A stretch of 64,000 nucleotides of DNA. Source: an uncultured cyanobacterium. Its GTDB lineage: Bacteria > Cyanobacteriota > Cyanobacteriia > Cyanobacteriales > Cyanobacteriaceae. Below the pieces are notes generated by a model, which saw only the letters and a list, made by a program, of their open reading frames with translations, was not told where the DNA came from and ran no database searches. The translations under genes and the position numbers were made by a program. This document shows, piece after piece, positions 1 through 64,000 of this stretch; the first letter of the stretch is position 1, and each line of letters opens with the position of its first letter. The stretch spans positions 32,001-96,000 of the forward strand of contig CAVVOP010000027.1 in the NCBI GenBank assembly GCA_963749915.1, read 5' to 3'.

Positions 1-514
1 GAATCATAATGGGACAGTTAAAGGCTTGAGCACAACGAAAAGTTTCTTCATCTTCTAAATTAGCCCTGATTTGAGGTAAATTAACACGATGAATAGAGGC
101 ACTATGTAAGTCAATGCCATGAGTGCATTTAGCAACAATTTCTCGCATAAATAAATGAGCTAAACGAGAGGCGAGAGAACCATTTTCGGAACCCGGGAAA
201 CAGCGATTCAAGTCTCGGCGATCAGGCAGATAGCGAGATTGTTCCATAAACCCAAAAACATTCACAATAGGTACAGCAATTAATGTGCCTTTTAAACGGC
301 CAGGAACTATCTGATTAACTACTTGGCGAATAATTTCCACTCCGTTGATTTCGTCCCCATGAATAGCCCCACTAATCCACAATTTAGCCCCATCTTCTAT
401 ACCATTAATCACTGTTACAGGTAAACAAATAAGGTTTTGAGTCGGCAATCTACTGATGGGAATTTGAATTACCTTAATTTCTCCTCTCTTAACTTCTTCC
501 CCCGCTATTTTCAT
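1..514 (-). CDS. Succinylglutamate desuccinylase/aspartoacylase family (M14-fold) protein, runs off window start
   Basis: Manual translation from ATG at 514: MKIAGEEVKRGEIKVIQIPISRLPTQ...LWISGAIHGDEING, then RYLPDRRDLNRCFPG and IDLHSA. HGDE and DLH zinc motifs; lies directly downstream of rimK. Confidence 0.85.
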   Translation of the reverse strand, partial: MKIAGEEVKRGEIKVIQIPISRLPTQNLICLPVTVINGIEDGAKLWISGAIHGDEINGVEIIRQVVNQIVPGRLKGTLIAVPIVNVFGFMEQSRYLPDRRDLNRCFPGSENGSLASRLAHLFMREIVAKCTHGIDLHSASIHRVNLPQIRANLEDEETFRCAQAFNCPIMI

Positions 515-574
515 TGGTTTTGGCTTTTAATTTCAATTTATGATTAAGTTCTCTATCCATTGATCCATTGACCG

Positions 575-1483
575 TTAAAATTGAATGCGGTCACGATTAC
601 TATTACCCATTTCCAGATTCTTTTCGATAAAATCAATAATCTTCTCCGCTACATCTACTTGGCTGGCCTTTTCGATGCCTTCCAACCCCGGAGAAGAATT
701 AACCTCCATGACCACAGGGCCATGATTCGAGCGTAATAAATCCACCCCTGCAACCCGCAACCCCATTGCCTTAGCCGAGCGAATGGCGGTACTCCTTTCC
801 TCTGGAGTTAACTTAATTTTCTCAGCCTTGCCTCCCCGATGAAGATTTGAGCGAAAATCCCCTTCAGGGCCTTGTCTTTTCATAGCTGCTACAACCTTAT
901 TTCCTACTACGAAGCAGCGAATATCTGCACCTCCAGCCTCCTTAATAAACTCTTGTACTAAAATATTAGCGTTTAAACCCCGAAATGCTTGGATTACCGA
1001 CTTAGCCGCTTGACTAGTTTCTGTCAAGACTACACCTATACCCTGAGTGCCTTCTAATAATTTAATGACTAAAGGTGCACCTCCAACGGTTTCAATTAAA
1101 CCGTCAATATCTTCTGTATTATGAGCGAAACCAGTTACAGGTAAACCAATACCCTCTCTAGCTAAAATTTGTACACAGCGTAATTTATCACGAGATCTGG
1201 AAATAGCTTGAGATTCGTTAGCACTAAATACCCCCATTACCTCAAATTGTCTAACTACCGCTAAACCGTAAAAAGTTTTCGATGCGCCGATGCGAGGAAT
1301 AATGGCGTCAAAATTTTCTAAAGTTTTCCCTCCATATACCACCGTTGGCTTGTGGGAAGTAATATTCATGTAGCATCGAAGGTAGTTAACCACCTTCATC
1401 TCATGCCCTCGTTTTTCTCCTGCTTCTTTCAATCTTTTCGTCGAATAAAGGCTACCATCTTGAGACAAAATAGCTATTTTCAT
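575..1483 (-). CDS. rimK: Ribosomal protein S6--L-glutamate ligase (ATP-grasp)
   Basis: MKIAILS start, [47 protein letters not shown]. Confidence 0.95.
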
Positions 1484-1821
1484 GGAATATTCTCAATATT
1501 ATCTGCTTTTAAATCTATCATCACATTGTACAACTGCGGTTAATCTTTTCCTTAACAAAGCGAATATAAAGATGTTTAAAAGTAGATTTTAAGACCCTAG
1601 GCAAACCAAAATCTATGATGGTTTTCCACCCACCTCCATCACCATCTGTGCCACACAATAAACAATTTCTTTACGAGTAGTACATTCTTTTGTCGGGTGA
1701 AAAGCGTTTAAAAGATTCGGTTTGAGCAACACTCCATACATAAATGTTAGCCTTAACCGGGCAATATTGCTATAGCATTCATAAGATTTTGGACAATCAG
1801 TTAATTTTTGTTGCGTTTATC

Positions 1822-2268
1822 CTAACCTATTGCTCGTTCGTTTAACTTCCCACTCATGATAACTACTCTGCTAAAGTAACGAAAGGCAAAAACATATTCT
1901 CCTTTATCTCCTGGGGGATCTACAGTATTATATTTAGCATTGAGATAATGTCCATATTCTTCTAGGAAAACCTTGACAATTCTTGATATATCGCCACTGT
2001 TAACTAATTCTTCGGAAAGATAAAGGGTATTGGTACTTTGAGTAAAAGCACCATTCGCACCATTGATTTTGTTCGAGGGAGTGATTTTTAGTTGGGGTAA
2101 ATCAGAAAATCTCCCTTGTAACCAGGAAGATAATAAATTATCTACAGGGAGACTCGAACCGAAAATGTGTTCTAGTTGATCTTGACAATCGTTATCTCTA
2201 GCAAAGTTTTGTAGTTGTCCTAAAGCATTGTTTAAGATGAAATTCCAACTATAAAAATTTTGATTCAT
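1822..2268 (-). pseudogene. N-terminal fragment of a large cyanobacterial Ca-binding/RTX-type exoprotein
   Basis: INGANGAF...TLYLSEE...LEEYGHYL...DPPGDKGE resembles the N-terminal module of giant cyanobacterial exoproteins, but the ORF ends shortly after. Likely start MNQNFY at 2268. Confidence 0.55.
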
Positions 2269-2449
2269 AATAATTTGATTTATTTTTACTTTTTTCTCTA
2301 TCCTCACACAAAAATTAGTAATATATATCCGTATTACTACTGAATAATTACCACGAGAATTATTAGTCCCACTTACGGTTTGAGGAATGTGCAATAAATC
2401 ATCCAGCAATGATGCAACGTCCAAATTGGGGTTAATTTTTAACTATTTA

Positions 2450-3484
2450 TTATTTATCAATGGCAGTACCACGCAATTGTCCACAGGCCGCGTCTGCTTC
2501 CAAACCGCGAGAAGAACGCACACTAACAGCGATATTTTCTTGTTTTAATCGGTTTAAAAATTCGTTAATTCTTTCTTTTGATGGGCGTTTATAATCAACT
2601 TCGGAAATGGGGTTATAGGGAATGAGATTAACATGGGTTTGAAATCCCCGTAAATGCTGAGCCAATTCTTGGGCGTGTTGGGGTAAATCGTTAACACCTG
2701 CTAGTAAAATATATTCAAATGTCACTCTTCTTCCCGTTATTTTGACATATTCTCGACAATCCGCTAATAGTTGTTGTAAGGAATAATGATTGGCACTGGG
2801 GATGAGTTTTTCTCGAATGGTCTGATTAGATGCATGAAGACTAACCGCAAAGGTTATTTGTTGTCGATGTTGGGCTAGTTCTCGGATTTTTTGCGGCAAC
2901 CCCACCGTAGATATTGTAAGGGATCGTTGACCAATACCAATATCTTCATTGATGGATTTTATGGCGGGGATAACTTCAGGTAAATTCAATAAAGGCTCAC
3001 CCATACCCATAAATACCGCATTGGAGACTCTTTCGCCAAAATCCTTTTGCACTGTCAAAATTTGGTCTATGATTTCGTGGGCTTTAAGATTGCGGGTAAA
3101 GCCACTTTTTCCAGTAGCACAGAAGCTACAATCCATAATGCAACCTACTTGAGAAGATAAGCACACCGTTAATCTTTTACTGGTGGGAATACCAACGGCT
3201 TCGATTATTAAACCATCTGCCAATTTTAACAAGTATTTCCGAGTTTGATCGGGGGCAATACTACAGTGATGAATCTGCGATCGCCCAATAACTGTGTTCT
3301 CCTGACTTTCTCGCCATTTTTGAGGAAAAACAGTAATATCCTTTAAAGAAGTCACTCCCTTTTTGTATAACCACTGATGGAGTTGTTTTCCTCTATAAGC
3401 TGGTTGCCCTTGTTTTGTAACCCATTCGGTTAATTCAGGTAACGATTTTCCTAATAATATTTCTTGTGTTTGCATATTCCCCAT
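2450..3484 (-). CDS. rlmN: 23S rRNA/tRNA m2A methyltransferase (radical SAM)
   Basis: [16 protein letters not shown] (CxxxCxxC), FMGMGEP, SLHA, AACGQL. Confidence 0.95.
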
Positions 3485-3635
3485 TCCCCATTCCCCATGA
3501 GCTTTTTTTATTAAAAACTTATCATAACCAAACTAGAAAAGCCCAGTTTTTTTATCTAATTTTGAAATCAGCGAAGTGATTATCAATCATCAATTAATTA
3601 TCGATAATCAATATATAATTATTTTGACTCGGTAA

Positions 3636-3798
3636 TATAGCAATCAGGAATCATTCGTGAGAATCAAATAATTGTTTTAAAAGGATTCAGAATCCAGAAT
3701 CCAGTATTCAGTAGAATAATTCTGACTCCCGACTCCTGACTCCTGACTCCTGACTCCTAGTCTCACCAAAATCTCACAAATCAAAACTGATTGCTATA
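3636..3798. repeat. MITE-like small element with terminal inverted repeats and internal heptamer repeats
   Basis: TATAGCAATCAG...CTGATTGCTATA perfect 12-bp TIR, extending imperfectly to GTGAGA/TCTCAC; interior has (CAGAATC)n and (GACTCCT)n. Confidence 0.7.
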
Positions 3799-3848
3799 AC
3801 TGCCGAAATTGTCATTATCAACATTTAAAGTGGAGGATTAAGTTTATC

Positions 3849-4238
3849 ATGGGATATGCCAATGTTTTTACAAAACTAGATCAAGATATATCAACTCAAA
3901 TTAAGAATTTACAAGCAAAACAACAAGAATTAATCGAAAAGAAAAAAAATTTATCGGCTACAAAACAAAAAATACAGGGTTTTCTTACTGATGCTCAAGA
4001 AATTAAAAAGATTATAGCATCTCAACCAGAATTAATTAAATCTATTGAGATTGAACTAAGTAAAATTTTTACTGCGGATAGCCAATCTCAATTGCCGGTT
4101 AAAAAAGGAACAAATTTGCCAACTAATCTTGAGTATTCTTCTTCAGAAAGTCAAGATGGTAAAGTTTCTGATAACCCTAATGATTTGGAATTAGAGGAAG
4201 AAGAATCAATTAAAATTTTTAAATTTATTGATACCTAA
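3849..4238 (+). CDS. Hypothetical protein, N-terminal coiled coil and acidic tail
   Basis: 129-aa ORF with upstream GGAGG; heptad-like Q/K/L N-terminus. Confidence 0.7.
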   Translation: MGYANVFTKLDQDISTQIKNLQAKQQELIEKKKNLSATKQKIQGFLTDAQEIKKIIASQPELIKSIEIELSKIFTADSQSQLPVKKGTNLPTNLEYSSSESQDGKVSDNPNDLELEEEESIKIFKFIDT

Positions 4239-4505
4239 GGGAAAAATACTTCTTCCTGAGATTGGCTATTTTTTTAGGTCCAATTTCTACATATAATGAG
4301 CTTTATTTGCGGTTAATTGTGAAGAATAACTATCCATCGTCAAAGATCCTGACCACGATTCAAGTCAATTAACTAAACATAAGGCTTTTAGTCATTCCCT
4401 GTTTTAAAATTCCCCATTCAGCTTACTGTTGAGTTTTGCTAACTTAGATTGCAACATAACCTTTTTATTTGCTCATAATAATTTTTTTTCAAAGCAGGTA
4501 GAATT

Positions 4506-5519
4506 TTAAGTTTTACTGAGTTTAAAAATGTAAGGAATGTTAAACCTATTAAGAATATTCACTAACAAAATGGGTAAATAAATACCGGCCACAAGACCTA
4601 AAAATAAATGAAGATAAAAATTATGAATCCCTAATAAATTCTGAAGAGTAATTCTCATAAAAGCAGAGAAAATAGTATGAGACAAGAAAATTTCTAGGCT
4701 AAATACTCCCCATTTTTTTATTTCATTAAACCTATTGACTTTTTCTAAAAAAATTGATAGAAAAACAGTTGAAATACTGCCAATAAAAGCAAAGGTTATA
4801 TTCTTAAATATGTTATACTCTGAATAAAGCTGAATAATACCAAAGGTTAAAATAAGAAAACCAAAACTACTAAATAAAATAGCATTTTTTATAGATAAAT
4901 GATTAATTTTAGATAATAATTCTGATTTATTCGCTATCCATACACCCATAGCAAAATATATACTAAATAACCAACTGCGATATAAAATACTGAGATAATT
5001 AACATCAATATTTAGTAATTTTAAACCATAAATAGTAACTGATAAAATCAAAAAATATAATGGAGTTTTTTCTTTATTTATCTGATACAATAAAGCATAA
5101 GTCATTATTATTATAAATAAACTATATAAAAACCAATATTGCATTATCGGATCATACCAAATTCTAAATAATTGAGTCCACTCCATTTTATGATTTGTAT
5201 ATTTACTAAAAAATATTTGAAGACTACCTTGTAAAATTGACCAAATAAAATAGGGGTAAGCAATGGATTTTAGACGATTTTTTAAAAAATTGGATAACGA
5301 TGATGACCTGACAATACTTCCGTGAATAAATAAACCTGAAAGTATGAAAAAAAGAGGCATATGAAAAGCATAAATCCAATGATCCAAAAGAATAAAAGGG
5401 GAAGAATCAGAGATAATTTTACTATTAATAAAAGATCGTATTAAATGCCCTAAAACAACTAAAAAAATGCCTAACCCTTTTGCATAATCAACCCATAAAA
5501 TGTGATATTTATTAGTCAT
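4506..5519 (-). CDS. Acyltransferase-3 family membrane O-acyltransferase
   Basis: WVDYAKGLGIFLVVLGH, YAFHMPLFFILSG, YWFLYSL; multiple TM helices. Confidence 0.85.
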   Translation of the reverse strand: MTNKYHILWVDYAKGLGIFLVVLGHLIRSFINSKIISDSSPFILLDHWIYAFHMPLFFILSGLFIHGSIVRSSSLSNFLKNRLKSIAYPYFIWSILQGSLQIFFSKYTNHKMEWTQLFRIWYDPIMQYWFLYSLFIIIMTYALLYQINKEKTPLYFLILSVTIYGLKLLNIDVNYLSILYRSWLFSIYFAMGVWIANKSELLSKINHLSIKNAILFSSFGFLILTFGIIQLYSEYNIFKNITFAFIGSISTVFLSIFLEKVNRFNEIKKWGVFSLEIFLSHTIFSAFMRITLQNLLGIHNFYLHLFLGLVAGIYLPILLVNILNRFNIPYIFKLSKT

Positions 5520-6595
5520 GATTTGAGATTTTCATCATAATTTGGTAATAACTCATGTTCAAAAGGTTTGGAATTATCAATTACCCATTTATCTAAAATA
5601 TCCTTAAATAATATTTCTTCAATCCAAGTTTTAAAAACAACAGTGAGAGGAAGTGCTAATAATAACCCTAATAAACCAAAAGAAGTCGCAAAAAATATTT
5701 GAGCAAAAAGGGTTAGGGCCGGTAATAATGATACTTTTTCTGCCATAACTCTAGGAGTCAACCAATAGCTTTCTATATTTTGAACGATAAAGTACCACAT
5801 TATAATAAAAATGATTTTCCAAGGAGAATCTACCACGGCAATCATAATAGGAAAAACAACGCTTAAAGTTGGCCCAATATTAGGAATGAAATTTAATAAT
5901 CCTGCTAAAAGAGCATGAAATAATACTAGTTTTATTTGTAAAACCCATAAGCCAACACCAGTTAAAGCGGCGATAAAAATACAGTTAATGATAATTCCAT
6001 TTAACCAACTAACTATAGCGATTTCACTTTTATTCAGAATATCATCAATACGATAGCGATAAAAAGAGGGGCATATTTTGAGGAAGTAATGGCGATATTG
6101 TTTTGGATTTAAAAGAAAAATAATTGTTAAAACAAAAACTAAAATAAGTTGTAAGATAACGACAAAAATGTTAGAAAAAATAGCAATAAAATTATTGAAA
6201 ATTTCTAAAGCAGAAAAACTATAATCGTTAAGAGTTTTCTTGAGACTATTAAGAGGGAACAAAATTTGGTATTGTTCATAATTAAGACTATTAATAAACT
6301 CAGTTATTTTTTTTACAACCTTAGGAAAAAGATTAATCAGCAACTGAAATTGCTCAATAAAAGGTGGAAGAATTAATACTAATAAAATATTAATAATAAT
6401 TAAAGTCCCGAGAATAATTATTACTATTGATTTATTTCTGTTTAACTTAAATTGCTCTAATTTATTTACTAATCGATTTAAGACAACAGAAAAAATAATA
6501 GCTGTAAAAATCAATAAAATTAGTTTGCGTATTTGCCAAACAATATAAACAGATATCAAAAAAGATAAAAACCCGACAGATTGACCAAAATTCAT
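5516..6595 (-). CDS. AI-2E family (PerM-like) transporter
   Basis: LAGLLNFIPNIGP, QNIESYWLTPRVM, FGLLGLLLALP; ATGA overlap with the downstream gene. Confidence 0.9.
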   Translation of the reverse strand: MNFGQSVGFLSFLISVYIVWQIRKLILLIFTAIIFSVVLNRLVNKLEQFKLNRNKSIVIIILGTLIIINILLVLILPPFIEQFQLLINLFPKVVKKITEFINSLNYEQYQILFPLNSLKKTLNDYSFSALEIFNNFIAIFSNIFVVILQLILVFVLTIIFLLNPKQYRHYFLKICPSFYRYRIDDILNKSEIAIVSWLNGIIINCIFIAALTGVGLWVLQIKLVLFHALLAGLLNFIPNIGPTLSVVFPIMIAVVDSPWKIIFIIMWYFIVQNIESYWLTPRVMAEKVSLLPALTLFAQIFFATSFGLLGLLLALPLTVVFKTWIEEILFKDILDKWVIDNSKPFEHELLPNYDENLKS

Positions 6596-6865
6596 ATTTA
6601 CGAAAGAACTAAATATATGTTATTTTTATAGAAAATTTGGGTATATAAAAGATGTAAAAACTCACAATTTTGAGACTGTTAATGTAAAATTAGCTCACTG
6701 TTGCTTGATTAACCTTTATTTTCCCTTTTCTTTGGCCAAATGCGGAAATCTGACTGGTAAATTTTAACTTATATTTGAGAAGGGTGTAAGATCTCAGATA
6801 AATAGGTATTAAGTTGACTATTCTAAAAGTACTAAACACCTAACGATGGATTATGGACTACTAAT

Positions 6866-7063
6866 ATGAATCAAAATAAAAATAACTTTAACAGTTTTAT
6901 CTCTCAAATAGCTTTAAGTCTGCTTACCCCGACGGTGATTGTTACCAAAATTGTGGAGTATGAACTAATACAAATATTAGAAGATATGGGTAAAGCCAGT
7001 GAAGAGATTTTTCGGGGTGAAAGATTGCCGATTTTAACAAATCATCACTCTGATATAATCTAA
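6866..7063 (+). CDS. Small conserved hypothetical protein
   Basis: C-terminal GKASEEIFRGERLP resembles a small cyanobacterial protein family (from recall). Confidence 0.6.
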   Translation: MNQNKNNFNSFISQIALSLLTPTVIVTKIVEYELIQILEDMGKASEEIFRGERLPILTNHHSDII

Positions 7064-7620
7064 AAAATTGGGCGTTACTCAATTAAAGTATGATTTGGGT
7101 GGTGGTAAGGAAGAAAGAACATCGAGAATGTTCACTTTAAGATTCAATAAGATAATTAATTAATTGTCAATTATCCAATATTCCCTTAAGAAAATGTATC
7201 GTAGAAAACCATATCCTATGGATCTTTGCCGCTAAGATTCTAAGATTGTAATTGTTTAACTTAGAATTAATTAGTGAGAAATCAGAATCGGCCACGCCGA
7301 AAATTGATGAAACTAAGTTAATGTGGGGAGAAAAACTTTTACTATTACTATAATTAATTGTCATTAAGTATGAGTTTTTAGGCAACATAAATCGTATATT
7401 AACCATGGGATCAATGTCCTTTATCTCAAGTTCGGATTATTACTTATAAATCTGAAATAATAGACCTCTTGCAAAAGTCAAAAAATCTGGTCGTCAGAGA
7501 AGTCAGGAGTCAGAAAGGCTTTTCCAATCCAAAATCCAAAATGCAAAAGGACTCAAGACTACACCTTATTTTGTGAATTTTCTTTTGTTTAAATTAAGAT
7601 TAACACCCGTTCATTAAGAT

Positions 7621-10600
7621 ATGAAAATAAAAAATATGATTACTTCAGCCACTGCTAACTATACAGAAGAATTAAGTATTTATTCCAGTTCTGAATTGTT
7701 ATTGCGTCATCGACTCAAATTAGTTGAAAATTTATGGGAATCAGTCTTAAAAAATGAATGTGGACAGGAATTAGTCGATTTATTAGAGAAACTGAAGTCT
7801 GCTTGTTCTCCTGAAGGTCAAACATCGGAAGTACAAGAAATTTCTGTAAGTAAATGGATTGAACAATTAGAATTAGATGATGCTATTAAGGCCGTACGTG
7901 CTTTTGCATTATATTTTCAGTTAATCAATATTGTTGAACAACATTACGAACAGAGAACCCAAAAGTTGATTCGCCGGACGACAACGGAAGACCAAGTTAA
8001 TGCCATTCAAAAACCTGAGTCTGATAATCATCAAACAACGATATTAGATACGAAAGAAGAACCACAAAGTTATTTTAAGCCTAAAAGTAATCCGGCTAGT
8101 GGTGGTACTTTTCATTGGCTTTTCCCTTATTTACAGAAGTTGAACATGCCACCGCCGAAAATTCAACAATTACTAGATCAATTAGATATTAACTTAGTTT
8201 TTACCGCCCACCCTACGGAAATTGTCCGTCATACTATCCGCAAAAAACAACGGCGTATATCTCATTTTCTCGAAAAATTGGACGCCGCAGAGGAGTCTTT
8301 CCGCGCAATGGGTTTAACGAATTCTTGGGAGGCGGAAAACTATCGGGAATGTTTGATGGAAGAGGTGCGTTTATGGTGGCGTACTGATGAACTGCACCAA
8401 TTCAAACCAACGGTTTTAGACGAGGTTGATTACGCTTTACACTACTTCCAAGAGGTATTATTTCATACTTTACCTGACCTATCCATTCGCTTAAAACAGG
8501 CTTTACACAATACTTTTCCTAAATTAAAATCCCCAACCCACAAATTCTGTTATTTTGGATCATGGGTGGGGGGTGATCGAGACGGGAATCCCTTTGTTAC
8601 TCCGGAAGTAACATGGTCAACGGCTTGTTATCAGCGTAACCTTGTTATTGATAAATATTTAGAATCTATGGGGCAACTCAATGATATTCTCAGTTTATCT
8701 CTACACTGGTGTAACGTTTTACCGGAATTGTTAGATTCTTTAGAACGCGATCGCATAGGGATGCCCGAATTGTATGATAAATTGTATGTTCGTTACCGTC
8801 AAGAACCTTATCGCTTAAAATTGGCTTATATTGAGCAAAGATTGAAAAATACCCAGGCAAGAAATGAAGCCTTATCCAATCCCGAAACGAGAAAATCGAT
8901 CAAATTAGCTGATAAAGAAGATAACCTTTACCCTTCCAATTTTGACTTATTGGAAGATCTCAATTTAATTAAATTTAACCTTGAAAATACGGGGTTAAAG
9001 TGCAAAGAATTAGATCATTTAATTTCTCAGGTAGAAATCTTCGGTTTTCATCTCACTCCCTTAGATTTTCGTCAAGATTCTTCTCGTCATTCCGATGCAC
9101 TTAAGGAAATTGCCGAGTATTTAGGAGTGTTAGATAAACCCTATAACGAATTGTCGGAGACAGAAAAAACCGCATGGTTAGTACAAGAATTGAAAACCCG
9201 TCGCCCATTAATTCCTAGGGAAATTTCTTTTTCTGACACTACGGCGGAAACGATCGAAACTTTCAGGATTTTACGAGCGTTACAAATAGAGTTTGGTTTA
9301 GATATCTGTCACACCTACATCATCAGCATGACAAACTATGTAAGCGATGTATTAGAAGTCTTATTGCTAGCTAAAGAAGCTGGATTATACGATCCCATTT
9401 TAGGAGTTACCAGTATTGGTATCGTACCATTATTTGAAACAGTAGAAGACTTAAAACGGGCGCCGATGGTGATGTCAGAATTATTTGAGTTACCCTTATA
9501 TCGGGCTTGTTTAACCGGGGGATATGAGAATGTAGCCAAATCTGTTTCTAATTTAGTATTACCGGACTTAAACCCCAAAAACTTACAAGAAATCATGTTG
9601 GGTTATTCTGATAGTAATAAGGATTCAGGATTTTTAAGTAGTAACTGGGAAATTCATAAAGCACAAAAAACCCTTGCCAGAATCGGCGATAAATACGGTT
9701 TGAATATTAAAATATTTCACGGACGTGGTGGTTCAGTGGGTAGAGGAGGAGGACCAGCTTATGCAGCTATTTTAGCACAACCGACCTCCACCATCGACGG
9801 CAGAATCAAAATTACCGAACAAGGGGAAGTGTTAGCCTCTAAATATTCCTTACCCGAATTGGCATTATATAACCTCGAAACTATTAGTACTGCTGTTATT
9901 CAAGCTAGTTTACTCGGTAGCGGTTTTGATGATATTGAGCCTTGGAATGGGATCATGGAAGAAATTGCGGCATCTTCTCGTAAAGCCTATCGTCAGTTAA
10001 TCTATGAACAACCCGACTTTATTGATTTCTTCTTATCAGTAACTCCTATTGAAGAAATTAGCAAATTACAAATAAGCTCTCGTCCTGCCCGTCGTAGTAA
10101 TGGCAAAAAAGATATTTCCTCTCTGCGGGCCATTCCCTGGGTATTTAGTTGGACTCAAAGCCGTTTCTTACTTCCTGCATGGTATGGTGTTGGTACGGCG
10201 TTACAGGAGTTTTTAAACCAAGAACCGGTCGAAAACTTGAAGCTATTGCGCTATTTTTATTTAAAATGGCCTTTCTTTAAAATGGTTATTTCTAAGGCGG
10301 AAATGACTCTTTCGAAGGTGGATTTACAGATGGCTAGTCATTATGTGGATGAATTGGCAAAAGATGAAGATAAAGAGCGTTTTCAGACAGTATTTAACCA
10401 AATTGCGAAGGAATATTACTTAAGCCGTGATATTGTCTTGCAAATTAATGAGCAAAATCGATTATTAGACAACGATCCTGAACTACAGAGATCCATACAA
10501 TTGCGCAACGGTACGATAGTACCTCTAGGATTTTTGCAAGTATCCTTACTTAAACGTTTAAGACAATATGCCAGCCAGGATAAAGCTGGTTTAATCCACT

Positions 10601-10683
10601 TCCGCTATAGTAAGGATGAATTATTACGAGGTGCATTGTTAACCATCAACGGTATCGCTGCCGGTATGCGTAACACTGGTTGA
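7621..10683 (+). CDS. ppc: Phosphoenolpyruvate carboxylase
   Basis: [54 protein letters not shown]-terminal RNTG. Confidence 0.98.
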
Positions 10684-11012
10684 TGATTTTTCCCCTCACC
10701 CTAATTCCTTACAAGGAAGGGTGGGTTTTTTATAATTAGGTGTTGACAAGACAAGGAGGACAAGAACGAAAAGGGAAAAGTCCCAAAGAATTAATGACGG
10801 CTGAAAAACATCCTCATTGGCTGGAAATGCTTGGCTTTGAAAGATTTCGACGAGCCTGACCATTTAACTTCGAAAACAATACTGCCGTCCTTCAAGCTAA
10901 GTTTTCACTTGGCTCAAATTGACCTGCTTGTGTTACCCAAAATTCCCCCTTTTTGAACATCGCCGAATAAGTGGAGCGATCGAGAAATTGCTAGAAAAAC
11001 ATTATCAAATAA

Positions 11013-11415
11013 CGGAAACAAGAAGGATTAGTCGCAGCCACCGTAGCCGAATCTATTGGTGCAATTAAGCTGATTCAGGCTCTTTCTTTAGAATCTGCTT
11101 TTGCTCAGATATTTTCCCAACAAAACCACGCCAGTTTATCTAAAACCCTGGAAACAAAACGTTTATCGGCAACTTTAGAACGCACCGTTGATGGAGTGAT
11201 TGCTCTGTCTGGGTATGGCGATCGTCTTGTGGTATGGTTCTAGGTTAGTGTTGCGAGATGCCTTAACCCCAGGGGATGTGATTGTTTTCCTCACCTATCT
11301 TAAAAACGCCTTTAAACCCGTACAAAACTTTGCCAAATATACGGGTAGATTAGCTAAGGCTACTGCTTCGGGCGAGCGTATTTTAAACAAGACTTGGCCA
11401 GTTATCGAAATTTAG
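11013..11415 (+). pseudogene. Fragment of an ABC exporter transmembrane domain, frameshifted
   Basis: RKQEGLVAATVAESIGAIKLIQAL...TVDGVIAL continues in another frame as GMAIVLWYGSRLV...TPGDVIVFLTYL...ASGERI; TCTG duplication at 11204-11211; no NBD follows. Confidence 0.75.
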
Positions 11416-11514
11416 ATATTAAGTTTTATGGGCGATCGGTTATTAATGCGGTAGCCCCACCGAAGGTGATCGAATTTTGGAATAGGATTGGATTTGATCC
11501 CACTTTGTGCTACT

Positions 11515-14500
11515 TTAGGCGCTAAAATATTTAGCCATGGGATGGTAACAAATAATCGCACTTGTAGATTGTTCCGGGTATATTTGTTCAGACTCATCCA
11601 TATACATATTAATGCGATCGCAACCTAATAGATCTAATTGTACATACTGATCTTGCATATTGGGACAGGCAGGATAACCAAAGCTATATCGTGAACCTTG
11701 ATAGCGTTGTTGTAACATTTCTCGGATGTTGTCGGGTTCAGAATCCCCAAAGCCTAACTCACGGCGAATCCTTGCATGGCACCATTCCGCCATGGCTTCC
11801 GCCGTCTGCACTGCCATACCGTGATAATAGAGATAATCAGTGTATTCGTTAGCAGAGAATAGTTTTTGAGCGTATTCTGTGGCAATTTCACCTACCGTCA
11901 CCCCTTGCATGGGAAAAACATCAATGATGCCTGAGTCTTTAGAGGCGAAAAAGTCCGCAATACAAAGACGTTTACCAGACTTTTGACGGGGAAATTCAAA
12001 CTTAGCAATTTCTTCTTTATTTTCCGGATTTTCAGGACTATAAATAAATAAAGTATTGCCTTCGGATTGACAAGGGAAATAACCATAAACTAGAGTAGGG
12101 TGCAATAAATTTTCTGCTTTAATTTTCGTTTTCCATTGCTCTAAAATAGGGTAAACTTTTTCTTGCAAAAAATTATTATATTCTTCTCTGGGTTGTCCTT
12201 GAGGTTTACGGAATTGCCATTGTCCTGCAAATAAGGCTTGTAAATCCAAATACCAGAAAAGTTCATCTAAATCAAAATTATCAGGAGCTAAAATTTTTGT
12301 CCCCCAAAAAGGAGGAGTTGGACGATGGATATTAGGATCTACGGCTTCACTTCTGCGAGTATCAATTACTTTGATTTCTTCTTGAGTTTTTTCTTGACTT
12401 TTACCTGTCTTAACTTCCTCTTCTTTTTCGGCAATATTTCTACCCATTAAAATCTGATTATCTTGAGCAAAATCTCCTAAAAATCCTTGTATATTATCCC
12501 ACTGATTTCTATTTTTAGCAGGCATTAATTTATCCATAAAATGCAAATCAGCGAAGGCATCTTTACCATAAACAACTTTTCCTTTATAAGTATTTTGACA
12601 GTCTTCATAGACAAATTTAGGGGTTAACGCCGCCCCTCCTAAAATAACGGGTACAGTAATTCCTTCTTGATTAAATGTCTCTAAGTTATCCTTCATAAAA
12701 GCAGTAGATTTGACCAATAAGCCACTCATGGCAATACAATCAGCCTTAGATTCACGATAGGCATTAATAATGTTTTCTACAGGTTGCTTAATACCTAAAT
12801 TAATAACTTTATAACCGTTATTAGACAGAATAATATCAACTAAATTTTTACCAATATCATGAACATCTCCCTTCACCGTGGCGATTAAAAATGTGCCTTT
12901 CCCCCTACCATCACTATCAGTTTTGTCCATAAAAGGTTCAAGAAAAGCTACCGCCGCCTTCATAGTTTGAGCTGACTGTAAAACGAAGGGTAATTGCATT
13001 TGTCCACTACCAAATAATTCCCCCACAACCTTCATGCCATCTAGTAAATAGATATTAATAATATCTAAAGGAGGATAAATTTTTAAGGCTAAATTTAAAG
13101 CATCTTCTAAGCCAATTCTTTCACCGTCAATAATATGTTGTTTGAGTCTTTCTTCGATGGGTAAATCCGCCACGTTTTGCTTAATACTTTTAGTGGTTTT
13201 ACCCGCAAATAAAGTGGTTAGTTTTCCTAAAGGATCATAAGTGCATATATCACCATCAAACTCTCTTAAATCATAGATTAAATCACGACAAATTTTTAAG
13301 GCTTGTTCATCTATTTTCGCTAATGGTAATATTTTACTAGCAGAGACGATGGCACCATCCATTCCCCCTTGCATCGCCTCATGTAAAAACACCGAGTTTA
13401 ACACTTGACGGGCGGCAGGATTTAAACCAAAGGAAATATTGGAAACCCCTAACATAAAATGACAATAGGGCAATTCTTCCTTGATTCTTTTAATGGATTC
13501 GATGGTGGCTTTACCGTTTTCTCTATCTTCCTCAATCCCAGTAGAAACAGGCAAAGCAAGGGTATCGAAAAAGATTTCATAGGCAGGAATACCGAATTTT
13601 ATCGCGTCATTATAGGCACGTTTGGCAATTTCAAATTTTTTGTCAGCGGTGCGTGCCATACCTTCTTCATCGATGGTGCCGATAACTACTCCAGCACCGT
13701 ATTTTTTGGCTAATTCTAACACCTTGAAAAACCTTTCTTCTCCGTCTTCATAGTTGGTGGAGTTGAGGATACATTTACCCCCAGCAACCTTTAACCCTGC
13801 TTCCATTTTTTGCCATTCAGTGGAATCCAACATCAAAGGTAAAGTAATGTTATTGACGAGACGGGAAGCCAACTCATGCATATCTTTAACACCATCACGC
13901 CCTACATAATCTACGTTGACATCTAATATATGAGCCCCTTCTTTTACCTGGCTTTTTGCCAAGGAAATTAAGCCATCCCAGTCTTCTGCATTCAACAAGT
14001 CACGGCATTTTTTCGAGCCACTGGCGTTGAGTCTTTCCCCGACAATCAAGAAAGAATTATCTTGATGATATGTCTGGGTACTATAAATAGATGCAGCGGA
14101 AGGCTCATAATGAGATTCCCTAACTTTAGGCTTGAGGGTAGAAGCAATGTCAGCTAAGGCTTTGATATGTTCGTAACGAGTACCACAACAACCGCCAATT
14201 ATTTGCACTCCTAAGTCTTCAATAAAGTGCATTAAGCTCATACGTAGCTCTATAGGAGTTAATCGGTAATAGGCCTGTCCGCCAACATTTTCGGGTAAAC
14301 CGGCGTTAGGAATACAGGACACGATGAAGGGAGAATTTTCGCTTAAATATTTGATATGAGGTTTCATCAAATCTGGACCTGTGGCACAGTTTAGTCCTAG
14401 GATATCGAGAGGATAAGGCTCAAGGATAGCTAAAACGGCATTTATTTCTGTACCTACTAACATTGTCCCCATGGTCTCCATGGTAACTGATACCATTAAG

Positions 14501-15069
14501 GGAAGGCGATCGCCTTTTTGCTCGAAGACTTCTTCAATGGCATTTAAAGCAGCTTTGATTTGTAAAACGTCTTGACAGGTTTCCACTAACAATAAATCTA
14601 CACCACCGTCATATAAACCCTTGACTTGGGTGATATAGGCATCTTTGAGGGTATCATAATCGATATGTCCAAGAGTTGGTAATTTTGTACCCGGTCCCAT
14701 ACTTCCTGCTACGAAACGAGGTTTTTCGGGAGTAGAATATTCTTGTGCGACTTTTTTCGCTAATTCGGCGGCGGTTTTGTTGAGGTAATAGGATTGATCC
14801 GCGAGGTCATATTCTGCTAAAACTAAGGGTGTACCTCCAAAAGTATCGGTTTCGATAACGTCTGCACCTGCTTCTAAAAAGCCTCGATGCACAGTTTCTA
14901 CGGCACTAGGTTTAGTATGGACTAAATATTCGTTACATCCCTCGTATTCTGCCCCTCCAAAGTCTTCGGCGGTAAGGTTTTGTACTTGGAGATTTGTACC
15001 CATTGCACCATCAAATACTAACACAGGTCGATGGGGGCTATGTAATCTTTCTAAAAATAGGCTTTTCAT
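11515..15069 (-). CDS. metH: Cobalamin-dependent methionine synthase
   Basis: [29 protein letters not shown]12-binding motif, [10 protein letters not shown]. Confidence 0.98.
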
Positions 15070-15138
15070 GGAGTAGTTAATTATATATAAAAAATGCTTC
15101 TATAAGTTATGTTAATTAACTACTTTAGCTCATTTAAG

Positions 15139-15231
15139 GAGGCAGCGGTGCGGGAGCGAAGCGCTGACGGAGGCAGTGCCCGCTGAGGTTGCCTCAGCAA
15201 GGGAACGCGCACCAAGAGAGAAGGCAGAAGG
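15139..15231. repeat. GC-rich small dispersed repeat with hairpin, among AGGCAG-type repeats
   Basis: GAGGCAG occurs twice, hairpin GCTGAGG-TTG-CCTCAGC, then AGAAGGCAGAAGG; far more GC-rich than the flanks. Confidence 0.55.
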
Positions 15232-15368
15232 TCATGAATTCGTGAAAATGCTAGCACTGAATTCTGGATTTTGAATTTTGAATTTCCCCGACAGTAGCTA
15301 TTACCAAGTTTTGGAATTGTCAGAAATATTGTAATATTTAATTACCTTTGCGAATCAATTAACCAACA

Positions 15369-16061
15369 ATGTTTTTATTATTATTTATTCTCACCATTTT
15401 ATTTTCTGGGTTGTACTTTTTGCCTTGTCTTCATCGCAAATTAATAACACCTTTAGGAAATGTCAGCAAATTTAATATGACATTGGCCATTCTACTTTTT
15501 AGTTTCTTAATAATAATACCCTTTGCCCATGCTGACACCATCAAAACTGAAAAAGCTACTTTTGCTGGGGGTTGTTTTTGGTGTATGGAATCACCTTTTG
15601 ATGAGATAAAGGGAGTTTTATCGACAACTTCAGGTTATACGGGGGGAAATGTGAAAAATCCCACCTATAAACAAGTAAGCGAGGGCAAGACAGGCCATGC
15701 TGAGGCGGTAGAAATCGAATATAACAGCAATTTGGTTAACTATGGTCAGTTATTAGCGGTTTTTTGGCGAAATATCGATCCTACGGTGCAAAATAGACAA
15801 TTCTGCGATGTAGGTGCTCAATACCGCAGTGCCATTTTTTACCATAATGAAGCACAAAAAAAATTAGCGGAAGAAACCAAGCAAAAAGCCGAAAAACAAC
15901 TGAAAAAGCCTATTTTTACGGAAATAAAACCTGTTGCCACTTTTTACCCTGCGGAGGAATATCACCAAGACTATTACAAAAAAAATCCCCTCTTGTATAA
16001 ATACTACCGTTATCGTTGTGGTAGGGATCGGCGATTAACGGAAATTTGGAATAATGAATAG
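15369..16061 (+). CDS. msrA: Peptide-methionine (S)-S-oxide reductase with probable signal peptide
   Basis: ATFAGGCFWC, GYTGG, GHAEAV, AEEYHQDYY; hydrophobic N-terminus ending in AHA (start may be the internal MTLAI). Confidence 0.93.
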   Translation: MFLLLFILTILFSGLYFLPCLHRKLITPLGNVSKFNMTLAILLFSFLIIIPFAHADTIKTEKATFAGGCFWCMESPFDEIKGVLSTTSGYTGGNVKNPTYKQVSEGKTGHAEAVEIEYNSNLVNYGQLLAVFWRNIDPTVQNRQFCDVGAQYRSAIFYHNEAQKKLAEETKQKAEKQLKKPIFTEIKPVATFYPAEEYHQDYYKKNPLLYKYYRYRCGRDRRLTEIWNNE

Positions 16062-16165
16062 TAAGTTGGTGATAAAAAATGTGGGGGCGAATACCATCTT
16101 GTCTATAACCCCCTAAATTCCTGGATAAGGAGGACTTAAATTGCCTCCTTTTAGGTAATTAACCC

Positions 16166-17197
16166 TTATTTTTTCGGAAAATTGGCCCAATCTTGGGGTT
16201 TTAAGAAAAATTCCGTCAATTTTGCTTCTTGGCTTCCCGCCTCAGGAGTGTAGCCATATTCCCAACGGGTTAAAGGCGGTAATGACATTAAAATTGACTC
16301 TGTGCGCCCATTGGTTTGTAAGCCGAAAATTGTTCCTCGATCGTAAACTAGGTTAAACTCCACATAGCGCCCCCGACGATATAACTGAAAATTCCGTTCT
16401 CTTTCGCCATATTCCATATTTTTACGACGTTCCACAATGGGAATATAGGAAGGTAAAAAAGCATCACCGCAACTTTTGGCAAAATTGAACAAATCTTCCC
16501 AATTATGAGATACATTACCAACTTTTTGACTATACTGATTCGCTAATCCATCTTGATTTGAACCACTGTAAAGAATACCACGATCATCTTGATAGTCAAA
16601 GAAAATTCCGCCGATACCTCTGGCTTCTTGACGATGTTTCAAGTAAAAATATTCGTCACACCACCGTTTAAATATAGGGTAATATTCTGAATTATGGCGA
16701 TCGCAGGCTTGTTTTAAAGTTGTATGAAAATGGATCGCATCTTCCTCGAAAGCATAGTAAGGAGTTAAGTCTGCACCACCGCCAAACCACCATACAGGAC
16801 CTGCTTCAAAGTAGCGATAGTTAAGGTGTACGGTGGGTACGTAAGGATTTTTAGGGTGTAATACCATAGATGTCCCCGTAGCGTAAAAATCATGACCTGC
16901 GGCTTCAGGACGTTGTATTAAAATAGAGGGAGGTAAAGTCTCGCCCCAAACTTCAGAAAAGTTGACCCCGCCTTGTTCAAATACACCACCATCATAAATT
17001 ACTCTTGTGCGTCCACCGCCTCCTTCAGTGCGTTGCCAGTTATCTTCTTGAAATTTAGCCTTACCATCCACTGCCTCTAAGCCTTGGCAAATTCGATCTT
17101 GTAAGGTTTTCACAAATTCTCTAGCTTTTTCTCTGGTATTACTGGGGGAAAGACTATTTTTATTTACTTTTTTGTGTTGAGTTACTGCACTGGTCAT
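16166..17197 (-). CDS. hemF: Oxygen-dependent coproporphyrinogen III oxidase
   Basis: [49 protein letters not shown] start (MTSAVT) at 17197. Confidence 0.95.
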
Positions 17198-17456
17198 ATT
17201 TTTTTGATGTTTTGTTTTTAACAAATTACTGTTTATGACTATATAGCGATTAACAAAATTTACCAAGATAACTTATAAAAACTTAACAAATTGAGTTCTA
17301 CTTTTTTTACTATTATATTAATTCGTTCTAGCTGAAAACTATAAAATAAATGACTTTTAACTAATTGTTTAGTAATGTAACGATCCTTGCACAACTATGT
17401 CTATAATGACTAAAATAATAAAAACACAATATAGCCATTAAGTAATTTAAAATAAC

Positions 17457-18515
17457 ATGACGGCAACAGTTATTAAACCTAGTATCAAAAAAACCTCTGT
17501 TAAAGAAACTCTCCTTACTCCTAGATTTTACACCACCGACTTTGACGCCATCGCCAATATGGACATTTCCAGTCAGGAAGAAGAATTAAAGGCAATGATT
17601 GTGGAAATGAAAACTGATTATAACCGTAATCATTTTGTAAGAGACGAAGATTTTGAAAAACGTTGGGACAATATTGACAGTAACACTCGTGAGGCTTTTA
17701 TCGATTTTCTTGAACGTTCTTGTACATCTGAGTTTTCTGGTTTTATCTTATTTAAAGAATTATCTCGTCAATTGAAAGATCGTAACCCCATTTTAGCGGA
17801 GATTTTCCATTTAATGGCAAGGGATGAGGCACGTCATGCAGGATTCATCAACAAAGCCATGAGTGATTTTAATATCTCCCTTGATTTGGGTTATTTAACA
17901 AAACATCGGGTTTATACCTTTTTTAAGCCAGAATGGGTGATTTATGCGGTATATTTATCGGAAAAAATCGGTTATTGGCGTTATATTCTCATGTATCGTC
18001 ATTTGGAACGCAATCCTCACTATCAATTTTATCCCATCTTCAAAAAATTTGAGCATTGGTGCCAGGATGAAAGCCGTCATGGTGATATTTTTAAAGCTTT
18101 GTTACGATCGCAGTCTTCTATGTGGAAGGGGTGGAAAGCCAAATTATGGTCAAGATTTTTTCTCCTATCTGTCTTTGCAACCCACACCTTAACAGTCCAT
18201 GAAAGAGCGGATTTTTATGCTTCTGTAGGTTTAGATGCACAACAATACGATCGTGACGTTACTATCAAGACCAATAGCACAGCCGCTAAAGCCTTTCCCG
18301 TTATTTTAGATACCAACCACCCCCAATTTTTTCCCCGTTTAGAAAAATGTTCTGATTATAATTTACAACTATCAAGCATCGAGAAAAATAGTAAAAATAA
18401 AGTCATCAAATTTCTCCGCAAATTACCTTTACAAATAGCTATTTTCTGGAATTTGTTATGTCTATATTTAATTAAACCCATTGAAGCGGAGGAATCAAGA
18501 GGAGTAGTGCGTTAA
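17457..18515 (+). CDS. acsF: Mg-protoporphyrin IX monomethyl ester oxidative cyclase
   Basis: KETLLTPRFYTTDF, ERSCTSEFSG, DEARHAG, LSEKIGYWRY, DESRHGD diiron motifs. Confidence 0.95.
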   Translation: MTATVIKPSIKKTSVKETLLTPRFYTTDFDAIANMDISSQEEELKAMIVEMKTDYNRNHFVRDEDFEKRWDNIDSNTREAFIDFLERSCTSEFSGFILFKELSRQLKDRNPILAEIFHLMARDEARHAGFINKAMSDFNISLDLGYLTKHRVYTFFKPEWVIYAVYLSEKIGYWRYILMYRHLERNPHYQFYPIFKKFEHWCQDESRHGDIFKALLRSQSSMWKGWKAKLWSRFFLLSVFATHTLTVHERADFYASVGLDAQQYDRDVTIKTNSTAAKAFPVILDTNHPQFFPRLEKCSDYNLQLSSIEKNSKNKVIKFLRKLPLQIAIFWNLLCLYLIKPIEAEESRGVVR

Positions 18516-18530
18516 TAATTGATGGTTGAT

Positions 18531-19146
18531 ACTGGACTTTGGACAAATGAAAACTGATTAGCGTCTTAGCTTACGCTAATTAAAGGGGTGGTTATTTTAA
18601 AACAGACTTAGGGCATATTTTTCAAGGTTTATCTTCCTCAGTAAAATAGGATGGAAACCAGAAATAGAAGCAGGAAAGCTAGCTATGTTTATGATTGATG
18701 AATGCCATCTTCTCTGGGGAGACATTTTAGGATATGTTTGGGGAAGAACAGATATTAGAATAGAAATTCCGATAAAAAATGAAAAAAGTAGACAAACATA
18801 TTATGGACGGTCAAATATTTGATTTCCCTAAACTTTATGAATATGGAATTATGCCACAAGCTATTTAGGACTGCTATATAAAAGAATAATTCGTACTTTT
18901 GGCACTTCTTCACCTTCACCCAAAGTCCGAGGTTATTCATCGGGGCGGGAAAAAGGTACAAAGTTACCCTCAAGATTACGTTATCCCACCGTGAAAAAAA
19001 CGGCAAGTAAGAAAAAAACAGCCTAGCTAAAGGTTAATTTAACAGTATTTTCAGCTATTGGACGGCTGATGACAATCCCTCTTGTTTTTCCTTTTTCGTT
19101 ATTGTAGAAATTACGCTAACTGATTCCTTTTTGTCCAAAGTCCAGT
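18531..19146. mobile_element. Internally deleted composite IS relic
   Basis: Perfect 17-bp TIR ACTGGACTTTGGACAAA...TTTGTCCAAAGTCCAGT. Interior has an IS630-like fragment (MFMIDECHLLWGD...RQTYYG) and a basic transposase-like tail (GTSSPSPKVRG...RYPTVKK). Confidence 0.8.
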
Positions 19147-19194
19147 TATTACCAATATTACCAGTAATTAGGTTGTTAAGATTGTTTTCTGAGG

Positions 19195-19219
19195 AAAAAA
19201 AGCGGGGCTACAGCCCCGC
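19195..19219 (-). terminator. Rho-independent terminator of the RTX protease gene
   Basis: Minus strand GCGGGGCT-GT-AGCCCCGC followed by T7, about 40 nt after the stop codon. Confidence 0.7.
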
Positions 19220-19261
19220 CCAAGCTAACTTGGGGTTAGCTCATCGAACGATTTCAGCAGA

Positions 19262-22200
19262 TTAGGCAAAGATGAAGTCACCAGGGACTGGTGCCGTAGT
19301 GCCAAACCCCTGCAGGGTAATGCTACCAAAACCGAAGAAGGTACTAGTGATGACATTGTTTACAGTATTGGAGAAGTTCAGGTCGCTATAATCAAGTCCT
19401 ATTCCGAAAGCAGTCAAATCAATCTGGTCAGGGCCAGTTCCGAAGTCAGTGATGACATCGCTGCCAAACCCGCTGGCAAATAAGAAGTTGTCGCTATCAG
19501 CACCACCGATGAGGGTGTCGTTGCCGCTGCTTCCGTAGATGGAGTCGTTGCCGTTGTCACCATTGAGGACGTCCCCTACGCTGGATCCGCCGATGTTAGC
19601 TGCGGTATAGGCATAAAGGCGATCGTTGCCATTGCCACCGTTGAGGGTGTCGCTGCCGTAGCCCCCCTGGAGGAGGTCGTTGCCGTTACCACCATTAACC
19701 AGATCATTGTCGTTGCCACCATTAGCGGTGTCGTTGCCGCTGCTTCCGTAGATGGAGTCGTTGCCATTGTCACCATTGAGGACGTCCCCCACGCTAGATC
19801 CGCCGATGTTAGCTGCGGTATAGGCATAAAGGCGATCGTTGCCATTGCCACCGTTGAGGGTGTCGCTGCCGTAGCCCCCCTGGAGGAGGTCGTTGCCGTC
19901 ACCACCATTAACCAGATCATTGTCGTTGCCACCATTAGCGGTGTCGTTGCCGCTGCTTCCGTAGATGGAGTCGTTGCCATTGTCACCATTGAGGACGTCC
20001 CCCACGCTGGATCCGCCGATGTTAGCTGCGGTATAGGCATAAAGGCGATCGTTGCCATTGCCACCGTTGAGGGTGTCGCTGCCGTAGCCCCCCTGGAGGA
20101 GGTCGTTGCCGTCACCACCATTAACCAGATCATTGTCGTTGCCACCATTAGCGGTGTCATTGCCGCTGCTTCCGTAGATGGAGTCGTTGCCATTGCCACC
20201 ATTGAGGACGTCCCCTACGCCGGATCCGCCGATGTTAGCTGCGGTATAGGCATAAAGGCGATCGTTGCCATTGCCACCGTTGAGGGTGTCGCTGCCGTAG
20301 CCCCCCTGGAGGAGGTCGTTGCCGTTGCCACCATTAACCAGATCATTGTCGTTGCCACCATTAGCGGTGTCGTTGCCGCTGCTTCCGTAGATGGAGTCGT
20401 TGCCATTGTCACCATTGAGGACGTCCCCCACGCTAGATCCGCCGATGTTAGCTGCGGTATAGGCATAAAGGCGATCGTTGCCATTGCCACCGTTGAGGGT
20501 GTCGCTGCCGTAGCCCCCCTGGAGGAGGTCGTTGCCGTTGCCACCATTAACCAGATCATTGTCGTTGCCACCATTAGCGGTGTCGTTGCCGCTGCTTCCG
20601 TAGATGGAGTCGTTGCCATTGCCACCATTGAGGACGTCCCCTACGCCGGATCCGCCGATGTTAGCTGCGGTATAGGCATAAAGGCGATCGTTGCCATTGC
20701 CACCGTTGAGGGTGTCGCTGCCGTAGCCCCCCTGGAGGAGGTCGTTGCCGTTGCCACCATTAACCAGATCATTGTCGTTGCCACCATTGATGGTGTCGTT
20801 GCCGTCACCACCGTTGATAGTGTCGTTACCGCCCGTGGTGGAGATGACGTTACCCCCAGTTGTGCCGGTGATCGAGTCATTGCCGTTGCCGGTGATCAGG
20901 TTCTCGAAGTTCGTGAACAGCTCGCCACCGTAGTTCGTGAGGCCCGTCACCATGTTGACGACGTAGGTGCCGTTGAAGCTCGTCGTGTCGAGGGTATCGA
21001 CCCCTGCACCGCCGTCGATCACTTCGGGCGTTCCGAGTCCGGCGTACATCAGGTCGTCACCGCCATTGCCGTAGTACTCGCCCGATCCATTGGAGGAGAT
21101 AGTGTCGTTGCCAGAGCCGGAGCGGAAGATCTCGATACCGCTGTGCGTGCGTTGCAGGTCCCCGCTAACGGAACCCTCATAGGTACCCGCCAGTGCACTG
21201 TAGGTGATGGCAGTCGTCACGTCGGTCATATCCAGGGTGTCGATGCCGTTACCGCCCACCACGTTGTCGATGAACTCGCCGTCCAGAATCTGGATCAGGT
21301 CGTCGCCTTCCTCGCCGTTGACATCGTCGGTTCCGTCGCCACCCTGGATCGTATCGTTGCCGCCGCCACCGTTGATGGTGTTGGAGCCACCACCAGTGCG
21401 TATCACGTTGGCTCCGGCGGTTCCCGTGACAAACTCAGAGCCGCTGGTAGAGGCCGCGTTGTCGTAGTTCTCGAAATTCAGCCAGGACTCGTTGAAAGTG
21501 CTACCGTTCGTGTAGGTACCCGTGGCGAGATTAAACCCAGCTCCAGAGCCGAAGTTGGTGCCGCCGCCGTCGATGGTATCGTTGCCGGTCTCCCCGTCAT
21601 GGAGCCTTACGTCTGAAAGTGATGGAATTGGCGGGCCCCAGAAAATGCGGTCATTGCCAGCCCCGCCGTAGATGGTGTCCGAACCGCCGCCGCCGTTGAT
21701 GGTATTGGAGCCACCACCAGTGCGTATCACGTTGGCTCCGGCGGTTCCCGTGACAAACTCAGAGCCGCTGGTAGAGGCCGCGTTGTCGTAGTTCTCGAAA
21801 TTCAGCCAGGACTCGTTGAAAGTGCTACCGTTCGTGTAGGTACCCGTGGCGAGATTAAACCCAGCTCCAGAGCCGAAGTTGGTGCCGCCGCCGTCGATGG
21901 TATCGTTGCCGGTCCCCCCGTCATGGAGCCTTACGTCTGAAAGTGATGGAATTGGCGGGCCCCAGAAAATGCGGTCATTGCCAGCCCCGCCGTAGACGGT
22001 GTCCGAGCCGCCGCCGCCGTTGATGGTGTTGGAGCCACCACCAGTGCGTATCACGTTGGCTCCGGCGGTTCCCGTGACAAACTCAGAGCCGCTGGTAGAG
22101 GCCGCGTTGTCGTAGTTCTCGAAATTCAGCCAGGACTCGTTGAAAGTGCTACCGTTCGTGTAGGTACCCGTGGCGAGATTAAACCCAGCTCCAGAGCCGA

Positions 22201-24046
22201 AGTTGGTGCCGCCGCCGTCGATGGTATCGTTGCCGGTCCCCCCGTCATGGAGCCTTACGTCTGAAAGTGATGGAATTGGCGGGCCCCAGAAAATGCGGTC
22301 ATTGCCAGCCCCGCCGTAGATGGTGTCCGAACCGCCGCCGCCGTTGATGGTGTCGTTGCCGCCGTTGCCGTTCAGCACGTTGGCCGCCTGGTTGCCCACG
22401 ATGTTGTCGTTGCCGCTGCCGCCGTTGGCGTTCTCGATCAGCGAGCGGGTATCCCCGTTGAACAGCAGTGCGTTGGCGATGTTGCCGCGCGCTTCGAAGC
22501 CCGCAGCGAACTGGTTCAGGTCGGCCAGTTGCGCGGTCGAGAACGTCGACCAGCCGCCCGGGTTCAGGTCGATCTGCAGATTGGTGGTGTAGTTCGATAG
22601 GTCGTAGGTGTCGACGCCGTTGCCGTCCCAGATGGTCGCGAAGATGCGGTTGCCGCCCGGGTTGATGGCCGCTGTGCCGTTGACGAAGGTCTGGCCGGTC
22701 GTCGGACTCCAGGTGTAGACGGTGTTGCCGGCGTTGCTGGTGAAGTCGGCGCCGTACATGTACTGCAGCGCGGCGATGTCCAGCATCATCCAGGTCTGCG
22801 CGTACCCGAACTGCTCGTTCGTGTAGCCGCCACCAAGGGGTTGCCCGATGTACGACCGGTAGGTCATCACCGAGAACTCCATGGAGTCGACGTTCGCCGG
22901 AAGTGCGCCGTAGATGTTGGTCTCCTGGCCGTGCTTCAGGCCTAGCGAGTGGCCGAGCTCGTGAATGTGGGTGTGCCAGCCATAGTCGCCGGTGGTGGGG
23001 CGGCTGCCGGAGCTGGCCGACGGGCCGAACCAGGCGTCGCCGCCGTAGATGCTGTTGTTCGGATAGAACGCGTAGGATGTGCCCGCGTCGGAGGTGTTCG
23101 CGGCGCGGATGGTGCCCGTCCCGGACGCCGCTGTGCCGTATGAGATGCCGAGGTTGGTGAACGCCTCGACGGAGAAGCCCGACGCGCCAGCGGGCTGCGT
23201 GTAAATGAACTGGTTCAACGCGAAGTGGATGACCAGCAACTGGTCTGCCGCCAGGCGCGAGAAGCCTTCGAATTGGGCGCTGATGCCGTTGCCGTTCTGG
23301 TCGCTAAAGTAGCCGGATTGGTAGTCACCTGCGGCATCCGGGTCGGTGTAGGTGATGTCCGGACCACTCCAGCGAATACCGCGCAGAAGGCCGTCGATGT
23401 TCTGGTTCCCCGACGCCGGCACGGCCAGCGTGGTGGCGCCGCTGCCGTTCCAGGCTGGGCCGTCGAGGCCGTCCGTCTCGTCCACAGCCGGCGCATCGGT
23501 CGGGACGACGGGGTCGCCGTGCAGGAAGTTGGCGCCGTTGATGGTGTTGGAGCCACCACCGGTGCGCATCACGTTGGCTCCGGCGGTTCCTGTGACAAAC
23601 TCAGAGCCGCTGGCAGAAGCAGCGTTGTCGTAGTTCTCGAAGTTCAGCCAGGACTCGTTCTTGTATGTCCGCGGCGGTAATGATTCACCCGCTGGCAGCA
23701 TCTCATCTAATGGTCCATCAATATTGTTTTGTTTCGAGAAACGATAATCTATTTCTGAGGGGTCGTAACGGTCGATACTGTCAGTGGCAAAATTGTCACG
23801 GCCATTGAAACTAGGTGATTCGGGGGTGGTTGTTTTTCCTTCACCCTTACTAGACACTACAGAACTTGGTTCTAATTCTTTGTCATCGGTATCAGTTCCT
23901 ACAATGGGGATATGCTCAGGGGAAACATTTACAACAGTGAGCGTATTGTCAAACAAATCACCCTTAACCTGACTTTCCCCGGGCACATTGTTGTAGATGT
24001 TAGTACCATCGGGATTTTCTGATTTCAAAACTTTTGGAGAACTCAT
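19262..24046 (-). CDS. Serralysin-like M10 zinc metalloprotease with RTX Ca-binding repeats
   Basis: HELGHSLGLKH zinc motif, SVMTY Met-turn, DIAALQYMYG, TIWDGNGVDTYDLS, IENANGGSGND, many GGxGND nonapeptides, C-terminal DVITDF...DFIF. Confidence 0.92.
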   Translation of the reverse strand: MSSPKVLKSENPDGTNIYNNVPGESQVKGDLFDNTLTVVNVSPEHIPIVGTDTDDKELEPSSVVSSKGEGKTTTPESPSFNGRDNFATDSIDRYDPSEIDYRFSKQNNIDGPLDEMLPAGESLPPRTYKNESWLNFENYDNAASASGSEFVTGTAGANVMRTGGGSNTINGANFLHGDPVVPTDAPAVDETDGLDGPAWNGSGATTLAVPASGNQNIDGLLRGIRWSGPDITYTDPDAAGDYQSGYFSDQNGNGISAQFEGFSRLAADQLLVIHFALNQFIYTQPAGASGFSVEAFTNLGISYGTAASGTGTIRAANTSDAGTSYAFYPNNSIYGGDAWFGPSASSGSRPTTGDYGWHTHIHELGHSLGLKHGQETNIYGALPANVDSMEFSVMTYRSYIGQPLGGGYTNEQFGYAQTWMMLDIAALQYMYGADFTSNAGNTVYTWSPTTGQTFVNGTAAINPGGNRIFATIWDGNGVDTYDLSNYTTNLQIDLNPGGWSTFSTAQLADLNQFAAGFEARGNIANALLFNGDTRSLIENANGGSGNDNIVGNQAANVLNGNGGNDTINGGGGSDTIYGGAGNDRIFWGPPIPSLSDVRLHDGGTGNDTIDGGGTNFGSGAGFNLATGTYTNGSTFNESWLNFENYDNAASTSGSEFVTGTAGANVIRTGGGSNTINGGGGSDTVYGGAGNDRIFWGPPIPSLSDVRLHDGGTGNDTIDGGGTNFGSGAGFNLATGTYTNGSTFNESWLNFENYDNAASTSGSEFVTGTAGANVIRTGGGSNTINGGGGSDTIYGGAGNDRIFWGPPIPSLSDVRLHDGETGNDTIDGGGTNFGSGAGFNLATGTYTNGSTFNESWLNFENYDNAASTSGSEFVTGTAGANVIRTGGGSNTINGGGGNDTIQGGDGTDDVNGEEGDDLIQILDGEFIDNVVGGNGIDTLDMTDVTTAITYSALAGTYEGSVSGDLQRTHSGIEIFRSGSGNDTISSNGSGEYYGNGGDDLMYAGLGTPEVIDGGAGVDTLDTTSFNGTYVVNMVTGLTNYGGELFTNFENLITGNGNDSITGTTGGNVISTTGGNDTINGGDGNDTINGGNDNDLVNGGNGNDLLQGGYGSDTLNGGNGNDRLYAYTAANIGGSGVGDVLNGGNGNDSIYGSSGNDTANGGNDNDLVNGGNGNDLLQGGYGSDTLNGGNGNDRLYAYTAANIGGSSVGDVLNGDNGNDSIYGSSGNDTANGGNDNDLVNGGNGNDLLQGGYGSDTLNGGNGNDRLYAYTAANIGGSGVGDVLNGGNGNDSIYGSSGNDTANGGNDNDLVNGGDGNDLLQGGYGSDTLNGGNGNDRLYAYTAANIGGSSVGDVLNGDNGNDSIYGSSGNDTANGGNDNDLVNGGDGNDLLQGGYGSDTLNGGNGNDRLYAYTAANIGGSSVGDVLNGDNGNDSIYGSSGNDTANGGNDNDLVNGGNGNDLLQGGYGSDTLNGGNGNDRLYAYTAANIGGSSVGDVLNGDNGNDSIYGSSGNDTLIGGADSDNFLFASGFGSDVITDFGTGPDQIDLTAFGIGLDYSDLNFSNTVNNVITSTFFGFGSITLQGFGTTAPVPGDFIFA
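19515..20790 (-). repeat. Six near-identical 213-bp (71-aa) tandem repeats in the RTX region
   Basis: GATCCGCCGATG anchors at 19584, 19797, 20010, 20223, 20436 and 20649. Confidence 0.95.
21358..22350 (-). repeat. Three near-identical 324-bp (108-aa) tandem repeats
   Basis: GATGGAATTGGCGG anchors at 21621, 21945 and 22269; a partial fourth copy lies at 23534-23659. Confidence 0.95.
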
Positions 24047-24364
24047 AACCGTAATCCTTCCTTAGCGTTTATTTCCTATTGTACGCTTGTTGAGCGGATG
24101 AATTGGGAGGTGCGTAACAAAAATTAATAAATGTTTTATGCTTTGTAAATAGGGGGATTGAGAAATTTTCAGGGGGAGATCATTTAATTTAGTATAAAAT
24201 TTACTTGACAAAAAAACTTAGTTCTGTTACTTCGTGAAATAAAAATCCCTTGGAAACACCAGAGAAATCCTAAATAAGCTCGATGAACAATGTTGATTTA
24301 ACAACGGCTGCGTTAATGTCAAAAGGTTTTTCTGCTGGCATTTTTGCGATTGCTTGCCGGCAGC

Positions 24365-25873
24365 CTAATTAACTGGCTTCCTTTCCCATGATTTGATGGG
24401 ATTAATCCGGTTTTCACCGGTATTCTCACAAAAGTCACTAGGGAAGCCACCACGAAAGTCGCTAGGAAGATTGCCGCAAATAACAGTACTAGCACTACTA
24501 TTGAAGCCAGATGAGCCTGTGGCACTGTAAGAATAAGCCCAAATTATCCCACTTATGGCACTCGAACCCGTCATCGAAACTTTCCCAAAAGGCGAAAATA
24601 TAAACGCTTTAGAGCCCGACCCACCAGTCAGTTTTACCTCATCATCACCATATTTATAAACTTGTATATTATCTGGAGTGCCAGGATTATTGAGGGCACC
24701 ACCTATATTCGAGCCGCCAGTCAGTTCAACTTTTCCGTGAACATAGATGATTAGTGTTGTCCCCGGAGTTACAGCAATTCCTGAACCAGCATGGGAAGCT
24801 TTTATATCGCCATCTATGTACAACTTAACAGTTTGTCCAGGTGCATTAACCGTCAAGATATCCCCATCGCCACTAAAGGAGATGGATGGTGCACGATAGA
24901 TGTTGTGGGTGCCGCCACCACCAGTCGGGCAAGCAGATGGAATAGTCATAGCATTTTGGATTGATACAATGTTACAGACGCCAGTTCCGGGGACATTTGT
25001 TAACTGTCCCTCAGATGGCAACGGGGGAAAAGTATCGGAACTGTTTTCCTCATAAGTAAAGGGGGGAGTCGGAGGGGTATTTGCAGGTTGCATGGCTTTG
25101 AGATCGTTTATTTTAGAACTATCACTGGCGGCTTTACAGGGAGGATCGCTGACGAAGGTTAGGGGTGTGGAATCCTTGATGTTTGACCGGATTAAACCCG
25201 AACCGCTGACACTGGAATCGGCATTACAGCTAATCCACAGTCCTTCTCCAAGGAAAGTGGTGGTGCCCCCAGTACCAGGGGCTACGTCGAAGGAGACTTC
25301 CACACGAGTCGTTGATATTGCCGCACTAGGTGCAGTTTGATTAACTCGCCCTTCAACGATTAAAGTTCCTACGCCCGCTACTGTCGGATCTGGTGCGGTG
25401 GAAGGGTTACCGTCGTCATCAAAGCTGTAACTAACCAGTCTAAATTGTCCTTTACTGGGATCACTAGGATCTGCATCTTGCCAACTTGTCTGTGCCGCAT
25501 TCGTGATCTGTGTAGAATTAGTTACGTCTGGAATACTGCCTGCATTGGACCAACTTGCTGTCGGGGCAGTGTCGGGGCAAACCCCACTGGAATTGCGAGT
25601 GCCTTCACAATCGGGATAGACAGCAAGCTTGGGGTGGCTAACAAGAAAGGATTGATAACGGCTAATACCTGATTCCCCTAAGGCTTGAGCTTGTTTAGCA
25701 TCTTCATCCATAGCGACTTGTAGCTTCCGTGATGCTGCACTCGTGAGTGAAGATAGCAACATTGTAAAAAACATCAAACCCAAACCAAGGGATATTAAAA
25801 ATCCGAATCCATTCTCTTTGCCCTGATTAGAGAAGAGTATGAACCGAAATAAACTAATATTTTTATATCTCAT
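24365..25873 (-). CDS. PilX-like minor pilin / pilus-associated protein
   Basis: KENG-FGFLISLGLGLMFF prepilin-like N-terminus, QAQALGESGI, GQFRLVSY, GTLIVEG, Gly/Cys-rich beta-solenoid-like body, C-terminal IKSWER. Confidence 0.65.
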   Translation of the reverse strand: MRYKNISLFRFILFSNQGKENGFGFLISLGLGLMFFTMLLSSLTSAASRKLQVAMDEDAKQAQALGESGISRYQSFLVSHPKLAVYPDCEGTRNSSGVCPDTAPTASWSNAGSIPDVTNSTQITNAAQTSWQDADPSDPSKGQFRLVSYSFDDDGNPSTAPDPTVAGVGTLIVEGRVNQTAPSAAISTTRVEVSFDVAPGTGGTTTFLGEGLWISCNADSSVSGSGLIRSNIKDSTPLTFVSDPPCKAASDSSKINDLKAMQPANTPPTPPFTYEENSSDTFPPLPSEGQLTNVPGTGVCNIVSIQNAMTIPSACPTGGGGTHNIYRAPSISFSGDGDILTVNAPGQTVKLYIDGDIKASHAGSGIAVTPGTTLIIYVHGKVELTGGSNIGGALNNPGTPDNIQVYKYGDDEVKLTGGSGSKAFIFSPFGKVSMTGSSAISGIIWAYSYSATGSSGFNSSASTVICGNLPSDFRGGFPSDFCENTGENRINPIKSWERKPVN

Positions 25874-26457
25874 TTTTTTTGCACCTTTATGTTTAAATCA
25901 AAAATATTTGATATAAATTAGCTACTAAAACTTCCCTAGGTTGAGTTTGATTTGGGTTAAATAATCAATGTCTTTTTAGGAAGAAATACACTTCAGTTAA
26001 GAGTTACATGCTTTAACTAATCAATCATTTCATACATCTATTTAACCCCCTTTTTTACTTTTTAAAAACCGTATAAATACCGTTTTTGAAGAACAAATAA
26101 TTATAAATTTATGATGAAGTTATCTTTTTTTACGGATGATAAACTTCAACCTTTTGTTTTCAGTACCTACGTAGGGCTGACAGCATTGCAATACTACGAA
26201 GGATTTGGAAAATATAATTGTCGGCGGTGGTAAGGCAGGAGGCAGAGGGCAGAGGGCAATAAAATTAAGAATTTAAAAATTCTAAATTCTTAATTCTAAA
26301 TTCTGAATTCCCCTAACCAGAACATTTTTGAGCCTAACCGAGCAGTATTGGCACCCAAACTAATTTTTGTAAAACTGCGAAAATTTTTTCTTCTCCAGTG
26401 ATAACTCAACAGGGGTTAATTCAATCTCTAACAAAAAGATCTAGGAAATAAACTATT

Positions 26458-27672
26458 ATGACTGTAGTAAAATTTTTGAACAATGCTAATAACTTCTTTC
26501 AAGCAAAAATAACTGAAGTTGTTCTGCCACCTTGGGAACCACCGATTCCTCCGTACTGGGAAGCCTGGGAAATCCACGGTTTAGGGGGGAATGATACTAT
26601 TACCGGTGGGGAGAAAAACGATACCCTTTTCGGCGACGCTGGAAATGATAGTCTCATCGGTGGTAATGGCAATGATAATATCCAGGGCGGAACCGGCAAT
26701 GACACCCTCAGTGGCGGTGCTGGCAACGACACCATGAATGGTGGTGATGGTAACGATACCTATTTCGTGGACAGTAGTTTCGACAGGGTGAGCGAAAGTT
26801 TCGCTGATGCCTTGGGTGGTACAGCTGATCAAGTGTTTGCCTCGGTCAGTTATTCTCTTTCCCCAGGAACCTCAGGAAATCAAGGGTTTGGTATCGAAAA
26901 CTTGACTTTAACAGGGGGCGGCAACTTTAGCGGAACTGGCAATGGCCTGAACAACGTGATCACTGGCAACATTGGAAACAACTCTTTATCCGGCTTGGAT
27001 GGTAACGACACTCTCAATGGCGGTTCTGGCAATGATAACCTCTATGGCGGCGGCAATAATGATAGTCTCTTCGGCGGTACCGGCAATGATTATCTGAGTG
27101 GTGGTTCGGGCAATGATACCCTTGACGGTTGGTCTGGTAATGATACCCTCTATGGCGGCGGCGATAATGACCTTATTTTTGGGTGGTCTGGTGACGATCG
27201 ACTCCACGGTGACTGGGGTAATGATACCCTCTACGGTGAGTCGGGGAATGACTATCTGGTTGGTCAAACCGGCAGTGACGTGCTAAACGGCGGAGCAAAT
27301 AACGATACCCTAGCTGGCGGTTCCGGTTGGGATGGCAGTGACACATTGACCGGTGGCACTGGTGCGGATCAGTTCCAATTCTTCTCTGCTGTTGGTAACG
27401 TTGATACCATCACTGATTTTACTTGGCAACAGGGGGACAAAATCTTTGTTTGGAAGGGTGGCTTTGTGGGTGGACTTCAAGCCGGTGCGTTGCCTTGGCA
27501 GCAGTTCCACATTGGAGCAACAGCCCTAGATGCCAGCGATCGCTTTATCTACAATTCCAACACCGGAGCCTTATTTTTTGATGCTGACGGCATTGGCGGT
27601 CAAGCCCAAGTTCAGTTTGCCAATCTATCTCCGGGACTACCACTTATCAGCAGTGATATTCAGGTTGTCTAA
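26458..27672 (+). CDS. RTX (hemolysin-type Ca-binding) secreted protein
   Basis: Many GGxGNDxL repeats, GNGLNNVITGN, C-terminal DTITDF...DRFIYNSNTGALFFDADG. Confidence 0.9.
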   Translation: MTVVKFLNNANNFFQAKITEVVLPPWEPPIPPYWEAWEIHGLGGNDTITGGEKNDTLFGDAGNDSLIGGNGNDNIQGGTGNDTLSGGAGNDTMNGGDGNDTYFVDSSFDRVSESFADALGGTADQVFASVSYSLSPGTSGNQGFGIENLTLTGGGNFSGTGNGLNNVITGNIGNNSLSGLDGNDTLNGGSGNDNLYGGGNNDSLFGGTGNDYLSGGSGNDTLDGWSGNDTLYGGGDNDLIFGWSGDDRLHGDWGNDTLYGESGNDYLVGQTGSDVLNGGANNDTLAGGSGWDGSDTLTGGTGADQFQFFSAVGNVDTITDFTWQQGDKIFVWKGGFVGGLQAGALPWQQFHIGATALDASDRFIYNSNTGALFFDADGIGGQAQVQFANLSPGLPLISSDIQVV

Positions 27673-27691
27673 TATGGCACTACTTGAGGAA

Positions 27692-30600
27692 TTATTGCCA
27701 ACAAGGTGGCATTAATCGTCTCACTTTTATTCCCTCGCGAAAGACAAAGATAACTTCCGAACTGAGTTTTTCTGGTTGAGGAAAACGTTCTAGACTAGGG
27801 GACAAAGGTAGCCACTCGCCAATTACTGTATCGGAAGTGAGAAACTGATCTGGACTCGCTAATAAACCACCTCTTCCCATATTGTAAAAGGCGATGGCTC
27901 CTTCTCCATCGACATCACAACCTAGTACTATTTTGGTATCTACTTGCTGAGGTAAAGTAATTAAACCGCGATTGGAGTTAACTTCTGTCGCATTTATATC
28001 TACAGTACCAGCGAGTCCAAATTCGGAACTAGCAGTGATGTCGCTGAGGGGAGTTGGTTGTTCCCTAAACTCAATACCCAAAATCCCTTCAGCAGTGATG
28101 GAGATATTACCTCCATTCCCGATAAAAGCATTGGCGGTGATGTCGCTATCTTCGGTAGGGAAAGCGAGAACAAATTTAGCATCGATCTTGATGTTGCCAC
28201 CATCGCCACCTGCGGCAGCAGTTCCAGCACTGGCACTAATTTGGCTGTTCTTCCTTAATACTAGATTTCCGCCTACGGTAATCTCAATGTTGCCACCATC
28301 GGTACTCAAAGTTTCGGCAGTGATGGCAGATTGATTGGCTAGGGTGAGTGCATCTGCTTGCAGGCTAATGTTCCCACCAGTGCCTTGCCCCTGACTGTTT
28401 ACGGCGATCGCCCCATCATCTTCCAGATTAATTAAAGGAGAATTAACATTAATATCACCACCATCGCCAGTAGAATTAACGTCAGTGTTGGCAAATAAAC
28501 CACTTCCTTCATCACTAATGAATAAACTTTCAGTAAGATTAAGAGTGATATTACCCGCATTTCCTGCCCCTGTGGTCAGGGCTGAGATTTCTACTCCATC
28601 GCTGATGTTGAGGTTGTTTGTGTTGATGTTTATCTCACCGGCATTACCACTTCCCGATGTTGAGGCGGTCATTGAGCCATCTCCTCGAATATCTATTATT
28701 TCAGGGGCGGTAATAGTAATACTTCCTCCATCGCCTATATCCGTAGTGCGGGTGGAGATAAAACCTTCATCGGTAAATTGAATATTGAGGTTGGAATTAG
28801 TTTGATAGGTTTGGATGGTGAGGCTACCAGCATCGGCTATGCTTTGAGTTTCGGCGAAGATGCCTAGTTCTCCAGCGATATTTAATTGGCTGACGTTAAG
28901 GGTGATATCTCCTGCTTTGGGGCTGGTGGAGGTTTCGGTGGCGGTGGTACTAAGTTGGGCATTTTCACCAATGGTAAGGAGAGGAGTGATGATGGTAATA
29001 TTGCCTGCTGTGCCTACATTACTGGTTTCAACTGTAATTTGACTGTTATTTGTCAGTAGGACCGCTTGGGGAGCATTGACGGTAATAGTACCGCCATCCC
29101 CACTGGCTGCGGTAAAGGCAGAAATGGAGGCTCCCTGGTCGATGGTGAGTTGTGGAGAATTAATAGTAATGTTACCAGCATCCCCTGCCCCCTCAGTTTG
29201 GGCAAAGAGTCCAGTATCCGTGCCGGAGAGAAAGAGGTTGTCGCTAATTTCTAGGGTGATGTCGGCAGCATCAAAGTTAGTAGTACTGTTGGTTTGAATT
29301 TGACCGCCACCAGTAATTTCTGAGAGGTTAGCTGCGATGGCTATATCACCTGCTTTGCCTTCTCCTTCGGTGCGAGTAGAAACTGTAGCGTTATCACGAA
29401 GAAACAAAGAATCAGTAGTAATCTTAATTCCTTCTGAATCACCCACTGCTCCTTGAGCTACCGTGCTAAAAATGCCACTGACAGAGCCCTGGCTGTCTTC
29501 GCCTTCAATAGAAATAGCATCGGCTGCTGTGATGGCGATCCCCCCCGCATTCCCCACTCCTGAAGTACCTGTATTCACTAGGGCCCCATCTTTGAGAGAG
29601 AGGTAGCCGGTATCAATGGTGATGTCCCCTGAGTTTCCCTCTGCTCCTGGGCTAACTTCAGATAACAAAGCACTCTGAAAACGACCTTCTCCTGAGGTAC
29701 CAAGTACTTGCACTAATTCTGAAGCTTTCACTATTACAGTTCCAGCCTTTCCTTCACCCCCAGTGGAAGTTGATACTCTTCCACCATTTTGAACTAGCAA
29801 TTGTCCGGTAGTAATAGTTATGTTTCCTGCATTACCTGCTCCGGTAGTGAACGCCAAAACCCCACTCGGAAATCTACCATCTGTTGAAGCACCATCTACT
29901 TGCACTGATTCTGAAGCTGAAATCGTCAAGCTACCGCCACCTGTACCAAAAGAACCACTGCTAGTTGATACTTCTGCACCATCTTGCACCAACAAATTAG
30001 GAGTAATAATTGTTACATTTCCTGCTTTTCCCGTACCTTCTGTTTTAGCAAACAAGGCGCTGGCACGACTACTATTAGAGATAGCCCCACCAATTACTTG
30101 CACTGATTCGGAGGCTGTTACAGTTAAATTTCCTCCGTTGCCTTCGCTATCAGGCAAAGTGTCAGTTAATAACTGTCCTCCATCTTTGAGTAGTAAAGTA
30201 CCCGTAGTAACTGTCAGATTTCCTGCATTTCCTTTACCGAAAGTTCCAGTAGATAAAGCACTGGAAAACAAAAATTCCCCCGAACCGATCGTACCAGTAA
30301 TTTTTAAGGATTCCAAAGCATTTACAGTTAAATCCCCCCCCCTTCCAGCATTGTTTGTAGTACCCGTAGTAGTAGTTACTATGGAGGAACCGTCTTCGAT
30401 GGTTAAGTTGCGAACATCAATATTTATATTGCCACCTCTTCCTATATTTGAAGTTGCAGCAGAGATGACAGAGGTTTTTTGCAAATTTAAATCCCTAGCA
30501 CTGAGATAAATATCGCCACCATTTCCCGTTCCCGAAGTTCTACTATTAATAGAACTACCTATCATCGAAATGGTATTGTTAGCGATTGCTTTAACATTGC

Positions 30601-33227
30601 CAGCCTGACCAGAGCTAGATGCAGAAGTATTTAATTCGTTAATATTGATACTGCCACTAGTAGCTTCAAGGCTAATTGAACCACTATCTCCTATTGGTTG
30701 AATCGATTCGACAACATTAGCTTCTACAGCTTCCACTCCCGTAAGATTAATCCTATAGCTTCCCTGTTCAGGATTCTTAATCCATCCACTTAGAGGCAAA
30801 AGACCACCATCCCCAGTGGGGGCTTTGATGGCTTCAAAACCCGCTTCAAAACTGCTAGGAAAAATTTCGCCCCCTGAACTTACTGCATTATCACCAAAAG
30901 TACCAATTCCTAAATAATAGACTCCTGGTTCTGTTGGGGTTAGGACATCACCCGCAGGTAGAGTAGCTTGAAAGCAATTGCATCCAGCTTGGTCCTCATT
31001 GGCATAAACGCCCAAACCATCTGCATTAAAGAGGAATAATTGAGTATCTAACGTCGTTTCTGGATTGACAGTAGTAGCAGAGAAAGTTACCTCTCCTGTC
31101 AGATAAATTTGAAACAGGTCAACATCTTCAACGTTAGAGAGATTCCCAGAGATACTCTCTAGTGCTCCTCCTGGACTGTTACTGACAAATAGGGCAGTTT
31201 CAATTAACTCACCTGCATCACCGACAACAAGCACGGAAGTATCAATATTGCCAATGGTCAAACTTGCCCCAGAAATGGCAATATCTCGTCCATTCGTGAA
31301 AATGGTATCGGCGACATTATCCTCCATGACAAAATCACCCACACCATCCCTATCTGCATCGGCACTGAAGACAATTACCCCCGCACCAGTAGCTAACTCC
31401 AACCCATCATCACTTAAATCTTGCAACGTAATATCATTAGTCGCCTGGAGAACAATATTGGTATTCCCAGATAATCCCTCTAACTCTGACTCGTAAATAG
31501 TGGTCGGTGCTGTATCCTCTATCTCACTTAGGGATGCAGTTAAAATCGAACCCTCTACCCCAGAATTATTCCCCGCAAAGCTATCGGTACCATCTCCCGC
31601 TTCATCGCCCCTGCCATCAGCAATGGTAATATTGGTCGGATCGAGTAATAAAATTCCTGGCAATCCATTCACCGCACTGGTATTCACATTGCCTCGAAAT
31701 ATCAGGTGTTCCTTACCAGATACCTCCACTAAGCCGCCATTACCTGAATCTATCCCTCCTCTAGCACTGATATTGCCATAAAATCCTGTAACTTCATCTG
31801 CCCAGACAATGACTTTGCCCCCATTGCCATTAGTCAGGGCATCGGCATTGATGGTAACGTTATCACCTACATAGGTCCGCTTGGCATTGGGAACCACACC
31901 CCTACCCTGAAAATCTCCGCCAATTAGGACAGTTCCTCCACCAGCAGGAGCAGAAACATCAATGGTAGCATCTTCCAGTAGGGCCACCGTTTCTGTACCC
32001 AGTACCTCTACCCTTCCTGCTGGTGCTGTCAGGTTCCCTGTAGTTGCCACATTGCTTCCGGAAAGGCTCAGAGTTTGTCTGGAAGCTACGGCTAAGTCGG
32101 CCGCGTTGTTGATGGCCCCTTGCTCTCCTTCAAACCGCAAGCTCATTGGCTGTTGTCCATTTACTGTCAGCAAAGGAGGCTACATCAGGATTAGTGGCAC
32201 TAAACTCACTGCCATCCGCAAAAGTAAAACTATTGGCTGTGGTACCAATAAAAGAACCACTCAAATCCAAACTGGCATTTGGTCCCAACAGGATGCCATT
32301 GGGATTGAGGAAAAAGAGATTAGCATTGCCCAACACCCCCAAAGTGCCCAGAATCTCTGAAGTATTATCGCCCGTTACCCGTGCGAGTATATTCTCAATG
32401 CCTACAGGATTGGCGAAATATACCCCTTTGCCTGTTTCAATATTAAATTCGAGGAAGCTATGGAATAAGTTTACTCCTCTTTCTGCTCCACCGATTACCC
32501 TGTCGTTATTCTCATTCATGGTTTCGATTTGGGTGTTTTCGGTGCCGAGGGTGGTGTCGGGTTGTAAACTAGGTTTTAATCCCCCCTCTAACTTAACTAT
32601 TCCCCCAGGTGCGGTAAGATTCCCCTTATTTACCACTTTATCCGCCATCAGGATGATATTCTGCCCATCCCTTACTACCAAACTCGCCCGATTCTCAATT
32701 TGACCTTGAGCATTACGAAACAAAGCCTCTGGCTTCACACTCAGCAGACTACTCCCTTGCGTATCCGCGGCACTAAAAACCCCGTCCTCTCCTAACTGAA
32801 TATCTCCCGTTGTAGCGGTAAAAGAACCATTCAAGTCTAATTTAGCACCATTGCCAAACATAAACCCATTAGGATTAATCAGAAACAGATTTCCATTCCC
32901 ATTCACCCCCAAAGTGCCGAGAATCTGCGAAATATTTTCCCCCGTCACCCTAGTCAGAATATTATTTACACCATCGGGGTTGACAAAATAGACACTTTGC
33001 CCATTACCCACATTAAATTCTTGAAAACTATGGAACAGATTTTCCCCCCTAACGGCACCTCCTTCAATTAAAGACTTAAGTTGATTAAGCTGATTAACTA
33101 CCGAACTTTCGTCTCCCAGGGAAGAATCAGGAGTAATTTGTGCTGATACCTTCTGAATGGGTAAAAAGGTGACGGTAAAAGGAATTAGGGATATGAGAAT
33201 CGAAGAAAAGGCAGATTTAAAAGACAA
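27692..33227 (-). pseudogene. Filamentous haemagglutinin-family (TpsA) exoprotein split by a frameshift
   Basis: The 32130-33227 ORF has a signal peptide and TPS motifs (NLFHSF, NILTRVTG, LINPNG) and breaks at FSATNPDV. The 27692-32173 ORF resumes at LLTVN and carries beta-helix repeats plus SDITANA...GRGG. Confidence 0.8.
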
Positions 33228-33397
33228 GGAACTTATTGAGCATAAGAGTTAGCAGGAACCTATTGCACCATTTTAGCATGATGATCTTGTTCCTAAATGA
33301 TCATAAAACCCAATTAATTTTTGATTGATATCCAGCTCAAATTACCAGAAATTAATTTATCGCACCATCAGACGTGGTGACTGTATTGTCCCTAAAA

Positions 33398-34183
33398 TCA
33401 AGACTCTAACTCTTGACCCTTTGGGCGAAATAAATGAGTATGCTCAGGATGATACAAACGGGAGCGAAAGTCATAATCTGATAATTTTTTTAAAGCTGGA
33501 CTGATAATATACATAGTCGTACGAATTAAATCATTAGTCTCCGTGGCGATCGCCATTTCCGTTAAAGGCACAATGATAATTTTTTCATCTTCCCAACCCA
33601 CCCGATAACATATCGCTACGGGAGTATCAGCAGGATAATGTAGTAATAAATCCTTTTGAGCTTTCCTGACGTGACGAGCGGCTAAATATAAGCACAGACT
33701 AGCCTGATGTGCAGCCAAACCCTTCAATTCCTCTTTTTCTGGAACAGGGGACGCGCTACCACTGACTCTCGTTAAAATAATGGTTTGCACTAACTCAGGG
33801 ATGGTTAATTCACTGCTAATTTTCGCCGCCGCCGCCTGATAAGCACTAATACCAGGGATCAGCTCAAAGGGAATATTTGCCTCTCCTAATTGCCTCATTT
33901 GCTCATGAATGGCACTGTAAAGACATAAATCCCCTGATTGAAGTCTAACCACTATCAATCCCTCTTTAACCTTGTCAATCATTAAAGGGATAATTTTTTC
34001 TAAGGTTTGATTACCCGTTGCAATTAATTGAGTATCTTGTTTAACATCCCTTAAAATTTGCTTAGGCACTAAAGAATCAGCGTAGAAGATAACATCGGCA
34101 CACTGTAAAATTTTGTAAGCCTTGACCGTCAATAAATCAGGATCTCCGGGCCCTGCACCGATAAAATAAACAGCAGATTTCAT
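33398..34183 (-). CDS. cobM: Precorrin-4 C11-methyltransferase
   Basis: VYFIGAGPGDPDLLTVK, RLQSGD, ELTIPELVQTIILTR, RSRLYHP. Confidence 0.93.
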   Translation of the reverse strand: MKSAVYFIGAGPGDPDLLTVKAYKILQCADVIFYADSLVPKQILRDVKQDTQLIATGNQTLEKIIPLMIDKVKEGLIVVRLQSGDLCLYSAIHEQMRQLGEANIPFELIPGISAYQAAAAKISSELTIPELVQTIILTRVSGSASPVPEKEELKGLAAHQASLCLYLAARHVRKAQKDLLLHYPADTPVAICYRVGWEDEKIIIVPLTEMAIATETNDLIRTTMYIISPALKKLSDYDFRSRLYHPEHTHLFRPKGQELES

Positions 34184-34466
34184 TTAAGCAAGGGAATAGA
34201 TAACAGTTACTAATTATTGATTGTTAATTGTCAATGGTCAATGATCAATTGCTAATAACTCTTTCACATTTTGTTACAATCATTTATGATTAGTGAATGA
34301 AAGACAAAAAATAAATGTCTATCAAAAGAAATTTAGTGCCTAGAAGCATTATAAATTCTAAAAGCCAGTGTTGTTCGCTCGAAACTACACTTAATCCCTC
34401 TCAGAATCATACTTGATAGAAAACCCAATGGATTCTGACCCGTTTAACAAATATAGAAACTAGATT

Positions 34467-36560
34467 ATGAAAAAAGACCTGAGAAAATATAGAAATATAG
34501 GCATTTTTGCTCACGTTGATGCTGGTAAAACTACTACCACCGAAAGAATCCTTAAATTAACTGGTAAAATTCACAAAATTGGTGAAGTGCATGAGGGTGC
34601 GGCAACAACCGACTTCATGGAACAAGAACAAGAAAGAGGTATTACAATTCAATCAGCGGCAACAAGCTGTTTTTGGAAAGATTATCAATTTAATATTATT
34701 GATACACCCGGACACGTTGACTTTACCATCGAAGTATATCGCTCCTTAAAAGTACTTGATGGTGGGATAGGTGTATTTTGTGGATCTGGCGGGGTAGAAC
34801 CCCAATCAGAGACAAACTGGCGTTATGCTAACGATTCTAAAGTAGCTCGTCTTATCTATGTCAATAAATTAGATCGTACTGGTGCTGATTTTTTCCGAGT
34901 TGTTAAACAAGTTAAAGATATTTTAGCGGCTACTCCTTTAGTAATGGTTTTGCCTATTGGGGTTGAAACCGAATTTAAAGGGGTTGTAGATCTTCTCACC
35001 CGTAAAGCATGGATTTGGGACGATTCTGGAGACCCCATGAACTACACCATTCAAGAGGTACCCGAGGACATGAAAGAGGATGTGGAGTTATACCGTGAAC
35101 AGTTGATAGAGACTGCCGTAGAACAAGACAACGACTTAATGGAAAAATATCTTGAAGGAGAAGAAATTGTGGTTGATGATATAAAGCGTTGTATCCGTAA
35201 AGGTACCCGTGATCTAGCTTTCTTTCCTACCTATTGTGGTTCTTCCTTCAAAAATAAAGGGGTACAATTAGTTTTAGATGCAGTAATTGACTACTTACCT
35301 GATCCCACGGAAGTTAATCCTCAACCTGAAGTAGATTTAGAAGGTCACGAAACCGGAACCTATGCCATCGTTGATCCTGAAAAACCTTTACGTGCCCTGG
35401 CTTTCAAGATTATGGATGATCGCTATGGTGCTTTAACTTTCACTCGTATTTACTCAGGAGTTTTAAGTAAAGGGATGACAGTTTTAAATACTGCCACCGG
35501 TAAAAATGAGCGTATTGGTCGTTTAGTGGAAATGCACGCCAATGATCGTATTGAGATTGAAATGGCCCAAGCAGGAGATATTGTCGCCATCGTGGGGATG
35601 AAAAATGTACAAACTGGGCATACTCTTTGCGATCCGAATCAACCTGCAACCCTTGAACCGATGGTCTTCCCTGATCCTGTCATCTCCATCGCCATTAAAC
35701 CGAAACAAAAAGGTGGGAACGAGAAAATGGGTATGGCTTTAAGTAAAATGGTACAAGAAGATCCCTCTTTCTATGTTGAAACCGATCAAGAAAGTGGCGA
35801 AACCATTATTAAAGGAATGGGTGAATTACACCTCGACATTAAAGTTGACATCCTCAAACGTACTCATGGTGTGGAAGTAGAAGTGGGCAAACCTCAGGTG
35901 GCTTATCGTGAGTCTATCACAAAAGTAATTAACGATAGCTATACTCACAAAAAACAATCCGGTGGATCTGGCCAATTTGGACGTATCGACTACACTATCG
36001 AACCTGGCGAACCCGGAAGCGGTTTCCAATTTGAATCGAAAGTTACCGGTGGCAATGTCCCCCGTGAATTTTGGCCTGCCGTTAACAAAGGTTTTGAAGC
36101 GAGTATTGTTAAAGGTGTCTTAGCTGGTTTCCCTTGTGTGGATTTAAAAATTACCTTAACTGATGGTGCATTTCACCCCGTTGACTCTAGTGCGATCGCC
36201 TTTGAAATTGCTGCCAGAGCGGGTTATCGTCAATCTATCCCCAAAGCAGGTCCTCAATTATTAGAGCCGATTATGAATGTGGATGTATTTACCCCTGAAG
36301 ATCACATTGGGGATGTTATCGGTGATTTAAACCGCCGTCGTGGCATGATCAAATCTCAAAACACCACTCCTATGGGGGTGAGAATCAAAGCCGAAGCACC
36401 CCTAAGTGAAATGTTCGGTTATATCGGTGACTTAAGAACTATGACTTCAGGACGTGGTCAATTTTCCATGGAATTTGATCACTATGCACCTTGTCCCAAG
36501 AATGTAGCGGAGGAAGTTATCAAAGAAGTTAAAGAGCGGGAATTAGCTGCCGCCAAGTAG
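34467..36560 (+). CDS. fusA: Elongation factor G, stand-alone paralog outside the str operon
   Basis: [42 protein letters not shown]; no rpsL/rpsG/tuf neighbours. Confidence 0.93.
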
Positions 36561-36705
36561 GGGATAGCTCACGAGAGCAGGTTTTTTATAATATTGGGGA
36601 GATTAGGAGGTTATTATATTGTTAATTTCTCCTAACTCTCAACTCGTTTAGGGGTTAACCGAACCGTCGGGCATAATTGTGCCCCTAAAAGTTTGCTGTT
36701 TTTAA

Positions 36706-36880
36706 GAAAAAAGTAAATTAATTTTGTGAACTACCTACACTGAATCAGAGATTACAGTGTAGGCTTCCTGCCCAGAAACCAGCGTGGTAGTGGATTTCTT
36801 CCGTCCTCCCTTACTCCGTCTTACAGTTTGGCGACAGGCTTTTTCCCCCGTTCCAGAGGTCTTTAATATTCGTAGTCCTT
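36706..36880 (-). ncRNA. Predicted omega/reRNA scaffold plus flanking guide for TnpB
   Basis: GC-richer 3' end of tnpB, right-end hairpin ending in TTCAC; boundaries inferred from general TnpB architecture. Confidence 0.55.
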
Positions 36881-38116
36881 CGTCTCGGATATTAATTGCC
36901 GCATTTATATCCCGATCATGTCTTGTCTTACACTTTGGGCATTGCCAATATCTTATTTCCAAAGGCAAACTTCCTACCTGATTTAAGCAAACATGACAGG
37001 TTTTTGAACTAGGGAAAAATCTATCCACTTCCAAATATACTTTCCCTTCTTGTTCGGCTTTATATTTAAGCATAGTGCAAAACATTCCCCAACCTACTTG
37101 TTGTATAGATTTAGCTAGGCAATGATTTTTGACCATCCCTTTTATATTAAGGTTTTCTAGCACTATAACTTGGTTGTCGTTTACTATCCTACGAGATAGC
37201 TTATGCAGAAAGTCCTCACGGCAATTAGTGTTTTTTTTATGTAATAAAGCAACTTTTAGTCTTGCTTTATGACGGTTGTTTGACCCTTTCTGTTTACGAG
37301 ACAATTGTTGCTGTTTTTTCTTTAAGTTCTTCTCATGTTTATTTAGTATTTTTGGATTATCAAATTTACTCCCGTCACTGGTAATGGCAAAATGGTTTAA
37401 TCCCAAGTCAATTCCTACAGCTTTACCTTCTGAAGATAATTGAGGTTTCTGTTTCCCATCTTCAAAAAGAATAGATGCAAAGTATTGATGACAGCAATTC
37501 TTAGTAATTGTGACTGTTTTAATTTTCCCTTCTATAGGGCGATGAAATTTAGTATAAATCAAGCCTATTTTGGGAACTTTTAAACAATTATTTTCTATCT
37601 TTATATTTGCAGGATATTGTAAAGATTGTTTACCATGTTTACTTTTAAAGTTTGGGTATTTAGCCCGTCTTTCAAAGAAATTATTAAAGGCTACTCCGAG
37701 ATTCAAACAGACTTGCTGTAAACAGGAAGAATAAGTATCAGATAACCAAGCTGTTTCTTCCTGTTTCTTTAATTGAGGTAATAGCTTTTTAACATCATAT
37801 CCAGACAAACCTTTACCTGTTTCTTTGTATGTTTCGTTCATCAAATTCAGAAAATGATTCCAAACCCACCGACAACTACCAAAGGCTTTTGCCAGTGTTA
37901 GTTTTTGAGATGAATCGGGATAAATTCTGACTTTAACGACTTTTAACATTTTAAGATAATGTTAGAGAGAACTTGATTTGCTATAAAGTATCTTAGCATA
38001 AATTTTTGAATTTGTGTGGACTCCCTACGGTCGATTTTATTGGTTGATCAAAATTCATCCCACGCCGAAACCTAGTTGTTTTTTTATCGTGTTTACGGCG
38101 TGGGGCTTCTTTTGAC
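36726..38116 (-). mobile_element. IS200/IS605-family element carrying only tnpB
   Basis: Left-end hairpin CCCACGCCG...CGGCGTGGG (38059-38104); right-end hairpin CCTACACTG...CAGTGTAGG followed by TAGTTCAC; no tnpA. The left boundary is approximate. Confidence 0.8.
36735..37949 (-). CDS. tnpB: RNA-guided endonuclease TnpB
   Basis: KVRIYP...FGSCRWVWN HTH, RuvC motifs VGIDLG / IVLENL / HDRDINAA, zinc finger CHVC...CPKC. Confidence 0.95.
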   Translation of the reverse strand: MLKVVKVRIYPDSSQKLTLAKAFGSCRWVWNHFLNLMNETYKETGKGLSGYDVKKLLPQLKKQEETAWLSDTYSSCLQQVCLNLGVAFNNFFERRAKYPNFKSKHGKQSLQYPANIKIENNCLKVPKIGLIYTKFHRPIEGKIKTVTITKNCCHQYFASILFEDGKQKPQLSSEGKAVGIDLGLNHFAITSDGSKFDNPKILNKHEKNLKKKQQQLSRKQKGSNNRHKARLKVALLHKKNTNCREDFLHKLSRRIVNDNQVIVLENLNIKGMVKNHCLAKSIQQVGWGMFCTMLKYKAEQEGKVYLEVDRFFPSSKTCHVCLNQVGSLPLEIRYWQCPKCKTRHDRDINAAINIRDEGLRILKTSGTGEKACRQTVRRSKGGRKKSTTTLVSGQEAYTVISDSV

Positions 38117-38118
38117 AT

Positions 38119-38433
38119 TTAAGCTAAGGGTTTACTTAGTAATAAATCTAGTCTATTTTCTTGCTCGAGCTGGTATAAATCATCGCAACCGCCCATATGT
38201 TGATCATTAATAAATATTTGAGGCAGAGTTTTCCTGCCATTTGCCCGTTGTGCCATTAATTTTCTAGCATTATTATCTCCATCTATTTTATATTCTTGAA
38301 ATTTGCATCCCTTAAGCCATAACAATAATTTTGCTTTGATACAATAGGGGCAAGTTTGCCATGTATAAATCTCTATTTTTGCGTTTACGTCTGTGACTTT
38401 TTGTCCGAATATTCGACTAATTATATTTAACAT
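38119..38433 (-). CDS. grxC: Glutaredoxin 3
   Basis: TCPYC, TLPQIFIND, GGCDDL. Confidence 0.93.
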   Translation of the reverse strand: MLNIISRIFGQKVTDVNAKIEIYTWQTCPYCIKAKLLLWLKGCKFQEYKIDGDNNARKLMAQRANGRKTLPQIFINDQHMGGCDDLYQLEQENRLDLLLSKPLA

Positions 38434-38514
38434 TTTAGTTCCTACAAATAATTTTTAATAATTTGAGTTTATTTAAACTGATTACTGTCAGATAAGTTGG
38501 CTGAGAATTTACGG

Positions 38515-39531
38515 TTAATCTTTATTTGTCAATGGTTTTATTTTAATTTTGGCAAGGCATAATATAAACTTTTCTTTGGAAAAAAAAAGATTTATTTGTT
38601 CTCTTTGATTAATTAAATAAATGCTAATTAAAGTTAAACATGCCCCTTGCCATTGTAATTCAGAAAGTTTTTCTTCTAGTAATAAATTACCAAAACTGAG
38701 GGCAAAAACGGGGGTTAAAAAGGTTAGAGCACTTAAACTGGTTAAATTCCCTTTAGAAGCTAAGAAAAAGAATAATCCGTAAGCGATCGCACTACCGAAA
38801 ATTGTCGCGTAGGCAATGGATAACCAAGCCGAAAAATCCAGATTAACCCATTGAGAAGTCTCAAATTGAAAACTGAGAATCAATAAGGCGAATCCTCCTA
38901 TCAGTAAATGCCATCCGGTAGCCACCACTGGATCAACATGACGAGATATAAAAGGTATCATAACAGTACCGCCAGCCATGGATAAAGAGGCAAGTAACAT
39001 TAACCATTGTCCATTATCAAATAACCCTTGCCAACTAAAGTCTAAACTCGTAAAGTCACCCTGCCACCAATTAATAATCCACTCATCGGGTAAGCCAATT
39101 AAACTAATGCCAATAATGCCCACAATTAAGCCTAACCATCCCCAAAAACCGATAATCTCCTTAAACAGCCAACGAGATAAAATCGCCACAGCTAAAGGCT
39201 GAGAATCAATCATCACCGAACCCAAACCCGCACCAGTGCGCACTAAACCCTCACCGAGAAATCCTTGAAACATAAAACCATCCACAAGGGAAAATAAGCC
39301 AATCCATAACCATCCTAGCCACGTTATCCGTCGATATTTACCGAGAAGAATGGCTACTAATAAAACTAAAATCCCCGCCGGAAATATCCTGATTCCTGCC
39401 ATAAATAGAGGTGTTGTCTGATGGATTACTCCTTTCATCGCTACCATAGCCGTGCCCCAAAGAAAAAAAGGCACGATTAAGATAATAGTTGTTAAAAAAG
39501 ATGAATTGTAATTAAATTTTGACTGCATCAA
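38515..39531 (-). CDS. DMT/EamA family transporter
   Basis: PFFLWGTAMVAMK, GAGLGSVMIDSQP, LSALTFLTPVFA; about 10 TM helices. Confidence 0.9.
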   Translation of the reverse strand: MMQSKFNYNSSFLTTIILIVPFFLWGTAMVAMKGVIHQTTPLFMAGIRIFPAGILVLLVAILLGKYRRITWLGWLWIGLFSLVDGFMFQGFLGEGLVRTGAGLGSVMIDSQPLAVAILSRWLFKEIIGFWGWLGLIVGIIGISLIGLPDEWIINWWQGDFTSLDFSWQGLFDNGQWLMLLASLSMAGGTVMIPFISRHVDPVVATGWHLLIGGFALLILSFQFETSQWVNLDFSAWLSIAYATIFGSAIAYGLFFFLASKGNLTSLSALTFLTPVFALSFGNLLLEEKLSELQWQGACLTLISIYLINQREQINLFFSKEKFILCLAKIKIKPLTNKD

Positions 39532-39681
39532 TGGTTAATATTGCCAAGGGTCGTCTATTTGTTATATTTCTTCATCTTAATTTAACTTGAGTTAAATCTG
39601 ATTTCTTTTTTTGCAATCATAAATTTTAGTGTTTCTTAAAAGCATTGGGATACAATTCGAGAAATTTTTTTGTAAAAAACC

Positions 39682-39709
39682 TTGACAATTTTTTTTTTTG
39701 AGAGACAAT
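39682..39709 (+). promoter_or_regulatory. Probable sigma70 promoter of tRNA-Gly
   Basis: TTGACA-N16-GACAAT just upstream of the tRNA. Confidence 0.5.
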
Positions 39710-39725
39710 GTTAGATGTACCAATT

Positions 39726-39797
39726 GCGGGTATAGCTCAGTGGTAGAGCGTCACCTTGCCAAGGTGAATGTCGCGCGTTCGAATCGCGTTACCCGCT
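39726..39797 (+). tRNA. tRNA-Gly (GCC)
   Basis: GCGGGTA/TACCCGC acceptor stem, CACCT-TGCCA-AGGTG anticodon arm, GTTCGAATC T-loop. Confidence 0.97.
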
Positions 39798-39858
39798 TTC
39801 TTAAAAATTATAATGTGTTAGCTACAACTCACAAACACTAAAAAATGGATTTTAGATA

Positions 39859-40758
39859 ATGAATATAAGTAGTGCTTTGCCGACTTTTGTGGTAACTCTT
39901 AGGGAAGGTTTTGAAGCAGCTTTAGTGGTAGGGATTGTCTTTGCTTGTTTACAGAAAGCACAAAAACCGGGATATTATCCTTGGATTTATTCAGGTGTTA
40001 TGGTGGGGATATTCGCTAGTGTCTCGGTGGGTTTTTTTCTGTGGAATAGTTTACAACAGATAGACTCTAGCCAGTACTATTATGCTCCTGTTTTGAAACA
40101 ACTATTAAAAACTTTATTTGCGGTTATGGCCATCGCTATGTTGAGTTGGATGTTAGTTTGGATGAGTAAACAGGCTAAATCTCTTAAGGGTGAAGTGGAG
40201 GGTGCAATTAATAACGTCTTGAGCAATGAAAATGCTGGTACAAATATTTTTTTATTAGTTTTTATCGCCGTTTTACGAGAAGGTTTTGAAACGGTTTTAT
40301 TTATGGCAGCCAAATTTCAATCTGATTCCGTTAGTCCTACCATTGGGGCGATCGCCGGATTAGTATTAGCAGGGTTAATGGGATGGGCATTATTTTATTG
40401 GGGAATAAAAATAAATATCGGTTTGTTCTTCAAAATTATGGGAGTTTTTCTCTTATTAATTGTGGCAGGTTTAGTTATTAGTGCCTTAAAAAACTTAGAT
40501 GGTGCCGTGACAATTCTCAGTCAGATTAACTCTACTTATCAAGGTATCTGTTTATTTAATCAAGGCTCTTGTCTGTTAGGAATAACGGTTTGGAATACTA
40601 GTGATTTTTTACCAGATAGTCAATTCCCCGGAATACTATTAAAAACCTTATTTGGCTATCGAGATCATATCTACTTAGTACAGTTAATCTTTTATTTGTT
40701 ATTTTTATTTATTGTGGGTAATTTATATTTTTCTAGTTTGAAATCTAATAGTAATTAG
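39859..40758 (+). CDS. FTR1/EfeU family iron permease
   Basis: Two REGFE motifs (LREGFEA, LREGFET); TM helices. Confidence 0.92.
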   Translation: MNISSALPTFVVTLREGFEAALVVGIVFACLQKAQKPGYYPWIYSGVMVGIFASVSVGFFLWNSLQQIDSSQYYYAPVLKQLLKTLFAVMAIAMLSWMLVWMSKQAKSLKGEVEGAINNVLSNENAGTNIFLLVFIAVLREGFETVLFMAAKFQSDSVSPTIGAIAGLVLAGLMGWALFYWGIKINIGLFFKIMGVFLLLIVAGLVISALKNLDGAVTILSQINSTYQGICLFNQGSCLLGITVWNTSDFLPDSQFPGILLKTLFGYRDHIYLVQLIFYLLFLFIVGNLYFSSLKSNSN

Positions 40759-40929
40759 AATACTATGCTTTACCGTTAAGTCTTACAAACCTTACCAGAA
40801 GATGATTTTGCTAACAGGCAAGTAAGTTTGAGTAATATTAGATAAACGTCTTATTCCCTTCCAAGACATTGATTAAGAGTTTGAGACTATTTTCTTATAT
40901 CGAACTCAGCTAAATCGACAAGACTCAAA

Positions 40930-42084
40930 TTAATAAAGCTCATATTTTAACAAAGTGCAAGAAATACCACCGTTATTAATAGGAATACGGCGAGAGGTGC
41001 GTAAACCGACTTTTTTACCTAACTCCTTATTCCCTGTTAAAATATAGGCTGTCCAACCTTTAAAACGTTGCTTAAATACATCCCCCAACAGTTTATATAA
41101 GGGAAATAGGGCTTCAACATCAGAAATACGTTTACCATAAGGCGGATTACAAATGAGAATACCTGAGTCAGCGGGGGCGGTAATATCTACTAAATGCCGT
41201 TGATAAAACTGGACTTGATCTGCAATTTCACAGGCTTTGGCATTACTTTTGGCTTGGATAATAACATCAACGTCCGCATCCGTACCAATGAGAAGGGGTA
41301 AATGTTCTTTTTGGCTACTTTTGGCTTCTTTTAATAAAGAAGCCCATAATTGGGCATCATAATCTGTCCAATTTTGAAAACAGAATTTTTTACGATAGAT
41401 ACCGGGGGCTATATTTAACCCCATCAAAGCGGCTTCTAGGATAATTGTACCCGAACCGCACAAGGGATCGATAAGGGCTTGATCTGGTGTCCATCCTGTT
41501 ATATATAATAAGGCAGCGGCTAAAGTTTCTTTTAGAGGCGCTAATCCCATCGCCGAACGATAACCACGACGGTGAAGGCTATCTCCTGTACTATCAAGGC
41601 TTAAAATGCAGTTATTTTCGTGAATATGGGCGTTTATGGCTATATCTGGCTCAACGGTATCAACATCTGATCGTACTCCTTGCTGTTGCTGTTGTTGTTC
41701 AACGATGGCATTTTTAATTTGAATAGCGGTGACGTGACTATTATTTAGTTGGGGATTTTTGCCCGTGCAACGTACTGCTATAGTCTGATCTGGTTGTAGA
41801 TATTCCGACCAATCAATAGCTCTCACATTGCGATATAATTCCTCTGGGTTATAGCTTCTAACGGTGTGAATTGGTTTTAATACTCGAAAAATCGTTCTTG
41901 CCCATAAGTTTAACTTATACAATAAAGCTCGATCGCCTTCAAAATATACACCAGTAAACTCTGGTCTTACAGCCTTCGCACCCAATTCAGTTAATTCTTG
42001 GGCGGCGATGTCTTCTAAGCCTCTAGCAGTGGTGGCGAAATAAGATAAACTCACAATAAACCATAAACAAATAACAGCTAACAA
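40930..42084 (-). CDS. THUMP-domain RNA methyltransferase (RlmL-like)
   Basis: YFATTARGLE, SLHRRGYR, APLKETLAAA, DPLCGSGT, NPPYG; true start probably slightly downstream. Confidence 0.88.
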   Translation of the reverse strand: MLAVICLWFIVSLSYFATTARGLEDIAAQELTELGAKAVRPEFTGVYFEGDRALLYKLNLWARTIFRVLKPIHTVRSYNPEELYRNVRAIDWSEYLQPDQTIAVRCTGKNPQLNNSHVTAIQIKNAIVEQQQQQQGVRSDVDTVEPDIAINAHIHENNCILSLDSTGDSLHRRGYRSAMGLAPLKETLAAALLYITGWTPDQALIDPLCGSGTIILEAALMGLNIAPGIYRKKFCFQNWTDYDAQLWASLLKEAKSSQKEHLPLLIGTDADVDVIIQAKSNAKACEIADQVQFYQRHLVDITAPADSGILICNPPYGKRISDVEALFPLYKLLGDVFKQRFKGWTAYILTGNKELGKKVGLRTSRRIPINNGGISCTLLKYELY

Positions 42085-42250
42085 TATATCACAAATAGAA
42101 ATTACTTAATAAGGCCCCCTATCCCACAAGTATAGGTTTTTTATCTAAAAGTTCGCCCTGGGATGAGACAAGGCAGACAAGGGGGGAAAGTGGACAAGGA
42201 GAAAAAGAAAAAAGAACCATTAAAACTCGTGAGGATTTAGTCATCTATTA

Positions 42251-42796
42251 ATGTTAAAAAGAATTGATATAAGTTGGAAAAATAACTTTTGGTTAAGAAG
42301 TTTAACTATTATTTTTTCCCTCATTGTTTGTTGTTTATTTTTATTGTTAAGAATACCCGGATTAGAATTAATTGGTATAACTCCTAATTGGTTATTAATT
42401 TGGTTAGTGGTCTGGAGTGTCAAAAGAAATTTATGGCAGAGTATTGTTGCAGGGATTTGTTTAGGTTTAATTTGGGATAGTTTAACGGGATTTTTTCCTT
42501 CTCACATTTTAGGTTTAATAATAGTTACTTTATTTACCAGCAATGTTTATCAAGATAAATATGTCAAAGAAGATGTAATTTCTCTCACTTTAATTGTTTT
42601 TGGAATGGCGATTATTAACGAAACAATTATTGCTTTACAGTACAGCATTCAGACTCAAATACCTTTAATTGATATATGGTTAAATTATCAAAAAAACTCT
42701 CTAAGTTCTGCCATTATTAGTAGTTTATGGACACCTTTAATCTATTATCCCCTTGATTATATTCTTAGTCCTTTACCCCATGAAAGAAATCGCTAA
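42251..42796 (+). CDS. mreD: Rod shape-determining protein MreD
   Basis: RIPGLELIGITPNWLLIWLVVWSVKR, GLIWDSLT...PSH, LSSAIISSLWTP; hydrophobic, resembles cyanobacterial MreD. Confidence 0.75.
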   Translation: MLKRIDISWKNNFWLRSLTIIFSLIVCCLFLLLRIPGLELIGITPNWLLIWLVVWSVKRNLWQSIVAGICLGLIWDSLTGFFPSHILGLIIVTLFTSNVYQDKYVKEDVISLTLIVFGMAIINETIIALQYSIQTQIPLIDIWLNYQKNSLSSAIISSLWTPLIYYPLDYILSPLPHERNR

Positions 42797-42860
42797 GAAC
42801 GCAAAGAAGCAATAAAATTTAATTCTACCCTTCTAAGGGTTTTTCCCACCCTACTATAAT

Positions 42861-43565
42861 TTAGGCTTTGCCATAGACGGGAATACTTGCCCCCCGAATA
42901 TCCTTAGCGGATTCAGAAGCTAAAAAACAAATAACCTTCGCTAATGATTCAGGAGTAACCCAACTCCATGCCGAATCACTGCCCATTGCCTGACGATTTT
43001 TTGGGGTGTCAATAACACTAGGTAAAACCGTATTAGCTGTAATATTTAAGTCTTTTTGTTTAGTTTCTTCGGCGATCGTACTCATTAAATTACAAACCCC
43101 CGCTTTAGCGGCACCATAAGCCGCTAATCTCCCTGCCGGTTGTAATGCCGCCCTGGAACTTACTGCTACCATACGTCCGTAACCGGTCTCTTTCATCCTG
43201 CGGAGACAATATTTGGCAAGGAAAAAGGTTGTATTAAGATTTAAGTCGAGCATTTTTTGCCAGTCAGCAAAACTATATTCATCGGTTTTTCCCATATCGA
43301 AACCCCCGACAAGGTGAATTAAAACATCTATTTGCGGCATTTGTGCCGTGAGAGATTGAACTTCACTTTCTATCTGTAAGTTACAAGATACAAAATTTAA
43401 ACGGGAAATAAACTCATTGGATAAACGCATTCTCAATTCTGATAAAGCATCTTCAGAACGATAGGGAATAGTAACGCTCCTTGTACCACTCCGAAGTACC
43501 GCTTGAGTTACGGCAACACCCAAACCCCCTGTGCCACCAGTAATTAAAACAAATTTATCTTGCAT
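42861..43565 (-). CDS. Short-chain dehydrogenase/reductase (FabG-like)
   Basis: TGGTGGLG, YGAAK catalytic motif, PSVIDT. Confidence 0.9.
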   Translation of the reverse strand: MQDKFVLITGGTGGLGVAVTQAVLRSGTRSVTIPYRSEDALSELRMRLSNEFISRLNFVSCNLQIESEVQSLTAQMPQIDVLIHLVGGFDMGKTDEYSFADWQKMLDLNLNTTFFLAKYCLRRMKETGYGRMVAVSSRAALQPAGRLAAYGAAKAGVCNLMSTIAEETKQKDLNITANTVLPSVIDTPKNRQAMGSDSAWSWVTPESLAKVICFLASESAKDIRGASIPVYGKA

Positions 43566-43843
43566 AATGAAAAACTATCCTAATTGTCCATAATTGCACT
43601 GACTTTTAACAGTTTAACAGGTGGAGGAATCTATCCTCAAAATCTACCTACATATTTATTCCTTTATGGTTAAAGGAAATGCCAATTTTTCACTAAGAGT
43701 ATATTTGAACTATGGAAAGTAGATTAAATTTTTACAGCAAAAATCACTCAATTTATTTTTTTTATTGTATATTTAGGGAAAGTCATGATTTAGAGTAATC
43801 TAATCTGGATTAATATTAGCCATTTAGGAAAGGAACAGAGATT

Positions 43844-45052
43844 ATGTCAAAGTTTTATTTTCAATCTTTAGAGGGTGATTCGTCGGTTTTGTCAATTTCT
43901 CCTTCTTCTGATCCTCCCCATTCCCCGCCGACTCTAAATTTTCCTTCACCACATTCTCAAAACAATCAAAACATCAATTCTCGTGATTTAATGCGCCTGT
44001 ATCTTCGTGATATTGGGCGTATTCCTTTATTAAGCAAGGAAGAAGAAATTACCCTCGCTAGACAAGTGCAAACGGCACAATCTCTTCGTGAAATTAAGAT
44101 CCAAAATGATTCTATTCCTGTTATTAGGGAATACATTAGAGTTATGTCAACCTATGACTCCTTAGCAGGTCATCATTCTCAACCGCCGACACTAGAAAAG
44201 TTAGGAGAAAAGTTAAATCTTTCCCCCATTAAGTTACAAAAAATTCTTGTACAAGGGAAGCAAAAATGGGCTAGTTTGGCTAATTTATCGGTGGAGGAGT
44301 TAGATAAAACTCTCGCTTTGGGGGTAAAGGCTAAACAAAAGATGATTAATGCTAATTTGCGTTTAGTGGTTTCTATTGCTAAAAAGTATCAAAATCGGGG
44401 TTTAGAGTTATTAGATTTAATTCAAGAAGGCACTTTAGGCTTAGAAAAAGCCGTGGAAAAATTCGATTATACTAAGGGTTATCATTTTAGTACTTATTCT
44501 TACTGGTGGATTCGTCAAGGTATGACTAGGGCGATCGCCACTCAGGGACGTACAATTAGAATACCAATTCATATCACAGAGAAATTAAATCTACTCAAAA
44601 AAGTTCAGAGGCAACTGTCTCAAATATTAGGACGCACGGCAACAGTGGACGAGATTGCTGAGAAAATGGAGATGACTCCCCCACAACTGCGACAGTTTTT
44701 GAATCAAATTCCTCGCTCAATTTCTCTAGAGATGAGGGTGGGGGAAGATTATAATACTGAGTTGGTAGAGTTAATTGAAACTCAATCGGCCACCCCTGAA
44801 GAAAACTTAATGCGACTGTCAATGCAACAGGATTTACACTCGATGATGGCGAGTTTAAAAGAAAGAGAGCGAAAAATTCTGAGATTGCGTTTTGGTTTTG
44901 AAAATGGCAAGATTTACTCTCTTAGTGATACAGCGCTGATGATGAATTTATCACGGGAAAGAGTAAGACAAATTCAGGCTAAGGCAATTCAAAAGTTACA
45001 GCAACCCCATCAGAAAAAACAGTTACGAGATTATTTAGAAATTATCGGCTAA
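43844..45052 (+). CDS. Group-2 sigma70 factor, SigC-like
   Basis: [58 protein letters not shown]. Confidence 0.9.
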
Positions 45053-45490
45053 ATGACTAATTATCGTAATCCTGATCCCACTGTTGATATTATCATTGAA
45101 TTGATTGATCGCCCCCATCGTCCCATTATTTTAATTGAGCGTAAAAATGAGCCTTTGGGATGGGCAATTCCGGGAGGTTTTGTGGATTATGGGGAATCGG
45201 TGGAAAATGCGGCCATCAGAGAAGCCTTAGAAGAAGTAAGCTTAAATATTAACCTCATTGAGCAATTTTATGTATATTCGAGCCCACAACGAGATTTCAG
45301 AAAGCATACCATGACTGTTGTATTCATTGCAGAGGCGTTAGGACAACCCCAAGCGGCTGATGATGCTGTTAATTTGGGTGTTTTTCCTACTTGGGAAATT
45401 CCCCAAAGTCTTTGTTTCGATCATGATTTAATCCTACAAGATTATCAGCGTTATCGTTATCATAATCTGCGCCCTCCTATTAGATTTTAA
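45053..45490 (+). CDS. NUDIX hydrolase
   Basis: [22 protein letters not shown]udix box; AADDA, FDH. Confidence 0.92.
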
Positions 45491-45534
45491 GCATTACTTT
45501 CTGCCAATCTTAAATTTTAATTACATTAACTACT

Positions 45535-46308
45535 ATGCACTTAACCATCGGTTGGCTTTATCCTAAATTAATGAGTACCTACGGCGATCGAGGTAATGTT
45601 ATCTGTTTAGAAAGAAGATGTCAATGGCGTAATTTAGATGTGTCTATTTTACCCTTGGATCAGGATACACATATAGAAACATTTTCAGCATTTGATGTTA
45701 TTGTCGGCGGTGGTGCGCAGGATAGACAACAAGAAATTGTCATGCGGGATTTACAGGGAGAAAAAGCCGAGATTCTGAAACAGAAAATAAAAGCAGGTAT
45801 TCCGGGAGTGTTTACCTGTGGTTCGCCGCAATTACTCGGTAAATATTATGAACCCGCTATGGGGCAAAAAATCGACGGTTTAGGGATTTTAGACTTAGTC
45901 ACCAAACATCCAGGGCAAAATGTACCCCGTTGCATCGGCAATGTTGCCTTTGAAATTGTCCCCCCTTCTTTGGCACAAGATTTACAAGCCATGTTGGGAG
46001 AACCTCCCATGGTCGTCGGTTTTGAAAATCACGGCGGGAGAACCTATTTAGGAGATGTGTCCCCCTTGGGTAAAGTGGTGAGTGGTTATGGGAATAACGG
46101 TGAGGATGGTTTTGAAGGTGCTTTCTATGAAAACGCCATCGCTACTTATGCTCATGGTCCTCTTTTACCAAAAAATCCTTTTTTGGCAGATTGGTTAATT
46201 ATGAAGGCGATCGAACAAAAGTACCATGAAAAAGTTACTTTAACCCTATTAGATGACACCTTAGCCAACCAAGGACGTAAGGCAATGTTAAAAAGGATTT
46301 TAGCCTAA
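45535..46308 (+). CDS. CobQ/GatD-like type 1 glutamine amidotransferase
   Basis: LYPKLMSTYGDRGN, GGGAQD, CGSPQLLG, GFENHGGRT, TYAHGPLLPKNP. Confidence 0.88.
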   Translation: MHLTIGWLYPKLMSTYGDRGNVICLERRCQWRNLDVSILPLDQDTHIETFSAFDVIVGGGAQDRQQEIVMRDLQGEKAEILKQKIKAGIPGVFTCGSPQLLGKYYEPAMGQKIDGLGILDLVTKHPGQNVPRCIGNVAFEIVPPSLAQDLQAMLGEPPMVVGFENHGGRTYLGDVSPLGKVVSGYGNNGEDGFEGAFYENAIATYAHGPLLPKNPFLADWLIMKAIEQKYHEKVTLTLLDDTLANQGRKAMLKRILA

Positions 46309-46323
46309 TAGATTTTACATTTA

Positions 46324-46405
46324 TGGGCAGAGCGAGACTCGAACTCGCATGACCGAAGCCGCCACATTTTGAGTGTGGTGCGTCTACCAATTTCGCCATC
46401 CGCCC
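46324..46405 (-). tRNA. tRNA-Leu (CAA)
   Basis: Reverse complement GGGCGGATGGCGAAATTGGTAGACGCACCACACTCAAAATGTGGCGGCTTCGGTCATGCGAGTTCGAGTCTCGCTCTGCCCA; CAA anticodon, long variable arm. Confidence 0.95.
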
Positions 46406-47250
46406 GGATAATCGCCCTCACAATTATAACCTATTCTTTCTTTTTGGATCAACTGATAATAGTTGGGAGATTTTGACCAATTTTCGATTTCCTTCGCTCG
46501 AAGAATAGGTACAGGGTGGGTTAATTGTGCCGTTTGCATCTCCTGTAACATTTTCCCTGTGTCAGTATTGCTGAGCAGATTATATTCTTTTACCTGTTCC
46601 ATAAACGCCTCTAAATTTAACTGACTGGCGATACTAGGAGATCCTCCCGTTAATTTCATCAATAATGACATCACGACTTGAGGATCTTGTACTACCAATA
46701 AAGCCGAGCGATCGCAACTGAACTCAGCACAACGCACCCACTGTAATAACTGATTTTGTAAAGATTGAGCCACTAAAGTTCCCCAAGAAGGGATCAAACC
46801 TGCCGCTAACACCATGATATTAGCCAAGGAGAGATAAACCCCATGTTCGCATTTGAGATGCCCTAATTCGTGGGCGATGACCGCTTTAATTTCCTCAGGA
46901 GTGAGAATTTCCAATAAAGAAGTATGAATGACAATAAAGGGTTTTTTCCCTCGGATCGCTAAAGTATAAGCATTAGGAACCGGATTTTGTTGAATGTAAA
47001 GTTGCGGGGGTTCGAGATCTAATATTTCACAAGCCGACAATAGTAAGTTATGTAAATCCGGTAATTGTTTCTCACTGATGAGAATGCTAGAGGCGATATT
47101 GTGAAGATTCAAAAAATCTTCAGCCACCCCCCCCAAAATCCCTCTTATAGCTAAATCTAGGGCTGGAATTTGCTTTAATTGAGTCGTTGCCTTTAAATCA
47201 AGGGGGTGACGGAAATGATCTGCTTTCAATCCAATCAATTTAATAGTCAT
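46384..47250 (-). CDS. M48 family (HtpX/Ste24-like) zinc metallopeptidase
   Basis: PNAYT, AHELGH, AEFSCDR, THP; likely start MTIKLIGL at 47250; C-terminus GGWRNW overlaps the tRNA. Confidence 0.9.
   Translation of the reverse strand: MTIKLIGLKADHFRHPLDLKATTQLKQIPALDLAIRGILGGVAEDFLNLHNIASSILISEKQLPDLHNLLLSACEILDLEPPQLYIQQNPVPNAYTLAIRGKKPFIVIHTSLLEILTPEEIKAVIAHELGHLKCEHGVYLSLANIMVLAAGLIPSWGTLVAQSLQNQLLQWVRCAEFSCDRSALLVVQDPQVVMSLLMKLTGGSPSIASQLNLEAFMEQVKEYNLLSNTDTGKMLQEMQTAQLTHPVPILRAKEIENWSKSPNYYQLIQKERIGYNCEGDYPGGWRNW
46423..46452 (-). promoter_or_regulatory. Probable tRNA-Leu promoter embedded in the M48 CDS
   Basis: Minus strand TTGATC-N18-TATAAT ending 17 nt upstream of the tRNA 5' end. 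Confidence 0.6.
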
Positions 47251-47492
47251 AGTTGTAGCTGATAAATCTTGTTTTCCACATTTTAACAACAACCATCGTA
47301 AATGGAAGAAAAAGCCAGGAAAATAAAATTCATAATTCAATTTTTCTAATTAATATTTCATTCTAATCACTTTTATGTAATAATAGATAGTAAACACTTG
47401 TAAACTTTTTGCCAAGTTTTTGGCAGCATGGAGAAGTTTTATACTACTCTAGTATCACCTGATCTCTAAATAATTCAAAGGAACATAACATT

Positions 47493-47831
47493 ATGCGCGG
47501 AGTACACAGAACATCAACAACTCAAATGGAAGTGACCAGTATCCGTTTGGAAAAAACCCTCAAAGATAGTCTAAAAGCATTATCCGGCAGTCAGGGTTAT
47601 CAAACTTTAATCAGGGATATCCTCTGGAATTATGTGCAACAAAAATCTGGTGAATATCGCCCTAATTTTTCCAAAACTGATATTCGTGCCACTGTTCCCG
47701 CCACTGCTAGAAAAGATGAAAGTTGCGTGCTTAGTGGTAAATTAATTCCTGAAGATGATGAAATGCTTTTAGCTTTAACCATTCACGGTGACTTTGTGCC
47801 CGTTTCTCAAGAGGCTATCAAGGAAAAATAG
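47493..47831 (+). CDS. Conserved hypothetical protein with a ribbon-helix-helix-like N-terminus
   Basis: VTSIRLEKTLKDSLKAL...GYQTLIRDIL resembles the CopG/RHH pattern. Confidence 0.7.
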   Translation: MRGVHRTSTTQMEVTSIRLEKTLKDSLKALSGSQGYQTLIRDILWNYVQQKSGEYRPNFSKTDIRATVPATARKDESCVLSGKLIPEDDEMLLALTIHGDFVPVSQEAIKEK

Positions 47832-48015
47832 ATAGATTACCGCTATTCAATACCTTCGCCAAAATGAAAAAAGAAAATTGAGGTAGAGTCAAGACTCACC
47901 GTTCGCTCATTTTACAACTGAGTTGCTTGATAAAGAAGCTAAATAAGCCTCTTTACAGGGCTTTCAGCCATTTGAGAGGAGGCGAACGGGAAATTTCATC
48001 CGGTATTATGAAATA

Positions 48016-48044
48016 ACTTCAAAAAACAGACTGTTTTTTGAAGT
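48016..48044. repeat. Perfect 14-bp-arm palindrome
   Basis: ACTTCAAAAAACAG-A-CTGTTTTTTGAAGT. Confidence 0.8.
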
Positions 48045-48533
48045 GATGCCAAAGGCTCAGGGAAGCTGCACGCTGGGGTGTTTGTTGGACAGTGCTTTGG
48101 GAGATTTTCTTTGATCTTCATGAATAATCCAGGTTATAGTTCGGGTAAGCAAAAACTTGACCTTCCCTTGCTTGTCATTCCTGAACTAATTTATTCCTCA
48201 CAAAAACCATTGCTACTTTCCTACTGTATCCATCAGTAAGAAATAAAAGAACAGACCTCTTGCATTTTGGATTGACCCAAGGGAAGGTGCGATCGCATTT
48301 ACACCAAGTTTCTCTAAGCATAGTAGCACTAGAGCGAGATTGCAAGTTAAATGGGGGAAGGAAATTTCTCCTATATTCGATAATATACCTTCCCTTCAGA
48401 GCGATAAAAGAGGCTTTTGGGGTATTGTGCAAAAAAACCTTAAATGAGTCTTTTAGATCCCATAGTGGTCTAGTGGTCTGCATCTAAAATTTAAGCTAAA
48501 ATAGCCCTGTATCATGACTATCGTTATTCAACC

Positions 48534-49049
48534 ATGAAAAATCAAAAAATATCCCGTTTAATAATATCCTTTTGTTTATTTTCTTTACTAATTTTATCAT
48601 CCTGTACCAATCAACCACCTTCTCGTTTTGAACAGGCACAACAAGAAAGTACTGCTGCCGGAAATAAAAATACCGCCGTTGAGAAAAATGCAGTAAAAGG
48701 AGCAACTTTTAATCAATTTTTTCCTGTGAGTAGCGGTGATTATGAACGAGTTTTCACTCAAGAAAAATCTGGTTTTGTTCAAGCCAAATTGAAACAAAAT
48801 GGTCAAGATTTAGCAACTTTAGCTATTTTTGATACTATCAGCAATCCTTCTGCTAAAGAAGATTTTAAAGATGCCACCGATAAAATTAGTGGTTTTCCTG
48901 TAGTAGAAAAAGGATCTAATAACACTGCTGTTTTAGTAAGTGATCGCTATCAAGTAAGTGTAAAATCTGCTAATAGTAATTTTACTGCTGAACAAAGAAA
49001 AGAATGGTTAGGTAAATTCGATCTTGATAATCTTGCACAGTTAAAATAA
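48534..49049 (+). CDS. Putative lipoprotein
   Basis: Basic N-terminus, hydrophobic stretch, lipobox LSSC; PPSRFEQAQQES. Confidence 0.8.
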   Translation: MKNQKISRLIISFCLFSLLILSSCTNQPPSRFEQAQQESTAAGNKNTAVEKNAVKGATFNQFFPVSSGDYERVFTQEKSGFVQAKLKQNGQDLATLAIFDTISNPSAKEDFKDATDKISGFPVVEKGSNNTAVLVSDRYQVSVKSANSNFTAEQRKEWLGKFDLDNLAQLK

Positions 49050-49117
49050 TATTTAAAATAGCTTTTATTATTAATAATAAATAAGCCACAAAAATAAGTC
49101 ATAATTATTGAAAAAAA

Positions 49118-50005
49118 ATGAGCAAATCAATTTTTGAATTAGTCGATAACTTACCTAAAAGTAATATCACCACAATGGTGTTAAATGCCCTTGATTTTGT
49201 TGTGCCCGGACAGTGGCACAATGTGACTAACTTTGAACAAATGATTAGGGAAGTAACAGGAGAAACCGATGAGAAAATGATCCAAAAAATTGGCGATCGT
49301 GCGGTATGGTTATTTAACGATAAAACTCAAGGTTATCAAAACGCTTTATGGTTATATCAAACCGTTGACAAAGCTGATTATGCCTTAGGTGCGGCGGCAT
49401 TGGCTAATAAAGTGGGCTCAAAAATAGGCTTACTGGGTTTTCTTAATCGTTTAACCCCCAATAATGAAAAAGCCCAAGCCCTTGATTTAGCCATAAAATT
49501 AGTGGTGGAAGTAGTCGCGTTTTGTCAAATCAACGGTTTACCTGGTGACAGTATTGGTGATTTTGTAGCCGCCTTGAGGGAATATGAAGGGGACGCACTA
49601 GCACGCATGAATGCACTAATTTGCATTGATGGTTTAGTTCCTTTTGGGGCAGATTTTATCCTCAAAGTTGAATCTACTTTGAGCAATCTTTCCACTCGAG
49701 AATTAAATAATAATGCAGGATTTTCTGGCGTTAGTAAACTAATTCCCGGGAATAATCCCGCAGGGCAATTACAATTTATTAATAATAGTTTTCAGGCCGT
49801 AAAAGGTTGGATGATTGGCTTCGTTAGTAGTCATAATTTAACCCAAAATAATGTTTTAAAACATTTACATAGTTTTGTTGAATTTTCCGAAGATCAACTT
49901 GATTATGTAGCCGCTTTTCTTGATATGTCAACTAATTATTTTGAACATACAGGCACCCAATCCATCGCTAAAAGTCTTATTTCTAGAGCGATGGCAGAAG
50001 TTTGA
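49118..50005 (+). CDS. Conserved hypothetical protein
   Basis: 295-aa ORF with host-like codon usage, likely co-transcribed with the lipoprotein gene. Confidence 0.8.
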   Translation: MSKSIFELVDNLPKSNITTMVLNALDFVVPGQWHNVTNFEQMIREVTGETDEKMIQKIGDRAVWLFNDKTQGYQNALWLYQTVDKADYALGAAALANKVGSKIGLLGFLNRLTPNNEKAQALDLAIKLVVEVVAFCQINGLPGDSIGDFVAALREYEGDALARMNALICIDGLVPFGADFILKVESTLSNLSTRELNNNAGFSGVSKLIPGNNPAGQLQFINNSFQAVKGWMIGFVSSHNLTQNNVLKHLHSFVEFSEDQLDYVAAFLDMSTNYFEHTGTQSIAKSLISRAMAEV

Positions 50006-50019
50006 CAAGCCCTTCGGGC

Positions 50020-50063
50020 AAGGCAGTCCCCTTGAAAGTGCCAACTTTCAAGGGGACTGCCTT
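50020..50063. terminator. Perfect 20-bp hairpin between convergent genes
   Basis: AAGGCAGTCCCCTTGAAAGT-GCCA-ACTTTCAAGGGGACTGCCTT. Confidence 0.7.
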
Positions 50064-50103
50064 CTTCAAAAATTTAGGGGCTTTTATTAAAAATAATTAA
50101 AAT

Positions 50104-51513
<1,410 letters not shown>

Positions 51514-51634
51514 TTAAAGTTTACTCCTTGTTATTTGTTAATGTTAATAAAATTATTTTAATGTGGGCGTTGTTCACCCCATATAAGTCAAGATCTAAGC
51601 AACTATTCACCATCAACTCTTCACTATTCACTAA

Positions 51635-52507
51635 CTAAACCATCATCAGATCTAATTCGTCTTTTTCTTGTTTAGGTGCATCCGTGGGAGGATTGAGGTA
51701 GTAATCAGAAAGTAAACCAAATAATTCACGGTCGAGGGCCTCACTAGGTACAACCCCTTCAGGTAAAGCTAAAATTTGATCTGCAATATTAAGGTAATAA
51801 TCACAAACATAATCTAAGGAAGGATCTTTTTCCGCCATTTCAAACAACGTTTTACCCTTAACCCGTGATACCCGTATATCTTCAATGAGGGGCAAAACTT
51901 CTAATACAGGCATAGCCACATGAGACACATATTTATCAATTAAATCCCGTTTTGAGGTGCGATTGCCGATTAAACCAGCCAATTTTAAAGGATGAGTGCG
52001 TGCTTTTTCCCTTACGGAAGCAGCAATGCGATTAGCGGCAAATAAGGCATCAAAACCGTTATCCGTAACGATTAAACAATAGTCAGCATAGTTGAGAGGG
52101 GCCGCAAATCCACCGCAGACCACGTCACCTAAGACATCAAACAAAATCACGTCATACTCATCAAAGGCGTTTAACTCTTTCAACAGTTTTACGGTTTCAC
52201 CAACTACATAGCCACCACAACCTGCCCCAGCTGGAGGTCCTCCTGCCTCGACACAATCAACACCAGCGTAACCTTTATAAATAACGTCTTCCGCCCAAAT
52301 ATCTTCATAGTGGAAATCTTTTTCTTGGAGAGTGTCGATAATGGTGGGAATCAAAAAACCTGTCAGGGTAAAAGTGCTGTCATGCTTGGGATCGCATCCA
52401 ATTTGTAATACTTTTTTACCTCGTTTTGCCAAAGCTGTGGAGATATTGCAACTAGTAGTTGATTTACCGATACCGCCTTTGCCGTAAACTGCTAATGTTA
52501 AAGTCAT
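51635..52507 (-). CDS. chlL: Dark-operative protochlorophyllide reductase Fe protein
   Basis: [37 protein letters not shown]. Confidence 0.98.
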
Positions 52508-52945
52508 TTTCTGATAACTCCTGATTTATTTACACTGATCGCATTATTGACTAAATTTCGAGAAATGAAAAGGGTAGTTAGTTTTGGTTTGGGTACTAAA
52601 TAAAAGTTATTTTGAGTTTTAACTATTATTAGTTATTTAATTAAGTTTAATTTAGTTTAAAAATTGATTATTCTTGATTTTAAAGTTTTGTTGTTTTAAT
52701 TACTATAATTTTATACAAAAGCAAAAAATAATAAACAAATATTGATACATTTCTCAAAATTCTTATATTGTATGGGCTTTGAGGTTAATAAATTGCGATC
52801 GCCTCTGACCAATTATTCTGATAAAACAGTTAAAACGTTAGTAAAAAAGCAAAAAAAAAGGTAATTGTTAATAATTGCTACAATATGCCGTTTTCAAGAT
52901 AAAATAGGTATAAATACTTGGGAATAAGGATTTTCAACTATATGA

Positions 52946-53884
52946 CTATTTAAAAATCGCTCTTATCCTATAAATAGGGCGTTGTTGCGATTCATGGTAA
53001 GTACGCATTAACAATTCAGCTAATAAGCCAAAGGAAAATAATTGTACTCCGGTTAATATTAATAAGACACATAATATCAGTAAAGGTCGATCTCCGATAC
53101 TTTTGCCTAAACCGAGTTTAATAAAAGTCAGATAAACCCCGATAAAAACCCCAAGAATAAGGGAAATTAAGCCAAAAAAGCCAAAAACGTACATGGGGCG
53201 AGTAAGAAACTTTTTCATGAAAAATACGGTTAATAAATCCATAATTACCCGAAAAGTACGCCCCAAACCGTATTTACTTTTACCAAAACGCCTTGCATGA
53301 TGATTAACCGGAATTTCCGTAATTTTTGCACCTTCAATATAAGCTAGGGCAGGTAAAAAACGATGCAATTCACCATATAAATTAAGATCAGCAATCAACT
53401 CCCCACGGTATGCTTTAAGAGAACATCCATAATCACGTAACTTTACTCCTGTGATTTTGCTGATAATAAAATTAGCGATTTTTGAGGGTAAAAGACGAGT
53501 TAAGGGATCATCTTGACGATTTTTCCGCCAACCACTCACTAAATCATAACCTTCTTCCAACTTACTCAATAATAAGGGTATATCCGCCGGATCATTTTGT
53601 AAATCCCCGTCAAGGGTAACAATAACCTTCCCGGTGGCATTTTTAAAACCTGCCGCCATTGCTGGAGTTTGACCATAATTTCGTCGTAAAATTACTCCTT
53701 TGACATGGGGGTTAATAGCAGAAAACTCTTTTAATACATTCGTAGAGCCATCTTGAGAACCATCGTCAACACAGATAATTTCGTAGGTTAAGCCAGTGTC
53801 TTTGAGACTGTTGACAATGGCATCGATGAGGGGAGGAATATTTTCGGCTTCATTATAAATGGGGATAACTAAAGATAAATCCAT
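52946..53884 (-). CDS. Glycosyltransferase family 2 (ArnC/DPM-like)
   Basis: VIPIYNE, VDDGSQD, RRNYGQT, LDGDLQNDP, two C-terminal TM helices. Confidence 0.92.
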   Translation of the reverse strand: MDLSLVIPIYNEAENIPPLIDAIVNSLKDTGLTYEIICVDDGSQDGSTNVLKEFSAINPHVKGVILRRNYGQTPAMAAGFKNATGKVIVTLDGDLQNDPADIPLLLSKLEEGYDLVSGWRKNRQDDPLTRLLPSKIANFIISKITGVKLRDYGCSLKAYRGELIADLNLYGELHRFLPALAYIEGAKITEIPVNHHARRFGKSKYGLGRTFRVIMDLLTVFFMKKFLTRPMYVFGFFGLISLILGVFIGVYLTFIKLGLGKSIGDRPLLILCVLLILTGVQLFSFGLLAELLMRTYHESQQRPIYRIRAIFK

Positions 53885-53940
53885 AATAAATAATTGATCA
53901 TTGTCAGTGAATAGTTGATATGAGAACGAAAAAACCTCGA

Positions 53941-54393
53941 CTAATTGGTTGCTTTGATGGTGGCATAAATGAGGAAGACAATGCCAATATTAATACAAAC
54001 ATCGGCAATATTAAAGACGGGAAAATTGATTAACCGAAAATCTAGGAGGTCAACAACATAACCAAAGAAAAATCTATCGATGCCGTTACCTAAAGCACCC
54101 GCTAAGATAAAACCATAGGCTAATTGTTCAATTTTTGATAACTTTTCCCGCCATGCAAAAATTATTAGTCCGATGCTGACGATTAAAGATAACCACCGCA
54201 ACCAACCAGCGCCTCCTTGAAAAAAACTAAAAGCTGCACCCGTATTTTGCACATAGGTTAAGTGAAAAATCCCTTGCCATAATGGTAAAGTATCCCCGAC
54301 ATTATCAAAATTAATAACTACTAGGTATTTAGTAATTTGATCTAAAATTAAGGCAATAATTGCCACTATCCAAAAAAAAGGATTTTTCCCCAT
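53941..54393 (-). CDS. lspA: Lipoprotein signal peptidase II
   Basis: DQITK, NTGAAFS, GALGNGIDR, VVD, FNIAD. Confidence 0.95.
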   Translation of the reverse strand: MGKNPFFWIVAIIALILDQITKYLVVINFDNVGDTLPLWQGIFHLTYVQNTGAAFSFFQGGAGWLRWLSLIVSIGLIIFAWREKLSKIEQLAYGFILAGALGNGIDRFFFGYVVDLLDFRLINFPVFNIADVCINIGIVFLIYATIKATN

Positions 54394-54480
54394 AATTTTT
54401 AATTAACATTTAAAGACAATACATATTGGATAAATAATAATAAAAAAAATGAGCTAAACTTGAAAGTCAATTATTTAAAC

Positions 54481-55104
54481 TTAATACAACAATATAAGTC
54501 TGATAATAAAAGCCACCAGGGATACCGTACAAATTAACGCCAATTGGGCTGGAAAAGGGATGACAGAATACCAGTTAATAGCATCCCACAAATAAGTATC
54601 GCTCAAAACATTACCAAAGAAAGGGGTTATGTAAGTATAGAGAAGAAGATAAACTATTCCACAAATATGAATTACTAATAAACCTAAAAAAGCACTCATG
54701 GCAAATAATTCTAAACGACGTTTTCCGGGTAACACCAAAAATCCACATAACCACGCACCCGGAATAAACCCTAAAATGTAACCAAAACTAGGATACTGGA
54801 AATACTCAACACTACCCCCTTGATAGAAAACTGGTAATTTAAACAAGCCAAGAATAACATACGCAATTTGGGCATAGGCGGCGGCATTTTTTCCCCCGAC
54901 TAATCCCGTAAAAAATACCCCAGCTAATTGATAGGTGATACCGAGAGAAGAAGGTTTTAAGTTTTCTAATTCACTGCCGATGACGGGTAAAACCGTGAAT
55001 ACTTCGACAAATGTACCAAAAATGGTCAACATTAAACCAATTAATGCCCAAAAAAATTCATTTATGGGTGATATTTTCTGTGGTGGTAAGCTGTTATTAT
55101 TCAC
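54481..55104 (-). CDS. bioY: Biotin transporter BioY
   Basis: ITYQLAGV, AYVILGL...PVFYQGG, PSFGYILGF; next to bioB. Confidence 0.88.
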   Translation of the reverse strand: MNNNSLPPQKISPINEFFWALIGLMLTIFGTFVEVFTVLPVIGSELENLKPSSLGITYQLAGVFFTGLVGGKNAAAYAQIAYVILGLFKLPVFYQGGSVEYFQYPSFGYILGFIPGAWLCGFLVLPGKRRLELFAMSAFLGLLVIHICGIVYLLLYTYITPFFGNVLSDTYLWDAINWYSVIPFPAQLALICTVSLVAFIIRLILLY

Positions 55105-55234
55105 GGATTTTTTAGTGTTTGACTCAGGAAAAAAGAGTTAGTAAGCAAAAATCACTGAATACTATATCTTGATCCTCTCATTTCTCAAGATTCTCCCAAA
55201 AGTGACGCAATTTGAACTGTTAACACGAAATTCC

Positions 55235-56296
55235 TCAAGTATTAACAGGGGTTTCTCCTCCTTCTAAGCCTAATTCTGCTAACATAGCATGATCCTCTTC
55301 GGGAGATTGCCCTAAAGTAGTAAGATAATTACCGATTAACATGGCGTTTATGCCCGATTTTAGCCCCTGACGTTGCCATTCTCCTAATACAGCCTCTCTG
55401 CCTCCGGCATAACGTAATATTTGTGTCGGTAAAATAAAACGAAAAATTGCCATCGCCTTAACCGCTTCCAAGGGAGTCAATTTTGGTTCGTCACCAAGGG
55501 GAGTGCCTTCTCTGGGATTAAGTAAATTAATCGGCACCGATTCTACTTCTAATTCTCTCAGAGACAGGGCTAAATCGACCCTATCTGTCCATGTTTCCCC
55601 CATCCCCATTATGCCCCCCGTACAGGCTTGAATACCCGCTTTCTTGAGGTTTTTAACGGTATTTACTCGATCATTCCACGTATGGGTAGTCACGATTTTA
55701 TCATAAAAATTAACAGAGGATTCCAAGTTGTGATTATAACGAGTAACACCAGCTGATTTTAAGGCTTCAGCTTGTTCGAGGGTAACTTCTCCTAAAGCAC
55801 AACAGGGTTTAACATTAGTTTCGGCGATAATTTGCTTAACAGTAGCTAAAATTTCTTCAAATTCGTTATGTTTAGGGCTATTATATTTTATGCCTCGTCC
55901 CTGAGACACTAAACAAAATCTTTTCGCCCCTGCGGCATCGGCGGCTTTAGCATATTCTAAAATTTCTTCTCTGGATTTTAAACCATAAACAAGAGAGTCT
56001 TTTCCTTGATGATGTGCCGATTGCGAACAAAAACTGCAATTTTCTGAACAATTACCGGATTTTATATTGACGATACTGCATAAATCCACAATATTGCCAC
56101 AACAATCCTGACGAATGCGATCAGCATATTCACATAACGATAATATATTGTCTTCTCCTTCTATTTCCGAAAGTTGTAAGGCTTCTTCTCTGTTGATGGG
56201 ATTACCGTTCATTATACGGAAGCTTAATTCTTCTAACCACTGAGTTAATCTAGTTTCTGGGACTGTTTCTGCTTTGCTAATCGTATTTATCACCAA
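55235..56296 (-). CDS. bioB: Biotin synthase
   Basis: KSGNCSENCSFCSQS, YNHNLE, CTGGIMGMGE, SVPIN, GNYLTT. Confidence 0.96.
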   Translation of the reverse strand: MVINTISKAETVPETRLTQWLEELSFRIMNGNPINREEALQLSEIEGEDNILSLCEYADRIRQDCCGNIVDLCSIVNIKSGNCSENCSFCSQSAHHQGKDSLVYGLKSREEILEYAKAADAAGAKRFCLVSQGRGIKYNSPKHNEFEEILATVKQIIAETNVKPCCALGEVTLEQAEALKSAGVTRYNHNLESSVNFYDKIVTTHTWNDRVNTVKNLKKAGIQACTGGIMGMGETWTDRVDLALSLRELEVESVPINLLNPREGTPLGDEPKLTPLEAVKAMAIFRFILPTQILRYAGGREAVLGEWQRQGLKSGINAMLIGNYLTTLGQSPEEDHAMLAELGLEGGETPVNT

Positions 56297-56409
56297 TATT
56301 TCTCCCTTTTCTCTTAAATAACTATGCCATCGCTAATTATATCGGATTATTTCACCTTAAACAGAAAATTACTAATGAACCCATTTCTTTATCAAAGTAG
56401 TTAAACAAC

Positions 56410-58092
56410 CTAAGGCTGCAATTCTTCAAGTATAGTAAAAGAAACATGATTGATGGCTAATTGACCAATAGAAACCTTTTCCTTATTAACGAGATTTCCT
56501 TCACTGGTCAAAGTTTCAAACGGCACATCCTTCGCCATCTCCACATGGTACCATGACAGACCCATAAAAAAACGGGTCGGATAAGGCCCACCATCATCTA
56601 AATCATCAGGATTTGACTCCATCGGCAACCAACCAATATTCGGCAAATAAAACTCCATCCATACATGATTAAAATCAGGCACTAAAGGCACACCAAAATT
56701 TAATACTTTTAATGGACATTTATAACGCCCCACTGTACGACAGGCAATACCATTTAACCTTGATAAAGCCAATAATAACCCCAAATACTCACCACAAGAA
56801 CCTACCCCCCTTTTTAAGACAATGTCTGGTGTATCAATATGAGGTTTAATACCATAAGTAAGATGATCATAAACATAAGTACGAATACTATACATTTTTC
56901 TTAAAAGATTCGTTTCTGTGCCCCTAGCTTCTTCCGCTCCCATTAAGATTACACCAGTGTTCATCGCTAAATTATCATCATCAATCAAATATTTGCTTTC
57001 GTATTCTGGTGATAAAGGGGGTAAACTCTCACAATCACGAGGTTTAATTTGATATTTAATACTCCATACCTCTAAAATCGCCCTCCAACCAAACACACAA
57101 CGCTCATCGGATTTAAACTCAGGAAACTTAAATAAAGCCACCTTTTGCCCATTATAATCTTCTTCAATATAAGGCAATCCCACCGGCTCAAGGCTTCTTA
57201 TTTTCTGTCTATCACTTTCCGTCGGCAAAGCAATGCGCCATTCCAAATCCTTAAACTCGATGGAATCTAACGGCGAAATTTCCTCCAAATAAGTCATCTC
57301 CAACAAAAAACCATTAGACAAAGTGTATTTATTCTCCTGATCATACTTAAAATGTAAAGGATGAATAAAAGTGCGATCCCGATACAACAACTCGTGATTG
57401 GGTTCGGCGTTAGGATTATCTCGAATATAAGGCTCTTGATCAGTATAAGCTATATATAAAACATCTGTGTCATTTTCTTGATCATCATAAAAACTCAACG
57501 CCGTAGGACACTCAAAAGGAGTTAACAGGCTATACTTAACCTTCCCCGTTGCCCTATCCAGACAATAGACACTTTGTTCCAGATAATCGCATAACCAAAT
57601 TTCTTCCCCTTTTATGGTCATATTTTCCGCACCAATACCGGGGGCATAAAACTTAGTCACCTCCTCACCACTCTTAGAATAAACTAAAATCTGTCCCGTT
57701 TTTTGACAACTAATATAAACGGTATTTTCATGAAGGGCAATACCATTAGCAGGATAGGAGATAGAAAATAAAAATTGAGGGGGGGAAATTATTTTCAGTT
57801 CATCTTCGTCTTCTTGGTATTCAATCCCACAGACATAAATATACTCTCTACTGGTAAACCATAACTGATTTTCAGAGAAGCATAAACCCTTTGCACCGAT
57901 AAAATCCTGCCAAGAAGAATTATTGACTATCTTCGTGACACTATTACGGGGGTTAATTTGTAACAAATATCCATTACGGGAATCCACAGCAAATAAATTC
58001 TGATTCTTAAAAGCAATTCCATCAAGGGAAGTAGCAATTATAGGGCGAATTGTAGAGCAAAACTGATTTTGGGTATGAGAATGTGAATTCAT
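56410..58092 (-). CDS. Transglutaminase-like domain protein with N-terminal beta-propeller-like region
   Basis: GVGSCGEY (Cys), NHVWMEFY (His), GWLPME; beta-rich N-terminal half. Confidence 0.85.
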   Translation of the reverse strand: MNSHSHTQNQFCSTIRPIIATSLDGIAFKNQNLFAVDSRNGYLLQINPRNSVTKIVNNSSWQDFIGAKGLCFSENQLWFTSREYIYVCGIEYQEDEDELKIISPPQFLFSISYPANGIALHENTVYISCQKTGQILVYSKSGEEVTKFYAPGIGAENMTIKGEEIWLCDYLEQSVYCLDRATGKVKYSLLTPFECPTALSFYDDQENDTDVLYIAYTDQEPYIRDNPNAEPNHELLYRDRTFIHPLHFKYDQENKYTLSNGFLLEMTYLEEISPLDSIEFKDLEWRIALPTESDRQKIRSLEPVGLPYIEEDYNGQKVALFKFPEFKSDERCVFGWRAILEVWSIKYQIKPRDCESLPPLSPEYESKYLIDDDNLAMNTGVILMGAEEARGTETNLLRKMYSIRTYVYDHLTYGIKPHIDTPDIVLKRGVGSCGEYLGLLLALSRLNGIACRTVGRYKCPLKVLNFGVPLVPDFNHVWMEFYLPNIGWLPMESNPDDLDDGGPYPTRFFMGLSWYHVEMAKDVPFETLTSEGNLVNKEKVSIGQLAINHVSFTILEELQP

Positions 58093-58335
58093 GTTTAGAA
58101 TTAATTCCTTGACTGCAACAATTAAACTAATTAATCATATCTTAACTACCAGCAGACAATAACAAAATACATACCCGACTATTTGCTTATAGTGAACAAT
58201 TCAAAACTTTACTTTATAACCCGTATTCGGTACTTTCATGTATAGACCAGCCCTTTCGAGGTAGGTAAAAAAGCGAAAATCTAGTTTCCTAAAATAGTCA
58301 GGGAAAGAGCAAAAAAAGTGGTTTTAATAGTACTT

Positions 58336-58350
58336 GTGGGCAATGCCCAC
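58336..58350. repeat. REP-like palindrome
   Basis: GTGGGCA-A-TGCCCAC just beyond the stop of the 58359-58829 gene. Confidence 0.5.
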
Positions 58351-58358
58351 GCTACTTG

Positions 58359-58829
58359 TTATAGTTTACTGATAATTTTTTGTAAGATTTCGATTCCTGT
58401 AAACGCTTGCCAACCGAAAATTAACAGCATACTCATATTTATACCGACATGGGTCAATCTAGCGAAACTATTGCCCTTTTGCATATAAGGCACTAAAGAC
58501 ACAGAAATTGCCACCATTGCCATCATCCCTAAACCAGCTAATAAATGAGGACCGACAAATAACTTACCATTGTTAATATAAGTAACTGCCATACCGCCTA
58601 AGGTACCTAACACGACCAAAGCCATAAAAAGGGAACCTACTTGGTGATGACGATGGGCAAAATTACCCTTAATTAACTCTTTTCTCGTTTCTTTATCCGC
58701 TTGGCGAGTCTTTTTCACTTTTATCCCTAAATACAAAGCGTAAATAGCGGTGGCAAATAACACCCACATTAAAATCGGATGTCCAAATTGTGACCATGTT
58801 TTGACGGCTTGGGGAATCTCAAAATTCAT
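58359..58829 (-). CDS. DUF4079-like membrane protein
   Basis: HPILMWVL...YLG, RHHQVG, GKLFVGPHL, H...N...WQAFTG; conserved His in TM helices. Confidence 0.75.
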   Translation of the reverse strand: MNFEIPQAVKTWSQFGHPILMWVLFATAIYALYLGIKVKKTRQADKETRKELIKGNFAHRHHQVGSLFMALVVLGTLGGMAVTYINNGKLFVGPHLLAGLGMMAMVAISVSLVPYMQKGNSFARLTHVGINMSMLLIFGWQAFTGIEILQKIISKL

Positions 58830-59011
58830 TGCTTCTCTACCTTTTTAGTTTAAACTTAAGATTATTTCATATAAATTAACATAGCATTAACAGGGGATCG
58901 ATGTTAATTGTCATGGAGGAAGTAGAATCATCCGTAAATGCAGAGAGTAACGAGATTATGTCACAATCAGAAAAGGAATAGTTTAAGCAGAGTATAGGAC
59001 TTAAAAATAAC

Positions 59012-59698
59012 ATGAATTCACCAATTCAAGCTGTAAGTGCACCCTATCGAGGAGATGCTTATTATCGCACCCCACCTCCTGATTTACCATCTCTATTGTT
59101 AAAAGAAAGAATCGTTTATTTAGGATTGCCATTAGTATCACCTGACGAGTATAAAGATCAATTGGGCATAGATGTCACGGAATTAATTATTGCACAACTG
59201 TTATTTTTGCAATTTGACGATCCCGAAAAGCCCATTTATATGTATATAAACTCCACAGGTACCTCATGGTATGGTGGGGATTCTATCGGTTTTGAAACAG
59301 AGGCCTTTGCTATTTGTGACACCATTAGCTATATTAAACCTCCTGTTCATACTATCTGTTTAGGTCAAGCAATGGGTACCGCTGCCATGATTTTAGCCTC
59401 GGGCACAAAAGGCTATCGGGCAAGTCTTCCTCATGCTAGTATTATTCTCCATCAGGCTAGACAAGGGGCACAAGGGCAAGCTACAGATATTCAAATTCGG
59501 GCAAAGGAAGTTATTGTCAATAAAAGAGTAATGCTTAATATTCTCTCTGATAAAACAGGACAACCGCCAGAAAAAATCGAGAAAGATACCGATCGTATGT
59601 TCTATATGAATCCGCAACAAGCCAAAGAATACGGCATCATTGACAAGGTTTTAGAAAGTAGTAAAGAATTACCCGTGCCACTAGCTGCCGTCAGTTAG
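59012..59698 (+). CDS. clpR: Clp protease non-catalytic subunit ClpR
   Basis: RTPPPDLPSLLLKERIVYLG; catalytic Ser absent (GQAMGTAA); directly upstream of clpP. Confidence 0.9.
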   Translation: MNSPIQAVSAPYRGDAYYRTPPPDLPSLLLKERIVYLGLPLVSPDEYKDQLGIDVTELIIAQLLFLQFDDPEKPIYMYINSTGTSWYGGDSIGFETEAFAICDTISYIKPPVHTICLGQAMGTAAMILASGTKGYRASLPHASIILHQARQGAQGQATDIQIRAKEVIVNKRVMLNILSDKTGQPPEKIEKDTDRMFYMNPQQAKEYGIIDKVLESSKELPVPLAAVS

Positions 59699-59858
59699 GA
59701 TCTGCCCATAATTTGGGGAATAGGAAATACTGCGATGGGCAATAGTTTCTTGTACCATCAAATTATGACTTTCGTCAATATAACATGGGGGTGAATAATC
59801 CTAACTCTCATTTACCAACCATCAATTATTTACTTTAAAAAAATCAAGAGAAAAAAGC

Positions 59859-60458
59859 ATGCCTATTGGAGTACCCAGAGTTCCATATCAAGCACCCGGA
59901 CAACCTTATAGTGACTGGGTTAACATTTACGATCGCCTTTATCGAGAACGCATTATTTTTTTAGGTAGAGGGGTTAATGACAGTTTAGCGAACCAAATTA
60001 TTGCGGTGATGCTATATCTCGACTCCGAAGACCATAAAAAACCAATCTACCTTTATATTAACTCCCCCGGTGGATCGGTAACGGCAGGATTAGCCATTTA
60101 TGACACCATGCAACATATCAAATCCGAAGTTGTTACTATTTGCGTGGGTTTAGCCGCCTCTATGGGTGCATTTTTACTCACCGCCGGTACAAAAGGTAAA
60201 CGTTTAGCCCTACCTCATTCTCGGATTATGATACACCAACCTTTAGGAGGAGTACAAGGACGTCGTCAAGCTACCGATATCGAAATTGAAGCCAAGGAAA
60301 TCTTGCGTATTCGGGATGAATTGAACGGTATCATGGCTTTTCATACAGGGCAACCTATCGAAAAAATCGCTAAAGATACTGATAGAGATTTCTTTATGTC
60401 GGCACAAGAAGCGCTGGAATATGGTTTGATTGATAAAGTCATCGAAGATAGAGTTTAA
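59859..60458 (+). CDS. clpP: Clp protease proteolytic subunit
   Basis: [20 protein letters not shown] (Ser), MIHQP (His), DRD. Confidence 0.96.
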
Positions 60459-60531
60459 TCAATGGACAATTAACAATGAACAATTGACAGGATAAAAGTT
60501 TTCATTATCTGAGATTAAAAGGCTTGATGAT

Positions 60532-61104
60532 ATGAATACAGTAATTTTAAATCTAAAAGATGTTGGCATAACTGATGATCAATTTTATAGTTTATGTCAG
60601 GTTAATCCTAATTGGAATTTAGAAATAAATAAACAAGGAGAATTAATAATTATGCCTCCTGTTGGTGGTATTAGTGGTAATCGTGAAGCTAATTTAATCG
60701 CTGATTTAACTATTTGGAATCGTCAGAAAAAATTAGGCGTTGTTTTTAGTTCATCAACTATTTTTTGTTTTCCAAATGGTGCAAAGCGATCGCCAGATGT
60801 TGCCTATATAAAACTAGAAAATTGGCAAAAATTAACTCTACAACAACAAGAAAAATTCCCTCCCATTTGTCCTGATTTTGTTGTAGAATTAAGATCAAAA
60901 ACTGACTCTTTAAAAACCTTACAGGAAAAAATGCAAGAGTATTTAGAAAGCGGCTTACAACTGGGTTGGTTAATCAATCCTCAACAGCAACAAGCAGAAA
61001 TTTATCGCCCTAATCAAGCCGCAGAAATATTATCTTTACCAGCTACTTTATCAGGAGAAAATGTTTTACCTGAATTTATCCTGAATTTGCCTATTTATAA
61101 TTAA
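60532..61104 (+). CDS. Uma2 family endonuclease-fold protein
   Basis: GELIIMPP, RSPDVA, CPDFVVELRS, KMQEY...LGWLINP. Confidence 0.92.
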   Translation: MNTVILNLKDVGITDDQFYSLCQVNPNWNLEINKQGELIIMPPVGGISGNREANLIADLTIWNRQKKLGVVFSSSTIFCFPNGAKRSPDVAYIKLENWQKLTLQQQEKFPPICPDFVVELRSKTDSLKTLQEKMQEYLESGLQLGWLINPQQQQAEIYRPNQAAEILSLPATLSGENVLPEFILNLPIYN

Positions 61105-61158
61105 AGGGTAAAGCCTCATTTTGAATTAATAACTATTAATAATTATCAACAAATAATC

Positions 61159-61857
61159 TTGTTAAATAGCGAGCAAAATTTACCAAAAATTATCAGTAAT
61201 TCCCGAATAATTGAAATAGAAGATTTAGGCTTAATGCCTTATAAAAAAGCATGGGAATATCAACAAAAATTAGTTAAAGAAAGAATAGATAATCCTGCAT
61301 TACCGGACAAATTATTATTAATTGAACATCCCCCCGTTTATACCCTTGGCACCAGCTCAACTTTAGATAACCTCAAATTTGACATAAATAACTTTTCAGG
61401 GAAAATATATCGCATAGAAAGGGGTGGAGAAGTAACATTTCACTGTCCAGGGCAAATAGTCGCTTATCCCATTTTAAATTTACGTTATTATCAACAAGAT
61501 TTACACTGGTATTTAAGACAATTAGAAGAAGTAATTATCCAATTATTAGCAAAATATAACCTTAAAGGAGAAAGAATAAATGGCTTAACAGGAGTGTGGA
61601 TTAATGACGCAAAAATAGCTGCCATTGGCATTAAAGTTAAACGTTGGATTACCATGCACGGATTTGCCCTAAATATCTGTTGCGATTTATCGGGCTTTGA
61701 TCAAATTATTCCCTGTGGTATTAAGGATAAATTTGTCACCAAAATATCCTATTATGTTCAGGATATTAGTGTCCTAGTGGTAAAGCCAGAATTAGTCAAG
61801 ACCTTTGGGAAAGTTTTTTCCGTCACAGTTTCAAGCCAGAAAGATCTCAATCAGTAA
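61159..61857 (+). CDS. lipB: Octanoyltransferase
   Basis: EHPPVYTLG, RGGEVTFHCPGQ, KIAAIG, HGFALN, IIPCG. Confidence 0.95.
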   Translation: MLNSEQNLPKIISNSRIIEIEDLGLMPYKKAWEYQQKLVKERIDNPALPDKLLLIEHPPVYTLGTSSTLDNLKFDINNFSGKIYRIERGGEVTFHCPGQIVAYPILNLRYYQQDLHWYLRQLEEVIIQLLAKYNLKGERINGLTGVWINDAKIAAIGIKVKRWITMHGFALNICCDLSGFDQIIPCGIKDKFVTKISYYVQDISVLVVKPELVKTFGKVFSVTVSSQKDLNQ

Positions 61858-61928
61858 AAAAAGTTTGCCCAAGGTTCGCGAAATAGGTTAGTTTATAGAT
61901 TAAATTTTAGATTTTTGAATCAGATTAT

Positions 61929-62882
61929 ATGGCAATGAGAATTTTAGTTACCGGCGGTGCTGGATTTGTGGGATCTCACCTAGTCGATCGTCTTATGAAT
62001 CAGGGTCATGAAGTATTATGCTTAGATAACTTTTACACGGGCAATAAAATCAATATAGAACAATGGTTTAATAATCCTCGTTTCGAGTTGATTCGCCATG
62101 ATATTACCGAACCCATTAGATTAGAAGTTGATCAAATTTACCACTTAGCCTGTCCCGCTTCCCCTATTCATTACCAGTTTAACCCGGTGAAAACTATAAA
62201 AGTAAATGTCATAGGTACTTTAAATATGTTAGGGTTAGCCAAACGAGTTAAGGCCAGATTTTTATTAGCTTCTACCTCTGAAGTGTATGGAGATCCTGAT
62301 GTGCATCCTCAACCGGAAGAATATAGAGGTAACGTGAATTGTATAGGGATTCGTAGTTGCTATGATGAAGGTAAAAGAGTGGCAGAAACTCTTGCCTTTG
62401 ACTATTATCGAGAGCATCAATTAGAGGTTCGAGTAGCCCGAATTTTTAATACCTATGGTCCCAGAATGTTAGAAAAAGACGGACGTGTTGTTAGTAATTT
62501 TATCGCCCAAGCCATTAGGGGAATCCCTCTAACTGTATATGGCGATGGTTCACAAACCCGTAGTTTTTGCTATGTTTCTGACTTAGTAGAAGGATTAATG
62601 CGTCTTATGAATAACGATTATGTTGGCCCGGTAAATTTAGGCAACCCTGGAGAATATACTATTTTACAATTAGCCCAAACTATCCAAGAAATGGTTAATC
62701 CCGACGCTGAATTAGTATATAAACCTTTACCCGAAGACGATCCAAAACAACGTCAACCTGATATTAATAAAGCAAAACACTATTTGGATTGGCAACCAAC
62801 TATTCCCCTTAAAGAGGGTTTAAAACTTACTATTGAGGATTTTCGCCGCCGAATAGAGACTGAGGCGAACCTTCCATTTTAA
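61929..62882 (+). CDS. UDP-glucuronate decarboxylase (UDP-xylose synthase-like SDR)
   Basis: [39 protein letters not shown]. Confidence 0.93.
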
Positions 62883-62970
62883 TGGAAGGGAAACTCATTG
62901 AAAATCTGCCACAGCTATTTTGCCTGAAACAGCTTTAAAATATTAAAAATTTATTATCAAGGAGAAATTT

Positions 62971-64000
62971 ATGCGTGTTTGTGTCATCGGTACTGGATAT
63001 GTAGGCTTAGTTACAGGCGTATGCCTGGCTCATATCGGTCATGATGTGATTTGTGTCGATAATAATGAGGAAAAAGTTAAACTCATGAAACAAGGGCAAT
63101 CCCCTATTTATGAACCCGGATTATCGGAATTGATGGACTCTTGCATGAATATTGGGAAGTTGAACTTTACTACGGATTTGAGTGCGGGGGTTAATCATGG
63201 GGAGATTTTATTTATCGCCGTTGGTACTCCACCTTTACCTACTGGAGAGAGTGATACTCGTTATGTGGAGGCAGTTGCAAGGGGTATTGGGAATAATCTT
63301 AATGGTGGTTATAAGGTAATTGTCAATAAATCAACTGTACCGATAGGTTCTGGAGATTGGGTACGGATGATCGTGTTGGATGGTTTCAAAGACCGACAAA
63401 CCCAAACTTTGGGCGATGGTTTCGTGATGACAGAAGAAACTACCCCTTTATTTGATGTTGTCAGCAATCCTGAATTTTTGAGGGAAGGTAGTGCAGTTTA
63501 TGACACTTTCAATCCCGATCGCATTGTTTTAGGTAGTAGCAGTGAAAAAGCGATCGTCACGATGAAGGAATTATATCAGCCTTTAGTTGATCGTCGTTTT
63601 TCTGATGATACCACCTTACCCCCTGTTCCCGTAGTTGTTACGGATTTAAGTTCGGCGGAAATGATCAAATATGCCGCTAATGCTTTTCTCGCCACGAAAA
63701 TCAGTTTTATCAACGAAGTTGCCAATATTTGCGATCGAGTAGGGGCAGATGTGACTCAAGTAGCTCAAGGTATTGGTTTAGATTCTCGTATCGGTAGTAA
63801 ATTTTTACAGGCAGGTATCGGTTGGGGAGGTTCATGTTTTCCCAAGGACGTGTCAGCCTTAATTCATACTGCCAGGGACTACGGCTACGAAACAGAATTG
63901 ATGAATGCCGCCGTCAAAGTTAACCAACGTCAAAGAGTAATCGTCATCGAAAAACTACAACAAGAGTTAAAAATCCTCAAAGGGAAAGTAGTCGGGTTAC
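62971..64000 (+). CDS. ugd: UDP-glucose 6-dehydrogenase, runs off window end
   Basis: Manual translation MRVCVIGTGYVGLV..., NKSTVP, SNPEFLREG, KYAANAFLA, GWGGSCFPKD. Confidence 0.93.
   Translation, partial: MRVCVIGTGYVGLVTGVCLAHIGHDVICVDNNEEKVKLMKQGQSPIYEPGLSELMDSCMNIGKLNFTTDLSAGVNHGEILFIAVGTPPLPTGESDTRYVEAVARGIGNNLNGGYKVIVNKSTVPIGSGDWVRMIVLDGFKDRQTQTLGDGFVMTEETTPLFDVVSNPEFLREGSAVYDTFNPDRIVLGSSSEKAIVTMKELYQPLVDRRFSDDTTLPPVPVVVTDLSSAEMIKYAANAFLATKISFINEVANICDRVGADVTQVAQGIGLDSRIGSKFLQAGIGWGGSCFPKDVSALIHTARDYGYETELMNAAVKVNQRQRVIVIEKLQQELKILKGKVVGL

Follow-up and report, generated by a model that had tools for sequence, protein, structure and literature searches.

A cyanobacterial M48 peptidase gene that ends inside tRNA-Leu(CAA), and a tRNA-derived C-terminal peptide that appears to be kept by selection

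In the window, the 64,000-nt stretch of cyanobacterial DNA analysed here, the gene of an M48-family zinc peptidase terminates inside a tRNA-Leu(CAA) gene on the same strand, and the promoter of the tRNA lies within the peptidase coding sequence. Comparison of orthologous loci confirmed the overlap and showed that it is ancient. The reading that we consider best, with a probability of about 0.7, is a locked triple overlap of coding sequence, promoter and tRNA in which the peptide spelled by the tRNA has been exapted by the protease. The codon patterns of loci where gene and tRNA have since separated suggest that part of a tRNA was turned into a stretch of protein with a use of its own.

The coordinates of the features are collected in Table 1. 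The peptidase open reading frame (47340..46384, minus strand) has a likely ATG start at 47250, giving a product of 288 aa, which is the length of the database copy of this M48 peptidase protein, and it terminates in GYNCEGDYPGGWRNW followed by the stop codon. This stop, TAG at 46386..46384, lies in the D-loop at tRNA nt 20-22, and the overlap corresponds to tRNA nt 1-22. The calls of ARAGORN and Rfam and the coordinates bore out the first-pass annotation, which had placed the last 22 nt of the gene, stop codon included, within a same-strand tRNA-Leu(CAA). The tRNA scores 56.8 bits against an Rfam gathering score of 29, is a valid tRNA gene, and is the sole CAA isoacceptor among the 41 tRNA calls of the assembly. 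Among 45 tRNA and tmRNA calls, tRNA-Leu(CAA) alone contains the stop of a same-strand open reading frame of at least 100 codons. A same-strand open frame of 173 codons spans the whole of tRNA-Phe(GAA) (G000 contig C8, 306910-306982, minus strand), which may be a matter of chance. No terminator-like site was found between tRNA-Leu(CAA) and the convergent GATase_3 gene. A 112-aa open reading frame (window 47493-47831, plus strand) is divergent from the peptidase gene and has no match in Pfam or NCBIfam.

Table 1. Features of the peptidase/tRNA-Leu(CAA) locus, in window coordinates.
Feature	Position	Strand	Evidence or remark
GATase_3 (GatD/CobQ-like) gene, convergent	45535..46308	+	3' end 15 nt from tRNA 3' end
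tRNA-Leu(CAA), no encoded CCA, single copy in assembly	46324..46405	-	ARAGORN and Rfam
M48-family zinc peptidase gene (putative PGM48/Sll1280 orthologous group)	46384..47250	-	PF01435, E 4e-18, 288 aa
22-nt overlap, tRNA acceptor 5' strand and D-arm	46384..46405	-	last Pro-codon base, Gly-Gly-Trp-Arg-Asn-Trp and TAG
Predicted pre-tRNA 5' leader, also coding for disordered linker	46406..46416	-	promoter geometry; RNA 5' ends at L120
-10 box TATAAT, Tyr-Asn in frame	46423..46428	-	17 nt 5' of mature tRNA
-35-like box TTGATC, Leu-Ile in frame, TTG being a UUG codon	46447..46452	-	promoter scan and conservation
HELGH zinc-binding motif, residues 127-131	46858..46872	-	invariant across 134 aligned orthologues

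By domain and motif, the encoded protein is an M48 zinc peptidase. The Pfam Peptidase_M48 score was 66.3 bits against a cut-off of 20.3 (Table 1), and H127, E128, H131 and E176, that is HExxH and the downstream Glu, are invariant in the 134 aligned sequences. Scores against the HtpX equivalogs of NCBIfam fell below all HtpX cut-offs, the best being 76.9 bits where 341 are needed. In a Synechocystis-type relative, the orthologue at locus L120 is 67% identical to the window peptidase, the best match in that genome and the single one at E <= 1e-60; its peptidase and tRNA are followed by psbZ and then by a lumazine synthase gene, which we take to be the gene order of sll1280-sll1282. A tentative assignment to the PGM48/Sll1280 orthologous group was made through this gene order and through the available passages of PMC12223511, where Sll1280 is named among the cyanoglobule proteins and given as the homologue of PGM48 from Arabidopsis; the top matches of the profile search were transit-peptide-like and carried no names. 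The likeness to PGM48 and Sll1280, as they are described in the available passages of PMC12223511 and PMC12587418, consists of the M48 domain and the HExxH motif. In contrast, the eukaryotic-looking homologues lack the tail, and a tRNA overlap is absent from those passages.

Orthologous loci were taken from four sources: 31 relatives; the best 80 of 213 loci in a species-genome collection, a ranking made with a tail-bearing query and thus biased toward the tail; a phylum sample of 201 genomes, with all of its 79 matches; and a class sample, likewise of 201 genomes, from whose 159 matches 80 further loci were chosen so as to spread over families. After a 36% paralogue (L030), a locus whose contig ends before the stop (L088) and 10 duplicates had been dropped, 247 of 259 loci were retained; kin among them are not independent, and the locus counts given below are descriptive and do not serve as tests. 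Overlap with the tRNA was observed in 145 of the 247 orthologues and in at least one member of 33 of the 42 coded families, the peptidase stop being TAG in all 145. Another 78 loci, referred to as separated, encode a terminal W-x-[NDH]-W without overlap; seven lack the motif and have the tRNA within 150 nt, and the remaining 17 are without motif or near tRNA. With the window query, no peptidase gene was found in families f25 (0 of 2), f27 (0 of 16) and f42 (0 of 16). The GGWRNW ending that the first-pass annotation had given for cyanobacterial homologues proved correct in the aligned orthologues, and its supposition of an ancient overlap agrees with this distribution; the opposite pattern, homologues that stop before the tRNA, does not hold in most families. 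A recent stop loss or an annotation artefact could be ruled out, the same end being found in the 145 overlap loci and retained in the 78 separated ones.

Upstream of the tRNA, TTGATC (46452-46447) and TATAAT (46428-46423) are spaced by 18 nt and constitute the joint-best promoter-like site in 2.4 kb. The promoter scan by itself was not above chance, with 8 sites in this 2.4 kb against 6.5 +/- 2.3 in shuffles, and the support for an internal promoter therefore comes from the conservation of the boxes across orthologues and not from the scan score. A -10 box sharing at least five of the six letters of TATAAT is present in 141 of the 145 overlap loci, compared with 6 of the 78 separated loci. In 140 of these 141 it is read in frame as Tyr and the codon after it, and in 112 it lies exactly 17 nt from the tRNA. 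At the box, Tyr is encoded by TAT in 134 of 140 cases, compared with 424 of 737 Tyr codons in the rest of these genes; the codon after Tyr has T as its third base, again in 134 of 140. A -35 TTG at 17-18 nt spacing was found in 110 of the 141 overlap loci having a -10 box, and where the last helix has its first Leu, the codon is TTG in 106 of 145 overlap loci versus 19 of 78 separated ones. Many other tRNAs of the host genome are likewise preceded by a -10 box at about this spacing. The two boxes are a sigma-70-type tRNA promoter under nucleotide-level constraint. The -35 box (46447-46452, minus strand) opens with an in-frame UUG, the codon decoded by the overlapping tRNA-Leu(CAA). RNase P is predicted to cut between 46406 and 46405.

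A TATAAT/TTGATC promoter inside the peptidase reading frame, as had been suggested from the sequence alone, is upheld both by the conservation of the boxes and by RNA 5' ends at L120. Four 2026 RNA runs from two studies were aligned to this locus, which belongs to the Synechocystis-type relative and not to the window organism. The mature tRNA starts there at position 1519, and the -10 box occupies 1545-1540. Three runs show a pile of sense 5' ends at 1527, made up of 28, 63 and 17 molecules; the fourth run, of opposite strandedness, has 8 molecule ends at 1525. These ends are 6-8 nt upstream of the mature tRNA end and 13-15 nt past the -10 box, about 6 nt downstream of where transcription would be expected to start; they represent a 5' pile and not a mapped start site. 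Random-primed libraries can yield 5' piles a few nt short of the true start. Depth increased about threefold to over tenfold downstream, from 7-47 in the coding region to 225-470 from the tRNA onward in run X21, and from 51-165 to 162-384 in run X24. The depth stays above zero across the junction, and uncut protease mRNA therefore exists.

The origin of the tail was traced on an RpoB tree of 59 genomes (G232, with a partial RpoB, was excluded), rooted on two genomes classed by kinship code, which we take to be the non-photosynthetic class. The first branches are families f51 and f57, followed by f41/f58 and f42, and none of them has the tail. The tree implies seven state changes, of which the simplest account is one gain and six losses, with weak support around the gain (69 and 54). 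In both loci of f51, a Gloeobacter-group family (the L238 protein is identical to one named Gloeobacter morelensis), tRNA-Leu(CAA) lies 26-38 nt past the peptidase stop and has its own TATAAT; gene and tRNA are adjacent yet separate, which indicates that the adjacency is older than the overlap. Among 150 distant cluster representatives the tail motif was not found once; many of these proteins carry an N-terminal extension resembling a plastid transit peptide and look like plastid-targeted proteins of the PGM48 type. Any tRNA-Leu(CAA) with a full D-loop encodes, in the frame concerned, a GGWRNW-type peptide and a stop, and we therefore regard the peptide as derived from the tRNA and not the reverse. 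Counted from HPxP, the tail is 44 residues long in 114 of the 145 overlap loci, and this uniform length, together with the uniform frame, favours a single origin. That the peptide came first, or that several lineages read through independently into an adjacent tRNA, is scarcely credible. Independent read-throughs would all have produced the same peptide, and the deep branches are poorly resolved in the gene tree as well as in the RpoB tree, but the motif is absent from the basal groups and from all distant representatives, and a common tail length and a -10 box that is in the same frame in all but one locus are expected of one origin. For a peptide that preceded the tRNA, moreover, a chance match of 22 nt is not credible. 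Two f53 loci, L221 and L230, have their stop TAA within the TATAAT 5' of tRNA-Leu(CAA), a promoter double-coded in another way. They were considered as an ancestral intermediate and rejected in this role, as the RpoB tree nests f53 among overlap lineages (95% SH-aLRT clade), and they are more likely secondary losses.

The 78 separated loci fall into 18 clades of the core-protein gene tree (FastTree), a count in which some may merge; three Nostocaceae-type clades, for example, may represent one event. Where the tRNA is still downstream, its distance ranges from 25 to about 1500 nt; in other genomes it has left the locus, and all five of these that were checked contain it elsewhere. Relocated tRNAs often preserve the old coding tail and the -10 box in their upstream region, and three f15 loci (L145, L160 and L166) contain, 3' of the peptidase gene, two to three recent tandem copies of at least about 110 nt of the peptidase 3' end plus the full tRNA-Leu(CAA). 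These leader remnants and tandem copies of tail and tRNA point to a separation in which duplication was followed by a division of labour. Both copies in L166 have a stop codon where the -10 box would otherwise encode Asn. A gene for an FMN-dependent alpha-hydroxy-acid oxidase lies between the peptidase gene and the relocated tRNA in L027 (2486-3505) and in the related f7 loci L140, L150, L153 and L171; the enzyme is lactate oxidase-like and scores under curated cut-offs.

The separated genes stop with TAA (48), TAG (27) or TGA (3), and use CGT, CGA, CGC, CGG, AGA and AGG for Arg and all four codons for Gly. One representative of each of the 18 clades was compared with its nearest overlap relative. 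In the last seven codons we counted 56 synonymous and 10 replacement differences (pS 0.79, pN 0.033), against 40 and 107 (pS 0.69, pN 0.50) in the five linker codons 5' of the motif. As the codons drift synonymously in separated loci and the promoter letters are lost, the tRNA-born tail appears to be under selection at the protein level, and this retention of a tRNA-derived peptide after separation is the strongest point that the first-pass annotation had missed. Retention of the motif as an RNA element or through tRNA gene conversion was rejected, since the separated loci contain codons that the tRNA does not have. In a Pleurocapsales subgroup the ending has shifted to LGWSNW with G-W-x-N-W intact. 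As the separated class was defined by its terminal W-x-[NDH]-W, the constancy of both Trp within it is circular. The count that is free of this circularity covers the non-overlap loci, basal groups excepted, of which 78 kept the tail and 16 lost it. In most of the losses (f6, f23, f29, f53, six f28 loci, L093 and L166), everything past the last helix is truncated as a whole, in contrast to a gradual decay of the tail. With 16 losses, the tail is dispensable in about eight lineages, and on codon evidence the motif is thus selected where present, yet dispensable in some lineages. L135 of f23 ends in GLAKNWW and has the tRNA at a distance of 1487 nt; this Trp-rich ending may be a remodelled tail or one that was gained independently.

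These comparisons make it highly improbable that the tail is harmless baggage, constrained by the tRNA in overlap loci and simply undecayed in separated ones. A tRNA-Leu(CAA) with a full D-loop would spell peptide and stop anyway, and a tail that is disordered and repeatedly lost fits such neutral packing. However, a motif with synonymous sites near saturation and a pN of 0.03, next to a linker with a pN of 0.50, strongly contradicts it, and the genomes, of 3-8 Mb, are not reduced. Once gene and tRNA have separated, the linker also shrinks by up to 8 residues while the motif remains unchanged.

AlphaFold2 models of the window protein and of the short-linker L172 protein fold the peptidase confidently (mean pLDDT 84 and 85, respectively), and the tail is disordered in both, with a last-block pLDDT of 50 in the window protein and 35 in L172; the linker has a pLDDT of about 50. 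Docking of the tail onto the enzyme was unsupported in both models. A fold search of the PDB gave no match at E <= 0.001, the nearest being Ste24/ZMPSTE24 at a weak E of 0.008. Carried on a flexible and shortenable linker, the terminal G-W-x-N-W behaves like a short linear motif, and our best guess is that the tail would bind a partner or a lipid surface. A simple role as droplet anchor is disfavoured, since plant-type homologues are without the tail, yet PGM48 is a plastoglobule protein.

A cut at tRNA +1 would leave a protease mRNA that ends mid-codon, six codons short of the stop. The host encodes a tmRNA with the tag ANNIVPFARKAAPVAA, and no ArfB was found above cut-off in its genome; the cut product would therefore be tagged and tail-less. 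Ribosomes that reach tRNA nt 22 should unfold the acceptor strand and the D-arm, and cutting and translation would therefore compete. We put the odds that some RNase P cutting of the protease mRNA takes place at about even or better. In the four L120 runs, from libraries that are poor at 3' ends, no pile of mRNA ends was listed at the RNase P site. The full cloverleaf did not emerge from MFE folding, which gave only leader hairpins that were locus-specific.

The first-pass annotation had proposed in addition that tRNA maturation could control the protease level. A dedicated regulation of this kind, in which the competition between RNase P and ribosomes sets the amount of protease and keeps the overlap in place, seems unlikely to us. 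The geometry allows it, with the stop at tRNA nt 20-22 and tmRNA present, and 33 of 42 families still have the overlap; were the tail necessary for function, cut messages would yield tail-less, tagged protein. An in-frame TTG at the first Leu, seen in 106 of the 145 overlap loci, would fit a possible form of such control, in which scarce charged tRNA-Leu(CAA) pauses ribosomes at UUG, the tRNA folds and is cut, and more tRNA and less full-length protease result. Both the TTG and the persistence are, however, already accounted for, the former as the -35 box and the latter by the triple constraint. The tRNA has its own promoter and is thus independent of the protease mRNA, its own transcript is much stronger at L120, and no mRNA ends at the cut site are listed for L120, although this is a weak test. 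Furthermore, 18 gene-tree clades have left the overlap and retain the protein tail, and such repeated escape argues against a required control switch. Given the tRNA's own promoter, the lack of a listed pile at the cut site and the many escapes in which the tail was kept, control of the protease level by tRNA maturation is to be seen as a hypothesis. A combined form, in which a required motif born from the tRNA is joined to RNase P as a regulated off-switch, possibly tuned by the supply of tRNA-Leu(CAA) through the upstream UUG, is improbable. If it were true, the cut would remove exactly the motif codons and the stop, and uncut messages alone would give active, correctly targeted enzyme.

The locked triple overlap with an exapted peptide, which we prefer, would have started from a Gloeobacter-like state with the peptidase gene just 5' of tRNA-Leu(CAA) and its sigma-70-type promoter. 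Loss of the stop would then have extended translation through promoter and leader to the TAG of the D-loop, by which the protein gained a flexible linker and GGWRNW. To judge from box conservation and the RNA ends in the relative, the tRNA would be made mainly from its own promoter within the coding sequence. The new tail would have turned into a useful short C-terminal motif of the protease, as the signs of selection indicate, with binding of a partner or a membrane as its most likely role. With tail, promoter and sole tRNA all needed, the overlap could be undone only by duplication of the promoter-plus-tRNA start, after which the peptide would stay in one copy and the promoter and tRNA in the other; such separations have occurred many times. 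As long as the overlap lasts, each complete protease mRNA has a tRNA within its 3' end, and RNase P cutting probably makes a part of the mRNA stop-less, with tmRNA-tagged, tail-less products. Such stop-less mRNA would be a tolerated damper on output and not a dedicated switch.

In the tRNA punctuation of animal mitochondria, tRNA excision trims the mRNA 3' end, sometimes within the stop codon, which is restored by polyadenylation. The M48 overlap differs in that six codons would be lost and in that the tRNA has its own promoter. Same-orientation overlaps between coding sequences and t(m)RNA genes have been predicted to give non-stop mRNA by Hudson, Lau and Williams (2014; available passages of PMC4131195), who counted 250 cases with the coding sequence upstream in 2031 genomes, with an FtsW/RodA-family gene and tRNA-Ile in Helicobacter as the top case, and who discussed smpB-ssrA in Carsonella. 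The locus described here, with a valid tRNA, a Pfam-positive upstream coding sequence on the same strand and a stop inside the tRNA, belongs to this class, and as in the other members, tRNA maturation should remove the stop. Whereas the cases in the available passages of PMC4131195 comprise few events, mostly among close relatives, and the Carsonella extension is apparently random sequence, the M48 overlap is found in most sampled cyanobacterial families, includes an in-frame promoter and has an extension that was selected after separation. The terms 'peptidase' and 'M48' are absent from the main text of PMC4131195 as far as it was available, and cyanobacterial cases may be contained unnamed in its counts. 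The birth of C-termini by stop loss (available passages of bioRxiv 10.1101/737452) likewise turns formerly non-coding sequence into protein; for the M48 tail, the source is a working tRNA gene with its promoter, and later duplications split the roles.

The class of overlap is thus already known, and we found no description in the open-access literature of the cyanobacterial M48/tRNA overlap or of a tRNA-derived exapted peptide, nor of the breadth, the embedded promoter and the selection on such a peptide. The available passages of a Synechocystis Ribo-seq preprint, an RNase E paper and a mycobacterial tRNA paper do not mention the overlap. The separated loci amount to a replicated natural experiment on new protein sequence, in which the origin of the peptide can be read letter for letter from the tRNA and selection kept the peptide in many separate lineages after the tRNA constraint was lifted. 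A layout expected to make stop-less mRNA appears to be tolerated across most sampled cyanobacterial families, in genomes of ordinary size, and an unstudied motif is found on what is probably the cyanobacterial equivalent of PGM48, a senescence protease of plants. The overlap is present in a Synechocystis-type model strain, which makes the non-stop mRNA prediction of 2014 directly testable.

Two further observations were made in the RNA reads at L120. The 3' part of the peptidase gene (L120:1571-1753) is covered by antisense reads in three runs, all from one study, and one of these has an antisense start at 1599; the fourth run shows none. In three runs, transcripts of the internal promoter (L120:1228-1527) extend about 210 nt beyond the tRNA 3' end toward psbZ, and this extension may be a long trailer or a psbZ leader.
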